Below, piece after piece: positions 1 to 58,847 of a stretch of DNA of 58,847 nt (positions are counted from its first letter, which is position 1; the number at the start of each line of letters is the position of its first letter). The translations under genes were made by a program, and so were the position numbers. Source of the DNA: a virus. Its lineage: Duplodnaviria > Caudoviricetes. Location: positions 1 to 58,847 of IMG/VR virus record IMGVR_UViG_3300009124_000013, one strand, 5' to 3'. The notes below the pieces were generated by a model, which had not been told where the DNA came from, made no database searches, and saw nothing but the letters and a program-made list of their open reading frames with translations.

Positions 1-102
1 CTTATTCATATGTTTCTTTGCTGTCTTGCTGGTCTAGGTATCGGCACCCTCGCTGTCTGGGGATATCAAAAAATTAAGGAAAACAAGAACCACAATCCAT
101 AA
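1..102 (+). CDS. 3' part of small membrane protein (truncated by window edge)
   Basis: Frame 1 reads LIHMFLCCLAGLGIGTLAVWGYQKIKENKNHNP*; its TAA overlaps the next ATG (TAATG). Confidence 0.6.
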   Translation, partial: LIHMFLCCLAGLGIGTLAVWGYQKIKENKNHNP

Positions 103-233
103 TGGAACACTTACTCGGACGGGCACTGCTGATTGTGGCAGTGCCTTTTGTTTTAGCAACACTATTCATTGCTACTAGAAAAGGTGGATACTATGACACC
201 GATATGTACAAGGGAAATGGAACCGCCCACTAA
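102..233 (+). CDS. ndhP: NdhP-like small subunit of photosynthetic complex I (NDH-1L), 43 aa
   Basis: Manual translation MEHLLGRALLIVAVPFVLATLFIATRKGGYYDTDMYKGNGTAH: one TM helix plus a C-terminal GxYDTDxYxGNGxAH tail as in cyanobacterial NdhP. Not in the ORF track. Confidence 0.88.
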   Translation: MEHLLGRALLIVAVPFVLATLFIATRKGGYYDTDMYKGNGTAH

Positions 234-405
234 GAGGCGGTATGACTTTGCATTATCATCCTTTGCAAGGATGTATGGTGTTCCTCATATCAATCAAGAG
301 ATGTCTGACTTTTGTTTTGAATGGGCATTGGGTATTGAGGTAGCACCATTAGATTGTTTACACCAAGTTGATCGTTACTTCAGACAACTATGGCAGTCCA
401 ACTAG
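217..405 (+). CDS. hypothetical protein
   Basis: ORF-track frame; ATG at 217 preferred because it minimises overlap with ndhP. Confidence 0.6.
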   Translation: MEPPTKRRYDFALSSFARMYGVPHINQEMSDFCFEWALGIEVAPLDCLHQVDRYFRQLWQSN

Positions 406-470
406 GCATTCTATTTTTTATGTGTATGTTTGGCGTATTTTTATTTGTAGTTTCTCTTTTTGATCAATAA
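390..470 (+). CDS. tiny hydrophobic peptide, 26 aa
   Basis: MAVQLGILFFMCMFGVFLFVVSLFDQ*; fills the gap exactly and is coupled to the next gene by TAATG. Confidence 0.5.
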   Translation: MAVQLGILFFMCMFGVFLFVVSLFDQ

Positions 471-628
471 TGCATGAACTAGGTCATATAGCAAGGATGG
501 TAATGGAGCGTCAATGGTGCTTAGGTATCATGGGATTTCTTCTGGTGTTTGTCCCCATCCTAGGAATGTGGGCAGTCCATAAATATAATTGGGAGCACTG
601 GGAACCTTTTGCAAGGAAGCACAAATGA
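470..628 (+). CDS. small membrane protein, 52 aa, cyanobacterial-like
   Basis: MHELGHIARMVMERQWCLGIMGFLLVFVPILGMWAVHKYNWEHWEPFARKHK*; start/stop overlaps at both ends. Confidence 0.7.
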   Translation: MHELGHIARMVMERQWCLGIMGFLLVFVPILGMWAVHKYNWEHWEPFARKHK

Positions 629-834
629 GATCTCTTATTCTACTAAGTTGTTTTTTCCCATTGGTAATTATTTTTGTTGTGATGAAGCTTGCTGTTTGGG
701 TAGACGCAGTTAATGCTGAGCAGAATTATGTCAGAGAAGATTCCAAACGACCACACGGACCCTATGTGGAAAACCCATATGGAGACGTTGATGAAGAGGA
801 CGAGGAATATGGAAGTAAAACAGATTATAGATGA
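625..834 (+). CDS. small membrane protein with acidic tail
   Basis: ATGA overlap at 625-628; N-terminal TM helix, C-terminal DVDEEDEE. Confidence 0.7.
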   Translation: MRSLILLSCFFPLVIIFVVMKLAVWVDAVNAEQNYVREDSKRPHGPYVENPYGDVDEEDEEYGSKTDYR

Positions 835-955
835 AACCCTGTGGAAGTATTACTTCGAAAGGGGAATGGAGGTTCCACAGTGGAAAAGGAATGTGGATCC
901 TAAATGGTGGACTGAGTATCTAATTGATTTAGGAATTGATCCACAGAATCCATGA
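809..955 (+). CDS. hypothetical Trp-rich protein
   Basis: MEVKQIIDETLWKY...WWTEYLIDLGIDPQNP; ATG preceded by GAGG. Confidence 0.55.
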   Translation: MEVKQIIDETLWKYYFERGMEVPQWKRNVDPKWWTEYLIDLGIDPQNP

Positions 956-1074
956 ACTTACTACTACGCCCATTAGAGAATATTAATGATCCTGTGTGGA
1001 GTGTCATCATTTCTATTGGGATTCTGTTGGTAGGAGTCCTCTACTGTGTTGTGACAATTCTCAAAATGGAGTAA
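952..1074 (+). CDS. small membrane protein, 40 aa
   Basis: MNLLLRPLENINDPVWSVIISIGILLVGVLYCVVTILKME*; ATGA overlap with upstream gene. Confidence 0.65.
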   Translation: MNLLLRPLENINDPVWSVIISIGILLVGVLYCVVTILKME

Positions 1075-1099
1075 ATTGTTACAGAATGAACAAGAGGAC

Positions 1100-1129
1100 T
1101 TGACTAAATAATGTATGATGGTCTATAAT
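1100..1129 (+). promoter_or_regulatory. sigma70-type promoter for the riboswitch/peptide unit
   Basis: TTGACT-N18-TATAAT, placing +1 near 1136, immediately before the RNA motif; late-type CTAAATA also at 1104-1110. Confidence 0.7.
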
Positions 1130-1136
1130 GACCATA

Positions 1137-1176
1137 CGTTCATCCACTTCGGTGGACGCAAGTAAGTCGCGGAACG
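1137..1176 (+). ncRNA. glutamine riboswitch-like (glnA/Downstream-peptide class) motif 1
   Basis: P1 CGTTC/GAACG, P2 TCCAC-TTCG-GTGGA, then CGCAAGTAAG; matches the general layout of cyanobacterial glutamine aptamers. Confidence 0.65.
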
Positions 1177-1179
1177 GAG

Positions 1180-1430
1180 CGTTCATCCTATGCTTTCATT
1201 AGCACTCATCTTTTTTAGTCATGTCCCAGTGGAGAATTATCTTCGCTGTGATGACTATGAATGGTTAAAACAAGGATTGGAAGAGACAACTCTTTTCACT
1301 CCTTTTGAAAAAGCTGATATCCTCATTCATTGGATGGAACATACTGACCCAGCATGTTTCCTGCCAGAGGCATAGGACGCAAACGACTGAAGGAACGGGA
1401 GATTCAATTCACCCTAGTATTTCAGGAGTA
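1180..1430 (+). ncRNA. glutamine riboswitch-like motif 2, with an ORF inside the P2 loop
   Basis: CGTTCA-TCCTATGC (1180-1193) ... GCATAGGA-CGCAAACGACTGAAG-GAACG (1370-1397); lies directly upstream of a DUF4278-like peptide, the usual context of Downstream-peptide RNAs. Confidence 0.6.
1190..1375 (+). CDS. hypothetical 61-aa protein nested in riboswitch-like stem
   Basis: ORF track; GGAG 10 nt upstream; hydrophobic N-terminus, two Cys. Confidence 0.65.
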   Translation: MLSLALIFFSHVPVENYLRCDDYEWLKQGLEETTLFTPFEKADILIHWMEHTDPACFLPEA

Positions 1431-1435
1431 AAATC

Positions 1436-1600
1436 ATGAACACCCTCACTCTGATCAAAAAGCAGATCCAGAAGCAAGCAGCACTGCACGATGCACAAAT
1501 TTCTCACACCGCTTATCGTGGTGTAGTATATGAGTGCAAGCAAGGTGCTGAAGAAACTCATGGAACATTCTGCTACAGAGGTCACACCTATAATAAGTGA
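1436..1600 (+). CDS. DUF4278-like downstream peptide, 54 aa
   Basis: MNTLTLIKKQIQKQAALHDAQISHTAYRGVVYECKQGAEETHGTFCYRGHTYNK*: two YRGxxY motifs; AGGAG RBS. Not in the ORF track. Confidence 0.85.
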   Translation: MNTLTLIKKQIQKQAALHDAQISHTAYRGVVYECKQGAEETHGTFCYRGHTYNK

Positions 1601-1767
1601 TGGACTATCGATATCACTTTGATGATATGGATAGTGATAATAGACCTCCCGCATGTTATCAACTCAAATATAGAGGAGTAACATACTGGTCATGCTATAA
1701 GATTCACTTGCAGGAGTACTTCGAGCAATTGCTCGAAGTGCAACCCGTTTATAACCGAAGGGGTTGA
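1600..1767 (+). CDS. second YRGV-motif peptide, 55 aa
   Basis: MDYRYHFDDMDSDNRPPACYQLKYRGVTYWSCYKIHLQEYFEQLLEVQPVYNRRG*; TGATG coupling. Confidence 0.7.
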   Translation: MDYRYHFDDMDSDNRPPACYQLKYRGVTYWSCYKIHLQEYFEQLLEVQPVYNRRG

Positions 1768-1783
1768 CACCCCTTCTTTTTTT
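1757..1783 (+). terminator. intrinsic terminator with TTGACA loop
   Basis: GAAGGGG-TTGACA-CCCCTTC followed by T7. Confidence 0.85.
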
Positions 1784-1792
1784 GTGTATAAT
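1764..1792 (+). promoter_or_regulatory. consensus sigma70 promoter
   Basis: TTGACA-N17-TATAAT. Confidence 0.9.
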
Positions 1793-1814
1793 ACCAACGA
1801 ACTACCAAACGAAC

Positions 1815-2204
1815 ATGGGAATGTTTGACACAATCAGAAGTAGTTATGATCTCGGTCCAGGATTCTGGAGAAGAGATCTACAAACCAAAGGTCTCGAATG
1901 CCTTATGGTAGAATATTGGATTGATCCTAGTGGTCAATTGTTTGAGATTGACTATTCAGGCACTCAAGATTTTGATCTTTGCCCAGAACAAGAATCGAAA
2001 ACCCCATGGAATCCTTACAAAGCGGTTCCTAATGGTAATCATGGAAAGGTTAGACCTGTCTATGTTACAGCAACAATCGAGGTTTATCCAGCAAAATGGG
2101 AATGTCATTACGCACCATTTCCAAGAAAGATTATTCAATTCGTTAACGGTAAATTAAATGAAGAAATTATTACTTGCATTGATTTTAGCGGCTGCTCCAG
2201 TTAA
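1815..2204 (+). CDS. hypothetical phage protein (MGMFD N-terminus)
   Basis: First ATG downstream of the promoter; ORF-track frame. Confidence 0.75.
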   Translation: MGMFDTIRSSYDLGPGFWRRDLQTKGLECLMVEYWIDPSGQLFEIDYSGTQDFDLCPEQESKTPWNPYKAVPNGNHGKVRPVYVTATIEVYPAKWECHYAPFPRKIIQFVNGKLNEEIITCIDFSGCSS

Positions 2205-2805
2205 TGCAGAACCGACCAAAGGGTATTACACCATGGATGCTATGGGGTGCATGATTGTACAGGAATGTACTGATGGCGTAATTCAAGTTTGGGGTGCAGA
2301 TCAGTTGGAAGAACTCTTTCCAAATTCTGATTGGAACTTAGTTAAAGAAGAGTTCGCTCGAATGATGAACGCACTCAGCCAAGTTGGAGTTAGCGTATAC
2401 ATCGCACCAGAAAAGTATTTTCCAGTTGGACATCGTGGTGTCTACCATACTGTTAGTAATAATTTCTATCTTAATAGGAGTTATGTACACCGCCCTAATG
2501 TCATGATGACCGTCATGAGACATGAAGGATGGCACGCTGCACAAGATTGTATGGCAGGTAGCATTAAGAATAGTTTGATTGCTATCATCAAGAATGAAGA
2601 GGATGTGCCAGGATTGTGGCGTGAGATGGTAGAGGAGTCCTACCCTGCTGAAGCGGTTCCTTTTGAGGCAGAGGCAACCTGGGCAGGAAAGACCGCTAAG
2701 ATGACCCAGGACGCCCTAGAAGCGTGTGCTGAGGGCAATATGTGGGAGAAGTACCCACCCACTCCATTAACAAAGAAATGGTTGAAAGAAAATGGCTACC
2801 TATGA
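2158..2805 (+). CDS. exported zincin-like (HExxH) protein
   Basis: Signal peptide MKKLLLALILAAAPVNA; HEGWH motif and a later EAEA. Confidence 0.7.
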   Translation: MKKLLLALILAAAPVNAEPTKGYYTMDAMGCMIVQECTDGVIQVWGADQLEELFPNSDWNLVKEEFARMMNALSQVGVSVYIAPEKYFPVGHRGVYHTVSNNFYLNRSYVHRPNVMMTVMRHEGWHAAQDCMAGSIKNSLIAIIKNEEDVPGLWREMVEESYPAEAVPFEAEATWAGKTAKMTQDALEACAEGNMWEKYPPTPLTKKWLKENGYL

Positions 2806-2953
2806 TGTCACACTAGAGGAGGATGGGGGCGATCTCATTCTTCCTGTTCCTGAAGATCTTATGGATGAACTTGGTTGGCAAGAGAATGATCTATTGGAAT
2901 GGACTATCGAAGATGACCACATTGTATTGAGAAGAGTAGATGAAGATGAATGA
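2792..2953 (+). CDS. AbrB/MazE/SpoVT-like small DNA-binding protein, 53 aa
   Basis: MATYDVTLEEDGGDLILPVPEDLMDELGWQENDLLEWTIEDDHIVLRRVDEDE*: swapped-hairpin pattern LxLPxPxxLxxxLGWxxxD. Not in the ORF track. Confidence 0.75.
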   Translation: MATYDVTLEEDGGDLILPVPEDLMDELGWQENDLLEWTIEDDHIVLRRVDEDE

Positions 2954-3482
2954 ATCAACTACTAGATCATACATTAAGGTGTATGACAACATTATTTCTG
3001 ATGAACTCTGTGATCAAATTATTCAGGAGTTTAAAGATTCTGATTGGGAGATCTCAAAAATTGGTAAAGATCGGATTTTAAACACTGATCTTAGAAATTG
3101 CTTCTCAGTTCCAGTAAAGCATGAAACTGCAATAGACAAAGAAGTATTTCATTGCATGTCTACAGCACTACAAAAATATGCAAGTGAGTTTGCCCATGTG
3201 GATGTTTCAGAGGATACTGGATATATTCTCTTAAAATATACTGAAGGTCAATTTTACGTACAGCATATAGATTCGTTTAAAGAAAAAAATAGAGCACTAA
3301 CATGCTCACTAATCTTGAATGATGACTATGAAGGAGGAGAGTTTGCTTTCTTCGATCGTGAAATGAAATTTAAATTAAAAAAGGGACAAGCAATTATGTT
3401 CCCATCAAATTTCATGTTCCCTCATGAAATACTCCCAGTTAAATCTGGCACACGATATTCTATTATTACTTGGTTTGTATAG
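2946..3482 (+). CDS. 2OG-Fe(II) oxygenase (prolyl-4-hydroxylase-like)
   Basis: HID...LNDDYEGGEF...FPSNFMFPHE...GTRYS iron and 2-oxoglutarate ligands. Confidence 0.9.
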   Translation: MNESTTRSYIKVYDNIISDELCDQIIQEFKDSDWEISKIGKDRILNTDLRNCFSVPVKHETAIDKEVFHCMSTALQKYASEFAHVDVSEDTGYILLKYTEGQFYVQHIDSFKEKNRALTCSLILNDDYEGGEFAFFDREMKFKLKKGQAIMFPSNFMFPHEILPVKSGTRYSIITWFV

Positions 3483-3692
3483 ATGAAGACGAATTGGAGG
3501 ATCTGGGCGAAAGCATTAGGGGAGAAAGCACACAAGAAGGATCATATTGCTGATCAGGTTGCCAGTGTAAGAACTGTCATATTCTTTACTTACCTGGTCA
3601 CTAATTGCTTTATTGTTGCTGGAGTCGTTCGTCACTGGAACGACGTTCCTCAACCTCTTGACAAACCAGAAGCAGTATGCTATTATCAATAG
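3483..3692 (+). CDS. hypothetical membrane protein
   Basis: ORF track; WRIWAKALGEK plus one TM segment. Confidence 0.7.
   Translation: MKTNWRIWAKALGEKAHKKDHIADQVASVRTVIFFTYLVTNCFIVAGVVRHWNDVPQPLDKPEAVCYYQ
3658..3686 (+). promoter_or_regulatory. sigma70 promoter inside upstream CDS
   Basis: TTGACA-N17-TATTAT with TGn extension. Confidence 0.75.
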
Positions 3693-3709
3693 GTCTTCCA
3701 CGGACACAC

Positions 3710-3868
3710 ATGGATCGATCTAAACTTAAACAACTTATTAGCGAACTTAAACGGGTAGTCAGTGAACTTGAGAGTGAAATCTACTCAGACACTGACACCT
3801 ATCTCTCTTATGATGAGATTGCTAAATGTACTCCATTTGTCGAAGATGACGACGGGTATCCTGACTGA
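3710..3868 (+). CDS. hypothetical cyanophage protein
   Basis: MDRSKLKQLISELK...EDDDGYPD. Confidence 0.7.
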   Translation: MDRSKLKQLISELKRVVSELESEIYSDTDTYLSYDEIAKCTPFVEDDDGYPD

Positions 3869-3871
3869 CTT

Positions 3872-3958
3872 GGAAGGTCAAGCCGATAGGTGACGGCAGC
3901 TGTCTTGAAAACAGTCGAGGTGTTAAAGCCCTTAGGCGTTCGATTCGCCTACCTTCCG
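3872..3958 (+). tRNA. tRNA-Ser(TGA)
   Basis: Acceptor GGAAGGT/ACCTTCC, anticodon loop CTTGAAA, long variable arm, GTTCGAT T-loop. Confidence 0.92.
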
Positions 3959-4012
3959 TTGTCAGGTTATGAAAACCTGACATAACGTATACTAATTGTA
4001 TACATATATTAC

Positions 4013-4032
4013 AACTGTCACATGTGACAGTT
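4013..4032. repeat. perfect 20-bp palindrome
   Basis: AACTGTCACATGTGACAGTT. Confidence 0.85.
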
Positions 4033-4160
4033 CGATAACAGCACCAATGCCTCAACTACTCGCAGCGGAATCTGTTATGATTAGCAAGCGTTGGAAGTCG
4101 ATCCAACCAACATCTGTGGGTAACCATTCCACAAGTAAAAATCTTACGAGGTAAAAACAA

Positions 4161-4532
4161 ATGATTAAATCCGCATTCGCAGCTCTGGCTGCTGCTCCCC
4201 TTTTCGCTGGCGCTGCTTTTGCAGGTCCTTACGTGAACGTCGAAGCCAACTCTGGTTGGACTGGTTCTAACTACAGCGGCACTGCTATCGACACCCATCT
4301 GGGTTACGAAGGTGCTCTGGGCGAATCCGCTTCTTGGTATGTCCAAGGTGGTGCTACGACCAAGCTTCCTGATGCTGGCACTGCTGACACTGTTCCTTCT
4401 GGTAAGGCAGGTCTGGGCGTCGGTCTGACCGATTCTGTTTCTGCTTACGGCGAAATCTCTTTCGTTGGTTCGGGCGTTGCTGGTGTTGACCGTTCTTACG
4501 GCACCAAAGCTGGTCTGAAGTGGGCATTCTGA
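4161..4532 (+). CDS. small outer-membrane beta-barrel protein, host-like
   Basis: Signal peptide ending AFA, GPYVNVEAN start, alternating beta strands, C-terminal GLKWAF; GAGG RBS. Confidence 0.75.
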   Translation: MIKSAFAALAAAPLFAGAAFAGPYVNVEANSGWTGSNYSGTAIDTHLGYEGALGESASWYVQGGATTKLPDAGTADTVPSGKAGLGVGLTDSVSAYGEISFVGSGVAGVDRSYGTKAGLKWAF

Positions 4533-4548
4533 TCCACTAACTAAATCT

Positions 4549-4571
4549 GGGGACTTCGGTCCCCTTTTTTT
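4549..4571 (+). terminator. intrinsic terminator
   Basis: GGGGAC-TTCG-GTCCCC-T7. Confidence 0.9.
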
Positions 4572-4760
4572 ATGATTAAGATTCTTCGCAGTCCAGTAAC
4601 ACACTTTAATCTTTTAGTGGTTGGGTTTTTGATTATAGTTCAAGGTATGCATACCCATGCACACCACACCATGAGTGTTGATACTGACTCATACGTTCGT
4701 GGTTTCTGTAAGAAGAATTTAGATACATGTAAAAACATTATCAGTGATCTGGGGGGTTGA
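4572..4760 (+). CDS. hypothetical membrane protein
   Basis: ORF track; TM helix, His-rich stretch, FCxxNxxxC. Confidence 0.7.
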   Translation: MIKILRSPVTHFNLLVVGFLIIVQGMHTHAHHTMSVDTDSYVRGFCKKNLDTCKNIISDLGG

Positions 4761-4785
4761 CACCCCCCTTTTTTATTGCTATACT
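4751..4785 (+). promoter_or_regulatory. fused terminator and sigma70 promoter
   Basis: G6-TTGACA-C6-T6 hairpin; TTGACA-N17-TATACT with TGn. Confidence 0.85.
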
Positions 4786-4809
4786 AACATGGAGTTACCC
4801 CTGGAGGTC

Positions 4810-5046
4810 ATGGAAGTCATTCTTTATTCAAAAGACAATTGTCAATGGTGTGATAGAGCAAAGATGCTATTTGACAATTTAGATGTTAAATATACTGAGT
4901 ATAAGTACGAAAAGGACTTTACTAAAAAAGAATTCTACGCAGAGTTTGGTGAGGGTGCTACGTTCCCTCAGATTTCTATCAACACCAAACACATTGGAGG
5001 ATTCAAAGACACGCTGCACTACTTCCAAGAAAACAATCTTATCTAA
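4810..5046 (+). CDS. nrdC: glutaredoxin
   Basis: CQWC active site, TFPQI, IGGF; GGAGG RBS. Confidence 0.92.
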   Translation: MEVILYSKDNCQWCDRAKMLFDNLDVKYTEYKYEKDFTKKEFYAEFGEGATFPQISINTKHIGGFKDTLHYFQENNLI

Positions 5047-5414
5047 TGGAACCTACAGAAGAAATTTATCTCCTTGTTGAAAAATCAATTGATGCTGCCT
5101 TTGATGGTAAGTTCTTGTTCAATCTTTACACCTATGTAAAGTCATCTAAGTTTACTAGAAGAGACATGACTGCATTCATTGAAAGTCCAACTGCAGAAAG
5201 CATATCTAACATTGTAACTGAGCTTGATCTTTACATTAAAGGTAAAGATAAGATTGCAAAGGAAGCATATGGTTATTTGAGCAAACCAAATGCAAGGAAG
5301 ATTAAAGATTATCTGTACAAAATACTAGAGGATGCATGGAAGTATGAAAAAGAACGAAGACCAGGAAGAAAACCTGGAACAAAAAACAAACGTAAACGAG
5401 TCCTCAATAAATAA
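5046..5414 (+). CDS. conserved cyanomyovirus hypothetical protein
   Basis: ORF track; syntenic position after nrdC; basic C-terminus. Confidence 0.8.
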   Translation: MEPTEEIYLLVEKSIDAAFDGKFLFNLYTYVKSSKFTRRDMTAFIESPTAESISNIVTELDLYIKGKDKIAKEAYGYLSKPNARKIKDYLYKILEDAWKYEKERRPGRKPGTKNKRKRVLNK

Positions 5415-5427
5415 AGGAGATGAGTTT

Positions 5428-5790
5428 ATGCGTTTACGTAAGGTCAAGAAAGATGTTGACCTAGACAAAGAGGAATTAGTGCCAAAGGGAGGCAAGGAAA
5501 TGAACACCGCAGTAGTTTTAACTCTGTCCGTTATCATGACTATTGGTGGAACACTCATTGGATTTATTTTTGGGTGGTTAGCGAATGCTTATTACGACGA
5601 TTTCCGAGAAACATTGCAAGCAATTCTTACTGAGGATAAAGAAGAGGTTGCAACGATCACTCCACATCCAGAAATGATGGACAGTCAAGGTAATCTAATT
5701 CCATTTCAAATTGCTAAACTCGTTAGCGTGGAATTTGAACCATCCGATGCATTTGATATGGATCCATTTCCAGATTCAGATGACGACTAA
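5428..5790 (+). CDS. hypothetical membrane protein
   Basis: TM helix and PHPEM motif; AGGAG RBS and ATAAATA at 5407-5413. Confidence 0.75.
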   Translation: MRLRKVKKDVDLDKEELVPKGGKEMNTAVVLTLSVIMTIGGTLIGFIFGWLANAYYDDFRETLQAILTEDKEEVATITPHPEMMDSQGNLIPFQIAKLVSVEFEPSDAFDMDPFPDSDDD

Positions 5791-5819
5791 ATAAAAACAT
5801 ACGAATTTTTGTATTACTC

Positions 5820-6248
5820 ATGAAACTATTGATTTCTGAAGTCATTAAGAAGGCATCCAATGCCAAAACAAAAGCAGAAAAGATTAAGATCCTGCGAGAC
5901 AATAACACTCAAGCACTTCGTTCCGTTTTGAAATGGAACTTTGACCCCAACATTACTTCAGATCTTCCTGAAGGAGAAGTGCCATATGATAAAAATGATG
6001 CACCTATTGGGACAGAGCATACTGTTCTTGAAAGAGAATCACGTAACCTCTGGAGATTTATCAAGGGTGCCAATACTCTTTCTCGCATGAAGAGAGAGCA
6101 ACTTTTCATTCAACTTCTTGAGGGTTTGCATGAATCTGAAGCAGAGATTGTTTGTTTGGTCAAAGACAAAGAACTGCAATCTAAATTCAGAATTACACAT
6201 GCTGTAGTTAAAGAAGCTTTTCCTGAGATTAAATGGAGTGATTCTTAA
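5820..6248 (+). CDS. conserved T4-like hypothetical protein
   Basis: LPEGEVPY...REQLFIQLLEGLH; CTAAATA upstream. Confidence 0.8.
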   Translation: MKLLISEVIKKASNAKTKAEKIKILRDNNTQALRSVLKWNFDPNITSDLPEGEVPYDKNDAPIGTEHTVLERESRNLWRFIKGANTLSRMKREQLFIQLLEGLHESEAEIVCLVKDKELQSKFRITHAVVKEAFPEIKWSDS

Positions 6249-6250
6249 TA

Positions 6251-6418
6251 GTGAATATTGTCAACGAAGACAGAGTGATTTACATGATTAAAAAATGCAT
6301 TGAGGAGAAGCACCATGCCCGAGAAACTTTCCACAGAGTCCGACTATCAAACCCAGGATTCTGTGAAGACAGAATTAGAGAACTCATCGATGTCTTTCAA
6401 CCTAACGGAATCGGATAA
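6251..6418 (+). CDS. possible hypothetical protein, 55 aa, GTG start
   Basis: Open frame filling the gap after 6248; start uncertain. Confidence 0.4.
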   Translation: MNIVNEDRVIYMIKKCIEEKHHARETFHRVRLSNPGFCEDRIRELIDVFQPNGIG

Positions 6419-6698
6419 AGAACTACTACGCTCACGTTATGGGGTGGTAGTTTTTTCTCATGATTGTGACCCCAGCTTTATTGATAAAAAGCAATTCCCT
6501 TCTGATGCAGTTCTAATTACCTATGAAATAGAAGGTAAAATTACAAGGGATCATGTAAGGGGTCCAAAGGTTGTCAAGATATTTGATGCATACCACGATC
6601 TTCTCAAACCAGTTGGGGGAAAGATCTTGACAATTGAGAAATGGTATGGTATGGTTAATCCGAAACTTTGGGGAAACACTACTAAGAAAAAGAAATGA
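6390..6698 (+). CDS. conserved hypothetical protein
   Basis: IFDAYHD...GMVNPKLWG; start could alternatively be 6315. Confidence 0.7.
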   Translation: MSFNLTESDKELLRSRYGVVVFSHDCDPSFIDKKQFPSDAVLITYEIEGKITRDHVRGPKVVKIFDAYHDLLKPVGGKILTIEKWYGMVNPKLWGNTTKKKK

Positions 6699-6910
6699 AC
6701 GAAGATTGGCGCTACAACGACGAGCGTATGGAATTACGCCAAGAAGTTTACACAATCCTCCTCAATAGATTTGGAGGTTTAACAGACGACAATGGTGAAC
6801 CTCTTCACAGTATGCAATCAATTACTGAGTGTTGTAATGATTGGGTTTCCCAAGGTCATGCTCTCCCAAATGGTATCGTAAAGTATTATCAAGCGTATTA
6901 TGCAAGTTAA
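6695..6910 (+). CDS. hypothetical protein
   Basis: ORF track; ATGA overlap. Confidence 0.75.
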   Translation: MNEDWRYNDERMELRQEVYTILLNRFGGLTDDNGEPLHSMQSITECCNDWVSQGHALPNGIVKYYQAYYAS

Positions 6911-7547
6911 ATTGATTAGTGTTACCCCTGATGCTGAAAAGACGATGGGGTATGTGGCACGTGTTAGTAACCCTAACAACCAAGAAAATCCAAAGGTTGC
7001 GGGTCTTTTATCCTATTGTATTAAACACCAGCATTGGAGCGTCTTTGAGCAGGCACACATGACGCTTGAGATTGAGACCACCAGGGGACTGGCAGCTCAA
7101 ATTTTGAGGCATCGTTCGTTCACCTTCCAAGAGTTTTCCCAGCGGTATGCTGACAGTTCTATGTTGGCAGATGAGATCCCTCTGTTTGATCTTCGTTCCC
7201 AAGATCATAAGAACCGCCAGAACTCTATCGATGATGTTGATCCTTTCTTGAAGCAAGAACTTGAGATCACCATCAAGCGACACTTCCAGAGTGCCATGGA
7301 CATCTACAAGCACATGCTTGAAATGGGAATTGCAAAAGAGTGTGCTCGTTTTGTGCTTCCCCTAGCAGTTCCCACCAGGATTTACATGACGGGATCAGTT
7401 CGCTCGTGGATTCACTACATTGAATTGCGTTCTGCTCATGGCACACAGAAAGAGCACATGGACATTGCTAACGAGTGTAAGAAAGTTTTCTCTGAGCAAT
7501 TCCCTATCGTAGCAACTGCATTGGAGTGGATTGATGCCCCTGTATGA
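6900..7547 (+). CDS. thyX: flavin-dependent thymidylate synthase
   Basis: RHRSFTFQEFSQRY ThyX motif, HWSVFE, ECARFVLP. Confidence 0.96.
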   Translation: MQVKLISVTPDAEKTMGYVARVSNPNNQENPKVAGLLSYCIKHQHWSVFEQAHMTLEIETTRGLAAQILRHRSFTFQEFSQRYADSSMLADEIPLFDLRSQDHKNRQNSIDDVDPFLKQELEITIKRHFQSAMDIYKHMLEMGIAKECARFVLPLAVPTRIYMTGSVRSWIHYIELRSAHGTQKEHMDIANECKKVFSEQFPIVATALEWIDAPV

Positions 7548-7767
7548 TTTCAGAAACAAAGAAACTGGAGAGATCATTGAAGTTCGCATGAGTTTCACTG
7601 AGCTCGATAAATACAAGCAAGATAATCCTCATCTTGAGCAATACCATGGGAATTTCCCTGGTGTTGTTGCTGATGTGGGTATCCGAAACAAAGTTCCTGA
7701 TGGATTCAGAGACGTTCTGAAGTCAATCAAGAAAGCAAACTACGGTTCTAACATCGACACCTACTAA
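7534..7767 (+). CDS. FmdB-like small regulatory protein
   Basis: MPLYDF N-terminus; typical position between thyX and phoH. Confidence 0.65.
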   Translation: MPLYDFRNKETGEIIEVRMSFTELDKYKQDNPHLEQYHGNFPGVVADVGIRNKVPDGFRDVLKSIKKANYGSNIDTY

Positions 7768-7771
7768 TTTT

Positions 7772-8527
7772 ATGCCAAGAAGAAGAAAGGACAACCAGTT
7801 CGATTTTGTCAACAGCACTCCTAAGCAAATGAGACGTAAGAAACCGATCAATGTTGATCATCTCAAAGAGATTGAACCTCTTACCGAGAATCAAACTACA
7901 GCATTTGATGCGTATGAGAATGGTAAGAATCTTTTCCTTTATGGGTGTGCAGGTACTGGTAAAACCTTTATCGCAATGTATCTGGCACTGAAAGAAATTC
8001 TTTCTGGCACATCTCCTTACGAAAAACTTTATATGGTACGCTCTCTGGTTCCTACCAGAGAAATTGGATTCCTTCCTGGGGATCATGAAGATAAATCAAA
8101 CCTTTATCAGATCCCTTATAAGAACATGGTTAAGTACATGTTCAAGATGCCTGATGATCCAGCATTCGATATGCTGTATGACAATCTGAAGGCACAAGAA
8201 ACTATCTCCTTCTGGAGCACATCATTCCTTCGTGGTACAACTCTGGACAATGCAATCGTTATCGTTGACGAATGCCAGAACCTGAACTTCCACGAACTGG
8301 ACTCTATCATCACTCGTGTTGGTGAGAATTGTAAGATCATCTTTGCAGGTGATGCACTTCAAACTGACCTCGTTAAAACAAACGAGAGGAATGGCATCCT
8401 TGACTTCATGAAGATCCTTGAGGTTATGGATGAGTTTGCAAGCATTGAATTTAATGTCAATGATATTGTGAGAAGTGGTCTGATTAAGAGTTACATTCTC
8501 AGTAAAATGCACCTTGGATTTGCCTAA
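7772..8527 (+). CDS. phoH: PhoH-like ATPase
   Basis: GCAGTGKT Walker A, IGFLPG, FLRGTT, DECQN, GDxxQxD. Confidence 0.96.
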   Translation: MPRRRKDNQFDFVNSTPKQMRRKKPINVDHLKEIEPLTENQTTAFDAYENGKNLFLYGCAGTGKTFIAMYLALKEILSGTSPYEKLYMVRSLVPTREIGFLPGDHEDKSNLYQIPYKNMVKYMFKMPDDPAFDMLYDNLKAQETISFWSTSFLRGTTLDNAIVIVDECQNLNFHELDSIITRVGENCKIIFAGDALQTDLVKTNERNGILDFMKILEVMDEFASIEFNVNDIVRSGLIKSYILSKMHLGFA

Positions 8528-9195
8528 TGTTTAATCACGTTGATATGGGCGTGACTCTTGATAACCTGAAAGCGCAAACTGTTGATGGTAAAAGAGTTTA
8601 CGCCGTTGGTGAGATGTTTTATCCTTCAATCTCTACCATCTGTTCTTTCCGAAAGCGTAAGTCCATTGCAGAATGGAGAGCACGAGTAGGAGAGGAAGAA
8701 GCAAACAAGATCTCTGTTCGAGCAGCGTCTGCTGGAACCACTCTACATAGTATAGTCGAAGATTACCTAAATAATAACTTAGACCTTGACAAGTACAAGG
8801 ATAAGTTCCTTCCAGTACTGCTTTTCAAACAAGCAAAGCAGATGCTGAGTAAGATCGACAACATTCACTTTCAAGAGGCACCTCTTTATAGCCACGAATT
8901 TGGCATTGCTGGTAGAGTAGATTGTATTGCAGAGTTTGAAGGCAAACTTTCAATCATTGATTTTAAAACATCTTCCAAAGAGAAGAAAGAATCCTGGATT
9001 GAGAACTATTTTGTTCAAGAGACAGGGTATGCTAAAATGTATGAAGAACGATCTGGTATCAAGGTCGAACAGATCGTTACTCTAATTACCTGCCAAAATG
9101 GTTTCACTCAGGTCTTTGTTAAAGATCCTGAGGATTACGTGCCTCTGCTAAAAGATTACATTGCAGAGTATAAAGATGCCCATGAAACCAGGTAA
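8527..9195 (+). CDS. PD-(D/E)XK exonuclease (Cas4/RecB-like)
   Basis: YPSIST, GTxLH, AGRVDC, IIDFKTS, QxxxY. Confidence 0.88.
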   Translation: MFNHVDMGVTLDNLKAQTVDGKRVYAVGEMFYPSISTICSFRKRKSIAEWRARVGEEEANKISVRAASAGTTLHSIVEDYLNNNLDLDKYKDKFLPVLLFKQAKQMLSKIDNIHFQEAPLYSHEFGIAGRVDCIAEFEGKLSIIDFKTSSKEKKESWIENYFVQETGYAKMYEERSGIKVEQIVTLITCQNGFTQVFVKDPEDYVPLLKDYIAEYKDAHETR

Positions 9196-9448
9196 AAACA
9201 TAGATGAATTAATTGATGACAATTTTATGGATAAAAATAAGTTTTCAATGACCATTGAGAACATAGTTAAAGATAGTAAAAGAACCATCAATTATATTGA
9301 TGCTATTGTTGACTATTGTGAAACAAAGGACATTGAAGTTGAGAGTGTAGTCAAACTGATTGCACCATCTTTGAAAGAAAAGATTAAAGCTGAAGCAACC
9401 CGTCTTAATTACATTAAGAAAACAACCAAAGGAGTTTTGCCGATCTGA
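9176..9448 (+). CDS. gp33: late promoter transcription co-activator
   Basis: FSxxIE, YIDAIVDYCE, LKEKIKAEA; synteny with gp59 and gp32. Confidence 0.88.
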   Translation: MPMKPGKNIDELIDDNFMDKNKFSMTIENIVKDSKRTINYIDAIVDYCETKDIEVESVVKLIAPSLKEKIKAEATRLNYIKKTTKGVLPI

Positions 9449-9450
9449 TT

Positions 9451-10026
9451 ATGTCTGCTTTTGATGTGTACTCTGTTTATCTGGCAGTTAAATCTCATTT
9501 CACTACAGATAAGTATGATTTTTTTAGGTATGGTGGTAAGACAAGAACTTCTGAAGAGAAGTTCAATCAAAGAAATGATCGTTATTTCTTTGAAAAATTA
9601 GGTAGTAAGTACAATCAAAACGAAGTCCTAGAATACTTTGTTTCTAACTTTCTAGTCAATTCAAACTTCTACATCAAAGAGATGAAAGAAGAGAACTGGA
9701 TTGAATGGAATAGGAAGAAGCAAAGTATGACTTATCTTTTTGGTCAAGATATCGAATCCATATTGGCGAGATATGAAACTCTCAATACGGCATTGCAGTG
9801 TACCAATATGCAACACTCAGGTATTATTAAAATGTATCTGGGTGGTCATATCATGATAGAGACATTAGTGATCTTAGATAGGATGACTAAATACTCTACA
9901 CGTTATGATAGCATATTATCTAATGATGTAGTATGGAAGTCACTATCCAAAACAGTCAAAAAGTATGCTGCCTTTGTGAATTTTGACACTCTCAAGGCAA
10001 AGGAAATAATTTCTAGTAAGGTATGA
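9451..10026 (+). CDS. gp59: helicase loader
   Basis: YLAVKSHF..KYDFFRYGGK..RNDRYFFEKL; IETLVIL. Confidence 0.9.
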   Translation: MSAFDVYSVYLAVKSHFTTDKYDFFRYGGKTRTSEEKFNQRNDRYFFEKLGSKYNQNEVLEYFVSNFLVNSNFYIKEMKEENWIEWNRKKQSMTYLFGQDIESILARYETLNTALQCTNMQHSGIIKMYLGGHIMIETLVILDRMTKYSTRYDSILSNDVVWKSLSKTVKKYAAFVNFDTLKAKEIISSKV

Positions 10027-10367
10027 ATAACACAAACTTATTCTCATCGGAAATTGTTCGTAAAGAACTTATCGTTATGAAAGAACTTTACGACTCAACT
10101 TCCAAGCGAATCAGAAAGTTTGCGGATCTTGATGCTGATCAGAGACAAGAACTTTATAATGATATGGACTCTCTTGTAGAGAAGCAAGAACTTCTTTACA
10201 CCAGGGTAATGCTTTGTGATGATGATGACAGCGAATTAATTAAGAAGAACTTTAGGGACGCTGCTGATGCCATGGGAATCCCATCCTTTGCGTTGGGACC
10301 TGAGATTTTTAAAGTAGCACGTTCTGCAGTCCAAACTTTGAGGGATCGAGACCAAGATTTGGACTGA
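10023..10367 (+). CDS. helical hypothetical protein (DUF1825-like by synteny and FSSEIVR start)
   Basis: Between gp59 and gp32; LxEKQ..Y.R..L.DD pattern. Confidence 0.65.
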   Translation: MNNTNLFSSEIVRKELIVMKELYDSTSKRIRKFADLDADQRQELYNDMDSLVEKQELLYTRVMLCDDDDSELIKKNFRDAADAMGIPSFALGPEIFKVARSAVQTLRDRDQDLD

Positions 10368-10374
10368 TAACCCC

Positions 10375-10403
10375 TTGACAGACCCTCACACATCTGTTAT
10401 GAT
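10375..10403 (+). promoter_or_regulatory. sigma70 promoter of gp32
   Basis: TTGACA-N17-TATGAT with TGn. Confidence 0.85.
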
Positions 10404-10457
10404 AATCCAGTCAATACGACACAATCCAACAAATCCATTCAATACGGAGAAAATTAA

Positions 10458-11363
10458 ATGTCTTTCGCATCTCTCAAGACCCAAGGTTCCCTGCTGCAAA
10501 AGCTGAACCAAGAACTCAAGAAAGAAGAGGGTTCTACTGGGTACATTGATGATCGCATTTGGAAACCTGCCATGGGCAAAGATGGCGTCGGCAATGCCCT
10601 GATTCGTTTCCTCCCTCCTGCTGAAGGCAATGACATGCCTTGGGCAAAGGTTTATTCTCATGCTTTCCAAGGTCCTACTGGATCCTGGTACATTGAGAAC
10701 TCTCTGACCACTGTTGGTCAGCAAGATCCCGTCAGCGAACTCAACCGTGTTCTTTGGAACAGCGGTCTTGACTCTGACAAAGAGGTTGCTCGTAAGCAGA
10801 AGCGTAAACTGTCTTACTACAGCAACATCTACGTGATCAAGGATTCTGCTAATCCTCAAAACGAAGGTCGTGTCTTCCTTTACAAGTACGGCAAGAAGAT
10901 CCACGACAAGATCATTGCAGCAATGCAACCTGAGTTTGAAGGTGAAGAACCCATCAATCCTTTTGACTTCTGGCAAGGTGCTGACTTCAACCTTCGCATC
11001 AAGAAGGTTGCTGGTTACTGGAACTATGATTCCTCTGTCTTCGGTCGCCCTGGTGTTCTCGGTGGGTTTGATGACTCTGAACTGGAAAAGATCTACAACC
11101 AGATCCATGACCTGAATGAGTTCACTGATGCTAAGAACTTCAAGTCCTATGATGAACTGAAGAAGCGTCTTGACCTCGTGCTCAAGGGTGCTCCTCGCAT
11201 CGATCGTGAAGAGTATGAGAACGACGTTGCCGCTGAGTACCAAGCAAGTGCTCCTGCACCTGTCCCTCAAGCAATGAAGGAAGAGTTGAATGCACTCAGC
11301 TCCTCGGGTGCCAGCGATGACACCTACAGTTACTTTGACTCTCTCGCCAACGAAGAGTTCTGA
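10458..11363 (+). CDS. gp32: single-stranded DNA-binding protein
   Basis: IRFLP, WYIENSLTT, KRKLSYYSNI, YKYGKKI, NYD.S.F, acidic tail. Confidence 0.96.
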   Translation: MSFASLKTQGSLLQKLNQELKKEEGSTGYIDDRIWKPAMGKDGVGNALIRFLPPAEGNDMPWAKVYSHAFQGPTGSWYIENSLTTVGQQDPVSELNRVLWNSGLDSDKEVARKQKRKLSYYSNIYVIKDSANPQNEGRVFLYKYGKKIHDKIIAAMQPEFEGEEPINPFDFWQGADFNLRIKKVAGYWNYDSSVFGRPGVLGGFDDSELEKIYNQIHDLNEFTDAKNFKSYDELKKRLDLVLKGAPRIDREEYENDVAAEYQASAPAPVPQAMKEELNALSSSGASDDTYSYFDSLANEEF

Positions 11364-11366
11364 TAC

Positions 11367-11398
11367 AGAAGGGGGTCCTGAAAAGGATCCCCTTTTTT
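11367..11398 (+). terminator. intrinsic terminator
   Basis: AAGGGGGTCCT-GAAA-AGGATCCCCTT plus T-run. Confidence 0.88.
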
Positions 11399-11513
11399 AT
11401 TTCCCAAATCGAAATTCACTTTTTAGTTACAAAAAAGTCGGAAAAAAAACTCCGCCAAAAATTTGCTCAAAAGGGTCGATCATAAATAATCCATAGTGGT
11501 GAAAGGAATTTGT

Positions 11514-11825
11514 ATGCTTTCTACGCAATATCGCCTCAGGTTAGAGTTTATTTGTAAAAGGATTGCCAATAATGAAGAAGTAAAGTTGGAAGATATGATT
11601 TGGGCAGAAAAGATTGCTAAATCATATACTACCGCAAGAGATTGGTTGAATAGAGCAAGACGTGAGTCAAATGGTATTGAGGAAGGAAGTATGGATGATT
11701 TTATGAATAAGATGGGATTAGGAGACCCCGACCCATCTAATCACAGTACGGGGTTTCAAAGTGCCGATGAAATTGTTGAATGGTTTAAGCAGGATAAACC
11801 AGACGACTGGAGGCAGAGAGATTAG
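11514..11825 (+). CDS. conserved hypothetical protein
   Basis: MLSTQYRLRL...DWRQRD; AAGGA RBS; ATAAATA at 11482-11488. Confidence 0.8.
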   Translation: MLSTQYRLRLEFICKRIANNEEVKLEDMIWAEKIAKSYTTARDWLNRARRESNGIEEGSMDDFMNKMGLGDPDPSNHSTGFQSADEIVEWFKQDKPDDWRQRD

Positions 11826-12445
11826 TTATTAGAAATTTTGAGTTTTTCTGTAACAAACTCTGTACTTGGGGTAAATTTCATTTCTTTTTCGAAGATCTCA
11901 GTAAAGGAATCTACGAAAGAAGGTTTTAAAATGTAAATTTGCCTTTTTTCTTCATTTTTGTCTGCTTCATACTCATAGTTGGAAACTGCTCTTCTCGATA
12001 ATGCCGCTGAGCGAGTAACTCCTTCTGGAGTGGTAAATCTAAAACTTTCACCAACGGTAATACCACTTTCTAGGATAATAGTGCCATTATACGTTTGTTG
12101 AAGAGTTTCGTAGTGATGGACATCTCCAGCATTTGCATATTTCTTGGCAACATACTCATTTAGCACTGTAGTGGTCATTGGCCAATCTTCATACACATTC
12201 TTAATGTTGTTAATAATCAAAATAATCCAATCTAACCCAGAATCGCCATAATAGTCGTATGCGACAGTATCGGGTCTTTCTCCATCTTGAATAAAGTAGT
12301 CCTCGAAGGTGGTTGCTCCTGGAAGAACGTCATCGATGATTTTGATTCTTGAGAAAATATTCTTAATTTGAATATATTTCCCATCGTACTTGTTTTTCTT
12401 ATATTTCAGATATATGATATCTGATACTTTATCGAAGTATGACAT
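11822..12445 (-). CDS. gp53: baseplate wedge subunit
   Basis: GERPDTVAYDYYGD..LDWIILIINNI..WP; HHYET; SNYEYE. Confidence 0.9.
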   Translation of the reverse strand: MSYFDKVSDIIYLKYKKNKYDGKYIQIKNIFSRIKIIDDVLPGATTFEDYFIQDGERPDTVAYDYYGDSGLDWIILIINNIKNVYEDWPMTTTVLNEYVAKKYANAGDVHHYETLQQTYNGTIILESGITVGESFRFTTPEGVTRSAALSRRAVSNYEYEADKNEEKRQIYILKPSFVDSFTEIFEKEMKFTPSTEFVTEKLKISNN

Positions 12446-12465
12446 TTTAGTTAATTCTCCTTAAA

Positions 12466-13494
12466 TTATCTTCCAGTTCGCCAACGTTTTCTATTACGAT
12501 AATTAGATGACTGATTGTTTACTGATGTTGTTTTTGCACTGGACTCATTTCCAAGATCAATAGGATCTTCAAATTCATCAAGATCTTCTCTAGTAAGTGC
12601 AGTCAATTCGGAAAACTGCATAGAGATTCTTACAGCAGTTACAAATCCACCTGGAGTCAAACTGAGAACATTATCTGGAGTATATGAGACATCAAATTTA
12701 GTCATGGCACAATATCTAGTTGCTGGGAAGAAAGAACTGATATCTGGACTGGTGGATGATGGTGTTACTAAATTATTTTTACGGACTGATACATTGTTTC
12801 TATATCCGCTAGGCATAATTCTAAACACATAGGGATATTTTAAGAAAATTGTATTATTTTTCGTATTGGAGTCACTTGCTGGGTGCATTGCAGATTTGAA
12901 AAATTTGACAATCTTTTTGATTTCAGTTTCTTCAGTTTTATTTCTTGCTACAAGCAAATAATCATAACTGAAGTCCCTCAGTTGCATTTTCTCAAAGGTC
13001 TGAATAGTGTTATCGTTAAATGTGACACCAAAGGCAGCACCCAAAACATTATCTAAATCTACTCCCTGGACTTTTGGAACATTCGTTAGTGCGTCTGCGA
13101 CTGAATCACCTAAAACATTTGCAGCAGTTGCCGTACCAATTTTTGCTGCTTGACCAAGAGCCTCTCCAATATTTCCAGAACCAAATGCAGATCCTAAAGC
13201 ACCAAATTGGACTTTTTGCCACTCTGCACCATAACTAAATTCCAGTTTTGGTGGAAGATATAAAAATACAGATCCTTTATCTACTGCTGAAGAAGTTGTG
13301 CCCCCAGTAGTTGCACCAGTAACGGTGCTTCCAATATTGTCTATACTATCTGTAGTTGAGATTTGAACATTGCTGCCAATAGCACTTTTAATATCTTTAT
13401 TACCTACCTGAGGAGTACTTTGATAGTCATACGCCTTGAATTGTAGGTACAATCCAACATCGCTTACATTTAATGGATACTTATAGGTGGTCAT
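12466..13494 (-). CDS. gp48: baseplate tail tube cap
   Basis: LYLPP, LRDFSY, IKKIVKFFKSAMHP, YTPD, MQFSE; synteny. Confidence 0.8.
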   Translation of the reverse strand: MTTYKYPLNVSDVGLYLQFKAYDYQSTPQVGNKDIKSAIGSNVQISTTDSIDNIGSTVTGATTGGTTSSAVDKGSVFLYLPPKLEFSYGAEWQKVQFGALGSAFGSGNIGEALGQAAKIGTATAANVLGDSVADALTNVPKVQGVDLDNVLGAAFGVTFNDNTIQTFEKMQLRDFSYDYLLVARNKTEETEIKKIVKFFKSAMHPASDSNTKNNTIFLKYPYVFRIMPSGYRNNVSVRKNNLVTPSSTSPDISSFFPATRYCAMTKFDVSYTPDNVLSLTPGGFVTAVRISMQFSELTALTREDLDEFEDPIDLGNESSAKTTSVNNQSSNYRNRKRWRTGR

Positions 13495-13958
13495 AGTTTG
13501 CCTGATTTTTGTACTTTCGCCGCACTAATGAATCTATTCTTATTATCACGGAATTCTTCCAAAGTCAAAGCAGCATAATCCATTAGATCTTTATCACGCA
13601 CTTTGAAAAACAGATTATCTGCTTTTGAAAAGATGTAGCGGTGTAATAATTTTGGGGGTATTTTGATACTTTTATTTAGATACTTTTTGGCGAGTAGAAT
13701 TCTTTGCTTTTGAGTAGTGTAATGAAGATTTGCACCTAGAAACCCATCTTCATAGACATTTAATACTAAAACCAAGGGATACTTGTCCCACTGTCTTAAA
13801 AATGCTTTAAATTTTGGGTTATACTCAAATAAGTAAAAATCCCCAACCATAACATCATCAGAAATATTGGAAAATTCCAGCAAATAGTCAAATGCTACTT
13901 TTCTTTGGGTGGATATTGTTTTAGCACCCTTCTCTTTTATTTCTGATAGGACGCTCAT
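13491..13958 (-). CDS. gp2: DNA end protector protein
   Basis: FEYNPK..WDKYPLV..GFLGANLHY; between gp4 and gp48. Confidence 0.8.
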   Translation of the reverse strand: MSVLSEIKEKGAKTISTQRKVAFDYLLEFSNISDDVMVGDFYLFEYNPKFKAFLRQWDKYPLVLVLNVYEDGFLGANLHYTTQKQRILLAKKYLNKSIKIPPKLLHRYIFSKADNLFFKVRDKDLMDYAALTLEEFRDNKNRFISAAKVQKSGKL

Positions 13959-14389
13959 ACCTTTAACTCCTTTTCGGTTAGTATTTTAAATTCCCATTGC
14001 CTGTCTTTACAATACTCTCGTGCTGCTCTCCATTTTGCGTCATTAACTGCATATGTAGTAACTTCAGTTATATACCTCTTTGTACGACGCTGCTGCTTTT
14101 TGGGAGGTGTTGTTTGCTTAAGCGGTTTGATCTCGATAATAAGTTTCTCAATCCTCCCAGTTTTACTTCGTACTCTGACGTAGAAATCTGGGAAATACCG
14201 ATGAACGCGATTATCGATAGGAGAGATATACGGGATAACAATTTCTTCTGACCCCCATTCTAGGACATTATCGTTTAAATCACAGTATTTCATAAATTTG
14301 AGTTCCCACAAACTTCTGTATATGATATTAGTGGGATCTCCTTTGTATTTCTTCCTGTTTGTCGGACGGTACTTTCCACTATAAGCCAT
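13955..14389 (-). CDS. gp4: head completion nuclease
   Basis: YRSLWE, WGSEE, RYFPDF, IEIKP, NDAKW. Confidence 0.93.
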   Translation of the reverse strand: MAYSGKYRPTNRKKYKGDPTNIIYRSLWELKFMKYCDLNDNVLEWGSEEIVIPYISPIDNRVHRYFPDFYVRVRSKTGRIEKLIIEIKPLKQTTPPKKQQRRTKRYITEVTTYAVNDAKWRAAREYCKDRQWEFKILTEKELKV

Positions 14390-14400
14390 AATATTGTTCG

Positions 14401-14435
14401 CTAAATATAAATATACTCTTCTAAGATGTATTTAG
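14401..14435. promoter_or_regulatory. divergent T4-type late promoters
   Basis: TATAAATA at 14406-14413 (+) and CTAAATA at 14429-14435 (-). Confidence 0.75.
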
Positions 14436-15173
14436 ATGAAAATCAATGACATCCTAACTAATATTGTTGGACCTGGAGGTATTGCATCTTCCAATCGGTA
14501 TCACGTATCCTTTCTTCCAGGGGAGACGTTACAGAATGCTATTGGAGTTTCTGGACTTCAGTCCCCTACAGTATACGAAAAGGAGTTTAATTCCAATGAG
14601 TTGATCAATAATGGAATTAAATTGAGTTTTTTATGTGATGAAGTAAATATCCCTGGATTCAGTGTATCTACTGGAGACCTTAAGGGATATGTACCTGGAA
14701 TTAACGCTAGGTATGCACATACTAAAACTTTCAGAGAGTTTTCGATGACATTTTTAATGGATAGGGATCACCTTCCATTAAAGTTCTTACAATCATGGGG
14801 AGAACATATATTCCCATATAAGCAGATTGACGGTACTGATGAAAACCCTAATTCTGCAAATTTCTCTGCAAAACATAATTATTACATGTTGACTAATTAT
14901 TATGATGATTACACCTGTGATATCTTTATTGAAAAGATTGAATCTGACAATAAAGATATGAATAGCAATTCCTACTACACCACAAAAGGTGTTAGTAAAT
15001 ATAGGATATATAAAGCGTTCCCATATATTGTGAATGACCTTACTCTTAGTAATGGTCCTAACCAACCACTCAAGGTTCAAGCATCATTTTACTTTGAACA
15101 TGTGAGAGAAATTGCTCCAAGTACACCTGGAGTTCCACTGTCCGAAATTTTTAATGGCGGACCAACTGTATAA
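14436..15173 (+). CDS. gp54/gp19-like baseplate tail-tube initiator
   Basis: NRYxV, LCDEVNIPG, YYDDY, AFP, F.F; position before gp26. Confidence 0.7.
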   Translation: MKINDILTNIVGPGGIASSNRYHVSFLPGETLQNAIGVSGLQSPTVYEKEFNSNELINNGIKLSFLCDEVNIPGFSVSTGDLKGYVPGINARYAHTKTFREFSMTFLMDRDHLPLKFLQSWGEHIFPYKQIDGTDENPNSANFSAKHNYYMLTNYYDDYTCDIFIEKIESDNKDMNSNSYYTTKGVSKYRIYKAFPYIVNDLTLSNGPNQPLKVQASFYFEHVREIAPSTPGVPLSEIFNGGPTV

Positions 15174-15191
15174 TAACAAAATTGGAGATTT

Positions 15192-15902
15192 ATGGCATTA
15201 CCTACATTAGAAAACCCTACATATGAGTTGATTGTACCATCACTCAATAAGAAAATTAAATACAGACCATTTACAGTTAAAGAAGAGAAAGTATTGTTGA
15301 TTGCATTGGAATCTGAAGATAACACTCAGATTGCAGATGCAATTAAAGGTATCATTGAAGCATGTGTTAATACAGGTTCTAGGCGAACCTTAAAGATAAA
15401 TGAATTAGCAACATTTGATATTGAGTATTTGTTTCTCAACATTCGTGCAAGGTCTGTCGGTGAAATTATTGAATTGATGCTAACTTGCCCCGATGACAAT
15501 GAAACTGAAATTAAGGTTTCTATTAATATTGAGGACATTCAAGTTCAATTTGACGAAGAGCATGAAAGCACCATTCAGTTGACTGATGATCTTTGGATTG
15601 AAATGGGATATCCAGGAATTGATTCCTTTACTGGGGATGATGACAACATTGATGATACATTTGAAATCATTGCAAAATCAATTAAAAAGATTTACAATGA
15701 AGAAGATGTCTGGGATAGATCTAGTGCAAAACAAAGTGAATTTGTTGACTTTGTTGAGAATATGAACAGCAAGCAATTTGCTAAGATTCAAAAGTTCTTT
15801 GATACTATTCCTACTTTGAAGCATACTATCAAAGCGAGGAATCCAAAAACAGGTTATGAATTTGACTATACTGTTGAAGGTCTGTCTAGTTTTTTCGTAT
15901 AG
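15192..15902 (+). CDS. gp26: baseplate hub assembly chaperone
   Basis: MALP..PTYEL, YRPFTVKEEKVLL, FDIEYLFLNIRARSVGE, GLSSFF. Confidence 0.93.
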   Translation: MALPTLENPTYELIVPSLNKKIKYRPFTVKEEKVLLIALESEDNTQIADAIKGIIEACVNTGSRRTLKINELATFDIEYLFLNIRARSVGEIIELMLTCPDDNETEIKVSINIEDIQVQFDEEHESTIQLTDDLWIEMGYPGIDSFTGDDDNIDDTFEIIAKSIKKIYNEEDVWDRSSAKQSEFVDFVENMNSKQFAKIQKFFDTIPTLKHTIKARNPKTGYEFDYTVEGLSSFFV

Positions 15903-16084
15903 CCCTCTTCCAAAATAGTTTGGAAAACTATTACAGAACTAACTTTGCATTAATGCAATATCATAAGTACAGTTTGACTGAACTTGATAATCTTATTCCA
16001 TGGGAAAAGGAAATCTATATTGCATTACTCAAGCAATATCTGGAAGAGGAAAAGAAAAAGATAGAAAGAGAAAGTAATAGATGA
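15890..16084 (+). CDS. gp51: baseplate hub assembly catalyst; open frame lacking an upstream ATG (first ATG 15953)
   Basis: SLENYYRTNFALMQYHKYSLTELDNLIPWEKEIYIALLKQYLEEE is the cyanophage gp51 pattern; -1 frame relative to gp26. Not in the ORF track. Confidence 0.85.
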   Translation, partial: FFRIALFQNSLENYYRTNFALMQYHKYSLTELDNLIPWEKEIYIALLKQYLEEEKKKIERESNR

Positions 16085-18648
16085 ACGAAAAGCAACTAGG
16101 AGAAAGAGAATATACTGACGCCATAATGTCAATTTATGGCGCTAATCCTGTTGCGTCTATTGCGGGAGCATATAAATCAAAAGAACAAAAGCAGTTACCA
16201 GAAAATCCAGAAACTGAAACTGTTCCTACAGGATCTTTATATAAAGAAACTCGTGGGTTGTTACTTGCTGCAAGAAAGAATCTTAAACTTAAGAAGACAA
16301 TTCTTGCTTATGAAAAGAGAAGGTTTAAACAATTACAAGTAGATCTTGGGGATTCTCTTAAAAAACCAAAGGGGAAGGATAAAAAAAAGGAAGATGAGGA
16401 ACTTTTAAAGATTCCAGAAGATCCCGCCAAGATGTCCATTAGAAAATGGATGCGAGATCTTGCTAGAAAGTTACTACAAAAGATTAGACAGGCGATTGGT
16501 AATAAGATTAAACAGTTTCTTAAGAAACGTTTTCTTAAGAAATATAGAAAACTATCTCCCGAAAAGAGAAAGAGATTAAGAGATAGGAAGAAATTCTTTG
16601 ATAAACAGAAAAGGCGCTTTAAACGTTTTACGAATAGGGGTGGATTTAGAGGTGCTATTCGCAGAGGTCTTGGTAGATTTGCCACTAAAATTATAGGCAA
16701 GAGAAATGCTGCTAGATTTAGATTATTCAGACAGACAGGTGGAGTTAGAGGTGCAGCATTAAGGGGGGCAAGAAGAGCATTTTTCAAAGGAGTTAGTGTA
16801 GTAAAGGGTATTCCTGGCACTATTAGATCTCTTAGGGGTCTTGCTGGAATGGTAAGTACTCCGATACTTGGAACTGCTAGAGAAGGAGCAGGGGCAGTTG
16901 CTACTAAAGCGGGTAGAGGATTTCTTGCAAAAACTGCAAGAAATGCATTAGTAGGTACTTTAGGAAAGGGCGGCACTAAAACAGCATTGAAATTTGTTAA
17001 AAAATTTATATCTCCTCTTATTAAAAAGATTCCTATTGTTGGCGCTCTTGCTGACTTCTTATTAAATGTATTTGTTTTTAAAGAATCACCAGGGAAATCT
17101 GCATTTAAAGCAGTTGCTGCTGGATTGTTGACATTTGTTGGGGGCGCTCTTGGTAGTGTTGTTCCTGGTGCTGGAACTTTTATTGGTGGACTTCTTGGTG
17201 GAATGGCAGGTGATGCCTTGGGTGGTCTATTGTATGATGCTATTTTTGGTGGCGGAAGTGCGTCTACTCCTGAGGGTACAACTGTTCCTGCAGCAAAGGA
17301 TGGAATGAAAGTTGGGGCAAAACCTCAACTGGTTCTTGTGGGCGAGGGGGGTGAAGAGGAGTGGATTATTCCAAAAAGTAAACTTGCTTGGTGGTTGGGT
17401 GCATCTGAATCAGCATTAAATCTATTCACCTTTGGTGCTTTTCCTGTATTCAGTGCAGTAAGAGCATTACTTTCTGCAACAGGAGCAGGGGGAAGTGTTA
17501 TACCTGCAGATGTTCCAGAGGGAAGTTCTGAAGGTGCAAAACCTAAGGTAGATGCAAAGAAACCAGAATCAATTAACAGTAATTTTGGAGACACTCTTTT
17601 TGGATTCTTCAAGAAGGGAATTGGAAAACTTAAAGATTCGTTTGTTGGAGTTCTCGATAAAGTAAAATCATTCTTGCCTGATCTTAGTGGACTGCCTCTT
17701 GAGGTGAAAGTTGCATTGAAAGGCATTGCTACTATGGCTGGTGGCGGAATGGTTATGTTGGTTGACTTCTTACTGGGGGGTGGAGGTGCTAAAGCAGCAA
17801 CCACTGGTGGTGGAAATACACCTGCCAATGCATTGAGTGGCGGTGGATTCGAATATACTGACCCTGATAGTAGCACTACTATCACTGTGACCAGTCAGTA
17901 TGGAATGAGAACCCATCCAATTTATGGAACTGCAAAAATGCATGGGGGAACAGATATTTCTGCTACTGGAGGAACTCCATTGAGAGCAATTAGTGATGGT
18001 GAGGTAGTTGATTCGGATGCATTAGGAAATAAAGGATGGGGTAACTTCTTAGTATTTAAAGATGATCAAGGAATTTTCCATCTTTATGGTCACATGCAGG
18101 GTGGATATAAGAGAGGTGGACAAGTAAAGAAAGGTGATATTATCGGTAAAGTTGGCAGTACTGGAGCATCGACGGGTCCTCATTTACACTGGGAAGCAGG
18201 AACTGGATGGAATGGTGGTGTTATTACTGGTAAGTTTGATCCTCTATCAAGATACACTGCAGAGCAACCATTCTTTACCAAAAAAGCAGAAGAAACTCCA
18301 GGTGATGATGAAAAATCAATAGCGTCAACACCTCCACCAGCAGCAACACCACCAAAACAACAGATGGGTCGTGCTGCTGCTAAAAGAAGATCGGACTCTG
18401 CAGCAAGGGCAAGACGAGAAGCACGAGCAGAAGCACCTCCAGTAGCACCTCTAAATAAAAAAGATACTGCTAGTGCTCTAGAAGAATTTGGCACCATGGA
18501 TGAAGATAATAATCAACAAGTTGCTGTTATTGAAGTTCCTGTCACTAGAACTGAGTATATTCCTATGCCACTTCCCCTTAGTACTGCTGGGGCAAGATCT
18601 GTAAGTAACACTCCTGCTTGGGGTCAGGGTGCAGTATTAGGAGCGTAA
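16081..18648 (+). CDS. tape-measure-like virion protein with M23 peptidase domain
   Basis: Basic N-region, Gly/Ala hydrophobic segments, TSQYGMR..HGGTD..YGH..STGPHLHWE..DP at 17881-18243. Confidence 0.8.
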   Translation: MNEKQLGEREYTDAIMSIYGANPVASIAGAYKSKEQKQLPENPETETVPTGSLYKETRGLLLAARKNLKLKKTILAYEKRRFKQLQVDLGDSLKKPKGKDKKKEDEELLKIPEDPAKMSIRKWMRDLARKLLQKIRQAIGNKIKQFLKKRFLKKYRKLSPEKRKRLRDRKKFFDKQKRRFKRFTNRGGFRGAIRRGLGRFATKIIGKRNAARFRLFRQTGGVRGAALRGARRAFFKGVSVVKGIPGTIRSLRGLAGMVSTPILGTAREGAGAVATKAGRGFLAKTARNALVGTLGKGGTKTALKFVKKFISPLIKKIPIVGALADFLLNVFVFKESPGKSAFKAVAAGLLTFVGGALGSVVPGAGTFIGGLLGGMAGDALGGLLYDAIFGGGSASTPEGTTVPAAKDGMKVGAKPQLVLVGEGGEEEWIIPKSKLAWWLGASESALNLFTFGAFPVFSAVRALLSATGAGGSVIPADVPEGSSEGAKPKVDAKKPESINSNFGDTLFGFFKKGIGKLKDSFVGVLDKVKSFLPDLSGLPLEVKVALKGIATMAGGGMVMLVDFLLGGGGAKAATTGGGNTPANALSGGGFEYTDPDSSTTITVTSQYGMRTHPIYGTAKMHGGTDISATGGTPLRAISDGEVVDSDALGNKGWGNFLVFKDDQGIFHLYGHMQGGYKRGGQVKKGDIIGKVGSTGASTGPHLHWEAGTGWNGGVITGKFDPLSRYTAEQPFFTKKAEETPGDDEKSIASTPPPAATPPKQQMGRAAAKRRSDSAARARREARAEAPPVAPLNKKDTASALEEFGTMDEDNNQQVAVIEVPVTRTEYIPMPLPLSTAGARSVSNTPAWGQGAVLGA

Positions 18649-18651
18649 GAC

Positions 18652-21093
18652 ATGTATAATTCATTTCCACCAGAAGGGACATTAGATCCACAACAACCTT
18701 GGTATAAAGCACCGATTGGCGCTGCTCATTGGGATAGATTTAAAGCAAAACTTACTGGTGGAAGAGATGCATCGGGCACCTCATATTTTTCCATGGTTAA
18801 TGTATCTGCCGCTGAGGCAGATAAGATTATTGCTAATATGAAGAAGGATCCCAGAGGGTATCCTCAAATAAATCAAGCTGATCCAGAAGCTCTGTATAAC
18901 TACCAAACTTGGGTTGTATCTGAGTATCTTGGATCCAAACCAAAGGGATCTGAATTAATTGATGATAAAGATGTAGGTAAGACACCAGAAGGTAAAACTA
19001 CTGTTTACAAAGCAGCAGATAAGTTTGTAGATGATAAGAAAGAATTCTCAAAAGCACAAGAACAAAAACTTGAAGATGCTTTAGAAGAAACATCTGACAA
19101 GATTATGGATGCTGTCGATGAATTAATCGCACAGCAGAAGCAGGCATTTGAAGAATTTAAGAGACAGGAAGAAGAAAAGGTAAAACAGAGAATTGCTGGA
19201 TACGATCAATACCCAAGTGCGATTGGTCCCTTGCCTATGCAAGGTCCAAAGCAAGCACCTAAGAAATCAAGTTCTTCAGATGATGATCCCTGGGAATCTG
19301 AAGTTAATGATCAACTTGGAACAAAGTTGGATGAGTTACTTGAACAAGTTAAAAATGATCCTCTTCCTCAAGCGAGTACAAAAAGAAGAAAGACAAAAGG
19401 TAAAACGCCTATCAAGAGAAGAAAACTACTTGGTGAGAGTGCAGGATTAAGTACTACGTTATCTGAAATCCTTCAAAATGTTTCTGACACTAAGCAGACC
19501 TTGTTTGATTTATATGATGTAGAAAAAGAAAGGTTCGAACTTAGAAAAACTACAGATAGCAATCTAACTCAATTGCTTAAATCTAAAGCAAGAGAGGCAG
19601 GATTAGAAGGTACTGGTTTATCTGGTGTTGATGGTAAAGGAAATGAAGAAAAGAGAAAACCAACAATTGTAGAAAGAGCTGCTGGTTCTGGTTTAATTGC
19701 TGCTGCAGCAGCATTGATCATTCCAATGGCACTGACTGCATTGAGACCTCTTTTCCAGCAGGATATTAAGGATGCAGATAAAGATCAGGAAGATGTTCCT
19801 CCTCCCGATCCTGTTACAGATTCTCCAGAATCTGCTCCAGTTGAACAAGAACCAGTTGCACCAGTAGAGGAACCTGAATCTGGAATTGAACCTCAACCAA
19901 CTACACCACAGAATGCACCTCCAACCCAATTACCAAATACTTCTATTCCTGGTGATTATGATTATAATCCAAACGCAGGAGTGCCAATGCGTGCTGCTGC
20001 AAAGGGTGGAAAGTTTACTAAAGGTAAGCATGAAAAGTTAAAACCTATTGGTAAAGGTGATGCTAAAGAACCTACAGGACTGAAGAAACTAAAGAAACCA
20101 TTAATGTCTGCAGTGACTTTACCATTAAAAGCAGCAGCATTTGGTCCACTTATGCTTGCCAAAACAGTTTTAAGTCCATTTGCATCATTCCTTCCACCAC
20201 CAGCAGTTGATTTTGTAAAGAAAATCTTTGATAATGTTGCAAAATCTGCTGGATTATCTGGATTTGACTTTTCAATCACTTCTGCTGGAAAGGGACTCTT
20301 TGAAAAATTGATTGAATTAATTGAATCAATTTTTAAACCCATATTTGATTTGTTCAAAGGATCTAAATCTCCAAATACTTCTGGTCCTGGTCCCAGCACA
20401 CCTTCTGAGAGGACAAAATCTTCTGGAAGTACAAGTTCTGGATCACAAAGCCAAAAAGCAGTAGCGGGTGTTCTCAAAGAAGAATTTCAATCTCAAGGAT
20501 TATCTGCAGCTGGTGCTAAACTTGCAACTGCAGAAATTGGAAGAGAAAATTCATTAAATAGAAATCTTATCTTAGGTTCTCATGATGATGGTGGTAAGAC
20601 AGCATGGGGTGCTATTAGTTGGCAAGGAGGCAGAGAACAAGTATTATTTGACGAATTGAAGGCAAGAGGAATTGCAGCAACTCCTGAAGGACTTGCAGGA
20701 AGTGGAGATGCAGGAATTCAAGCAAATGCTGCTGCAATGGTTAAGGAGATGGAAGCGAGGGGTCATACTGAACTTCTTAATATCCTTAAAAAAGAGAATC
20801 CTACTCCAGAAGAAATGGATAGGGCAAGACAATTGTTTAAAGACCAATACTTCGTATACAATAAAAGTATTCCTTTGCAGAGGTCGAGAGATTGGTATGA
20901 TGTTGTTGATAAGATGGGTCCAGAACCTAAAGCTTCTCCACCACCAGCAAAACCTACACCAGAACCAAGACCAAGAGCACAATCTAGAAGCGCACAAATT
21001 AGTCAGAGATTAGCAGAGAGAAATAAAAAACCAAAAGCAACGAAACCAACAGTACCAGTAGGAACTTCAACTGATAAACAATCTGGAGTATAA
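18652..21093 (+). CDS. tape-measure-like virion protein with tail-lysozyme-like domain
   Basis: Coiled coils, TM-like segment, C-terminal GLS..GA....AEIGREN..WGAISWQGGR. Confidence 0.65.
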   Translation: MYNSFPPEGTLDPQQPWYKAPIGAAHWDRFKAKLTGGRDASGTSYFSMVNVSAAEADKIIANMKKDPRGYPQINQADPEALYNYQTWVVSEYLGSKPKGSELIDDKDVGKTPEGKTTVYKAADKFVDDKKEFSKAQEQKLEDALEETSDKIMDAVDELIAQQKQAFEEFKRQEEEKVKQRIAGYDQYPSAIGPLPMQGPKQAPKKSSSSDDDPWESEVNDQLGTKLDELLEQVKNDPLPQASTKRRKTKGKTPIKRRKLLGESAGLSTTLSEILQNVSDTKQTLFDLYDVEKERFELRKTTDSNLTQLLKSKAREAGLEGTGLSGVDGKGNEEKRKPTIVERAAGSGLIAAAAALIIPMALTALRPLFQQDIKDADKDQEDVPPPDPVTDSPESAPVEQEPVAPVEEPESGIEPQPTTPQNAPPTQLPNTSIPGDYDYNPNAGVPMRAAAKGGKFTKGKHEKLKPIGKGDAKEPTGLKKLKKPLMSAVTLPLKAAAFGPLMLAKTVLSPFASFLPPPAVDFVKKIFDNVAKSAGLSGFDFSITSAGKGLFEKLIELIESIFKPIFDLFKGSKSPNTSGPGPSTPSERTKSSGSTSSGSQSQKAVAGVLKEEFQSQGLSAAGAKLATAEIGRENSLNRNLILGSHDDGGKTAWGAISWQGGREQVLFDELKARGIAATPEGLAGSGDAGIQANAAAMVKEMEARGHTELLNILKKENPTPEEMDRARQLFKDQYFVYNKSIPLQRSRDWYDVVDKMGPEPKASPPPAKPTPEPRPRAQSRSAQISQRLAERNKKPKATKPTVPVGTSTDKQSGV

Positions 21094-21095
21094 TT

Positions 21096-22391
21096 ATGTC
21101 AGAACCACTAATTCAGGAAAATTTTAGAGTAGAGTCAATTACTGTCAAGGTTTCTGACCCTAACAACCCAGAAAATAAAATCAAAACTTACCTAGATAAG
21201 GACTCTGTATCTCAGTTTGAGTATAGAGAAGGATTGCTTGATAAGTTTTTAAAAGTAACTTTGCAAATTGCAGATAGCAATAGTGCTTTATCTGATAAGT
21301 TAGTTGGTATGGAACAGTTTGAAGTTGTAGTTCATGACCTAGCACATGATGTTAAGTATGAATTTACTGAAGAATCTATTAACGGACCTTTATACGTATT
21401 TCAAATTCATGATAAGATTATAGTAGATAGTGTAAAGATCTTAGTGCTTGAACTGTGTAGAAAGGACGCAATTGAAGGAATGCAAATTAGGGTGTGTAAA
21501 AAGTACACATCAGTTAAGGCAGAAGAGTTAGCAGAGGATATTCTTAAGAATGTTCTCAACACAAAAAAACCATATACAAATGTATCAAAAAGTTCTAATA
21601 CTTTAACATTCATTCCCCCAAATTCAAGACCATATGATGTTTTGTTTTGGTCTAAGAATAAGTATTTTGCTGGTGATCAAAAAAGTACAGCAACTGGTGG
21701 TGGATATGCTAGTGCTGGGTACTTATTTTGGGAAACTTATGATCAATATAATTTTAAATCTATTGACTCACTTGCAGGTCAAACTGAAGAAAAGCAAGTA
21801 TATACTACTGGAACTGGTGTTGGTGGAAACGATGAGTACTACAAGATTAGAGACCCTAGTTTCCCCAAATCACTTGATATGATGACTGACTTTGATAGAG
21901 GATTCTACTCTGGTACTATAGAATTCTTTGATGTAGTTAACTGTGAATATAAAGAAGAACCATACACTCTAAAGGAAAACTTCTCTAAATGGAAGACAGT
22001 GACTGGAAACTCTACCCTACCTTCCCTATATAGTGATGTATTAGATAAAGGATATACCCGCACAATGGCGTTATCCTATAATGATGATCTATTTTTAGAA
22101 CCTGAAGGTGAAACTACTAATAGTAAAATGCTGTTCAAAGAAACAGTAACCCAATCCGTTCAAAGAATGGGTGTTTTTACTAGTCAGATTATGCAAGGTA
22201 GAGTGTATGGTAACATGAGATTGAATGCTGGTGATATTATCAACGTTGAGTTCTTAGGTGCTGACGGTGGGCTTGACAAAAACTACAGTGGGCGCTATGT
22301 TATCTTTGATGTTCTTCACATCTACTCTAAAGGTGATGAAATTAAATTGAAGACAGATTTAACTTTAGTAAGAGATTCATTCGGAGTTTAA
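21096..22391 (+). CDS. baseplate hub / tail protein (gp27-like)
   Basis: YLFWET..YNFKSID, LNAGDII, SGRYVI..V.H, LVRDS; upstream of gp5. Confidence 0.65.
   Translation: MSEPLIQENFRVESITVKVSDPNNPENKIKTYLDKDSVSQFEYREGLLDKFLKVTLQIADSNSALSDKLVGMEQFEVVVHDLAHDVKYEFTEESINGPLYVFQIHDKIIVDSVKILVLELCRKDAIEGMQIRVCKKYTSVKAEELAEDILKNVLNTKKPYTNVSKSSNTLTFIPPNSRPYDVLFWSKNKYFAGDQKSTATGGGYASAGYLFWETYDQYNFKSIDSLAGQTEEKQVYTTGTGVGGNDEYYKIRDPSFPKSLDMMTDFDRGFYSGTIEFFDVVNCEYKEEPYTLKENFSKWKTVTGNSTLPSLYSDVLDKGYTRTMALSYNDDLFLEPEGETTNSKMLFKETVTQSVQRMGVFTSQIMQGRVYGNMRLNAGDIINVEFLGADGGLDKNYSGRYVIFDVLHIYSKGDEIKLKTDLTLVRDSFGV
22273..22301 (+). promoter_or_regulatory. internal sigma70 promoter for cp12
   Basis: TTGACA-N17-TATGTT about 95 nt before the cp12 ATG. 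Confidence 0.6.
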
Positions 22392-22395
22392 AACT

Positions 22396-22608
22396 ATGGA
22401 AAATATCGAGAAGCATATTGAAGCAGATAAAGAGGAACTTGAAAACCCTCAACTCTCTCCACAACGCCGTCGTCATTTGGAAGATGAACTTGATCAGTTA
22501 GAAGCATATCATGAAAATCATCCAGAGGATCATCATGATCCCACACCATTAGAATTGTACTGTGACGCAAATCCAAATGCACTTGAATGTAGGGTATACG
22601 AGGACTGA
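22396..22608 (+). CDS. cp12: Calvin cycle inhibitor CP12
   Basis: SPQRRRH..ELxxLxxY..HP..HDPTPLELYCDANPNALECRVYED. Confidence 0.96.
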   Translation: MENIEKHIEADKEELENPQLSPQRRRHLEDELDQLEAYHENHPEDHHDPTPLELYCDANPNALECRVYED

Positions 22609-24800
22609 TGTTAGGAGCGGCACCGACTTTAGAATCTAATTATTGGTTTGGAGCACAAGGCAATCGCCTGTGGATCGGACAAGTCGAATGTGATGGCGCT
22701 AAAACCATCACAGAAGAGAAATGTGTCGATTACCAAGAGTCCAACCGAGTCAAGGTTAGGATTATGGGGTATCATACCAGAAGCAGAGATACTCTTCCTT
22801 CCTTGGATTTGCCATGGGCAACAGTATTGATGCCCACTACTGAATCAATTACTAGATTTGGTTCTGGAGCTACCCATGGTCTTGAAAATGGAATGTGGGT
22901 ATTAGGAACTTTCATGGATGGAGAGAGTGCTCAGCAACCATTGGTAATGGGATCTATTGGTATCGTAGATAAAAGACAAGATACCTATGAAGATAGAGTA
23001 AAGAGAACTGCAGGTAATAATGACCTTGCTTCTTCTCGTCCAGATACCACAGAGAATAATAAAGCTTCAACTGGTGGTCATGGACCGTCAAATAGGGGTC
23101 AAAATACTGGCACGAAAAGTACAAACGATACCACTCAGCAAAAGAACGAAAAGCAAACCCTTACGATTGCTAATGGTAAATGTGGACCAAGACCAGAATC
23201 TGATTTTGCAAAGATCTTCAACGATCTGTTCCAATCCATTGACAAGAATGATAAAGTTGGTACAAAATTAGTTGATAAAACCACTGGCAATATTACTGAA
23301 AGTGCAGCATTAATTTCAACTTATGTTGGTAGATTGGGTGCTGCTGCTAGTAGTATTCTTGGAGATATTAAGCAGTTAGTTCTTAATGAATTTCAAAAGT
23401 ATTTTAAAGAGTATATTATTACTCCTATTACTACAGCATTGGCATTAAGTCCAACAAAGAAATCTCCTTCTATTTGGGTAGCAGATGAACTTGGTGATGC
23501 ACTACTGGAGATTTTAAAGTGTCTGTTTAAGACCGTTTTTGAAGAGGTATTAAATTTAATCTTAGATATTGTTACTGGAATTATTGATGACTTCTTGAAC
23601 ACTGCATTTTGTATGGTTTCTGATGTCATCCAATCAATCACTAGTCAAATTTCAAGTGCAGTTGATTCTGCATTAGGTGCGTTTAGTTCAGTAGCATCTC
23701 TTATTAGTGAGTATGGTGATTGGGCAGGAAGTTGGGTTAAGAAAGTAGGAGATCTGATCGCACAATTCTGCGATGGTCAACTTTCCTGTATCATTGGAAC
23801 TGGTGCTTACGATACTAAAGGTGGAGAAATTCCTGACAACTCTGTTGATGCATTCTTCAATGGACTTGAAACCTTTGGTGGACTGCCAAATGAAACTAAC
23901 GTCGGATTGTTTGGTAGTGATTCGTTCTTAAGTACTTTTGAAAATACTCAAATCATTGGAAGTGATGGTAAAGTTGCTAAGGGTACGTTAGATTGTTCTA
24001 AGACAAATACTTTTGCATTCCCATCTATTCCTGATCTGTTCTTTACTGGACTTGAGTACATTTATGATGATTTCATTGGAGATTTCCCTGGTCCATTCCC
24101 AAGTACATATTCATCTGGATCTAATTATCCAAGAGCAATTCCTGCCATCGATTCAAGTGGAAAAGTTGCAGGTTGTATTGTGACTAATCCAGGTAAAGAT
24201 TTATCTGTAGGATTGAAGGCATCTATTATTCCTTATAGAGGATGGGGAGGCAATGCCGTTATTCAACCTGTAATTAAAGATGGAAAAGTTTCTGATATGA
24301 TTGTAATTAATCCTGGTGGGGGATATCCTTACTTTAATGGATCTGACTTACGTCCTAAGATTCCCGAAAAGGAAGATGGTCAACCTGATTATGATAAGAT
24401 CAAAGGAATTCACACTGAGAATGAATATTGGTTAGGTATTATTACTCCTAACAACCCACCGTTGGTTGTTAATGCAGGTCAAAATCTTGATGAAACTTGT
24501 GGTATTATTGTTGAACCAGATCCAAATGAAGTGTATGAGGTTGTTTTGCCTGAACTTGAACCTGTTATTGTTAACGGAAGGTTAATCAGCGTCAAAGTTG
24601 TTAAGGAAGGGTTTGGATTCTCAACACTACCTAAGATGTATGTTGGGTGTACTGGAAATGTAAATGCTGGAGATCAAAAACGAGCAGTGATCAAACCCAG
24701 TGTTCAATATATTCCAAGAAAGAATGCGAAGGATTATCTGAATCTCTTTGAAGATTATAGAGATGTTATTGATTGTGTAGGATACCCAGGAGATAATTGA
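22608..24800 (+). CDS. gp5: baseplate hub spike, N-terminal OB-fold part
   Basis: WIGQV, RVKVRIMGYH, DLPWA, VLGTFMDGESAQQPLVMG. Confidence 0.85.
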   Translation: MLGAAPTLESNYWFGAQGNRLWIGQVECDGAKTITEEKCVDYQESNRVKVRIMGYHTRSRDTLPSLDLPWATVLMPTTESITRFGSGATHGLENGMWVLGTFMDGESAQQPLVMGSIGIVDKRQDTYEDRVKRTAGNNDLASSRPDTTENNKASTGGHGPSNRGQNTGTKSTNDTTQQKNEKQTLTIANGKCGPRPESDFAKIFNDLFQSIDKNDKVGTKLVDKTTGNITESAALISTYVGRLGAAASSILGDIKQLVLNEFQKYFKEYIITPITTALALSPTKKSPSIWVADELGDALLEILKCLFKTVFEEVLNLILDIVTGIIDDFLNTAFCMVSDVIQSITSQISSAVDSALGAFSSVASLISEYGDWAGSWVKKVGDLIAQFCDGQLSCIIGTGAYDTKGGEIPDNSVDAFFNGLETFGGLPNETNVGLFGSDSFLSTFENTQIIGSDGKVAKGTLDCSKTNTFAFPSIPDLFFTGLEYIYDDFIGDFPGPFPSTYSSGSNYPRAIPAIDSSGKVAGCIVTNPGKDLSVGLKASIIPYRGWGGNAVIQPVIKDGKVSDMIVINPGGGYPYFNGSDLRPKIPEKEDGQPDYDKIKGIHTENEYWLGIITPNNPPLVVNAGQNLDETCGIIVEPDPNEVYEVVLPELEPVIVNGRLISVKVVKEGFGFSTLPKMYVGCTGNVNAGDQKRAVIKPSVQYIPRKNAKDYLNLFEDYRDVIDCVGYPGDN

Positions 24801-25816
24801 TGGCACATACAGATTTACACGCAAAAACAGAGGAAAGAGCATATAAGTCAAGACCCAGTTTCACTGCAGAAGCAGCGAAAGAAAATGGGATGACTGAGGA
24901 GGCAATTGAAGCTGCTCAAAGTATCATTGCCAAAGATGAGAGTGACAAAGTTGAATATCCAAAGAACAAAGCAAAGACCACAATTGTTGGTCACAAATGG
25001 GAGATGAATGAAACTGAGGGTAATGAATATATTAACCTCAGACATGGACTCACTGGGGCATACATTAAAATGTTTGCTAATGGTGATGTGCAAGTTCATG
25101 CTCCCACTAGAGATGTCAATGTGTTTGCAGCAAGGCACATCAATGTAAAAACTGGATCTACTATGGATGCCAAAGACCCCAGTAAAAATGATAGGTTAAA
25201 TATTAATGTCACTGGAAATTTCCATATGGAAGTCGAAGGTGATATGCATACCTTGGTTAAGGGTAATCGATACACCACTATCAATGGTACAGATAATCTA
25301 ATCGTCAAAGATCTTTGTAGTCAGGTTTATTCTGACTTGTCGCAAAAGATTACTGGTTCTCAAACTGTCGAGGCAAGCAAGTATAAAATTGATGCCTCAA
25401 ACATTCAGCGTAATTTGTTGAATGGTGGCATCATGAGGGATAGGTTTGCTGGAACCTATGTCATTGAACAATATAGTCCTGGTGGTTGTATTGAAATTAA
25501 TTCTGCTGGAGATATTGACCTTACTGCTATTGGACACATTAGACAGACAACTGTAAGTAATCTTACTTTCACTGTTGGTGGAAAGGTTGATTACTTGATT
25601 TCAGGTCTTAGGGTCACGGGAAGTCCAACTGGAGTACCTACTGGTCCTCTCGCTACCACAGAATCGTCATTTTCGATCAACTGTGCAGCAGGTTCAATAA
25701 CTGGCACAGCACTCCTTGGCAACATCAATCTCGCTGCTACTGTAGGTACTATGCAACTCTTCGCTGGAGGTGCATTCCTCAAGGTCAACTGCCTTACTGG
25801 CGTTTACCTCAACTAG
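24800..25816 (+). CDS. gp5 C-terminal-like beta-helix spike protein
   Basis: YPKN..T..GH..E..ET.G.E.I..RH..G; VxGxxxxx repeats. Confidence 0.7.
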   Translation: MAHTDLHAKTEERAYKSRPSFTAEAAKENGMTEEAIEAAQSIIAKDESDKVEYPKNKAKTTIVGHKWEMNETEGNEYINLRHGLTGAYIKMFANGDVQVHAPTRDVNVFAARHINVKTGSTMDAKDPSKNDRLNINVTGNFHMEVEGDMHTLVKGNRYTTINGTDNLIVKDLCSQVYSDLSQKITGSQTVEASKYKIDASNIQRNLLNGGIMRDRFAGTYVIEQYSPGGCIEINSAGDIDLTAIGHIRQTTVSNLTFTVGGKVDYLISGLRVTGSPTGVPTGPLATTESSFSINCAAGSITGTALLGNINLAATVGTMQLFAGGAFLKVNCLTGVYLN

Positions 25817-25821
25817 GGGGC

Positions 25822-25850
25822 TTGACAAACCAAGATCCCTGTGCTACTAT
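25822..25850 (+). promoter_or_regulatory. sigma70 promoter
   Basis: TTGACA-N17-TACTAT with TGn. Confidence 0.8.
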
Positions 25851-25877
25851 TACTTCGTTCAGTTGATTACCCACTTC

Positions 25878-26054
25878 ATGATTTCTGATTGCGTTTCTAA
25901 AATTGTCATTAGTATCCCTGCTAGGACGTTTCATATTTTCTCCGACCTTGGTGATGAGAAATCAGTGACGTGCCAAACTCCTGAACAATTTCAAAAACTT
26001 TTCGATATGTGTATGTCCAATTCTGAGCGGGCACCTATTGAGTTTGTTTATTAA
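25878..26054 (+). CDS. hypothetical protein
   Basis: First ATG after the promoter. Confidence 0.65.
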   Translation: MISDCVSKIVISIPARTFHIFSDLGDEKSVTCQTPEQFQKLFDMCMSNSERAPIEFVY

Positions 26055-26081
26055 CCTTTAGTCGGCAATGCCGACTTTTCT

Positions 26082-26155
26082 GGGCGTGTAATCCAATAGG
26101 CAGAGATAGTTGACTTAAAATCAATCCAGTGTGGGTTCGACTCCCACCACGCCTA
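26082..26155 (+). tRNA. tRNA-Leu(TAA), short variable arm
   Basis: GGGCGTG/CACGCCT acceptor; GTTGA-CTTAAAA-TCAAT; GGTTCGACTCC. Confidence 0.9.
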
Positions 26156-26165
26156 TGGGGTTTCT

Positions 26166-26429
26166 ATGGAGTATCAAGTAAGATCAGAATATAGGTTTGT
26201 AGACACTGTTGGTATCGTTCTCGTCTATACCATAAATGGTATGGAGTTTGTATACGATGACATCAGTGATGAAGAACTTGCAGATCCTATGATTCAAGCA
26301 GTTGCTTCCCACGAACCTATACTCTCTGTAGAAACCTTAATCCGAAATAGTGAGTACCTCATTATGGAGGAAATGCATCCACTTCTGTTTCCAGTGGAAC
26401 TTGATGAGTATTCTGAATTGCCACCATGA
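26166..26429 (+). CDS. acidic hypothetical protein
   Basis: ORF track. Confidence 0.7.
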   Translation: MEYQVRSEYRFVDTVGIVLVYTINGMEFVYDDISDEELADPMIQAVASHEPILSVETLIRNSEYLIMEEMHPLLFPVELDEYSELPP

Positions 26430-27109
26430 TCACTAAAATCTTCTCACCGTTCTTTTATCAAACTAAATTAGAAGGACATTCTGAAAACCAGAAAAATATT
26501 ATACCAATTATTTTTGATGAATATTTTAAACAGAATGGTTCTAATACTGAAGGTGAGTGGGGGTGTGATTGCTTCACTACGTTTTTCGATAGGGATTTTG
26601 TAACATACGAACCATTAAAAACAGAAATTCAATCTGTTGTTCGTAAAATGTTTGAAGAACTAGAAATTAAACCATTTGCATACACAGTAGAGCAAATGTG
26701 GTTTAATGCCTATGGTGCAAAACAATCTCAAGAAGTTCATTGTCATACTGGACCATCTTTCTCTGGAATTTATTATTTACAATTTGATCCAGAAGTTCAT
26801 AAACCAACTACTTTTATGAATCCCATACGTTGGGGAGAATCAAAACGTCACAATAGGTTTTGGGATCCCAATTTGTGGAATTCGCAAAGTTTATATCATC
26901 ATTACCATGAACCTCAAGTTGAAGAGGGTGATGTTATTCTATTTCCCTCTGAAATGGATCATTATGTTCAACCATTCTTTAACTCAAATAAATTAAGAAT
27001 TACATGTTCTTTTAATGTATTTGTCTACACTCAATCTGAAGTTGACCTGTTGAGTTCTCAAAGAAAACCTATCCCTAGCGTAAAACCAATTTCTAAAGGA
27101 TTTGGATGA
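26426..27109 (+). CDS. putative 2OG-Fe(II) oxygenase
   Basis: WFN..HCH..SGIYY..EGDVILFPS..H.V..RIT.SFN. Confidence 0.85.
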   Translation: MITKIFSPFFYQTKLEGHSENQKNIIPIIFDEYFKQNGSNTEGEWGCDCFTTFFDRDFVTYEPLKTEIQSVVRKMFEELEIKPFAYTVEQMWFNAYGAKQSQEVHCHTGPSFSGIYYLQFDPEVHKPTTFMNPIRWGESKRHNRFWDPNLWNSQSLYHHYHEPQVEEGDVILFPSEMDHYVQPFFNSNKLRITCSFNVFVYTQSEVDLLSSQRKPIPSVKPISKGFG

Positions 27110-27303
27110 GTAAATACACATTTGGGGGGCTTGACAAAACCTCAATCAATGTGCTAAGATTGCTGAGTGAACTTGAAGGGTCATACCAACTCCTCAAGTA
27201 CATGGGATTCCAAGAAGACATGGATGCCATTTCTGAAATGAAACAGAGGTATTACAAACTCTATTATAAACTGAATAAAGAAGAGAAGAGCAAGGGGTTG
27301 TAG
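27106..27303 (+). CDS. hypothetical protein
   Basis: ORF track; last codons overlap the tRNA-Asp 5' end. Confidence 0.7.
   Translation: MSKYTFGGLDKTSINVLRLLSELEGSYQLLKYMGFQEDMDAISEMKQRYYKLYYKLNKEEKSKGL
27131..27160 (+). promoter_or_regulatory. internal sigma70 promoter for tRNA-talC unit
   Basis: TTGACA-N18-TAAGAT with TGn. Confidence 0.6.
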
Positions 27304-27367
27304 CTCAGTCGGTTAGAGCGCCTGCCTGTCACGCAGGAAGTCGAGGGTTCAAGTCCCTTCAGTCCCG
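27294..27367 (+). tRNA. tRNA-Asp(GTC)
   Basis: CCTGC-CTGTCAC-GCAGG anticodon arm; canonical D and T arms. Confidence 0.93.
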
Positions 27368-27370
27368 TAT

Positions 27371-27447
27371 GCCACTATAGCTCAGCTGGATAGAGCAACG
27401 GTTTTGTAAACCGTAGGTCGTCGGTTCAAGTCCGACTTGTGGCTCCA
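27371..27447 (+). tRNA. tRNA-Thr(TGT), CCA encoded
   Basis: ACGGT-TTTGTAA-ACCGT anticodon arm. Confidence 0.93.
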
Positions 27448-27520
27448 GGGGAATTAGCTCAGTTGGTAGAGCGCCTGCTTTGCAAGCAGGATGTCAGCGG
27501 TTCGAGTCCGCTATTCTCCA
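27448..27520 (+). tRNA. tRNA-Ala(TGC)
   Basis: CCTGC-TTTGCAA-GCAGG; G3:U70 identity pair present. Confidence 0.95.
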
Positions 27521-27560
27521 TTCGCTATTTCCGAATAGCGAATACATTATCAAATGCATT

Positions 27561-28220
27561 ATGAAACTTTTTCTAGACACTGCAGATACTGCCGTAGTCG
27601 CCAGGAAGTATTTTACTGGTCTGATTGATGGCGTGACGACAAATCCTACTCTTATTCGTAAGAGTGGTCGTGACCCCGAAGTGGTCTATTTCGAATTAAA
27701 AGAAATAGGTATTCGGGACATTAGTATGGAAGTTGATGGCAACTGGACAGAGATGCTTACTGAGGGTCGCCGTCTTCATGAGAAATTTGGAGACGTTGCT
27801 ACTATCAAAGTGCCATGTAACTACGATGGTTTAGTTGCATGTAAGTATCTTTCCGAATCTAACATTCGCGTTAATGTAACTCTTATCTTTAACGCAGCAC
27901 AAGCAATCCTTGCTGCTAAATCAGGTGCCACTTATGTGTCTCCTTTTGTTGGACGTTGTGATGACAACTCTATTGCAGGTGTTGAAGTAGTACGTTCTAT
28001 TGCTGAACTGTACCGAATCCAGGGTGTAAAAACTCAGGTTCTTGCTGCTTCTATTCGTGATGTATATAAGGTCACCCGTTCATTCTATAACGGTGCTGAC
28101 ATTGTGACTATGCCACCCGAAGTATTCGACAAGATGTATAAACATGTTTTGACGGATGCTGGACTGGCAATCTTTGAAAAAGATTTCACTCTGATTAAAT
28201 CAGAAGCAACTGACATTTGA
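27561..28220 (+). CDS. talC: transaldolase (TalC/FSA family)
   Basis: FLDTAD, GVTTNPTL, TIKVP, NVTLIF, YVSPFVGR, LAASIR. Confidence 0.96.
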   Translation: MKLFLDTADTAVVARKYFTGLIDGVTTNPTLIRKSGRDPEVVYFELKEIGIRDISMEVDGNWTEMLTEGRRLHEKFGDVATIKVPCNYDGLVACKYLSESNIRVNVTLIFNAAQAILAAKSGATYVSPFVGRCDDNSIAGVEVVRSIAELYRIQGVKTQVLAASIRDVYKVTRSFYNGADIVTMPPEVFDKMYKHVLTDAGLAIFEKDFTLIKSEATDI

Positions 28221-28229
28221 TAATGTCAT

Positions 28230-28301
28230 TCCTCTGTAGCTCAGCGGTAGAGCTATCGACTGTTAATCGATTGGTCCCTGGTTCGAATCCAGGCGGAGGA
28301 G
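28230..28301 (+). tRNA. tRNA-Asn(GTT)
   Basis: TCCTCTG/CGGAGGA acceptor; ATCGA-CTGTTAA-TCGAT. Confidence 0.93.
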
Positions 28302-28317
28302 TTTTCACTTTACTATT

Positions 28318-28488
28318 ATGGAAATCTACACAGTAGAACATTGGCAGCAGAACTGGGATTCTCTTATCTCTCGTGTTGAAAATGGAGAAACCATTGGTGT
28401 AACTAATGGTACAAATACTGCAGTAATGACACCATACAAAGAGTACCTAGATACAATAGATACAATTGAAAAATGTACGAAGAACTAA
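28318..28488 (+). CDS. Phd/YefM-like small protein, 56 aa
   Basis: MEIYTVEHWQQNWDSLISRVENGETIGVTNGTNTAVMTPY... Not in the ORF track. Confidence 0.65.
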   Translation: MEIYTVEHWQQNWDSLISRVENGETIGVTNGTNTAVMTPYKEYLDTIDTIEKCTKN

Positions 28489-28643
28489 ACTCATTTGAAG
28501 AAGCACTGAAGCACTTTGGCACTCGTGTAGAAATTATTTGTGCTATGGAATTGGCAAAAAGAATCGATCCTGAAACTGCTTATCAGAATATCAAGATGGA
28601 ACTGAAAGAACTGAAGAAAGTTAGGAAAGAGAATAAGCAGTAG
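28473..28643 (+). CDS. small helical protein of a cyanobacterial-type family, 56 aa
   Basis: MYEELNSFEEALKHFGTRVEIICAMELAKRIDPETAYQNIKMELKELKK... Not in the ORF track. Confidence 0.7.
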   Translation: MYEELNSFEEALKHFGTRVEIICAMELAKRIDPETAYQNIKMELKELKKVRKENKQ

Positions 28644-28644
28644 T

Positions 28645-28652
28645 TATAAATA
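28645..28652 (+). promoter_or_regulatory. T4-type late promoter
   Basis: TATAAATA ending 38 nt before the first giant structural gene. Confidence 0.85.
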
Positions 28653-28690
28653 ACTGAAGATATAGCACCGTGTCATATTAGGGCAATTTA

Positions 28691-31600
28691 ATGGCATTAA
28701 CACGACTTCAGAACATTATCTCTTCAGTTGAAGGAAGAATTTTATACGTCAATCCAGATGATTTTGACGCAACAGATGCGATTGATAATAAAGGCAACTC
28801 GCCAATTAGACCCTTCAAGACAATTGCAAGAGCGGTTCTTGAAGTAGCAAAGTATTCTTATGTCAGTGCAGGTAATGCTGATGACAAGTTTGACCAATTT
28901 ACTATCCTGTTGTATCCAGGTGATCACATTGTAGATAATAGACCTGGATCTTATGCATATGGTATTGATGGTAATAGTAACTATGTTGGAGAATTAGCAT
29001 CTGTTCCATTCTCAGATGGTCCAGTTGCTGGTCAGTATGGTTGGTCAGATTCAACCAAGCAATATGCAGATCTCTATAAGATCACTAACTCCACTAGAGG
29101 TGGACTGATCATTCCTAGAGGTGTTTCTATCATTGGTCTTGATCTTAGAAAGACAAAAGTAAGACCTAAGTATATTCCTGCTGGTGGTTCAAATAGTGTC
29201 GCAGGAACAACCCAGATTAACTACACTGCATCAAATACCAATCCTAATGAGTTGGTTATTACTGGTGTAAGTAATGGTCCAGATGGAGTTGATAATATTA
29301 ACGATGTTATCATCGGATCTACTTTTAAAGCAGGAGTTACTGGATTCTCTATTCTGAGTCAGTTTACTCCAACTGCTGCAGCATATGATCCAATCACTGG
29401 TGAATTGGAACTGACCATTGGAACTCATACATTAACTACGGATGATTCAATTCGTATTGCCCTTAACTCACTTACGTTTACTTGTGCATCTGACGGTAAC
29501 AATGCACAGGTTTCCTATCCAAGATCATCTGACCCAGCATATGATGCAAACCTGGGCATTCTTGCGACGACATCAACGACAATTACAGTAAACGTTGGTC
29601 CATCTAGTGAAACATCTGCTCACACATTCATTACTGCAACTACTAACGCAGTAACGGCTATTAATATTTCCCTTAAGATTGAGCAGGGAACGACGATTAC
29701 TGATATCTCATGTACCACTGGTTCCAGCACAATTACTGTTGGTATTTCTAAACCACACAACTATAGTGCTACTGATGTAACTAATAATACTAACGTAGGA
29801 ACTGGAGAACTATTAACACTTCCATATGAAGATGATAATAGCAGAACTGCACTGTTCAGAATTACTGGTGGATGTTACTTCTGGCAATTCAGTATCTTTG
29901 ATGGAGATCCAAATGGTGTTTATAGAAGCACTACAGTAAAACCTGCATCTAGTTGGTCAATCAACAGTGTTGTAGAATATTCTCACACTAAGTTGACTGT
30001 ATTTGAATTTGCATCTCTTCATGACTTGCATACATTCTATAGAAAAGTTTCTGATGTTGTTTCTCTGATTTCTTGTGAGAAGATTGAACCTAAGATTCAG
30101 GAAAACAGAATTGTTGGTGCTCTTGCTGATGCAGTTAGAATTCAAAAGGTAACTAGAAATAATAATTTAGTAACGGTAACTCTTACTGAAGAGTTAGACC
30201 TTACTGCAGGAAACTTTGTAAGCATTAGTGGTAGTGGTAATGATTTCATTACTGAGAGTTCTGACTCGACAGCATATTATATTGGTCAAAGAAAAGTAAG
30301 CGGTGTTATTAGTAGAAGTGAATTTACATTTGTCCTGACTTCTTCTGCTGTTACTGCTCTTGATGGACTTGAAACTGATGCTGATGCAGCAACTGGTGGA
30401 ACTCAGATTACCTATGAAGTAGGTGGTAACCCTGGAATTGATACCAGTGCTCAGGTAGAAGTTGAGATTGATACTGTAGAATCTGCATCCCCTTACATCT
30501 TTAACGTATCACTGAGATCTACCTATGGTATCTGTGGTATGCACGCAGATGGTTCTAGAGCAACTGGATTTAAATCCATGGTTGTTGCACAGTATACTGG
30601 AATCTCTCTGCAGAAAGATGATACTGCATTCCTGAAATATAATGATGGATCTGGAATCTACCAGACAGAATCAGGATCTCTGCATACTGATATCAATGCA
30701 ATCTATAACCCACTTCAAAGAAGTTATCACGTTAAAGCATCCAACCGTGCAGTAATTCAGGCAGTTTCGGTCTTTGCTGTTGGTTATGCTGATCACTTCA
30801 TTGCTGAAGATGGCGGTGACATGTCAATCACCAACTCGAACTCCAACTTCGGTATGAATGCCATGAGATCAATTGGTTATAGTGATGTTGCATTCAATAA
30901 AGATTCTCTGGGTAAAATTACTCATATTATTCCACCAAGAAATGTTGAATCAAACCCATCTAACACATACTATGAAGCACTTGATGCAGTTAAAACTGCA
31001 ACTTCAAACTTAAGAGTTTACTTATCAGAAAGAGATGACTTACTCTCGATTGGATCTGGTGGTTCTAACTTCACCTCAGGTAACGTTTCGGTAACTGATC
31101 CAAACGGATCATCTAAAACTGTTACATTGACTGCCACTAATGGAGCAGTAACTGCTGCAACATTTGTTTCCAATGATTATGGTGCATTCCAACCTGGAGA
31201 TGTGATTACGATCCCAACTAATGCTACCAATGGAATTGGTTTGGACTGTGAACTCAGAATCGGTGCTGGATTGGATTCTAAAGTTGGTAAGTTCTTAGTT
31301 GGTGAGAAATCTCTTGCTAAGGATGGAACTTCGGAACCAGATAAGATTTTTGTTCCACTATATGCCTCTTCTTCTGCAACAAATACTACAGAGCAATCTG
31401 CAACTATTACCAAAAATGGCACAACTGGTAATGTATTTGAGTTTGACTTTGGTTCTACTGGTGGATGGTATATTCGCGTAAGTTCTTCTAATAATGGAAT
31501 TTACAACGCAATTGATGGTAACTCAAAATATGGTGCTACTACAATCAGCACTACACCAACCTCATACATTAAGAGAATTAATGATGAAAGGGTAGCTGAT

Positions 31601-34258
31601 GATAAGATTTATAGATTGCGTTATGTAACTAGATCCAAGGATGGCAACTTACCATCTTATCCACAAACTGGTTACGTACTTCAACCCAAGAAGGGAGCAG
31701 AAATTGCTGGTGTTGGTGATAGATTTACTGATGGTGCTAACTTACTGCTTCTTAACAAGTACTTCCTTGCTTATGAAACAGTATCAAGATACTTAAATGC
31801 TAACCCATCATTTGTAGTTCCTAATGGAAACCAAAGATGTGTTGATGACCTTATCAATATTATTGAGGCAGTTGCTTACAACCTGAGATATGGTGGAAAT
31901 GATGAAGTATATGATGCAGCATCCAAGTATATTTCTGGTGGATCTGCATATGCTGCATTGACGGGTGAAAGAGATGAAACTGTTGTAATGCTCAACACAT
32001 ACTTGAAACCAATGATGCAGTATGTAATTAACAATGGTGTTACTGGATCACCTGTTAATACTCCTGCACTTGGAACTATCAGAAATGGAAATTATAGCTG
32101 GACTGATTTCTCATCTCAAATTAATCCTACATTGATTACAGGTGAAGAGCAGTTAATTAATGTATTTGGTGGATGTACAAACGTAAGAGATGCTGCCTTC
32201 ACTTTAATTGATATTGTAGTTCAAGCAGTTGGTAGTGATGCTACCCCAGGTAATCTTACTGGTGTTACTGAAACTGCTCCAACTGCAACTTATACTAGAA
32301 TCAATGGTCAAGAGTATAATGATGTATACTATGTTTATGAAGTTGAAGAGGTAACTAAGTATCAACCAGCAACAGGAACTGCGAGTGAAGTACCTGGTGT
32401 CTATTATCTGACAGTCCTTAAGGGATCTATTCCTGTAAGTGATACTGTACTTCCTGGAAATACATTCAAGTTTAGTCAGAATACTGATCATCTGTATCCA
32501 AACATTGATCTTGACAATATTGTTAATGATCCTTTGATTGCTCAGAGTATTGCAAATCCACTTGTTATTGGTGATGTTGATACTACAACTGGACTTGATA
32601 CTGCAGTTACTACTGAAGACACTTCATTCAGTATTACTAAAGAATCACTTTCATACTACTTAGATGAGTATCTTAACAATGAACTGGAGTGGTTATGGAA
32701 TGGTGTTACTTCTACATCCAGAGCATATCATAGAGTTAATCAAAACCTCTCTAATGGAACTCATAATCTGTTAGAGGTTGATTTAGAATCTGGTATTGGT
32801 GCTGGTGAAATTAGAAAGATTGCAATCAATCCAACCAGAGCTGCTGATGGAATTGAGATCGAACTTCGTAGACCATCTACAATTAGATCTGGTAACCATA
32901 CATTTGAATATGTTGGTTTTGGTCCAGGTAACTACTCAACTGGTTTCCCAATCCGCCAGAGCAAGATCCTCAGCAATGATGAAATTAAGTACTCTCAGTC
33001 ACTGAAAGAGCAGGGTGGTATTGCATTCTACTCTGGTCTGAACTCAAATGGAGATCTCTTCATTGGTAACACAGTCATTAATGCTGTTACTGGTAAGACA
33101 ACCAGCAATGAGATTACTGAACTTAATACCCTCACACTGAAGGAAAACCTCAACGTCCTCGGTGGTTCTGGTAATACTATTGCTTCTTCTTTCCAGGGAC
33201 CAGTTAACTTCCTCAACAGAACAACATTTGATACTGAAGACAACTTCTTTACTGGAATCAAGTTAAGAAATCCAGATGGTATTGTATCTAAGTTTATTAA
33301 TAGAGATGCAACTACTGGAGTAACTGATCCTGGTGTTGGTGACTTTATCTTTGACACAGTTCCATCTAATCAAGGTGGAATGCTTGGATGGTCTTATACT
33401 GAAAATAATGAGTGGAGAAAAACTGGAATCATTGGTACTGAGAAGATTCATGCATATAGAAGTGGAACAGGTGGCACTGCAAAGTATGTTCTGAATGTTG
33501 GTCAAGATGAAGTTGCACTGTCATCAAATAGTGTCAACTATAACTTTGACCTTGATGTTGTAAATGATCAAAGAATTGGTAATAACCTTGACATCGGTGT
33601 TGCTGCAAATCCAACAACACTTTCTTCTACTACATCATCCAAATCTACTAGATTGTATATTGAGCATACTTGGAACAATTCTGCGATTGAATATAAACCA
33701 CTTGAAATTAAGATTGCGGGATCTCCAACCAATGCAGCAGCATCTAGAATCATCAATGCTGAAGTAGGATCCACTAGTGTATTCAATGTTGATAAAGATG
33801 GTAATGTAACTATTCCTGATACTTCAACTTACGGTTTAAGCAGAAAGGCGTTTGCACTTACTGTTACTATTGCTAATACACCTAGCATTGCAAATAGTCA
33901 AGATAGTATGACACTTCTTGATGGACAGGGAGGTAATCCAAATCCATTGACGGTCAATGTTATTCCTTATACTGGTGGAGTTGCTGGTACATCTGTAGCA
34001 AGAACTTTCGGTGCAAGAATGACAACTGCATTGGGTTCGTTTAGATATTATGGTGCAGATAGTTCAGTATCCGCTAGAACAGCAGATCATGGTGGTATTG
34101 GTAACCTTGCTGATTTCAATACAAGAAGCATGGTTGTATATGTTAATGGTATTATTCAATCTCCATACTTTAACTATCACTTTGATGGAACATATCTGTA
34201 CTTCGATAATACACTCGCTAGTGGGTCGAGAATTGATATTCGTTGTCTTGCCAATTAA
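28691..34258 (+). CDS. giant tail fibre / virion structural protein, 1855 aa
   Basis: Cyanophage fibre N-terminus (ILYVNP..DATD..N.GNS..RPFKTI), SASPYIFN, SMVVAQYTG, RRPS.IR..HTFEYVGFGPGNYST. Confidence 0.85.
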   Translation: MALTRLQNIISSVEGRILYVNPDDFDATDAIDNKGNSPIRPFKTIARAVLEVAKYSYVSAGNADDKFDQFTILLYPGDHIVDNRPGSYAYGIDGNSNYVGELASVPFSDGPVAGQYGWSDSTKQYADLYKITNSTRGGLIIPRGVSIIGLDLRKTKVRPKYIPAGGSNSVAGTTQINYTASNTNPNELVITGVSNGPDGVDNINDVIIGSTFKAGVTGFSILSQFTPTAAAYDPITGELELTIGTHTLTTDDSIRIALNSLTFTCASDGNNAQVSYPRSSDPAYDANLGILATTSTTITVNVGPSSETSAHTFITATTNAVTAINISLKIEQGTTITDISCTTGSSTITVGISKPHNYSATDVTNNTNVGTGELLTLPYEDDNSRTALFRITGGCYFWQFSIFDGDPNGVYRSTTVKPASSWSINSVVEYSHTKLTVFEFASLHDLHTFYRKVSDVVSLISCEKIEPKIQENRIVGALADAVRIQKVTRNNNLVTVTLTEELDLTAGNFVSISGSGNDFITESSDSTAYYIGQRKVSGVISRSEFTFVLTSSAVTALDGLETDADAATGGTQITYEVGGNPGIDTSAQVEVEIDTVESASPYIFNVSLRSTYGICGMHADGSRATGFKSMVVAQYTGISLQKDDTAFLKYNDGSGIYQTESGSLHTDINAIYNPLQRSYHVKASNRAVIQAVSVFAVGYADHFIAEDGGDMSITNSNSNFGMNAMRSIGYSDVAFNKDSLGKITHIIPPRNVESNPSNTYYEALDAVKTATSNLRVYLSERDDLLSIGSGGSNFTSGNVSVTDPNGSSKTVTLTATNGAVTAATFVSNDYGAFQPGDVITIPTNATNGIGLDCELRIGAGLDSKVGKFLVGEKSLAKDGTSEPDKIFVPLYASSSATNTTEQSATITKNGTTGNVFEFDFGSTGGWYIRVSSSNNGIYNAIDGNSKYGATTISTTPTSYIKRINDERVADDKIYRLRYVTRSKDGNLPSYPQTGYVLQPKKGAEIAGVGDRFTDGANLLLLNKYFLAYETVSRYLNANPSFVVPNGNQRCVDDLINIIEAVAYNLRYGGNDEVYDAASKYISGGSAYAALTGERDETVVMLNTYLKPMMQYVINNGVTGSPVNTPALGTIRNGNYSWTDFSSQINPTLITGEEQLINVFGGCTNVRDAAFTLIDIVVQAVGSDATPGNLTGVTETAPTATYTRINGQEYNDVYYVYEVEEVTKYQPATGTASEVPGVYYLTVLKGSIPVSDTVLPGNTFKFSQNTDHLYPNIDLDNIVNDPLIAQSIANPLVIGDVDTTTGLDTAVTTEDTSFSITKESLSYYLDEYLNNELEWLWNGVTSTSRAYHRVNQNLSNGTHNLLEVDLESGIGAGEIRKIAINPTRAADGIEIELRRPSTIRSGNHTFEYVGFGPGNYSTGFPIRQSKILSNDEIKYSQSLKEQGGIAFYSGLNSNGDLFIGNTVINAVTGKTTSNEITELNTLTLKENLNVLGGSGNTIASSFQGPVNFLNRTTFDTEDNFFTGIKLRNPDGIVSKFINRDATTGVTDPGVGDFIFDTVPSNQGGMLGWSYTENNEWRKTGIIGTEKIHAYRSGTGGTAKYVLNVGQDEVALSSNSVNYNFDLDVVNDQRIGNNLDIGVAANPTTLSSTTSSKSTRLYIEHTWNNSAIEYKPLEIKIAGSPTNAAASRIINAEVGSTSVFNVDKDGNVTIPDTSTYGLSRKAFALTVTIANTPSIANSQDSMTLLDGQGGNPNPLTVNVIPYTGGVAGTSVARTFGARMTTALGSFRYYGADSSVSARTADHGGIGNLADFNTRSMVVYVNGIIQSPYFNYHFDGTYLYFDNTLASGSRIDIRCLAN

Positions 34259-34289
34259 AATAAATAAAACATAGGAAAAAAATACGCAA

Positions 34290-37200
34290 ATGGCATTAAC
34301 AAGAATTACATCAAGTGTCATTCGTGATGCAAGTATTACTGAAACCAAATTTGACACACAATATTTGAATGCTACTGGTTCTCCTGATACTGGTCAGCAG
34401 TCCATTACATTAGAATCGAACTTTAGCATTAGGGTTGGTCAAGGCAGTTCATATTTTAGTGCTGCTGGTAATACAGTTACGTTGACTGCTCCCTCGGCAA
34501 CTGATACTATTTTAGATGTTGCTGCAGGTAACATTGTATTAAGTGATGGTAATATTACACTCTCTGATGCAGGAACTAGGGTAAACACTCCAAGGCTTCA
34601 AGTTGCTCTTGGTAGTGAAAGTGCTCCATCAATTTATTTTGGAGATTCTACATCAACAGGTTTCTACAGCACTTCAACACCATTAGGAATTAATCTTTCT
34701 GTTGGTGGTGCTGATCAGATTAGATTCTCTCCAACTGAGGGAATCATTTACTATAATAGATTACTTAAGATTGTTGATTCTGCAGACACTGCTGTTACTG
34801 CATTAAGTATTGAAACTGCTGATGATTCTGTTGTATTGGGTGGATCTTCGCCATTTGCAAAAGTTAAAGTCAACAACGATGTTGCAATTACTGTAAGATC
34901 TGAAGATACGAATGGTGATCCTTATACCTCTGATGACACCAGAGTTGGTATTAACGAGAGTAATCCTCAAGCAACTCTGGATGTAAATGGAAGTATCAGG
35001 GCAGATTCTTACCAAAACATTACTGCTTCTGACTTACCTGTTATTCCTGTAAGTTCTGGTGGTACTGGATTCTCGGCACTTGGTAATCCAGAACAATTAC
35101 TTAGAGTTAATGCTGCTGGGACTGCACTTGAGTTCTTTACTCAGAACACAGGTGACGTTAACAACGTCGCATCTTTCGGTGTATCTGGAGATGATACCAT
35201 CTATAAGGCAACTGCTAGAGGAACAAGCAGCGGTGGTAATTTAACTCTGACATTTGCTAATTATACCGACGATGCAAGTAATACGGTAACTCAAGTGGTA
35301 AACACTTGGGGAACTGGTCAAACAATTAAGATCTTTGGTGTAAACACAAAAGATATTACAGAGTATGATTCTAGTAATACTACTTCATCTTCTATCTTTA
35401 ATACCTGGAAGTCACAAATTGATAACAGCTCTCAGGTAACAACTGCTGCAGGAAACAGTGGTAGTCCAGGAGTATCTTACACGTATTATGCTAGATTACT
35501 TAATGTCAACACTGGAGTAATCTCATCATTCCATAAGTTAAACCACGTTGGTTATGGTGCTGAAACGGGTATTGTCAAGAACTACCCTCTGAGTACATTT
35601 AATGAGCAGAGATTTAACTCAGTTGTTGTATTCAGACCAGATGCTAACCATGCAGTTTTAATTTATAGATTCCATAATGATATTAATGCAATTGTTAGTG
35701 ACAGTGATGGAAATGCATTGACACCATCTGTTCATAATGCTAGATTGAATCTCATTGCTATCCTTGGTCAAAGAGATATTGGATCTGCTATCAACCTGGG
35801 TCCAATTACATTTAAAGATTATGGTGCATTTGATAGAACTACATGGTCTGATAGAAATACTGATGGAACCTACAATCAAGATAAGGTAGGAATCATCAAT
35901 GTTCCATGCCAAGTCATTCCCACCAATGTTCCAACTGCAAAGGCAATTCCAGGATGGGTTGAGAGATCTGTTACTGCTGTTGACTATGATAATAAGACCG
36001 TCACTGTAAGTAATAGCACTAATAGTGCATATGATGAGAGTGATCTTACAAATACTACTAACATTGTTACCACAAATATTCAAGCAGTTCATGATGATAC
36101 TGCTGCACTTCAAACAGTAATTAACGATGTTCTTGACAAAGGACTTCAGTCACTTTTCCTTACTGGTGGAACATACCTTGTTAAGAATGTCGTAGTTCCA
36201 CCCAACTTCTCTCTGGGGGGATCAGGAAAAGCAACTGTTTTGAAGAAACAGTATTTTGATACTTCTTGGCAGAGAGTATCAAATGGTGAACTTGGTAGAT
36301 TGTACTCTGTTCTCTATATGAGAAATCCTGTTACTGCTGCAGGTGCTGCATCTAATACAACATCCCAACCAATTGCTAATGTGACAGTTAGAGATTTGGT
36401 TGTTGATGGAAACTATAATGCTAATATTAGATTGGGTAACCTTTCTTCACCTGAAGGAAACGCACTAGTTTATGCTACTGGAGTTCAAAATTGCTCAATT
36501 TCTAGCGTAGACATCAAACATTCTATTGGTGACGGAATCTTTGCTACAGGTGCTGAAAGATTATCACTTCAGAACTGCTTTGTTTCTGATAACTCTTCTA
36601 CCTATTTGACATTTGATAATCCTTTAAATGCAACTGGTGCTTCTGTGTTGAAGGTTTCTGACTGTGCATTTATTAATAATCCAGGACCTGCTGATATTAC
36701 TACTTCGGAAGTTGTAGCATTCAACTCTTGTATCATTAGAAACTCTGGAACTGGACTTAGAATCTATGGTACGAGAAGTGCTAATACTGAGAATAATCTT
36801 ATTCTTGGTCCAGATGATGAATGGATTCCAACCACAGACACTTATGATAGTGATTTCAATAGTGTCAATATTATTTGTAATAAGACCACTGGTACAGGAA
36901 CTAACGGAAACATTAATGTTACCTATACTGAAGAGAATGTTGCAAAAGATCTTACCTCAGCAACATTCACTTCTATTGTTAAGACAGTAACAGTAGATGT
37001 AAATGGAAATGAAACTCTATCTTCAAGCAACCTGACTTATAATCAGGGTGGAACTGTTAGATCTGTCCTTGAAGTTGGTGCTCAAGATTTGTTAAATGGT
37101 ATCTTTACTATTCAAATCCCATCAGCAGCAGTAGGTTCAATTCCATACAGAACTGTTCAAGGAACTGTAGGAATTAACTACAACTATATTGTTTACTATG

Positions 37201-37574
37201 TAAATGCTACTGAAGAAGTTCCAGTTGGTGGACCAGATGATTACAACATCACTGGAGTATTCAACTGGGATTCTACAAATTATATTTACAGCATCAAGAT
37301 CACAGATGAAACTGTGTCTGAGTTTACGATTGGTGACATCGTAACACTACAAGAGCATAATCCATCTAATGGATATAGCTTACCTACTGAAATGACTGTT
37401 AATAATATTAGATTTGTTAATCAGTCCTGGGTATTAGATCTTACTAAAGATGACTTTGCGACATTCAATACTCAGCAAAATAATGGCAGTATCACAATTG
37501 ACCCTGCTGCCGAAGGATATATAAAGAAGAAGCGTACAATTACCATCGTTAAAGGTATCATCGGAGTCGTTTAA
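34290..37574 (+). CDS. tail fibre/tailspike with pectate-lyase-like beta-helix
   Basis: MALTRI start, GINxxxPxAxLDVNG fibre motif, DDTAALQ..GTYLV..G.G..TVL followed by beta-helix rungs. Confidence 0.75.
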   Translation: MALTRITSSVIRDASITETKFDTQYLNATGSPDTGQQSITLESNFSIRVGQGSSYFSAAGNTVTLTAPSATDTILDVAAGNIVLSDGNITLSDAGTRVNTPRLQVALGSESAPSIYFGDSTSTGFYSTSTPLGINLSVGGADQIRFSPTEGIIYYNRLLKIVDSADTAVTALSIETADDSVVLGGSSPFAKVKVNNDVAITVRSEDTNGDPYTSDDTRVGINESNPQATLDVNGSIRADSYQNITASDLPVIPVSSGGTGFSALGNPEQLLRVNAAGTALEFFTQNTGDVNNVASFGVSGDDTIYKATARGTSSGGNLTLTFANYTDDASNTVTQVVNTWGTGQTIKIFGVNTKDITEYDSSNTTSSSIFNTWKSQIDNSSQVTTAAGNSGSPGVSYTYYARLLNVNTGVISSFHKLNHVGYGAETGIVKNYPLSTFNEQRFNSVVVFRPDANHAVLIYRFHNDINAIVSDSDGNALTPSVHNARLNLIAILGQRDIGSAINLGPITFKDYGAFDRTTWSDRNTDGTYNQDKVGIINVPCQVIPTNVPTAKAIPGWVERSVTAVDYDNKTVTVSNSTNSAYDESDLTNTTNIVTTNIQAVHDDTAALQTVINDVLDKGLQSLFLTGGTYLVKNVVVPPNFSLGGSGKATVLKKQYFDTSWQRVSNGELGRLYSVLYMRNPVTAAGAASNTTSQPIANVTVRDLVVDGNYNANIRLGNLSSPEGNALVYATGVQNCSISSVDIKHSIGDGIFATGAERLSLQNCFVSDNSSTYLTFDNPLNATGASVLKVSDCAFINNPGPADITTSEVVAFNSCIIRNSGTGLRIYGTRSANTENNLILGPDDEWIPTTDTYDSDFNSVNIICNKTTGTGTNGNINVTYTEENVAKDLTSATFTSIVKTVTVDVNGNETLSSSNLTYNQGGTVRSVLEVGAQDLLNGIFTIQIPSAAVGSIPYRTVQGTVGINYNYIVYYVNATEEVPVGGPDDYNITGVFNWDSTNYIYSIKITDETVSEFTIGDIVTLQEHNPSNGYSLPTEMTVNNIRFVNQSWVLDLTKDDFATFNTQQNNGSITIDPAAEGYIKKKRTITIVKGIIGVV

Positions 37575-40500
37575 TGGCAACTAACACTAATATTAACAAT
37601 AATTCTGCCGTCGTAGTTGTCGGTAGAACTGCTCCAGTCCCTACAGGACAGCAACCAGCATCATCCTCCATCCCTGTCGTTATTGCTAGCGACCAGGAAG
37701 CAATCCCAGTTGAGGAACAGAATAAACAGCAGTCGGAGGTTGCTCTTTCGCTGTTGGGCATTCCTAGATCTGAAGTTGCTCTTGGTATCTTTGCTGACGT
37801 TAACACCTATGATGTTAACCCTTCAGAATGGACAGCAGTTCCTACTCAAACAGTTACTATTGCTGGTGGAGAATCGGCAACTGATGAATATCAAGGTATT
37901 CCAGGCATTCAAGATTGGGGTCTTGGTCACGTTCCTGCAGAAGCGGGTGCTCTTGTTGAAGCTCCAGCAAACGAAACTGCTATTCTGACTTCGAAGAGAT
38001 TCTTTAGATACCAACCTGGTCGTGTTTCTGCTGGTACGTTTGGTGTTAAGTTTGGTCGTGCTCCTTATACTGTAGCAGCTGATGGTACTTCTAATTTTTA
38101 TCCTAATGGTGTAATTTCAGATAACGGCATTGCTTATAACCTTGCACCTCAGGACTATCAAGTTCTTAACCCATCTATCAAGAAGTATGGTGTATTTGAT
38201 AAATTTGATGGATATTACTATGAGAGTATTAACGAGGGATATGGTGATAACTTTGCTTGTGTAAGAAGAACCCAATCACTTATTAGACAGAAGAGTGAAT
38301 ATTATTTCTATAATCCAGATTCACCATCAAGTAATCCAAGACAGTTCGGTGTAACTCAGTTTGAAGATTATGGTAACATGGAAGTGCCAGGTGCATACTA
38401 TGATTATCATGGCGATGCAGTAATTCTTCGTGATGGTCTTGTTAATATTCATGCTGGTTTGTTTGATCAATCTCTGCTGAAAGAAAAGAGAGAGATCTAT
38501 GTTTCTCAAACTGCAGGAAACGGAACTGCAGGAACTGAAGATGATGAGTTGCTTTTAGATCCATATGAAAAGCATATTAAAGATTTCAGTTACAATAATA
38601 CTACTGGTGTTTGTACAGTAGTTACTACGAGTGACCATGGATTCAAAGATGGTGATAGCGTAACACTTAAGGATATTCTTCTTACCTGTAATACTGGTGC
38701 TAAACTGTACCCTAATAAGTATGCTCAAACGTTATTTACAGTAAATAGTGTTCCTTCATCTACGCAAATTAAAGTATTCATTGGTAAATCATTCTACGAA
38801 CAGCAAGGATACAATAACTTTGAAGGATTTGAAGTATCAGTCAGATATAATACTAACACTGGTACTGTAAAGGAAATTACAGCAGAGAATGCTGGAGCAT
38901 CATATAACATTGATAACTGGGTCTATGATGGTGTTGGTGGAGTTGCTACGATTACACTTACTGCTGATCATGAATTATATGAGGGTGATAGAGTTAAACT
39001 TGCAAGCGTTGGTCTCAATGGTGGTCTTACATTCCCAGTCAATAATGTTGATCCAAAGCACTTCTATGTTAGAAGAAGAGTAGATGATAGAACGATTGAA
39101 GTTGGTGTTGGTAAGCAAGCAGTTTCTGGTATTGATCCCGCTACGAATACTTACAATACTGGGGGTACAGTACAGTTTGTAAATCCAACTATTCCTACAT
39201 CATCAACAACTATCTCTAACTTTGTATATGAAGTAGATAGAAACGATGCTGATTTCGGTTATGCTATCATCACAACTAGTGCTGCTCATGGTCTCAATAC
39301 TGGTGATACAATTGAACTGAACGGTATTGAAACAAACTGTAAGTATACTCCACAACCTAAGATCTACCCTGCAAAGGATGATGAAGATACTTATCCAATT
39401 GAGAATGTAACAAGTAATAGTTTCCAGTTCACTCTGAAAACTTCTACTATTGTTCACACTCACACTCAGTTTACTGGTAGAGTAACAAGTTTAGGTCTCA
39501 GACCTGGCAGTGGTGTTTATCTCTATAAAAACAAACAACAAAGTGCAACTACAACACAGAATAATGTAGGTGTAGGAACCAATACTTCAAACTCTGTTGT
39601 TGATGGTGGAATTTATTATGTTGATTCTATTAAAGGATATAGAGCAAAGTTAACTAAGGCACCATCAAATGGAGAAAGCAATGCATTTACCTTAGGTAGT
39701 GCGGGTATTTATAGTACTGCTCAGATCACTCCAATTAATTTGGGTACATCTCTTAGAGAATATAAGTTAACTCCAGTTCAAACCGCAGGTACTGGCGACG
39801 GCACAAATGGCGGCATTGTTTATAATCCTACAACAGGATTGATGACAATCAACTTCTCAAGTAACCACAATCTAGAAACTGGAGATTTGATTAAGATTGA
39901 TGATTACTCACTGGTCTTCACTTGTGGTCAGGATAGTCATGCCACTGAGCACGCATATCCAAGACCATACAATCCAAATCTTGACGGTACTCCTGATCCT
40001 AATGGTAATGCAACATCAAATACAAGAGCACCTGACCCCGTAAGTGGTAAGTGGATTCCTATCACGAAGGTAGATGACACTTCATTCACTGTTCAGGTTC
40101 TTGCAACAGTTCCTTCTACAGATACTAGCACTCATAGATTTGTTAGATCTGCTGATAACTGCATTGCATTCAAGAAATTTACTCCATATATTGTAACTCC
40201 AGCACCATTTATTCTTCCTAACACTGCTAACTTTGCTTATAGAGGCACTGTAAATAGCACTGATAAGAATAAGATTGAAACTCTTAATCCATATGGTGCA
40301 TTCCCATACAGATATAGTTATGGTGATGCAACCGCAGATAAGGTAGGATATATTACTACTAATCTCTCACTTACAAGTGCTGCAGCTGCAACCAGTTTGA
40401 GAAATGATATTGATGATGTCAATAATAAACTCTTGAAGGAGTGGGTATACAACCACGTTAAACCACAACACTGGGGTGTATACGAATACAGAGTTCCTAG

Positions 40501-42112
40501 ATCTAGATTCTCTGGTGAAAAGGTACATGGTCAAGACGAAAGTCCATATACTGATGTCCTTTACTCTGACGTTGTATATGCAAATGGTGCTCAGAACTTC
40601 CCAGGTCAACAAGTTAAGGATCCTGCAACTGCTGCTAACCTGACTGCATCATCAAATTGGAACTTGAATCCTGAGAACGTTACCATGTATAAGATTGAAT
40701 TCTCATGGTACGGTGCTGTTGGTGCTCTCTTCCTTGCATACGTTCCTCTGGACTCTGGTGAAGCACGTTGGGTACGTGTACACCACCTCAGAGCATCTAA
40801 CCAGTTGAAGGTTGCATCATTGGGTAACCCAACGCTACCTATCACATACTCTGTATATGGTGGTGGTACTCAGTTCTCTTATGGATATAAGAATGATAAG
40901 AGAACTGATAATACGATTGGGTATTCAAATTCATACTCTGAATTCCTTGTTAAGTATGGTGCTTCATACTACATCGACGGTGGTGACCGTGGTACAGTTC
41001 GCCTGTTTAACTATGCAACCCCACTTTCATCTGAAGTATATGGTTCTAGATTGAGATTTAATATTACTGCTGGAAATAACCGTGGAGATGGTGGAGATCT
41101 TAATGATCCATATCCATATTTGGATCTTACTGGTGCAACAAATACTAATGGTCCAACCATTACTGCTGCTGATTATGCATTCTACATGGGTGCCTCTGTA
41201 ATCACACCAAACAGAGATACTAATGTCAAGGTAGCATGGGTTGATGGTGCTAACGAAAGAATTTATCTGAGCAAACCAATTAGTGCTGCACAATCGGGTG
41301 ATTTCTTCTTGGTCCTTGATCGTCCTAACATTCTGGTTGGATTGAATTGTAGAGAAGCAGTTAATGGAGTTAGAAATAGAATTCAGGTATATCCTACTAG
41401 ATTGTCTATTGGTAACTCCAATCAACCTGCTACAATTAAACTGATCAAAACACCAGTATTCCAAACTAAGGATGCTATTAATGCTGCATCATTCAGCACA
41501 ACTTATGAGGTTGGTGATGCATTAACCATTGGTTCTATTGGTAGACCAACTGAATTAGTTGGTGCTAGAATTGATGCTGCAAGCAAACCATATCTTGAGA
41601 ACTTAACTTCAACCTATGGTTACTTTAGAGGATACTATGAAGGTGATAGTGGCAACATCATCACTATCTTTGGATTACTTCAAAGAAATGCTAGCGGTAC
41701 ATATCTGTTCAATTCTTACTTAAAGTATAGTCAGAACATCATTATCTTTGGTGACTTCTTAAGAGCAGGTGAGTTCAGAGAACCAAACCCTGCTGCAAAT
41801 GGCATTAATGCTGCAGGAGTTCCTGCACCTACAAGTGATCCTTTGACATCACTTTCTGCTATTGCAGTATCTGATGAGCAAAGAACACCAATTCCTGGAA
41901 CTGGTCAAGTTATTACAACTCTGTTCACTCCATCTAATAGTGGCGAACAATTCCCGTTACAGCAATTCTTTGACTACAACAAAGATTACCTTTCATTCCC
42001 ATTAACCGATGAGGTTGAAAGTTTGTATATTGTTGGTAGTGTAAATAGATTATATGACTCAGCAAACCCTGAGACGGAAATTAACGCTGCTATTACTTGG
42101 GAGGAACAGTAA
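37574..42112 (+). CDS. giant virion structural protein, paralogue A
   Basis: RYQPG / MYKIEF.WYGA.G / YIDGGD core with four HG..GD beta modules. Confidence 0.8.
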   Translation: MATNTNINNNSAVVVVGRTAPVPTGQQPASSSIPVVIASDQEAIPVEEQNKQQSEVALSLLGIPRSEVALGIFADVNTYDVNPSEWTAVPTQTVTIAGGESATDEYQGIPGIQDWGLGHVPAEAGALVEAPANETAILTSKRFFRYQPGRVSAGTFGVKFGRAPYTVAADGTSNFYPNGVISDNGIAYNLAPQDYQVLNPSIKKYGVFDKFDGYYYESINEGYGDNFACVRRTQSLIRQKSEYYFYNPDSPSSNPRQFGVTQFEDYGNMEVPGAYYDYHGDAVILRDGLVNIHAGLFDQSLLKEKREIYVSQTAGNGTAGTEDDELLLDPYEKHIKDFSYNNTTGVCTVVTTSDHGFKDGDSVTLKDILLTCNTGAKLYPNKYAQTLFTVNSVPSSTQIKVFIGKSFYEQQGYNNFEGFEVSVRYNTNTGTVKEITAENAGASYNIDNWVYDGVGGVATITLTADHELYEGDRVKLASVGLNGGLTFPVNNVDPKHFYVRRRVDDRTIEVGVGKQAVSGIDPATNTYNTGGTVQFVNPTIPTSSTTISNFVYEVDRNDADFGYAIITTSAAHGLNTGDTIELNGIETNCKYTPQPKIYPAKDDEDTYPIENVTSNSFQFTLKTSTIVHTHTQFTGRVTSLGLRPGSGVYLYKNKQQSATTTQNNVGVGTNTSNSVVDGGIYYVDSIKGYRAKLTKAPSNGESNAFTLGSAGIYSTAQITPINLGTSLREYKLTPVQTAGTGDGTNGGIVYNPTTGLMTINFSSNHNLETGDLIKIDDYSLVFTCGQDSHATEHAYPRPYNPNLDGTPDPNGNATSNTRAPDPVSGKWIPITKVDDTSFTVQVLATVPSTDTSTHRFVRSADNCIAFKKFTPYIVTPAPFILPNTANFAYRGTVNSTDKNKIETLNPYGAFPYRYSYGDATADKVGYITTNLSLTSAAAATSLRNDIDDVNNKLLKEWVYNHVKPQHWGVYEYRVPRSRFSGEKVHGQDESPYTDVLYSDVVYANGAQNFPGQQVKDPATAANLTASSNWNLNPENVTMYKIEFSWYGAVGALFLAYVPLDSGEARWVRVHHLRASNQLKVASLGNPTLPITYSVYGGGTQFSYGYKNDKRTDNTIGYSNSYSEFLVKYGASYYIDGGDRGTVRLFNYATPLSSEVYGSRLRFNITAGNNRGDGGDLNDPYPYLDLTGATNTNGPTITAADYAFYMGASVITPNRDTNVKVAWVDGANERIYLSKPISAAQSGDFFLVLDRPNILVGLNCREAVNGVRNRIQVYPTRLSIGNSNQPATIKLIKTPVFQTKDAINAASFSTTYEVGDALTIGSIGRPTELVGARIDAASKPYLENLTSTYGYFRGYYEGDSGNIITIFGLLQRNASGTYLFNSYLKYSQNIIIFGDFLRAGEFREPNPAANGINAAGVPAPTSDPLTSLSAIAVSDEQRTPIPGTGQVITTLFTPSNSGEQFPLQQFFDYNKDYLSFPLTDEVESLYIVGSVNRLYDSANPETEINAAITWEEQ

Positions 42113-42115
42113 TAA

Positions 42116-45100
42116 ATGACACTGGAAGTACCATCTTTCGATTCGTATTATTTACCGACTAATCCTAAAGACACTACAGTATTAGTCGGTAGTTCCTTTG
42201 ACACCAAGATTGGATATAATAAAAGAGCTGCTGCACAAACAGATCTTTATGTTATTCTTCAAGACATTGAAGGAACTCCCCTGACGGATGCTGATGGGGA
42301 AGATCTTGTTGCGGCAGTAACTGGATTCATCACCAGTGAATTAACATCAGAAAAGGCATTGGGAGTTAATCTTCCAACTATTCCTGAAGAAACACAAACA
42401 TTTTACTACAATGTGTTTGGTGATGCATTTGAAGTAAGAAAGAGGCAGGTTGGTGCTGCAGTGGGTGGGGGAGATATTCTCCCCTATGTTAAGATTACTA
42501 ATCCTTCCAACGCATTTAAGTATATTCGTGAGAAGAACACTATTGAGATTGCGACTGGAGATATAAAATATAGAATTGACGAAAATGGTCAAACTACCAC
42601 AGATACTATTGGATATGAATATGAAGAGTTTGTAATTTCGTCTACATCAGAATCTACAGATGCAAATGGTAATTTAGTTATTACTTATTTCTTAGGATCT
42701 GAACCATCTAATGATTCCTATGGTTCTAGTCCTGCTCGACCAGTGTCGATGATTAGAAATAAGGTCGAAAAGGTTAGAATCTCTACTTTAAAAGTTGAAG
42801 AGGTATTCCCATCTACATCAGAAGTTAGTACAACTCTGCTTGGTATTGATAGAGCAGAAACTCAGTTAGGATTATTCTCTAACGTATCTACATATGGATT
42901 TAATCCTGACGAATTTGTATATTATAATGATAATCCAAATCTTGGTCCAACGAGTTGGGTAACTCGGTTAACAGAAAGTGGTGAACGTCATTACTCTTCA
43001 CGAGTAGAAGAGGTTGGCAATGAAGGTGCATTAAGAATTTCATCATATCCTGTACCATACTCTTATCCTTGGCCACCATTGTCTCAATCATTTAATATTG
43101 AGGGTGATGATATTATTGGATTGTATAGTGAAGAGGGTTGGAGAAAGTGGCAGAATTGGTTAAGATTGGGTAAAAGTTTGTATGAATATTTTGCCACCCA
43201 AAGAGATGCACAGGGGGTAAGTAACAATCCCGATTCTCCAAGATATAAGTATAATCTTATATTATCTAGATTCTTGCCAGCGATTAATCAATGGGATGAT
43301 AATAATTTTTATGGTGGTCAGTTTTATGGCGATGACCTCGATAGGTATTATTTACAAATTTCTATCTGGACTGATACTTGGAGAAAGATCTCTGACGGTG
43401 AATTTAGAGAACCAGTTTTAGGTACAGTAATTAACTTAACGTGGTTAAAGAGTAATATTCCTATTCTTAGAGGTACTGGTACTGATCCTGTAGCAAGTGC
43501 AGGTTCATATGCATCTGGAACGGTAAACAATGGATCAGCTTCACCTGAAACGTATTTGAATCCATATCTGGAAACTTGGAAAAATGATACGTTTATTTCT
43601 GCAGCATCATCAGGTGGAGATCCAATTCTGTTAGATTTTGTGCCTGGATATGGTGCTTCGGGTAATACTTTTACTCTGTTGCAATCTAGACAGGCATTTA
43701 GATACCAACCTGGTCGTATCAGTGGATACACCTTTGGTACTAGAGCGACAATGACCAAAGATACTGCTAATAACTATGCAGAATGGGGTATCTTTAATGA
43801 CTTTGATGAATATGTATTCAGAAGAGAAGGTGCAAACTTCTTTATTGTAAGAAGATCTAATGTACACCTTCCATTATCATCTCTGCAGGAACTTGGAGTT
43901 GCTGATGTAGATGGTAACGTAGATGATGAACGTGTACAATACTATGATAAGACAATTGGTGGAACACTATACACTATTCAGGAGATCTCATTACCAAGAG
44001 AAAGATTTAATGGTGATAGTTTGAATGGTAATGGACCTAGTGGATATCTGTTGACCACAGATGAAATCACCATGTATAAGATTGAATTTGGTTGGTATGG
44101 TGCTATTGGTCTTAGATTATATGCATATGTACCAGTCGAGAATGGTAAAGCAAGATGGGTAGTTGTTCATACGTTTGTCATTGAGAACAAACTGTTAGAA
44201 CCATCGATGGGTGATCCATTCTACAGGTTCAAGTATGAAATGCGTGTTGGATCTCAGCAAGGACCTAGATTGAATGAACCACAAGTTCTGTACAAGTACG
44301 GTACTTCGATGTATATTGATGGTGGTGATGAAGGAACTGTAAGTGTATACTCTCAAGTATCTGATACCAAAACACTTCCATTTGCAGTTGGTGGTGGAAA
44401 CTATACCAGCATCTTTGGCATCTATCCTAAGAAAACTATTTCTAGTGGTGGCGTTGATGCTAATGGTCAAAATGTTTCGATTCCAAACAAGAAAATTATT
44501 GTTCCCAAGTTAGTATCCATTACTGCTACTGGTGTTGATTCACAAGAAACCAATGCAATGGCAGAACTAAACTTCACGAAATGTGTTGGATGTTCTGGAT
44601 CTGCATATCTGTATATGCCAGACATTGAATGTGGTGTTCATGGAGATGTTAGGAAGATCAAGAAGATTGATGATGCCACTGGAGATTCAAACTTCACACT
44701 TGCACCTATTACAAAAGAAGTATTAGCAGTTGAATTGCAGGGAACAAGATTAGTTATTCCAGATACAAATTATATCAGACAGGGTGATTACCTTACTGAT
44801 GACAATAATGTTGGTAATATTGTTCCTGGTCATATTAGAAATCTTTCATATAGAGGTGTGATTGGTAATATTACTGATGGTGGCACGGGGTATACTGTAA
44901 GTACTACTGTCGTTGATGTTCCATTAACTAATGTCTCTGGTAGTGGAACAGGACTGACTGCAACGATTACTACTGATGCTTCAGGAGTTGTTACTGAAAT
45001 TCTAACCTCACGTCTTGGTACTGGATATCAAGTTGGAGATGTATTATCATTTGATGGATCTTCTGTGGGCGGTGGATCTGGATTTGAATTTACTGTAACT

Positions 45101-47053
45101 CATATTAATACGTATAAGATTTCAACAGTTCCTAGTGGATCAACTTCTGGTTCTCAACCATCAGTTCAGGGAGTAACTGCAGGAGATACGTTAACTATTC
45201 AACCAATCTGGGTTCTTACTGAGCAACAGAGAACAGATTATAACTTAGAGTATGTTGATTACAAATCAAAAGCAATTTATACTCGCTTGTGGAATACTTA
45301 CATTGGTAATAGTGGCAGTGGACAGGCATACGGGGATGGATTTGCTACTATTGATTTATTAGGATATGTGAATGGCGATAGATTTAATCTTGATGAAGTC
45401 AGATTCTTATCTCCTCAGAAGATTGTAACCAATACTAGTTTGGGTGCAGGTCAAACCCAAACTCCAACAGATTTCTTTGGTGATCCAGATACTGAAACTT
45501 TTGATGTAAGATTATCTCAAAAGAAAACTAGCATTGCTGGTCCTAATCCATTATCTGGTCCTACAGGTATTATTAGATTTTTAAATCCAATTAGAAGAGA
45601 ATCAACGGGTCAATTGGCAGAATGGGAGATGGGATTCACTCCATATCGTCCAGTATTTAATGCCCAAACAGGAGAATTGACAAAATGGGTAAAACCCGAT
45701 GGAACTGATTATGTAGAGACAAGAGAAGTTTACGATGAAAGTACAAATTCAATTGTCACTCAATCTGACGTGCTTGTAAAGAATTTACCCGATTCTTTAA
45801 CAGTAACATTAGATTACCACGCATACGGTATTGATGTTACCAATACTGGATTTGAATCTGGAGAAAGTTGGTATGGTGCTATTCATCCATTTACGGATGA
45901 TTTTAGAATCGCTAATCCTCTTGGGAGCAGCAGTGGTCGTTGTTCTAATATGAGATTGGAGAAACAACCAACTACAATTAGAACTGTTGAGCAAGTCACT
46001 GCAACAGATCTTTCTACTATTTCCAATGCTCAGTGGGGAGATTCTTTCGATACTAATGCAGAAAGATTAGCATATCTTTCTAGTTCTACTTATTTCCTTA
46101 AATCATCGGGAAGCACTTCAATTTACGGTGGAACTGGTAGTCCTATTGGTGGACAAGTAGCAGTAAACCCAGAAGGAACTGATAGTTATATCAAGTTCTT
46201 CTATGATTCTAATGGTCAGAACGGACAAGTTTGTAGATTCTCTGGCGATGAAAAAACTTACACCGAGACCGTTCAAGGAGTTTCTGTTCAGTATAATGTA
46301 ATTCCAATCAAAACAAATGATTTATCAACTGATATCAATTTAAAAGATGCTCGTAATTTGAGTGGTAATAATATTATTCCTACTGCAGATACTGAATTTA
46401 ATATTGCATATAATGGAGTTGTTCTTAGAGCATGGTTCTCTGGGGGTGATAGGTATGATGCTCCAAACTCATATACTGGTGGTGGAAACAACCAAGCAGT
46501 ATTTGACTTTGATGCATTCCCACTTTATGCATATGCTAAACTGAGAGATAAAACTGAAATTAGAAGTGCTGAACTTCATGATATTGACTCTTTGGGTAAT
46601 CTTTCTACTCAACAACCACAATGGAAGAGAGTATTCAATCCTGTATATAATCCAGCAACAGGAAATACGGAAACCGAAGACCCCGCAACTTATGGTCTTG
46701 AATCCAATTTAAGAACGGGTCAGTTAAATGTTAGTGGTGTTGGTGATTTGACTCAAACCTCAACAGTTCCTGCTGATGATGTCATCCCAGCGGCATTCCA
46801 GCAGGTATCTAGATTGTCGTCAGCACAAATTGATACTCAAGGATCTTCTATTTTAAGACCTGGCAATAGATTAACGACCCTATATATTAATAATGAAACA
46901 AAAACATTTGATCTGGATGATGTGTTTGGAGCGGATAGAAAAGTAATCACTCCAGATATTGTTAATACTGAAGCTGTTTTTATTGTCGGTAGGGCAATTG
47001 GAAATACCTCAGTCGATATTCAAATTAATATCACATATGTAGAGCAGTTATAA
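42116..47053 (+). CDS. giant virion structural protein, paralogue B
   Basis: Same core motifs as paralogue A; GTGY..GD modules. Confidence 0.8.
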   Translation: MTLEVPSFDSYYLPTNPKDTTVLVGSSFDTKIGYNKRAAAQTDLYVILQDIEGTPLTDADGEDLVAAVTGFITSELTSEKALGVNLPTIPEETQTFYYNVFGDAFEVRKRQVGAAVGGGDILPYVKITNPSNAFKYIREKNTIEIATGDIKYRIDENGQTTTDTIGYEYEEFVISSTSESTDANGNLVITYFLGSEPSNDSYGSSPARPVSMIRNKVEKVRISTLKVEEVFPSTSEVSTTLLGIDRAETQLGLFSNVSTYGFNPDEFVYYNDNPNLGPTSWVTRLTESGERHYSSRVEEVGNEGALRISSYPVPYSYPWPPLSQSFNIEGDDIIGLYSEEGWRKWQNWLRLGKSLYEYFATQRDAQGVSNNPDSPRYKYNLILSRFLPAINQWDDNNFYGGQFYGDDLDRYYLQISIWTDTWRKISDGEFREPVLGTVINLTWLKSNIPILRGTGTDPVASAGSYASGTVNNGSASPETYLNPYLETWKNDTFISAASSGGDPILLDFVPGYGASGNTFTLLQSRQAFRYQPGRISGYTFGTRATMTKDTANNYAEWGIFNDFDEYVFRREGANFFIVRRSNVHLPLSSLQELGVADVDGNVDDERVQYYDKTIGGTLYTIQEISLPRERFNGDSLNGNGPSGYLLTTDEITMYKIEFGWYGAIGLRLYAYVPVENGKARWVVVHTFVIENKLLEPSMGDPFYRFKYEMRVGSQQGPRLNEPQVLYKYGTSMYIDGGDEGTVSVYSQVSDTKTLPFAVGGGNYTSIFGIYPKKTISSGGVDANGQNVSIPNKKIIVPKLVSITATGVDSQETNAMAELNFTKCVGCSGSAYLYMPDIECGVHGDVRKIKKIDDATGDSNFTLAPITKEVLAVELQGTRLVIPDTNYIRQGDYLTDDNNVGNIVPGHIRNLSYRGVIGNITDGGTGYTVSTTVVDVPLTNVSGSGTGLTATITTDASGVVTEILTSRLGTGYQVGDVLSFDGSSVGGGSGFEFTVTHINTYKISTVPSGSTSGSQPSVQGVTAGDTLTIQPIWVLTEQQRTDYNLEYVDYKSKAIYTRLWNTYIGNSGSGQAYGDGFATIDLLGYVNGDRFNLDEVRFLSPQKIVTNTSLGAGQTQTPTDFFGDPDTETFDVRLSQKKTSIAGPNPLSGPTGIIRFLNPIRRESTGQLAEWEMGFTPYRPVFNAQTGELTKWVKPDGTDYVETREVYDESTNSIVTQSDVLVKNLPDSLTVTLDYHAYGIDVTNTGFESGESWYGAIHPFTDDFRIANPLGSSSGRCSNMRLEKQPTTIRTVEQVTATDLSTISNAQWGDSFDTNAERLAYLSSSTYFLKSSGSTSIYGGTGSPIGGQVAVNPEGTDSYIKFFYDSNGQNGQVCRFSGDEKTYTETVQGVSVQYNVIPIKTNDLSTDINLKDARNLSGNNIIPTADTEFNIAYNGVVLRAWFSGGDRYDAPNSYTGGGNNQAVFDFDAFPLYAYAKLRDKTEIRSAELHDIDSLGNLSTQQPQWKRVFNPVYNPATGNTETEDPATYGLESNLRTGQLNVSGVGDLTQTSTVPADDVIPAAFQQVSRLSSAQIDTQGSSILRPGNRLTTLYINNETKTFDLDDVFGADRKVITPDIVNTEAVFIVGRAIGNTSVDIQINITYVEQL

Positions 47054-47055
47054 AC

Positions 47056-50000
47056 ATGGCAATCAGAAACCCAGTACTTTTCGGTCTTAAAGTATCATTC
47101 TCACTTACTGATGTAGAATCTAAGAATACTGCTCTTAATAGTTTAGGGTTGGATATCAGAGACCTTGCAGTTATTGAAGGAATCTCTGAAAATCTAAGAA
47201 CAGAAGAACTTCAGAACGTATCTGGTTTAGATGTTAATCTTACCAGGTACTTAGATCGCTTGAAATCAGATAGTAATCGTTATGTTGGATTAATTAATTT
47301 GATCTCTGGGTACATTACCCCTACCAGGGGTAATTTAGAGGCATATGGGGCGGTCTCAGGCGGTGCTATGAGGTTCCAATTCATCCCCAATGATAAGGGT
47401 AATAATGTAACCAAAAACGATGTAAAGTATGGTGATATCTCAACGTCTAGAGTTAGTGCATGGAGTGGTGGATCTGAAGGAGATCCCACCTCTGCTATTT
47501 CTTATGGTGCATCTGTCCAAGTTAAAGGTACAGTGAAACTTGGTAACTCTAGTTCATATACCGTTCCAACAAATCAGTCGATCTTAAATGTATTAGATAC
47601 ACCAGAACCTGTAAGATTTGATACTGAAGTACCAACTGACATCATCAAGATGGATTTGAATGGTACAGATGGATATTTGTATGCAATGCGTGGTATTCCC
47701 CAAATCTTTACCACTGCATTCAAAAACATTGCAATGGACTTTACTTTCGATCCATATCCTGTTAATGGTGTAAATAAAACTCCAATTTATACATTGACTG
47801 ATACTGATAGTGGATATGAAATTGTATCAAGACCTAGTGCAACTACTGTTTCTAGGTTGAGATATAATACTACAAGTTTTAAAGAAAGACAAATTCGGGT
47901 ATATTTCCCTCCTGCATATATCAAAGGGATTGTTGGAAACAATATCAATCTTACAACATTCCCTGTTGTAAAATATCCAAATGCTACATCATTTACTTTT
48001 GCGAACAATCTGCTAACTGAAATGCCAGATTGGACTACAATTAATTATGTTCAGACATATAATACTGCAAATCCTCCACAGATTACCAGCGAAAGTACAA
48101 CATTATTTACAATCAATCTGCAAAATAATTATCTTTATCAAACTGGTATTGATGAAGAAAAGCAATTTGGATCAAAGGTACTTAAGAAAATACCAAAGAG
48201 ATTGAGAAATTTGAATCTTCGTGGTTGTTATAATGGTCATACTGAATTTCTAAATCAAGAGGAAATGATGGTATTGAAGGTCACTCAAAGTGAGTACAAT
48301 AATGTCATTATTGATAAAGATACCAAACAAGAGTTTACCTTTGCTATTGGCAATCCATCCCAATCAGTAGTGATTAAAGGTAAGTATTTTGACAAACACT
48401 CTTTCTCTGGATTTAATGATTCTGGCGTTGCTGCTACCATATACTATGTTTATGTTGATGAACCATCATCGACCACTAATATTACAGCAATTCCAAACTA
48501 TTGGAATCAAATTGATGTTCTCGATCTAGCAACTAGATGTCCAGAATTGCAGGAGTTAAATCTTCAAAATTTAAGTAATCGTAGAATATTCAGAACTTCA
48601 GCATCAAGAATTGTAGACAAAACTAGCACTACAGCAGGCGTTAGAAACATTTCGTATACTACAAACCAAGAAGAGACCCCAAGAGTTAATATTAAAAACA
48701 TTAGAACTTATAATATCTACGATTGCTACTTCACTAGAATTAGTCCAGTATTTGAAGATCCAGTTAATAATGGTGGACTACCTAATGATCAAAATTCAGC
48801 ATTAAGAACTTTCCAAGTGGGAGAGAATGAGGCATTAACATCATCGGGATTGAATTTTACTAGAATGGCTAGTATCAGTTCTATTAGTTTATATGATACT
48901 GCATTACCTCTTCCAACGGGATTGGAAAATAAAACAAGTTTGTCATCATTAAACTGCAATTATACTAGATTCCCAACTAGAAGTCCTGCTCCTGTTGCTT
49001 GGACTCCAAGTGGAAGTGCTGCTGGCGGTAATCCAATCGCTCAAAACAATACTTTGTGGAGCACTACGCAACCTACAGCATTAGGTAACTACGCATTAAA
49101 TGGATGTTCTAGTTTAAGAAGTTTAAATTTCTATGCATCATATCTTGATGGAATGATTCCTAAGTTTTTGGGTAATGGTAATCTTAGAACAATTGACTTT
49201 AGATATTCTAGAATTGAGGGTGGTCGCCCTGGTGGTATTGGTGCATCATTTAATGGTGGTGAGCATGGTAGAAGATATATTATGTGGGATGATACATTTG
49301 AAGAAGCACAGAGAATCAGCACTATTAGAATTATCAGTTCAACCTTAGGTAGAAACATTGGCACATGGAATGGATCTACTTATACTGGAGCAGAATTCGA
49401 AGCAGCTACATTTAATCTTCCATCCTTATCTTATCTTCAAATTCAATCTACAGGTGGTTACTTAACTGGAAACTTCTTTAGCACTTCTGGTGCTCCAAAC
49501 TTAAGATATATCATCTCGGAAAATAATGGATGGGGTTCTGGAACATCAACTGGTAATACTCCACTTCCATCATTTGGAGCAAACAGTAGAATTTATTACA
49601 TTGCGTTGAGAAACAACAAATTCAATGGTTCAATTGAACTTGTAAACCTGACAAATTTAAGATATTTCTATGTGTCCTCAAATGAAATTCAATCCGTTGG
49701 TAACCTTCAAAATCTCAGCAGATTAAATTATTTCATTGTCGGTAATAACCAAATCTCTTCTGCTTTCCCTGATTTTACTAACGGTGCTCGAAATATTCAA
49801 TACATTTCTATGAATAATAATCAGATGACTGTATTTGGGCAAGGTGCATTAGCAGGTGCTACCCGTCTAAGATCCCTTGATGTGTCTAACAACTTGTTTA
49901 ACTCTGCTAATATTGATGCTATTCTTGAAGATCTCTTGGCAAACTATAATGCTGCTAGACGCAGTGGAGTTATTGTCAACCTCTCTGGTAATACAGGTCA

Positions 50001-50388
50001 ACCATCATCAAATTCTGTAACCACTCCCACTTCCTCTACTACAAAAGAAGGTGAGGAAACTATTACAGTGACTCAAGATGATCCTGGAAATCCAACTGCA
50101 ACTTTTGCAGCGACAACGTTAAATCTTAGAAACGATTCTCCCAATAGCACAACTACATACTTTACGAAGCTATTCATTAATGGATCCGAAGTATCATTGC
50201 CCAATGCAAGTGTTTCTATTAACTACTCAAATGATTCAGTAACATTTGCATCAGGATCTGAACCAACATCGGGGACTGAAATTAAACTTGAAGTTTGGAA
50301 AACTGTAACTGGTAGTGTTACTACTGTAACTGGTGGCATTGTCATTGTTAATGAGTTAAGAGCAAAAGGTTGGACAATTAATTTCTAA
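47056..50388 (+). CDS. leucine-rich-repeat virion protein
   Basis: Repeats such as LRYFYVSSNEI, LNYFIVGNNQI, IQYISMNNNQM, LRSLDVSNNLF. Confidence 0.8.
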   Translation: MAIRNPVLFGLKVSFSLTDVESKNTALNSLGLDIRDLAVIEGISENLRTEELQNVSGLDVNLTRYLDRLKSDSNRYVGLINLISGYITPTRGNLEAYGAVSGGAMRFQFIPNDKGNNVTKNDVKYGDISTSRVSAWSGGSEGDPTSAISYGASVQVKGTVKLGNSSSYTVPTNQSILNVLDTPEPVRFDTEVPTDIIKMDLNGTDGYLYAMRGIPQIFTTAFKNIAMDFTFDPYPVNGVNKTPIYTLTDTDSGYEIVSRPSATTVSRLRYNTTSFKERQIRVYFPPAYIKGIVGNNINLTTFPVVKYPNATSFTFANNLLTEMPDWTTINYVQTYNTANPPQITSESTTLFTINLQNNYLYQTGIDEEKQFGSKVLKKIPKRLRNLNLRGCYNGHTEFLNQEEMMVLKVTQSEYNNVIIDKDTKQEFTFAIGNPSQSVVIKGKYFDKHSFSGFNDSGVAATIYYVYVDEPSSTTNITAIPNYWNQIDVLDLATRCPELQELNLQNLSNRRIFRTSASRIVDKTSTTAGVRNISYTTNQEETPRVNIKNIRTYNIYDCYFTRISPVFEDPVNNGGLPNDQNSALRTFQVGENEALTSSGLNFTRMASISSISLYDTALPLPTGLENKTSLSSLNCNYTRFPTRSPAPVAWTPSGSAAGGNPIAQNNTLWSTTQPTALGNYALNGCSSLRSLNFYASYLDGMIPKFLGNGNLRTIDFRYSRIEGGRPGGIGASFNGGEHGRRYIMWDDTFEEAQRISTIRIISSTLGRNIGTWNGSTYTGAEFEAATFNLPSLSYLQIQSTGGYLTGNFFSTSGAPNLRYIISENNGWGSGTSTGNTPLPSFGANSRIYYIALRNNKFNGSIELVNLTNLRYFYVSSNEIQSVGNLQNLSRLNYFIVGNNQISSAFPDFTNGARNIQYISMNNNQMTVFGQGALAGATRLRSLDVSNNLFNSANIDAILEDLLANYNAARRSGVIVNLSGNTGQPSSNSVTTPTSSTTKEGEETITVTQDDPGNPTATFAATTLNLRNDSPNSTTTYFTKLFINGSEVSLPNASVSINYSNDSVTFASGSEPTSGTEIKLEVWKTVTGSVTTVTGGIVIVNELRAKGWTINF

Positions 50389-50390
50389 AA

Positions 50391-52988
50391 ATGGCAAATC
50401 AAGGTTTTGTACAGGCACTAAACTTAGCAGAAGTTGAAGACGGATCTTTGATCCTTGACAACTTGGCAGGAGGAACTGCATCTAATGATTTAAAGATCTT
50501 TCAAGGTGTTAGTACTAAGAAATCTTTATTGTTCTTTAATCGATTTGTTCATACTGCCGTAACTGAAGAATCAGTTAAATCCTTGGAACTGGGAACAAAG
50601 TTCATCTATGATAGTGTTTACACATACACAGATGATGATATTGTAGATATTGTTCCTATCAATCTTTTGAAAGATTATGATATTGTGTACAGAGGATTTG
50701 ACTCTGATGGTAAATTATCCAACCCAGGATCTGGTAAAGACGTAACTTTTAGTAGAGGTGATGGATATTTACCTGGTAAATATGAGATTATATTTAAAGG
50801 TGGATCTGGTTTAAATGAATCTGTAGAGGCAATCCTTGAGATTTCTGATGGTCAAAATGTTTTTAGTTATCCAGGATTAATTGGTCAAATTGGAACCATT
50901 GAAATTACTGATAGTGGTGATACTCAAGGATCGGGAACTACTTTTAGTGGATTTAAACAAGGTGATGTACTTACAGTCAGTAAGTATAGACAAATTATAG
51001 ATGAAAATGGAAATACCACAGGAAATACCACATATATCAGCGGTGATTTACCACCACGCATCTCTGGAATCCCTGGAACTGGATTCCAAGTAACTATTAT
51101 TGGATATCCATGGACAGCATTATTAGTTGGAAACTATACATGGGATATTGCAAATCTTGACACAGCATCTTTAAGAGTTGAGATTGCAAATACTAATGCA
51201 AGTTTAAATGGAACATATGATTTAGTTAAGGATGCAACAACCAATAAGCATAAATTTGTACCGCCAAGTTCTCCAACATCAAAATCATATGATGTTAATA
51301 GATTAATTTATACTCAAGAGTTCATTGAACGTAATGAGGAATTGTATGATGTAAGTGGAGATGGTTCTTTAACCTCGTGGGATATTGATTTGCTGGAAGT
51401 ATTCTTTAGAAATACTCAGAACTTCCCAGCATCCACATTTGAAGATGATGTAAAAGATTGGATTGCTGATTATATTACAGCAAACGGATTGCCATCTGGA
51501 TCTACTAGAACTAATGAGATTCAGTTGTATAATTATATGGAAGGATTAAATCGTTCCATTATGAATGTCGATGGAACAAATCCTACAACTACAACTATTC
51601 CTGCAACTGCGATCACACTTCTTCGCAATTATGTGACTGGTAATGGTACTTTGTATTCTATTTCTACTGCTAGTACATTAATTAATTCAGCTACAGTCAA
51701 TGCATCATCACTTAGTCATGCAATTGCAGTAAGAGTTCCTGTAAGAGAATTCCCAATTTATACTCTTGATACTGAAGGATATGCCAAACCATATTTCCTT
51801 TTAACTGTATATAATTCATCTTCTGGTGGATATGTAAATCATTTCAATCAATTTGCTAAATTTGGTAGAAAGATGACTTGTACCACCACTCTGAACAGTT
51901 GGATTTCTATTCCTATTGGTGCGTCTGGTACATCTTCTGGCATTGATTGGAAAATTGCTGATAAGTTCACGGGCACAAATACTGATGGAAGTACTCTTTA
52001 TTATGTAAATGTAGTTGCTTCTGGTGATGGGTTCGCGTCTAACTCTACATTTAGTAATTATAATTTAACAGTACAAACAAGTACCCCTGTTATTTCCACT
52101 GCTGATAACGGAACTGAGTATGGCATTTTTGATTCCAATGGTCAGAATACTTACTTCTTGAGATCATTGCCAAGAAGTACTCAAGAAAGTTTAAAGGAAA
52201 TTATTCTTATTGCTGAAAATTATAGTATACCAACCTCAGAGAGTAATACTTATGGTGGTACAAAAGTACCAACAACAACACTATTCCCCGATGTTATCTT
52301 CAGACGTGACGATAAACTGACCGTTGAGAATATTCAAAATTTAGAGTCACCTGAAGTATTAGATAATGAAGAGTCGAACTCTGAATCATATGGATCTACA
52401 GGCAGTTTTTCATATGGACTTAATGATGGATATACTGTAGAACTAGAAAACGTTAGTGAAAATGTAGAGCAAGCAACCTATTTAAAAGGTAGTAAGTATA
52501 GAATTGATCGCAAATTATACTATGAAAAAGATATTAAAATTGAGGGTCTGATTAGTGCCTTTGACCCAGATGGGTTCAATAGTACTGAGGCAGCATTAAG
52601 TCCAACCGATGATGATGTAATATCACCTGGCATTTATATTAGTGATGCTGGATCTCAAATTACAAATAATTTAAGATCTGACTTTGCAGGTAAGACAAGA
52701 TCATTCTCCAATGATTATAATCCATGGGAGGCAGATCCTGACAATGGTCAGTTAGTGACGACATCAACTGAAGTATCAATTAATGATCTTATCTTTACTC
52801 AGGAAGTTTCTATTGATTTACGTAGAGATGGTCAAACTACTGATAATACAAGATTTGTTAATGGTAATGGTGCTCTTGGAGAAACTTTGGCAGATAACTA
52901 TGCAGTTAATCCATCCAATCCAACTTCATTCAAACTCAAAATGGTGATCAATAACGAAGAATTCTATATCTTGATGAAGAAGGTTTAG
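50391..52988 (+). CDS. large structural/hypothetical protein
   Basis: ORF track; coupled to the LRR gene; S/T/G/N-rich. Confidence 0.75.
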   Translation: MANQGFVQALNLAEVEDGSLILDNLAGGTASNDLKIFQGVSTKKSLLFFNRFVHTAVTEESVKSLELGTKFIYDSVYTYTDDDIVDIVPINLLKDYDIVYRGFDSDGKLSNPGSGKDVTFSRGDGYLPGKYEIIFKGGSGLNESVEAILEISDGQNVFSYPGLIGQIGTIEITDSGDTQGSGTTFSGFKQGDVLTVSKYRQIIDENGNTTGNTTYISGDLPPRISGIPGTGFQVTIIGYPWTALLVGNYTWDIANLDTASLRVEIANTNASLNGTYDLVKDATTNKHKFVPPSSPTSKSYDVNRLIYTQEFIERNEELYDVSGDGSLTSWDIDLLEVFFRNTQNFPASTFEDDVKDWIADYITANGLPSGSTRTNEIQLYNYMEGLNRSIMNVDGTNPTTTTIPATAITLLRNYVTGNGTLYSISTASTLINSATVNASSLSHAIAVRVPVREFPIYTLDTEGYAKPYFLLTVYNSSSGGYVNHFNQFAKFGRKMTCTTTLNSWISIPIGASGTSSGIDWKIADKFTGTNTDGSTLYYVNVVASGDGFASNSTFSNYNLTVQTSTPVISTADNGTEYGIFDSNGQNTYFLRSLPRSTQESLKEIILIAENYSIPTSESNTYGGTKVPTTTLFPDVIFRRDDKLTVENIQNLESPEVLDNEESNSESYGSTGSFSYGLNDGYTVELENVSENVEQATYLKGSKYRIDRKLYYEKDIKIEGLISAFDPDGFNSTEAALSPTDDDVISPGIYISDAGSQITNNLRSDFAGKTRSFSNDYNPWEADPDNGQLVTTSTEVSINDLIFTQEVSIDLRRDGQTTDNTRFVNGNGALGETLADNYAVNPSNPTSFKLKMVINNEEFYILMKKV

Positions 52989-55900
52989 AATATATTATTT
53001 GGATCTGAACTGCCGATCAGCATATCATAGAAAGTACCACCAAAGTTTACTCTCAACTTCTTATCTACGGGAAGATTACCGAGTGCTGTAGTACCTAAAC
53101 TTTGAATGTTCAATACTGGATGAGTAGCACGAATACTTCTGACATTCAGTTTTCCACCCATAGTCATGTCTGGTTCATTTACTGTGGTTGCGAGACCAAG
53201 TGGTGAACTATCAAACGGTGGTGAAGTATCAAGTGGAGGGCAGCACAATTCCTTATTAAAGGTTACTGCACTACCAGAAAGAATAGCAGATCCTTGAGCA
53301 AAGGTGTAAACAGAACGTTGGTTAGTTGTATTCTGTAGATATTGAGTGGCACCAGTTCTAGTTGTATTTGGATGGAACATCCTAATAAATGGTAACCTCT
53401 CCTCAATAACGCTGTTTGCTCTTACTAACTCATAAGTTTTATTTCTATATTGAATATAGTCATAAGTTGGAGTCGAACCAGTAATTCTAAAATCTCTATA
53501 ACTTGGTTGTAAGTTAATCAAGTTAGCAATTCTTTGATTACCAGAATTAGTTTTCTGAGTATTGGTCAGCAAATTGTATGGTGTGATTCCACCAGTATTT
53601 GTGTTGCCATCAGATACAAATGCTGCACCAGCAAATGACTTAAACCACATCAATTTTCTAGTTCCATTTACTTCATGATATCTTACATACTGACCTGAAG
53701 TAAGAATTCTATTTGGACCATTACCATTAACTGGAATACTTCTCCAGTTATGGAAGATAGTTTCTGCTTGTGTTGCAGTTAATGTATATGTACCAGTTAT
53801 TTGTGAAAATGTATCAGCTCTAGTGTTATTAGTAACATAATCATTATATCTGAAGTTAAGTTCAGTATAATCACCCAAACCAGCGTTTTGAGTGACTGTT
53901 TGAGATGCATCACTACTGATTTCATAATTAGAGATAGTTAAACTTGAAGATGCAACTTCAGTCCAATTCAATACCTTATCCAGTACATTTCCATTTTCAT
54001 CTGTTGTAGTATCTGTATTGACATATACTTCATCAAATAGTTTAACAATCAGATAGTATTTGGTAGAATTGGTTGTTGTGCCGAGAATTCCATCACCAAT
54101 GATTCTAAGTGCTCCCTCAATAGTACCAAATGGAATGTAACTTGTGGTTTGATTCTTGAGGTTATTGAATCCAAGTTGCTCAAGATATACTGCAGTGTCA
54201 GATGTATTTGATACCAATCTAATACTAACAACATTATCTTTAAATCTTCTGGTAGGATTGGCAGATTGAGAAAATGCTACATTAGGAGCAACAGCAGTTA
54301 AGTTATCATCTACCCACCATGCTGCAGAAGAACTACCAGTAGTTTGAGTATTTCTATACCATCCAGTTTGAAGAGTTTCAGTCCATAGATCATCTAAATC
54401 TTGTGCTGTTCCTGAAGGATTGCTATAATGTAATGCAACATAACGAGTATTAATATTAGTTACTAATGCACTCTCTCCAGTATTTGCATCTGTTACTGTG
54501 ACAGTTTTATATGAGTTCTGAGCACAGTTTGTATTATTGCAATAGGTTTCAAGTGGTTTGGTAATATCAATACCTCTATCATAATATACAGCACCTAATA
54601 AATCTCCACCAATAGTAGTATAAGGTCTGTTCAACCATACTTCACCCTTATCTGTTGTTCCTGATGGTACAAGATTTAATACTCTTCTATACTCAGTTTG
54701 ATCTGATGGATCTTGAGATGATACAAATACCATTCCCAGTTGAACTTCACTTACATCACCTCTATACTTGAAGACCTGACCGATACCTGGACCTGAAATT
54801 GAAGCACCATTTGCAGTGCTAGTAAAAGTAATGCCACTTACAGTTGTAGTTGCATCACCAGAGTTAAATGTAACCGCAGCTCCGTTTACACTATATGTGC
54901 CAAATGGGAAGATACATGTATTTGTTGGAAGTGTATCGTTAAATCCTAAGAATGTGGAATCAGTATCCCCATCTCCCTTGTAAGGTACAAACAGTGGAGT
55001 GACAAGTCCACGGTGATTATACACCAATACATTAATACTACTGCCAGATTGCAGTGTATTCTTGCTCAATACAACATCATTACCACCAACACCTGAGGAT
55101 AACTGTTCAGTTATTCTTGTTCCTGTGCTGAAGAAATAATCTTCATATAAGTTTCTACCATCACGCAATGTAATATATGAACCGATCTCAGCATTTACTG
55201 CGGTGTTTAACGACACCAATCTAGAATTATTTACAAATGTACCAGTTAATTGGTATACAGAATCATTATATTTTACAGGAGGTACATATGTTGACTGAAC
55301 TGGTAATGTGCTATAGAATAAGTTATATTGATCACCAGCACTGAGTAATTGTTCGCCACCAAATGCTCTTTGATCGATACCAGATTCTCTACTTGTTCCA
55401 CCATATGGAACAGAGTTATCTAAGAATACTTTAAAGTCACCGATTTGGAAGAACTTGTAGTTAATATCATAAAGATATTTGTAATTAAGTGGACCATATC
55501 CAGAGGTTTCTGATGCCATCCACAGAACCCATGCCTTTTCTTGTACTTGACCTGCATTTGGAACATCATCATCTCTAGTATAATATGTCCAATCAAATGC
55601 ATACTCCTCATATGCAGGTAAGAATTGCTCAATAGTAATGAATTTTGTTCTTGGGGTTTGTTCTGCATATCTACCAACAAAGAATAGATTATTTGTTGGG
55701 GTTGTAGCGTCAATAGCATCACTCAGGTTACCAGTTTGATATGTTGTAGTGATTGCAGTGCCAGTTGTCCCCCCCTCAAATGAGAATGGAGTATGGCGTG
55801 CTTGTTGGTCATTATTACCACTACCATCAACAGTGGTATAATTAGTAACATTTTCATTATAATCTTGAGTGATGCTACATGTAACTTGACGAGTAGAATC

Positions 55901-57343
55901 ATCTAATCCAACAACATTAAAGCGACGAACACCAAAATCTGCATCTGCTGAGCGTCTTCTATAATCATAGATGTAATCATTCAACATAATATGGTTGTAG
56001 TAAAATCTACCAAGTGCCGTATCTGCAAAGGTAATAGTATTACCCTGAATGGCGAATTCTGCACTATTAAGAGTTAACTTGTGGTGAATAGAATTGATAT
56101 ATGTCTTTTGATCTCTTCTATCCCATGCATAGAATCTAAAGAATCCAAAGTATGCATTGTTAGAGGTAACCTCTGGTACAGTAGTGATATCTACATTCTT
56201 TAAGTTGAAATCTTTAGTGACTTCAACGAAGAATTGATTGACACTGTTAGGTTCACCTGTAACATAACGGGTGAACATTTTATATTGCTTTGATACCAGA
56301 GGTCCTTTCTTTGCCTCAATATATGCAATATCATCAGTTGCAATATTGATAGCATCATCAAGAGTTACTTCAATAAAGGTTCTAGAAGTATCTTGTAGGA
56401 TACCTAACAGAGTATCAACCCAGGTTCTTGCTGTACTACCTATTGCTAATGAGTTTCGATATGTCGTTAAAGAAGTAATAGTTGCTGATGGGATTCTACC
56501 ATAAGACAATCCAGTAGATGATGGAGTATTGGGGTCTTGGAATTTGAATACAGTAGATCCAGTTGTTCTAAGATAGAATCTAGTTCTGCCTGACGTAACT
56601 GCTTTAAAGAATCCTTTCCAATTTACACCACCAAACAGAGAGAGGAATGTATCTCTGACTTTGTTACCATATACAAACTGACCACGTTCCCAGAAGTTAT
56701 CGGACTCTGTTAACTCTTCACCAGTAACAGAATCAAATACTCCATTGAGGATGAGATCACCATTTGAGAATGCATAATCTTGTAAGTATTGGAACCCATT
56801 GACAATGCCAGAGGTATGGGTTAAATTGTTTGCAGTCGTAGCATCAGTAAGAACAGCTCTATAAACTCTGTTCTGTGAGGTTCTAATGACATCACCATAC
56901 TCATAAACCCTATTAAGAACTAATAGGTCTGGTGTAATAATAATATTCTCTGAATCATAATAAATTGCATTTGGACCATCACCACCATAGAAGAATGGTT
57001 CACCAGTAGTAAAGTATGCAGTATCTAATCTATTCTTAATCTTAATAAGAGGAAGATAGATGTCTGGGTTAGTATCTTCATCAATCAGGGGCAACCCTGT
57101 AGTAGGATCAATAGTTGTTTGAGTAAACTCTACAGCAATACCATCCAGGGTATTAAATGTGTCTGCTGTAATATCAGTAACATAAATGTCTTTGATTGGA
57201 TCTAAATCTCTGACCGAGAATACTTCACCACCAGACATACTATCTGTTGCCAGGATGTTACCTAACGCAGTTTCTGGACTCAACAGATCACTGAGGTTGA
57301 AATCTCGTCTTAGACCAATTCTATTAAATAACTTTACTGCCAT
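52985..57343 (-). CDS. giant structural protein, convergent orientation
   Basis: NLSDL..PETAL.N N-terminus, PA14-like WKGFF..SG...F stretch; late promoters upstream. Confidence 0.75.
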   Translation of the reverse strand: MAVKLFNRIGLRRDFNLSDLLSPETALGNILATDSMSGGEVFSVRDLDPIKDIYVTDITADTFNTLDGIAVEFTQTTIDPTTGLPLIDEDTNPDIYLPLIKIKNRLDTAYFTTGEPFFYGGDGPNAIYYDSENIIITPDLLVLNRVYEYGDVIRTSQNRVYRAVLTDATTANNLTHTSGIVNGFQYLQDYAFSNGDLILNGVFDSVTGEELTESDNFWERGQFVYGNKVRDTFLSLFGGVNWKGFFKAVTSGRTRFYLRTTGSTVFKFQDPNTPSSTGLSYGRIPSATITSLTTYRNSLAIGSTARTWVDTLLGILQDTSRTFIEVTLDDAINIATDDIAYIEAKKGPLVSKQYKMFTRYVTGEPNSVNQFFVEVTKDFNLKNVDITTVPEVTSNNAYFGFFRFYAWDRRDQKTYINSIHHKLTLNSAEFAIQGNTITFADTALGRFYYNHIMLNDYIYDYRRRSADADFGVRRFNVVGLDDSTRQVTCSITQDYNENVTNYTTVDGSGNNDQQARHTPFSFEGGTTGTAITTTYQTGNLSDAIDATTPTNNLFFVGRYAEQTPRTKFITIEQFLPAYEEYAFDWTYYTRDDDVPNAGQVQEKAWVLWMASETSGYGPLNYKYLYDINYKFFQIGDFKVFLDNSVPYGGTSRESGIDQRAFGGEQLLSAGDQYNLFYSTLPVQSTYVPPVKYNDSVYQLTGTFVNNSRLVSLNTAVNAEIGSYITLRDGRNLYEDYFFSTGTRITEQLSSGVGGNDVVLSKNTLQSGSSINVLVYNHRGLVTPLFVPYKGDGDTDSTFLGFNDTLPTNTCIFPFGTYSVNGAAVTFNSGDATTTVSGITFTSTANGASISGPGIGQVFKYRGDVSEVQLGMVFVSSQDPSDQTEYRRVLNLVPSGTTDKGEVWLNRPYTTIGGDLLGAVYYDRGIDITKPLETYCNNTNCAQNSYKTVTVTDANTGESALVTNINTRYVALHYSNPSGTAQDLDDLWTETLQTGWYRNTQTTGSSSAAWWVDDNLTAVAPNVAFSQSANPTRRFKDNVVSIRLVSNTSDTAVYLEQLGFNNLKNQTTSYIPFGTIEGALRIIGDGILGTTTNSTKYYLIVKLFDEVYVNTDTTTDENGNVLDKVLNWTEVASSSLTISNYEISSDASQTVTQNAGLGDYTELNFRYNDYVTNNTRADTFSQITGTYTLTATQAETIFHNWRSIPVNGNGPNRILTSGQYVRYHEVNGTRKLMWFKSFAGAAFVSDGNTNTGGITPYNLLTNTQKTNSGNQRIANLINLQPSYRDFRITGSTPTYDYIQYRNKTYELVRANSVIEERLPFIRMFHPNTTRTGATQYLQNTTNQRSVYTFAQGSAILSGSAVTFNKELCCPPLDTSPPFDSSPLGLATTVNEPDMTMGGKLNVRSIRATHPVLNIQSLGTTALGNLPVDKKLRVNFGGTFYDMLIGSSDPNNIF

Positions 57344-57354
57344 GAGTAGAGGGG

Positions 57355-57407
57355 TTGCCTTTTCCCACTATTTATGGTATACTCATTTAGTCAACCCGTT
57401 ATTTATA
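57355..57407. promoter_or_regulatory. overlapping divergent early (+) and late (-) promoters
   Basis: + strand TTGCCT-N17-TATACT (57355-57383); - strand ATAAATA (57369-57375) and TATAAATA (57400-57407). Confidence 0.65.
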
Positions 57408-57637
57408 TGGACTTCGCAAAGTATCTCGCAAATCTTGAAAACCAATTGAAGATGGTCAACTCTGACATCATGGAGAAGGAAGAAGAACTCCAGAAGTTAA
57501 GAGAGTTTCGCTCTCAAGTCAAAGGTGGCATTGAAGTGGTGAAGCAGATTGAATCTGATTCTGAATCCAAACCATCGGCACCTGTTCAACTACAACAGGA
57601 GATCAGGAACACAGTCAAAGAGATGACAGAAGAGTAA
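57407..57637 (+). CDS. coiled-coil hypothetical protein
   Basis: MDFAKYLANLENQL...; first ATG after the promoter. Confidence 0.7.
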   Translation: MDFAKYLANLENQLKMVNSDIMEKEEELQKLREFRSQVKGGIEVVKQIESDSESKPSAPVQLQQEIRNTVKEMTEE

Positions 57638-57681
57638 CTGTCACACACCCCCTTGACCTAGGTCACCACTCGGAGTATATT
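57624..57681 (+). promoter_or_regulatory. early promoter with upstream inverted repeat
   Basis: TGACAG-N8-CTGTCA, then TTGACC-N17-TATATT. Confidence 0.75.
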
Positions 57682-57739
57682 ACTCGTGTTGATTGGCACA
57701 CGCCTCAAATCAACACCAAGTACTTTGCTATTTTTACTA

Positions 57740-58723
57740 ATGTTTTACCAAGTCGATCGTCCTTGCGGTGTTCCTGATGCTAAATGGTGGGAGCAAAACT
57801 GCAAGGTGAAATCCTTTCGTACCGTTAATCCTATTGGATTCAAGGTTCGTCCTATCACTGAACTGAATAATGAGAATGAAGCAGGTCAGAAACTGAACCC
57901 AGCACGTTCTCAAGGCATTGATTATAAAAATGTTCAGGCACTGCAAGAGAGTTTTATCAGTCGAGGATTTGATACAACTAAGATGCCTCCGATTGTATTA
58001 CCTGATGGTCAAATTGTCGATGGCAATACCCGAGTAGAGTCACTTCGCAATGCTGACTATGGATTCGTATGTGTCTATGAAGTAGAAATCAAAGATGGAT
58101 ATACCATTGATGATGTGTATGACGAGATCGGTCTTGGTATGAACAATCACTTGTCATCCAAAGCGATGCAACCAAGTGATTGTGAGAAGCGTCTGGCACT
58201 CTTCTTTAATCGTATGGGTGAAGAAAGTGTCGAAATGGGTATGAACTGGTTCACTACCTTTGATCATCCTTACACCCAGGATACTGTGCGTAGCATGGTC
58301 GAGAAGGTTATTGCTAGAAAGCGTTGTGAAGATACCATGTCACCATTCAAGGCACAAACTGCTAAAGAGTGGTTGAAGAGAAATGGCAAGAATACTGATG
58401 TTGTTATTCTTAACTACTCTAACACAAAGCGTAGCAGGGAAACTTATATTCTTCGTGCTATGAAGGAGGTCCTTGATCACTTCAATGAAACCTCCGAGAT
58501 TCTCCCGATCGTTCCATTCTTGAGTGGGTACGAAGCAGAGGAAGCAGATGCTGCACGAAAGGAAGCTATGGTTCAGGCAAAGATCTTTAATAAAGTATTC
58601 AACAATGTTGGTGTTCTTATTAAAGAAGCACACTCCAAGGGTGAAGATTTTGAAATTTTGAAGATCAAATCCTGGATGCCACAGGTTACTGGCAAGGAAA
58701 CTGACCTTGTGGCAGTTCAATAA
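57740..58723 (+). CDS. ParB/Srx-like N-terminal domain protein
   Basis: L..SF...GF....PPIV....IVDGNTR..L. Confidence 0.7.
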   Translation: MFYQVDRPCGVPDAKWWEQNCKVKSFRTVNPIGFKVRPITELNNENEAGQKLNPARSQGIDYKNVQALQESFISRGFDTTKMPPIVLPDGQIVDGNTRVESLRNADYGFVCVYEVEIKDGYTIDDVYDEIGLGMNNHLSSKAMQPSDCEKRLALFFNRMGEESVEMGMNWFTTFDHPYTQDTVRSMVEKVIARKRCEDTMSPFKAQTAKEWLKRNGKNTDVVILNYSNTKRSRETYILRAMKEVLDHFNETSEILPIVPFLSGYEAEEADAARKEAMVQAKIFNKVFNNVGVLIKEAHSKGEDFEILKIKSWMPQVTGKETDLVAVQ

Positions 58724-58766
58724 GTGCCATGCGCTCCTTGACGGGGCGCTTTTTTTTGTGTATTAT
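58710..58766 (+). promoter_or_regulatory. inverted repeat plus fused terminator/early promoter
   Basis: TGGCAG-N8-GTGCCA; GCGCTCC-TTGAC-GGGGCGC-T8; TTGACG-N17-TATTAT. Confidence 0.8.
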
Positions 58767-58792
58767 TACTAGGTAATCAAGGGAACACCACC

Positions 58793-58847
58793 ATGACCAA
58801 CACCACCCTGACTGCTGAGAAGGTCGCTGACTACACCGTCATGCTGT
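58793..58847 (+). CDS. 5' end of early gene (truncated)
   Basis: MTNTTLTAEKVADYTVML; AAGGGA RBS after the promoter. Confidence 0.6.
   Translation, partial: MTNTTLTAEKVADYTVML

What the first reader, a model, noticed from the sequence alone, without database searches (positions are those of the whole stretch)
1180..1397. A whole gene nested in the loop of a glutamine-riboswitch-like fold, with start and stop regions forming the stem
Seen: motif 1 is CGTTCA-[TCCAC-ttcg-GTGGA]-CGCAA...GGAACG. Motif 2 has the same frame, CGTTCA-[TCCTATGC...GCATAGGA]-CGCAA...GGAACG, but its 8-bp perfect P2 arms are 176 nt apart. The 5' arm contains the ATG (1190) and the 3' arm the TAG (1373-1375) of a 61-aa ORF. 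Known: glnA and Downstream-peptide RNAs bind glutamine and precede YRG peptides. Inference: aptamer folding would sequester the nested start codon, and translating the nested ORF would melt the aptamer, giving a nitrogen-responsive toggle between nested and downstream genes. I know no description of this, and standard covariance scans would probably miss it because of the insert.
Basis: partly seen in the sequence, partly recalled or inferred. Interest (0 to 1): 0.9.

Follow-up and report, generated by a model that had tools for sequence, protein, structure and literature searches.

The report
Gene nested inside cyanophage glutamine riboswitch
In this T4-like cyanophage, a glutamine-riboswitch-type RNA leader made of two interlocked sensor cores closes one of its hairpins around a real 61-codon protein gene, so folding of the nitrogen sensor and translation of that gene should compete on one mRNA.

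Summary
Window 1137-1397 holds glutamine-riboswitch sequence blocks. An 8-bp perfect stem (1186-1193/1370-1377, 11 bp with G-U pairs) brackets a 61-aa ORF; its ATG (1190) and TAG (1373-1375) lie in the arms. The layout is conserved: 14 of 14 isolate loci, and 90 of 90 related loci keep an intact ORF. The ORF is coding (pN/pS 0.225; 0.97 and 1.78 in the other frames).

Covariation in relatives shows the element is not two side-by-side aptamers. It is one interlocked fold: outer P1 1137-1141/1393-1397, P3 1165-1169/1384-1388, and a central hairpin 1172-1184.

Compact natural relatives without the ORF pass Rfam's Glutamine (RF01739) cut-off only in this spanning reading (up to 45.9 bits; cut-off 35).

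At least three unrelated small-protein families (phrog_13397, phrog_504, phrog_6471) sit in one or both hairpin loops. Syn9 (gp196, gp197) and P-HM2 carry both.

Glutamine binding and the toggle are inferred, not shown. I found no paper describing the layout. This scan has noted the same layout on other DNA before (256 notes, at least 162 genomes).

The parts
1100..1129 (+). sigma-70-type early promoter: TTGACT, 18-nt spacer, TATAAT. The inferred transcript start is about 1136, just before the first riboswitch strand.
   Evidence: 11 of 12 consensus matches. A TTGACT...TATAAT pair stands upstream of the first CGTTCA in the relatives printed. The start site itself is inferred.
1137..1141 (+). 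Outer P1, 5' strand (CGTTC). It pairs with 1393-1397.
   Evidence: innermost pair C-G in 48 and U-A in 7 of 55 sequences. Rfam Glutamine aligns this strand with the last GGAACG in compact relatives.
1143..1156 (+). P2a hairpin (TCCAC-TTCG-GTGGA), the compact hairpin of the outer core. In other phages this loop holds a phrog_6471 gene.
   Evidence: Pair probability 0.83.
1157..1164 (+). J2/3, CGCAAGTA. It contains the AGUA half of the loop-E motif (1161-1164).
   Evidence: alignment to the RF01739 consensus CGGAAGUA. Invariant in alignment A3.
1165..1169 (+). P3, 5' strand (AGTCG). It pairs with 1384-1388.
   Evidence: 226 of 227 distinct elements are pair-compatible (203 AGTCG/CGACT, 23 with one G-U); 100% paired.
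1172..1184 (+). Central hairpin GAACG-GAG-CGTTC. It acts as the P1-like helix of the inner, circularly permuted core. The Shine-Dalgarno-like GGAG (1176-1179) is 10 nt upstream of the nested ATG.
   Evidence: Compensated G-C to C-G swap: 67 and 4 sequences; 114 of 120 loci; 52 and 3 sequences. The linker ends in GGAG in 82 of 90 loci with the nested ORF, against 5 of 119 compact loci.
1186..1196 (+). P2b, 5' arm (TCCTATGCTTT). It contains the nested start codon.
   Evidence: pair probability 0.92. The fourth pair covaries: C-G in 46 and U-A in 9 sequences.
1190..1375 (+). Nested gene of 61 aa (phrog_13397): a small helical protein with two invariant Cys. Function unknown.
   Evidence: E 9.4e-41; 90 of 90 intact; pN/pS 0.225; codons 2-13, pN/pS 0.185; AF2 pLDDT 83.5.
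1367..1377 (+). P2b, 3' arm (GAGGCATAGGA). It contains the TAG stop codon.
1378..1383 (+). Inner junction strand CGCAAA.
   Evidence: Invariant apart from A/C at the fifth base in A3. It is conserved here although it is untranslated in the TAG-type loci (21 of 90).
1384..1388 (+). P3, 3' strand (CGACT).
1389..1392 (+). J3/1, GAAG, the GAA half of loop E. In 69 of 90 relatives the nested ORF's TGA stop overlaps this point (ACTGAAGG).
1393..1397 (+). Outer P1, 3' strand (GAACG).
1387..1428 (+). Putative expression platform. CUGAAG (1387-1392) can pair with UUUCAG (1420-1425), which abuts the Shine-Dalgarno AGGAG (1424-1428). This pairing excludes P3 and loop E.
   Evidence: Present in the MFE. 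RNAalifold pairs show G-C/G-U variation only, with one double change. Inferred.
1436..1600 (+). Downstream 54-aa peptide with two YRG motifs (phrog_545; weak DUF4278 match).
   Evidence: 20.2 bits, cut-off 25.3; E 2.4e-33; 373 phage records.
1597..1767 (+). Second 56-aa YRG peptide, overlapping the first by ATGA.
   Evidence: (DUF4278 16.7 bits, below the cut-off).
1757..1783 (+). Intrinsic-terminator-like hairpin plus T run. It ends the transcription unit.

Best explanation
Window 1136-1445 is the leader of an early cyanomyovirus mRNA.

Fold. It folds as a glutamine-I-type (glnA RNA) riboswitch built from two interlocked cores.
- The outer core has P1 (1137-1141/1393-1397), hairpin P2a (1143-1156), the loop-E halves AGUA and GAA, and P3 (1165-1169/1384-1388).
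- The far end of P3 carries a second, circularly permuted core. Its P1-like helix is the central hairpin 1172-1184.
- Its P2-like helix, P2b (1186-1196/1367-1377), closes around a translated 61-codon gene.

What is shown:
- the layout;
- its conservation;
- the coding status of the gene;
- the pairing partners.

Inferred mechanism:
1. While the RNA is being made, the nested AUG is unpaired for about 180 nt of transcription, so ribosomes can load.
2. Once the 3' arm exists and the site is ribosome-free, P2b closes and buries the AUG.
3. Only then can P3 and outer P1 dock. Glutamine stabilises them and pulls CUGAAG (1387-1392) away from UUUCAG (1420-1425). That frees the Shine-Dalgarno sequence of the downstream DUF4278-like (IF17-like) peptide gene. 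This would be an ON switch, as in cyanobacterial gifB.
4. Ribosomes on the end of the nested gene prevent that docking.

So the nested protein and the riboswitch-controlled peptide would be made from alternative states of one mRNA.
For: Layout and conservation:
- establish the layout in the window and its relatives.
- 90 of 90 loci keep an intact ORF.

Coding status:
- pN/pS 0.225, against 0.969 and 1.781 in the shifted frames. Variable columns by codon position are 32, 24 and 52 of 57.
- codons 2-13 have pN/pS 0.185, so translation starts at the ATG in the arm.
- the linker ends in GGAG in 82 of 90 nested loci against 5 of 119 compact loci.

Closing stem:
-, and for the wider set. Position 2: 100 distinct arm pairs, mean -10.0 kcal/mol, against -7.3 non-cognate and -5.3 shuffled. 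Position 1: 16 pairs, -10.8 against -5.6 and -4.5.

Riboswitch identity:
- at least 120 viral contigs carry compact versions with the same two halves.
- of 14 such loci, 5 reach the RF01739 cut-off of 35 bits (45.9, 45.9, 45.0, 39.6, 35.6). All five do so in a reading that spans both units as one aptamer. The best hits of the other 9 score 32.6-34.6 bits on the second unit alone.

Interlocked topology:
- One search gives the first compensated pair on alignment A3.
- 120 of 120 loci with a non-G at the innermost base of the first unit's 3' strand carry C. 114 of those 120 have the compensating G in the second unit's 5' strand.
- in 69 of 69 distinct full elements the interlocked innermost pairs are Watson-Crick, and in 0 of 69 the tandem ones are. 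Seven elements also swap outer P1 to U-A.
- the tandem model is 86.3% paired, with 52 of 55 sequences broken at each innermost pair. The interlocked model is 99.2% paired.

Folding:
- MFE z-score -3.27; 0 of 100 shuffles fold as well.
- the nested AUG is unpaired with probability 0.07, 0.39 and 0.20 in transcripts ending at 1230, 1300 and 1360, and 0.00 from 1380 onward. The initiation region 1186-1200 falls from 0.52-0.55 to 0.13.

Published model:
- The ON-switch logic and the link to DUF4278 genes come from Klahn 2018 (PMC6212724) and Huang 2019 (PMC6698751). I saw passages only.
Against: - There is no ligand-binding or expression data for any phage element.
- The window's own full element never reached an Rfam cut-off (27.4 bits for the first unit alone). 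Its 3' half alone gave no glutamine hit.
- The nearest-neighbour model gives outer P1 and P3 about zero probability. It places the interlocked fold at -83.9 kcal/mol, 8.9 kcal/mol above the MFE of -92.8. The fold would therefore need ligand and tertiary energy.
- The topology rests on two covarying pairs, which may trace to as few as two mutational events.
- The set used was selected for a change in one of those four strands.
- P3 shows only G-C to G-U changes and one A-C mismatch.
- P2b is stable without ligand, so glutamine may not control the nested gene at all.
- Many phrog_504-type relatives have a GTTC linker with no Shine-Dalgarno sequence.
- Compact forms without any nested gene are common, so the gene is not needed for the switch.
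Confidence: 0.5

Rival explanations
1. Passenger genes. The hairpin loops of the riboswitch are simply tolerant insertion slots. Small genes there borrow the early promoter. The arms stay complementary only so that the riboswitch still folds. No regulatory coupling between the nested gene and the sensor has been selected.
For: - At least three unrelated protein families occupy the loops (hhalign probability 2.8%).
- Either loop, or both, can be filled.
- Compact forms are common and occur in the same metatranscriptomes (joints 1189 to 1374).
- P2b forms without ligand in the energy model.
Against: - The ORFs fill the loops completely.
- In the 40 non-phrog_13397 position-2 arm pairs printed (of 54 such pairs among 100), the ATG begins 4 or 5 nt into the arm (39 and 1). 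The phrog_13397-type loci were selected for that placement.
- The stop codon lies inside conserved riboswitch sequence in 90 of 90 loci.
- The GGAG linker is specific to the nested form in the phrog_13397 group.
- All 69 distinct elements with the strand swap that abolishes the tandem pairing carry a nested gene.
- Physical exclusion between a translating ribosome and the fold holds whether or not it was selected.
Confidence: 0.3
2. Two independent tandem aptamers each close their own P1 (1137-1141/1172-1176 and 1180-1184/1393-1397). The second has the gene in its P2 loop.
For: - In the window and in 118 other distinct elements all four strands are the consensus, so both pairings are possible.
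- Each unit alone resembles the Rfam models (27.4-34.6 bits).
Against: - Each unit alone stays below the cut-off, while the spanning reading passes it.
- The AGUA and GAA loop-E halves are split between the two units.
- In 69 of 69 variant elements the tandem innermost pairs are mismatched while the interlocked ones are compensated.
- The constrained tandem fold is 2.5 kcal/mol less stable than the interlocked one.
Confidence: 0.1
3. This is no longer a working sensor. In the nested forms the conserved halves would be relics kept for other reasons. Examples are homology arms for exchanging small-gene cassettes between co-infecting phages, or a long-range stem that sets mRNA stability or processing.
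For: - Conserved flanks surround variable genes.
- Degenerate or truncated loci exist: six loci lack the second half, and L034 has GGAACA.
- The full nested element gets no Rfam hit.
Against: - The long-range outer P1 pair is compensated (C-G to U-A) in elements that carry a gene of about 160 nt between the strands.
- The segment from the P2b 3' arm's GGA through outer P1 (GGACGCA[A/C]ACGACTGAAGGAACGG) is invariant apart from that one A/C position in the 21 loci where it is untranslated.
- The position upstream of DUF4278-like genes is the same as for cellular glutamine riboswitches.
Confidence: 0.07

Closest known systems
Glutamine-I riboswitch (glnA RNA motif, Rfam RF01739), e.g. the Synechocystis gifB/IF17 leader (Klahn 2018, PMC6212724)
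   Same: It shares the CGUUC/GAACG P1, an unpaired A, the UCC..GGA hairpin, a J2/3 close to CGGAAGUA, a three-way junction with loop E, and GAAG before the 3' strand. It also sits in the 5' leader of a DUF4278-type small protein gene. Compact phage relatives pass the family's cut-off.
   Different: P3 is not a simple hairpin. It carries a second, permuted copy of the core, and one or both P2-type loops hold complete translated genes. J2/3 reads CGCAAGUA. The element was found almost only in phage DNA: 6 stretches in the genome collection, all metagenome bins or phage-sized contigs.
Glutamine-II riboswitch (Downstream-peptide motif, RF01704) of marine picocyanobacteria (Huang 2019, PMC6698751)
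   Same: It has the same conserved CGUUCA..GGACGCA..GGAACG blocks and the same downstream YRG/DUF4278 peptides. The host group is the same.
   Different: The defining pseudoknot inside a second hairpin is not evident here. The best score is 28.6 bits against a cut-off of 33. The Glutamine-I model fits the phage elements better.
Tandem riboswitches (tandem glnA RNAs noted by Weinberg 2010; the glycine riboswitch is recalled, not checked)
   Same: Two sensor-like units lie in one leader.
   Different: Here the units exchange P1 strands and share P3, so they are interlocked rather than side by side.
Genes in peripheral loops of group I and II introns (homing endonucleases, maturases); recalled, not checked here
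   Same: A protein gene sits in a loop of a functional structured RNA, and the RNA must refold around it.
   Different: There is no ribozyme. No intron family is hit in the window. The proteins are about 60-aa helical peptides, not nucleases. The start and stop codons lie inside the conserved stems.
Start-codon control by delayed long-range RNA folding (phage MS2 maturation gene) and leader-peptide attenuation; recalled, not checked here
   Same: A start site is open only on nascent RNA, and translation of an upstream ORF decides which downstream fold forms.
   Different: Here the competing fold is a metabolite-sensor type, and the translated ORF is a conserved protein rather than a short sensor peptide.

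Membership tests
Glutamine-I riboswitch (RF01739) | Score at or above the Rfam gathering cut-off (35 bits) | tested here: not met
   Window: 27.4 bits for 1135-1180 only, and nothing at gathering level. The full element is 261 nt with a 176-nt insert, which the model cannot span. Compact relatives: 5 of 14 loci score 35.6-45.9 bits in the spanning reading.
Glutamine-I riboswitch (RF01739) | P1 CGUUC/GAACG closing a three-way junction | tested here: met
   1137-1141/1393-1397. The innermost pair is C-G in 48 and U-A in 7 of 55 sequences.
Glutamine-I riboswitch (RF01739) | Loop-E junction (AGUA in J2/3, GAA in J3/1) and a P3 helix | tested here: met
   AGTA 1161-1164, GAAG 1389-1392, P3 AGTCG/CGACT. 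226 of 227 distinct elements are pair-compatible, with no double compensation. Some relatives read AAAG instead of GAAG.
Glutamine-I riboswitch (RF01739) | Selective binding of L-glutamine | not testable with these tools
   Needs in-line probing or ITC.
Glutamine-I riboswitch (RF01739) | 5' leader of a DUF4278 (IF17-like) gene | tested here: inconclusive
   The downstream peptides match DUF4278 at 20.2 and 16.7 bits, below the 25.3 cut-off. The match to phrog_545 is clear.
Glutamine-II riboswitch (RF01704) | Score at or above 33 bits, with the pseudoknot formed by a loop of a second hairpin | tested here: not met
   28.6 bits, and the second hairpin aligns poorly. Compact relatives score 28.5-32.1 bits.
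Tandem independent aptamers | Each unit closes its own P1 | tested here: not met
   In variant relatives 0 of 69 keep the tandem innermost pairs, and 52 of 55 are broken. In the window itself both pairings are possible.
Intron-encoded ORF in a ribozyme loop | Group I or II intron core around the ORF | tested here: not met
   No intron family at gathering level in the window, or at E up to 10 in 1000-1700.
PHROG phrog_13397 (nested protein) | Profile match over the full length | tested here: met
   E 9.4e-41, residues 1-57 of a 64-position profile. Function unknown. No Pfam family and no PDB fold match at E up to 0.001.

The most novel reading that the evidence does not exclude
Most T4-like cyanophages carry a single interlocked two-core glutamine sensor that serves as both a co-transcriptional timer and a nitrogen toggle.
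- Exchangeable small-protein genes sit in its hairpin loops. They would be translated only from nascent or glutamine-poor RNA.
- The glutamine-synthetase-inhibitor-like peptide downstream would be made only after the sensor closes around those genes at high glutamine.
- Riboswitch use by phages would then be far commoner than covariance scans have reported.
- A metabolite aptamer could have a whole gene as its loop.
Probability: 0.3. Interest if true: 0.9.

Novelty: new variant of a known kind. Interest (0 to 1): 0.8.

Why it matters
Riboswitch aptamers are treated as compact non-coding domains, and phages are said to use them rarely. McCown 2017 found two glutamine aptamers in cyanophage genomes.

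Here a glutamine-riboswitch-type fold is split by a translated gene and still shows long-range compensatory pairing.

The layout is the common state in cultured cyanomyoviruses:
- the downstream peptide is found in 373 phage records;
- nested-gene relatives are found in 41, 311 and 52 records;
- the model phages Syn9 and P-HM2 are among them.

If the fold binds glutamine, three things follow:
- phage riboswitches have been under-counted because of such inserts;
- there is a natural example of translation and ligand sensing competing for one RNA;
- phage early gene expression is linked to the host's nitrogen status.

All of this can be tested directly in existing Synechococcus/Syn9 or Prochlorococcus/P-HM2 systems.

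Tried and rejected
1. I could not run it. I used natural loop-less relatives instead.
2. I scanned the 3' half alone (1368-1402) hoping for a truncated Rfam hit. There was no glutamine hit, only a chance snoRNA match at E 0.59.
3. The search for related loci with the protein alignment on genome contigs returned an error because no stretch was conserved enough. I then asked a related question with a DNA pattern. It returned 6 stretches, all metagenome bins or phage-sized contigs, so there is no sign of the element in real cyanobacterial genomes.
4. Function of the nested protein:
   - Pfam gave nothing.
   - The ESM Atlas gave only scores of 0.85 to unnamed clusters.
   - Foldseek against the PDB gave nothing at E up to 0.001.
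   - The nested families of position 1 and position 2 show no detectable homology (hhalign probability 2.8%).
5. Metatranscriptome contigs of 4 runs from 4 studies cover about 1155-1700. I take no conclusion from the lack of cover upstream of 1124 or from depth. Contigs cannot show transcript ends, and DNA may be present in RNA libraries. The joints at 1189 to 1374 are compact relatives, not splicing.
6. Two rows of my script were mis-registered and are not used. 'SD_nested 1174-1177' measured ACGG, not the GGAG at 1176-1179. The 'sequestor' row was one base out of register. That pairing is taken from the MFE strings instead.
7. RNAalifold on A3 paired the first strand with GGACG of the 3' arm. 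I rejected this because it has no covariation and conflicts.
8. Literature. Six full-text searches found no description of a gene inside a glutamine aptamer or of the interlocked topology:
   - glutamine riboswitch + cyanophage;
   - Downstream-peptide + glnA RNA + tandem;
   - glutamine riboswitch + E-loop + pseudoknot;
   - riboswitch, aptamer, open reading frame, nested within, cyanophage;
   - selectively bind glutamine / glnA RNA;
   - Syn9 + riboswitch.
   Ames and Breaker 2011 is not held. Additional File 1 of Weinberg 2010 and the supplements of Klahn 2018 could bear on this claim and I could not see them.
Full report
**What is in the window**

Reading 700-1900 confirms every coordinate of the finding.
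- A compact unit, CGTTCA-TCCAC-TTCG-GTGGA-CGCAAGTAAGTCGC-GGAACG, lies at 1137-1176.
- A second CGTTCA follows at 1180.
- The arm TCCTATGC lies at 1186-1193. Its perfect complement GCATAGGA lies at 1370-1377, 176 nt away.
- After that comes CGCAAACGACTGAAGGAACG, ending at 1397.
- The ATG at 1190 and the TAG at 1373-1375 bound a 61-aa ORF.
- A sigma-70-type promoter (TTGACT-18-TATAAT, 1100-1129) stands just upstream. A terminator-like hairpin (1757-1776) follows two small YRG peptide genes at 1436-1600 and 1597-1767.
- Rfam at gathering level finds only tRNAs in the window.
- A permissive scan of 1000-1700 matches the first unit to Glutamine-II (28.6 bits, cut-off 33) and Glutamine (27.4 bits, cut-off 35). 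It finds nothing for the split unit.

**Conservation**

- The stretch 900-1800 matches 424 phage records, all Synechococcus or Prochlorococcus cyanophages.
- All 14 isolate loci that I fetched show the same layout.
- A protein-based scan of viral contigs found 218 relatives of the nested ORF. The best 80 were kept.
- Of the 95 sources then in hand, 90 hold both halves. All 90 have an intact ORF of 54-66 codons.
- 69 of these stop at a TGA inside the conserved string ACGACTGAAGG. 21, like the window, stop at a TAG in the 3' arm.
- A single base (TAG against CAG or AAG) separates the two types.

**The ORF is a gene**

- Across 65 distinct sequences pN/pS is 0.225 in frame, against 0.969 and 1.781 in the shifted frames.
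- Variable columns by codon position are 32, 24 and 52 of 57.
- Codons 2-13, directly after the ATG in the arm, have pN/pS 0.185 with many synonymous Leu, Ala, Ile and Phe changes. Translation therefore starts in the arm.
- The linker before the second CGTTCA ends in GGAG, 10 nt upstream of the ATG, in 82 of 90 nested loci. Only 5 of 119 compact loci have this.
- The protein belongs to phrog_13397, of unknown function. It has no Pfam family.
- AlphaFold predicts a small helical protein with mean pLDDT 83.5 and helices at 2-10, 20-32 and 38-50.
- Two Cys residues are invariant in the alignments.
- It has no PDB fold match at E up to 0.001.

**The closing stem is selected**

- All 44 distinct arm pairs of this family form duplexes of -7.2 to -15.6 kcal/mol.
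- Cognate pairs average -11.65, non-cognate combinations -9.17, and shuffled arms -5.16.
- Synonymous Leu2 codons (CTT or TTA) go with different C-terminal codons that keep the pairing.
- The fourth pair covaries: U-A in 67, C-G in 2 and U-G in 1 sequences on A3, and C-G in 46 and U-A in 9 on A5.

**Is it a glutamine riboswitch?**

I could not run the in-silico deletion, so I used natural equivalents.
Where upstream sequence was available (115 of 120), the first unit precedes them. In the 80 loci printed, a YRG-peptide-type gene follows.
- I scanned 14 such loci with Rfam.
- Five reach the Glutamine (RF01739) cut-off: 45.9, 45.9, 45.0, 39.6 and 35.6 bits against 35.
- In every one of these five the alignment spans both units as one aptamer. 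P1 is the first CGUUC with the last GAACG. P2 is the first hairpin. J2/3 is CGCAAGUA. P3 is AGU...ACU around the rest. GAAG follows.
- The best hits of the other nine are on the second unit alone and stay at 32.6-34.6 bits.
- The two halves of the loop-E motif that defines glutamine-I (Huang 2019, passages seen) are split. AGUA lies in the first unit and GAA in the second.
- AGTCG (1165-1169) is complementary to CGACT (1384-1388).

**Topology**

Covariation decides between the tandem and the interlocked pairing.
- On 71 distinct sequences of the window's family, four have GCAACG in the first unit's 3' strand together with CGTTGA in the second unit's 5' strand. Under the tandem model these are two mismatches. 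Under the interlocked model they are one compensated pair.
- I then scanned viral contigs for any non-G at that position. The other six lack the second half altogether.
- Among 69 distinct elements with all four strands readable, the interlocked innermost pairs are Watson-Crick in 69 and the tandem ones in 0.
- Seven of the 69 have in addition CGTTT at the start and AAACG at the end, which is a second compensated pair in the long-range outer P1.
- The pair-counting tool on 55 sequences gives 86.3% of cells paired for the tandem model, with 52 of 55 broken at each innermost pair. It gives 99.2% for the interlocked model: outer P1 C-G 48 and U-A 7, central hairpin C-G 52 and G-C 3, and P3 100% paired. 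The 55 were the window, L012, L014, all 7 CGTTT elements and the first 45 of 61 others.

Caveats:
- That set was selected for a change in one strand. The informative point is where the compensation sits.
- The two pairs may reflect only two events.
- P3 varies only by G-U: 23 of 24 variants are pair-compatible and one is A-C.

My reading is inferred. Two three-way junctions share P3. The inner one is a circular permutation of the aptamer core, and the central hairpin is its P1.

**Generality**

- In 27 of the 120 compact-second-unit loci the first hairpin is the long one. It encloses a different 65-67-aa gene (phrog_6471) whose stop codon lies in the 3' arm.
- A third family (phrog_504) occupies the second loop in most relatives.
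- Some loci fill both loops: L227, L307 and L320, Syn9 with gp196 and gp197 before gp198, and P-HM2 with PHM2_179 and PHM2_180.
- In 50,697 phage records, tblastn finds the downstream peptide in 373. It finds phrog_13397-like genes in 41, phrog_504-like in 311 and phrog_6471-like in 52.
- Nested forms are therefore the usual state in cultured cyanomyoviruses.
- Each of five phage genomes searched has at most one glutamine-type locus at E up to 0.01 (four have one). None is over the Rfam cut-off. This agrees with McCown 2017, who reported only two in cyanophage genomes.
- The element's junction string occurs in only 6 stretches of the prokaryote genome collection. All are metagenome bins or phage-sized contigs.

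**Mechanism (inferred)**

- The 310-nt leader folds more stably than shuffles (z -3.27).
- In the partition function P2b (0.92), P2a (0.83) and the central hairpin (0.78) form without ligand.
- Outer P1 and P3 have about zero probability. The constrained interlocked fold lies 8.9 kcal/mol above the MFE (-83.9 against -92.8) and 2.5 kcal/mol below the tandem fold.
- The nested AUG is partly open in transcripts that end before the 3' arm (0.39 at 1300 and 0.20 at 1360). It is fully paired from 1380 onward.
- In the MFE, CUGAAG (1387-1392, the end of P3 plus loop E) pairs with UUUCAG (1420-1425), next to the Shine-Dalgarno AGGAG.
- This fits the published ON-switch model, in which glutamine binding frees the ribosome-binding site (Klahn 2018; Huang 2019; passages seen).

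From this I propose the following sequence.
1. The nested gene is translated early on the nascent RNA.
2. P2b then closes.
3. Glutamine-dependent docking of P3 and P1 turns on the IF17-like peptide.
4. Ribosomes on the nested gene's last codons block the sensor. In most relatives those ribosomes terminate on the UGA inside CUGAAG.

The main rival is that the genes are passengers in tolerant loops.

**Earlier notes of this scan**

- After my analysis I looked up earlier notes.
- 256 notes in at least 162 genomes describe the same nested-gene layout in other cyanophages, with follow-up agents reaching similar readings.
- These are unchecked AI notes and are not independent evidence. My conclusions rest on the calls cited above.

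Noticed in passing
window 1138-1143 and 1436-1441: The first riboswitch strand GUUCAU is the exact complement of AUGAAC, the start of the downstream peptide gene. The MFE pairs them (pair probability 0.82). This could be a second way to hide that start codon when P1 is open. Relatives whose peptide starts ATGGCA or ATGTCA lack the complementarity.
   Followed up: partly
window 1757-1792: The terminator hairpin GAAGGGG-TTGACA-CCCCTTC plus T run doubles as the next promoter. TTGACA sits in the loop, followed by a 17-nt spacer and TATAAT (12 of 12 consensus matches). TTGACA also contains the TGA stop of the second peptide gene.
   Followed up: partly
L011, L014, L091 and L340 (Syn9 574-606), after the last GGAACG: Some relatives carry an extra conserved hairpin of about 30 nt (ACGGATCC-stem-GAAA-stem-GAGAAGGTT) between the riboswitch and the Shine-Dalgarno sequence. 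Its role is unknown.
   Followed up: no
L034, L222, L257, L270 3' ends: In a few loci the last strand is followed by ACTGAAGGAAACACTTTTATAAATAAAAGTGT. This is a partial repeat of the junction plus a hairpin. A further CGTTCATCC start comes after it, suggesting rearranged or additional units.
   Followed up: no
L341 (P-HM2) 591-598 and 783-790: In P-HM2 the P3 strands are both AGCCGACU. That gives an 8-bp helix with two A-C mismatches instead of AGUCG/CGACU.
   Followed up: no
window 3871-3959: Rfam calls this tRNA-Sec (49.2 bits, cut-off 47). ARAGORN reads it as tRNA-Ser with anticodon UGA, so it is a long-variable-arm tRNA and not evidence of selenocysteine.
   Followed up: yes
window 26082-28301: A cluster of five further tRNA genes.
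   Followed up: no
phage record NC_020878.1 (P-GSP1, 44,945 bases): A weak phrog_6471-like match (35% identity, E 1e-4) occurs in a short-genome Prochlorococcus phage outside the T4-like group, in a place with no annotated gene.
   Followed up: no
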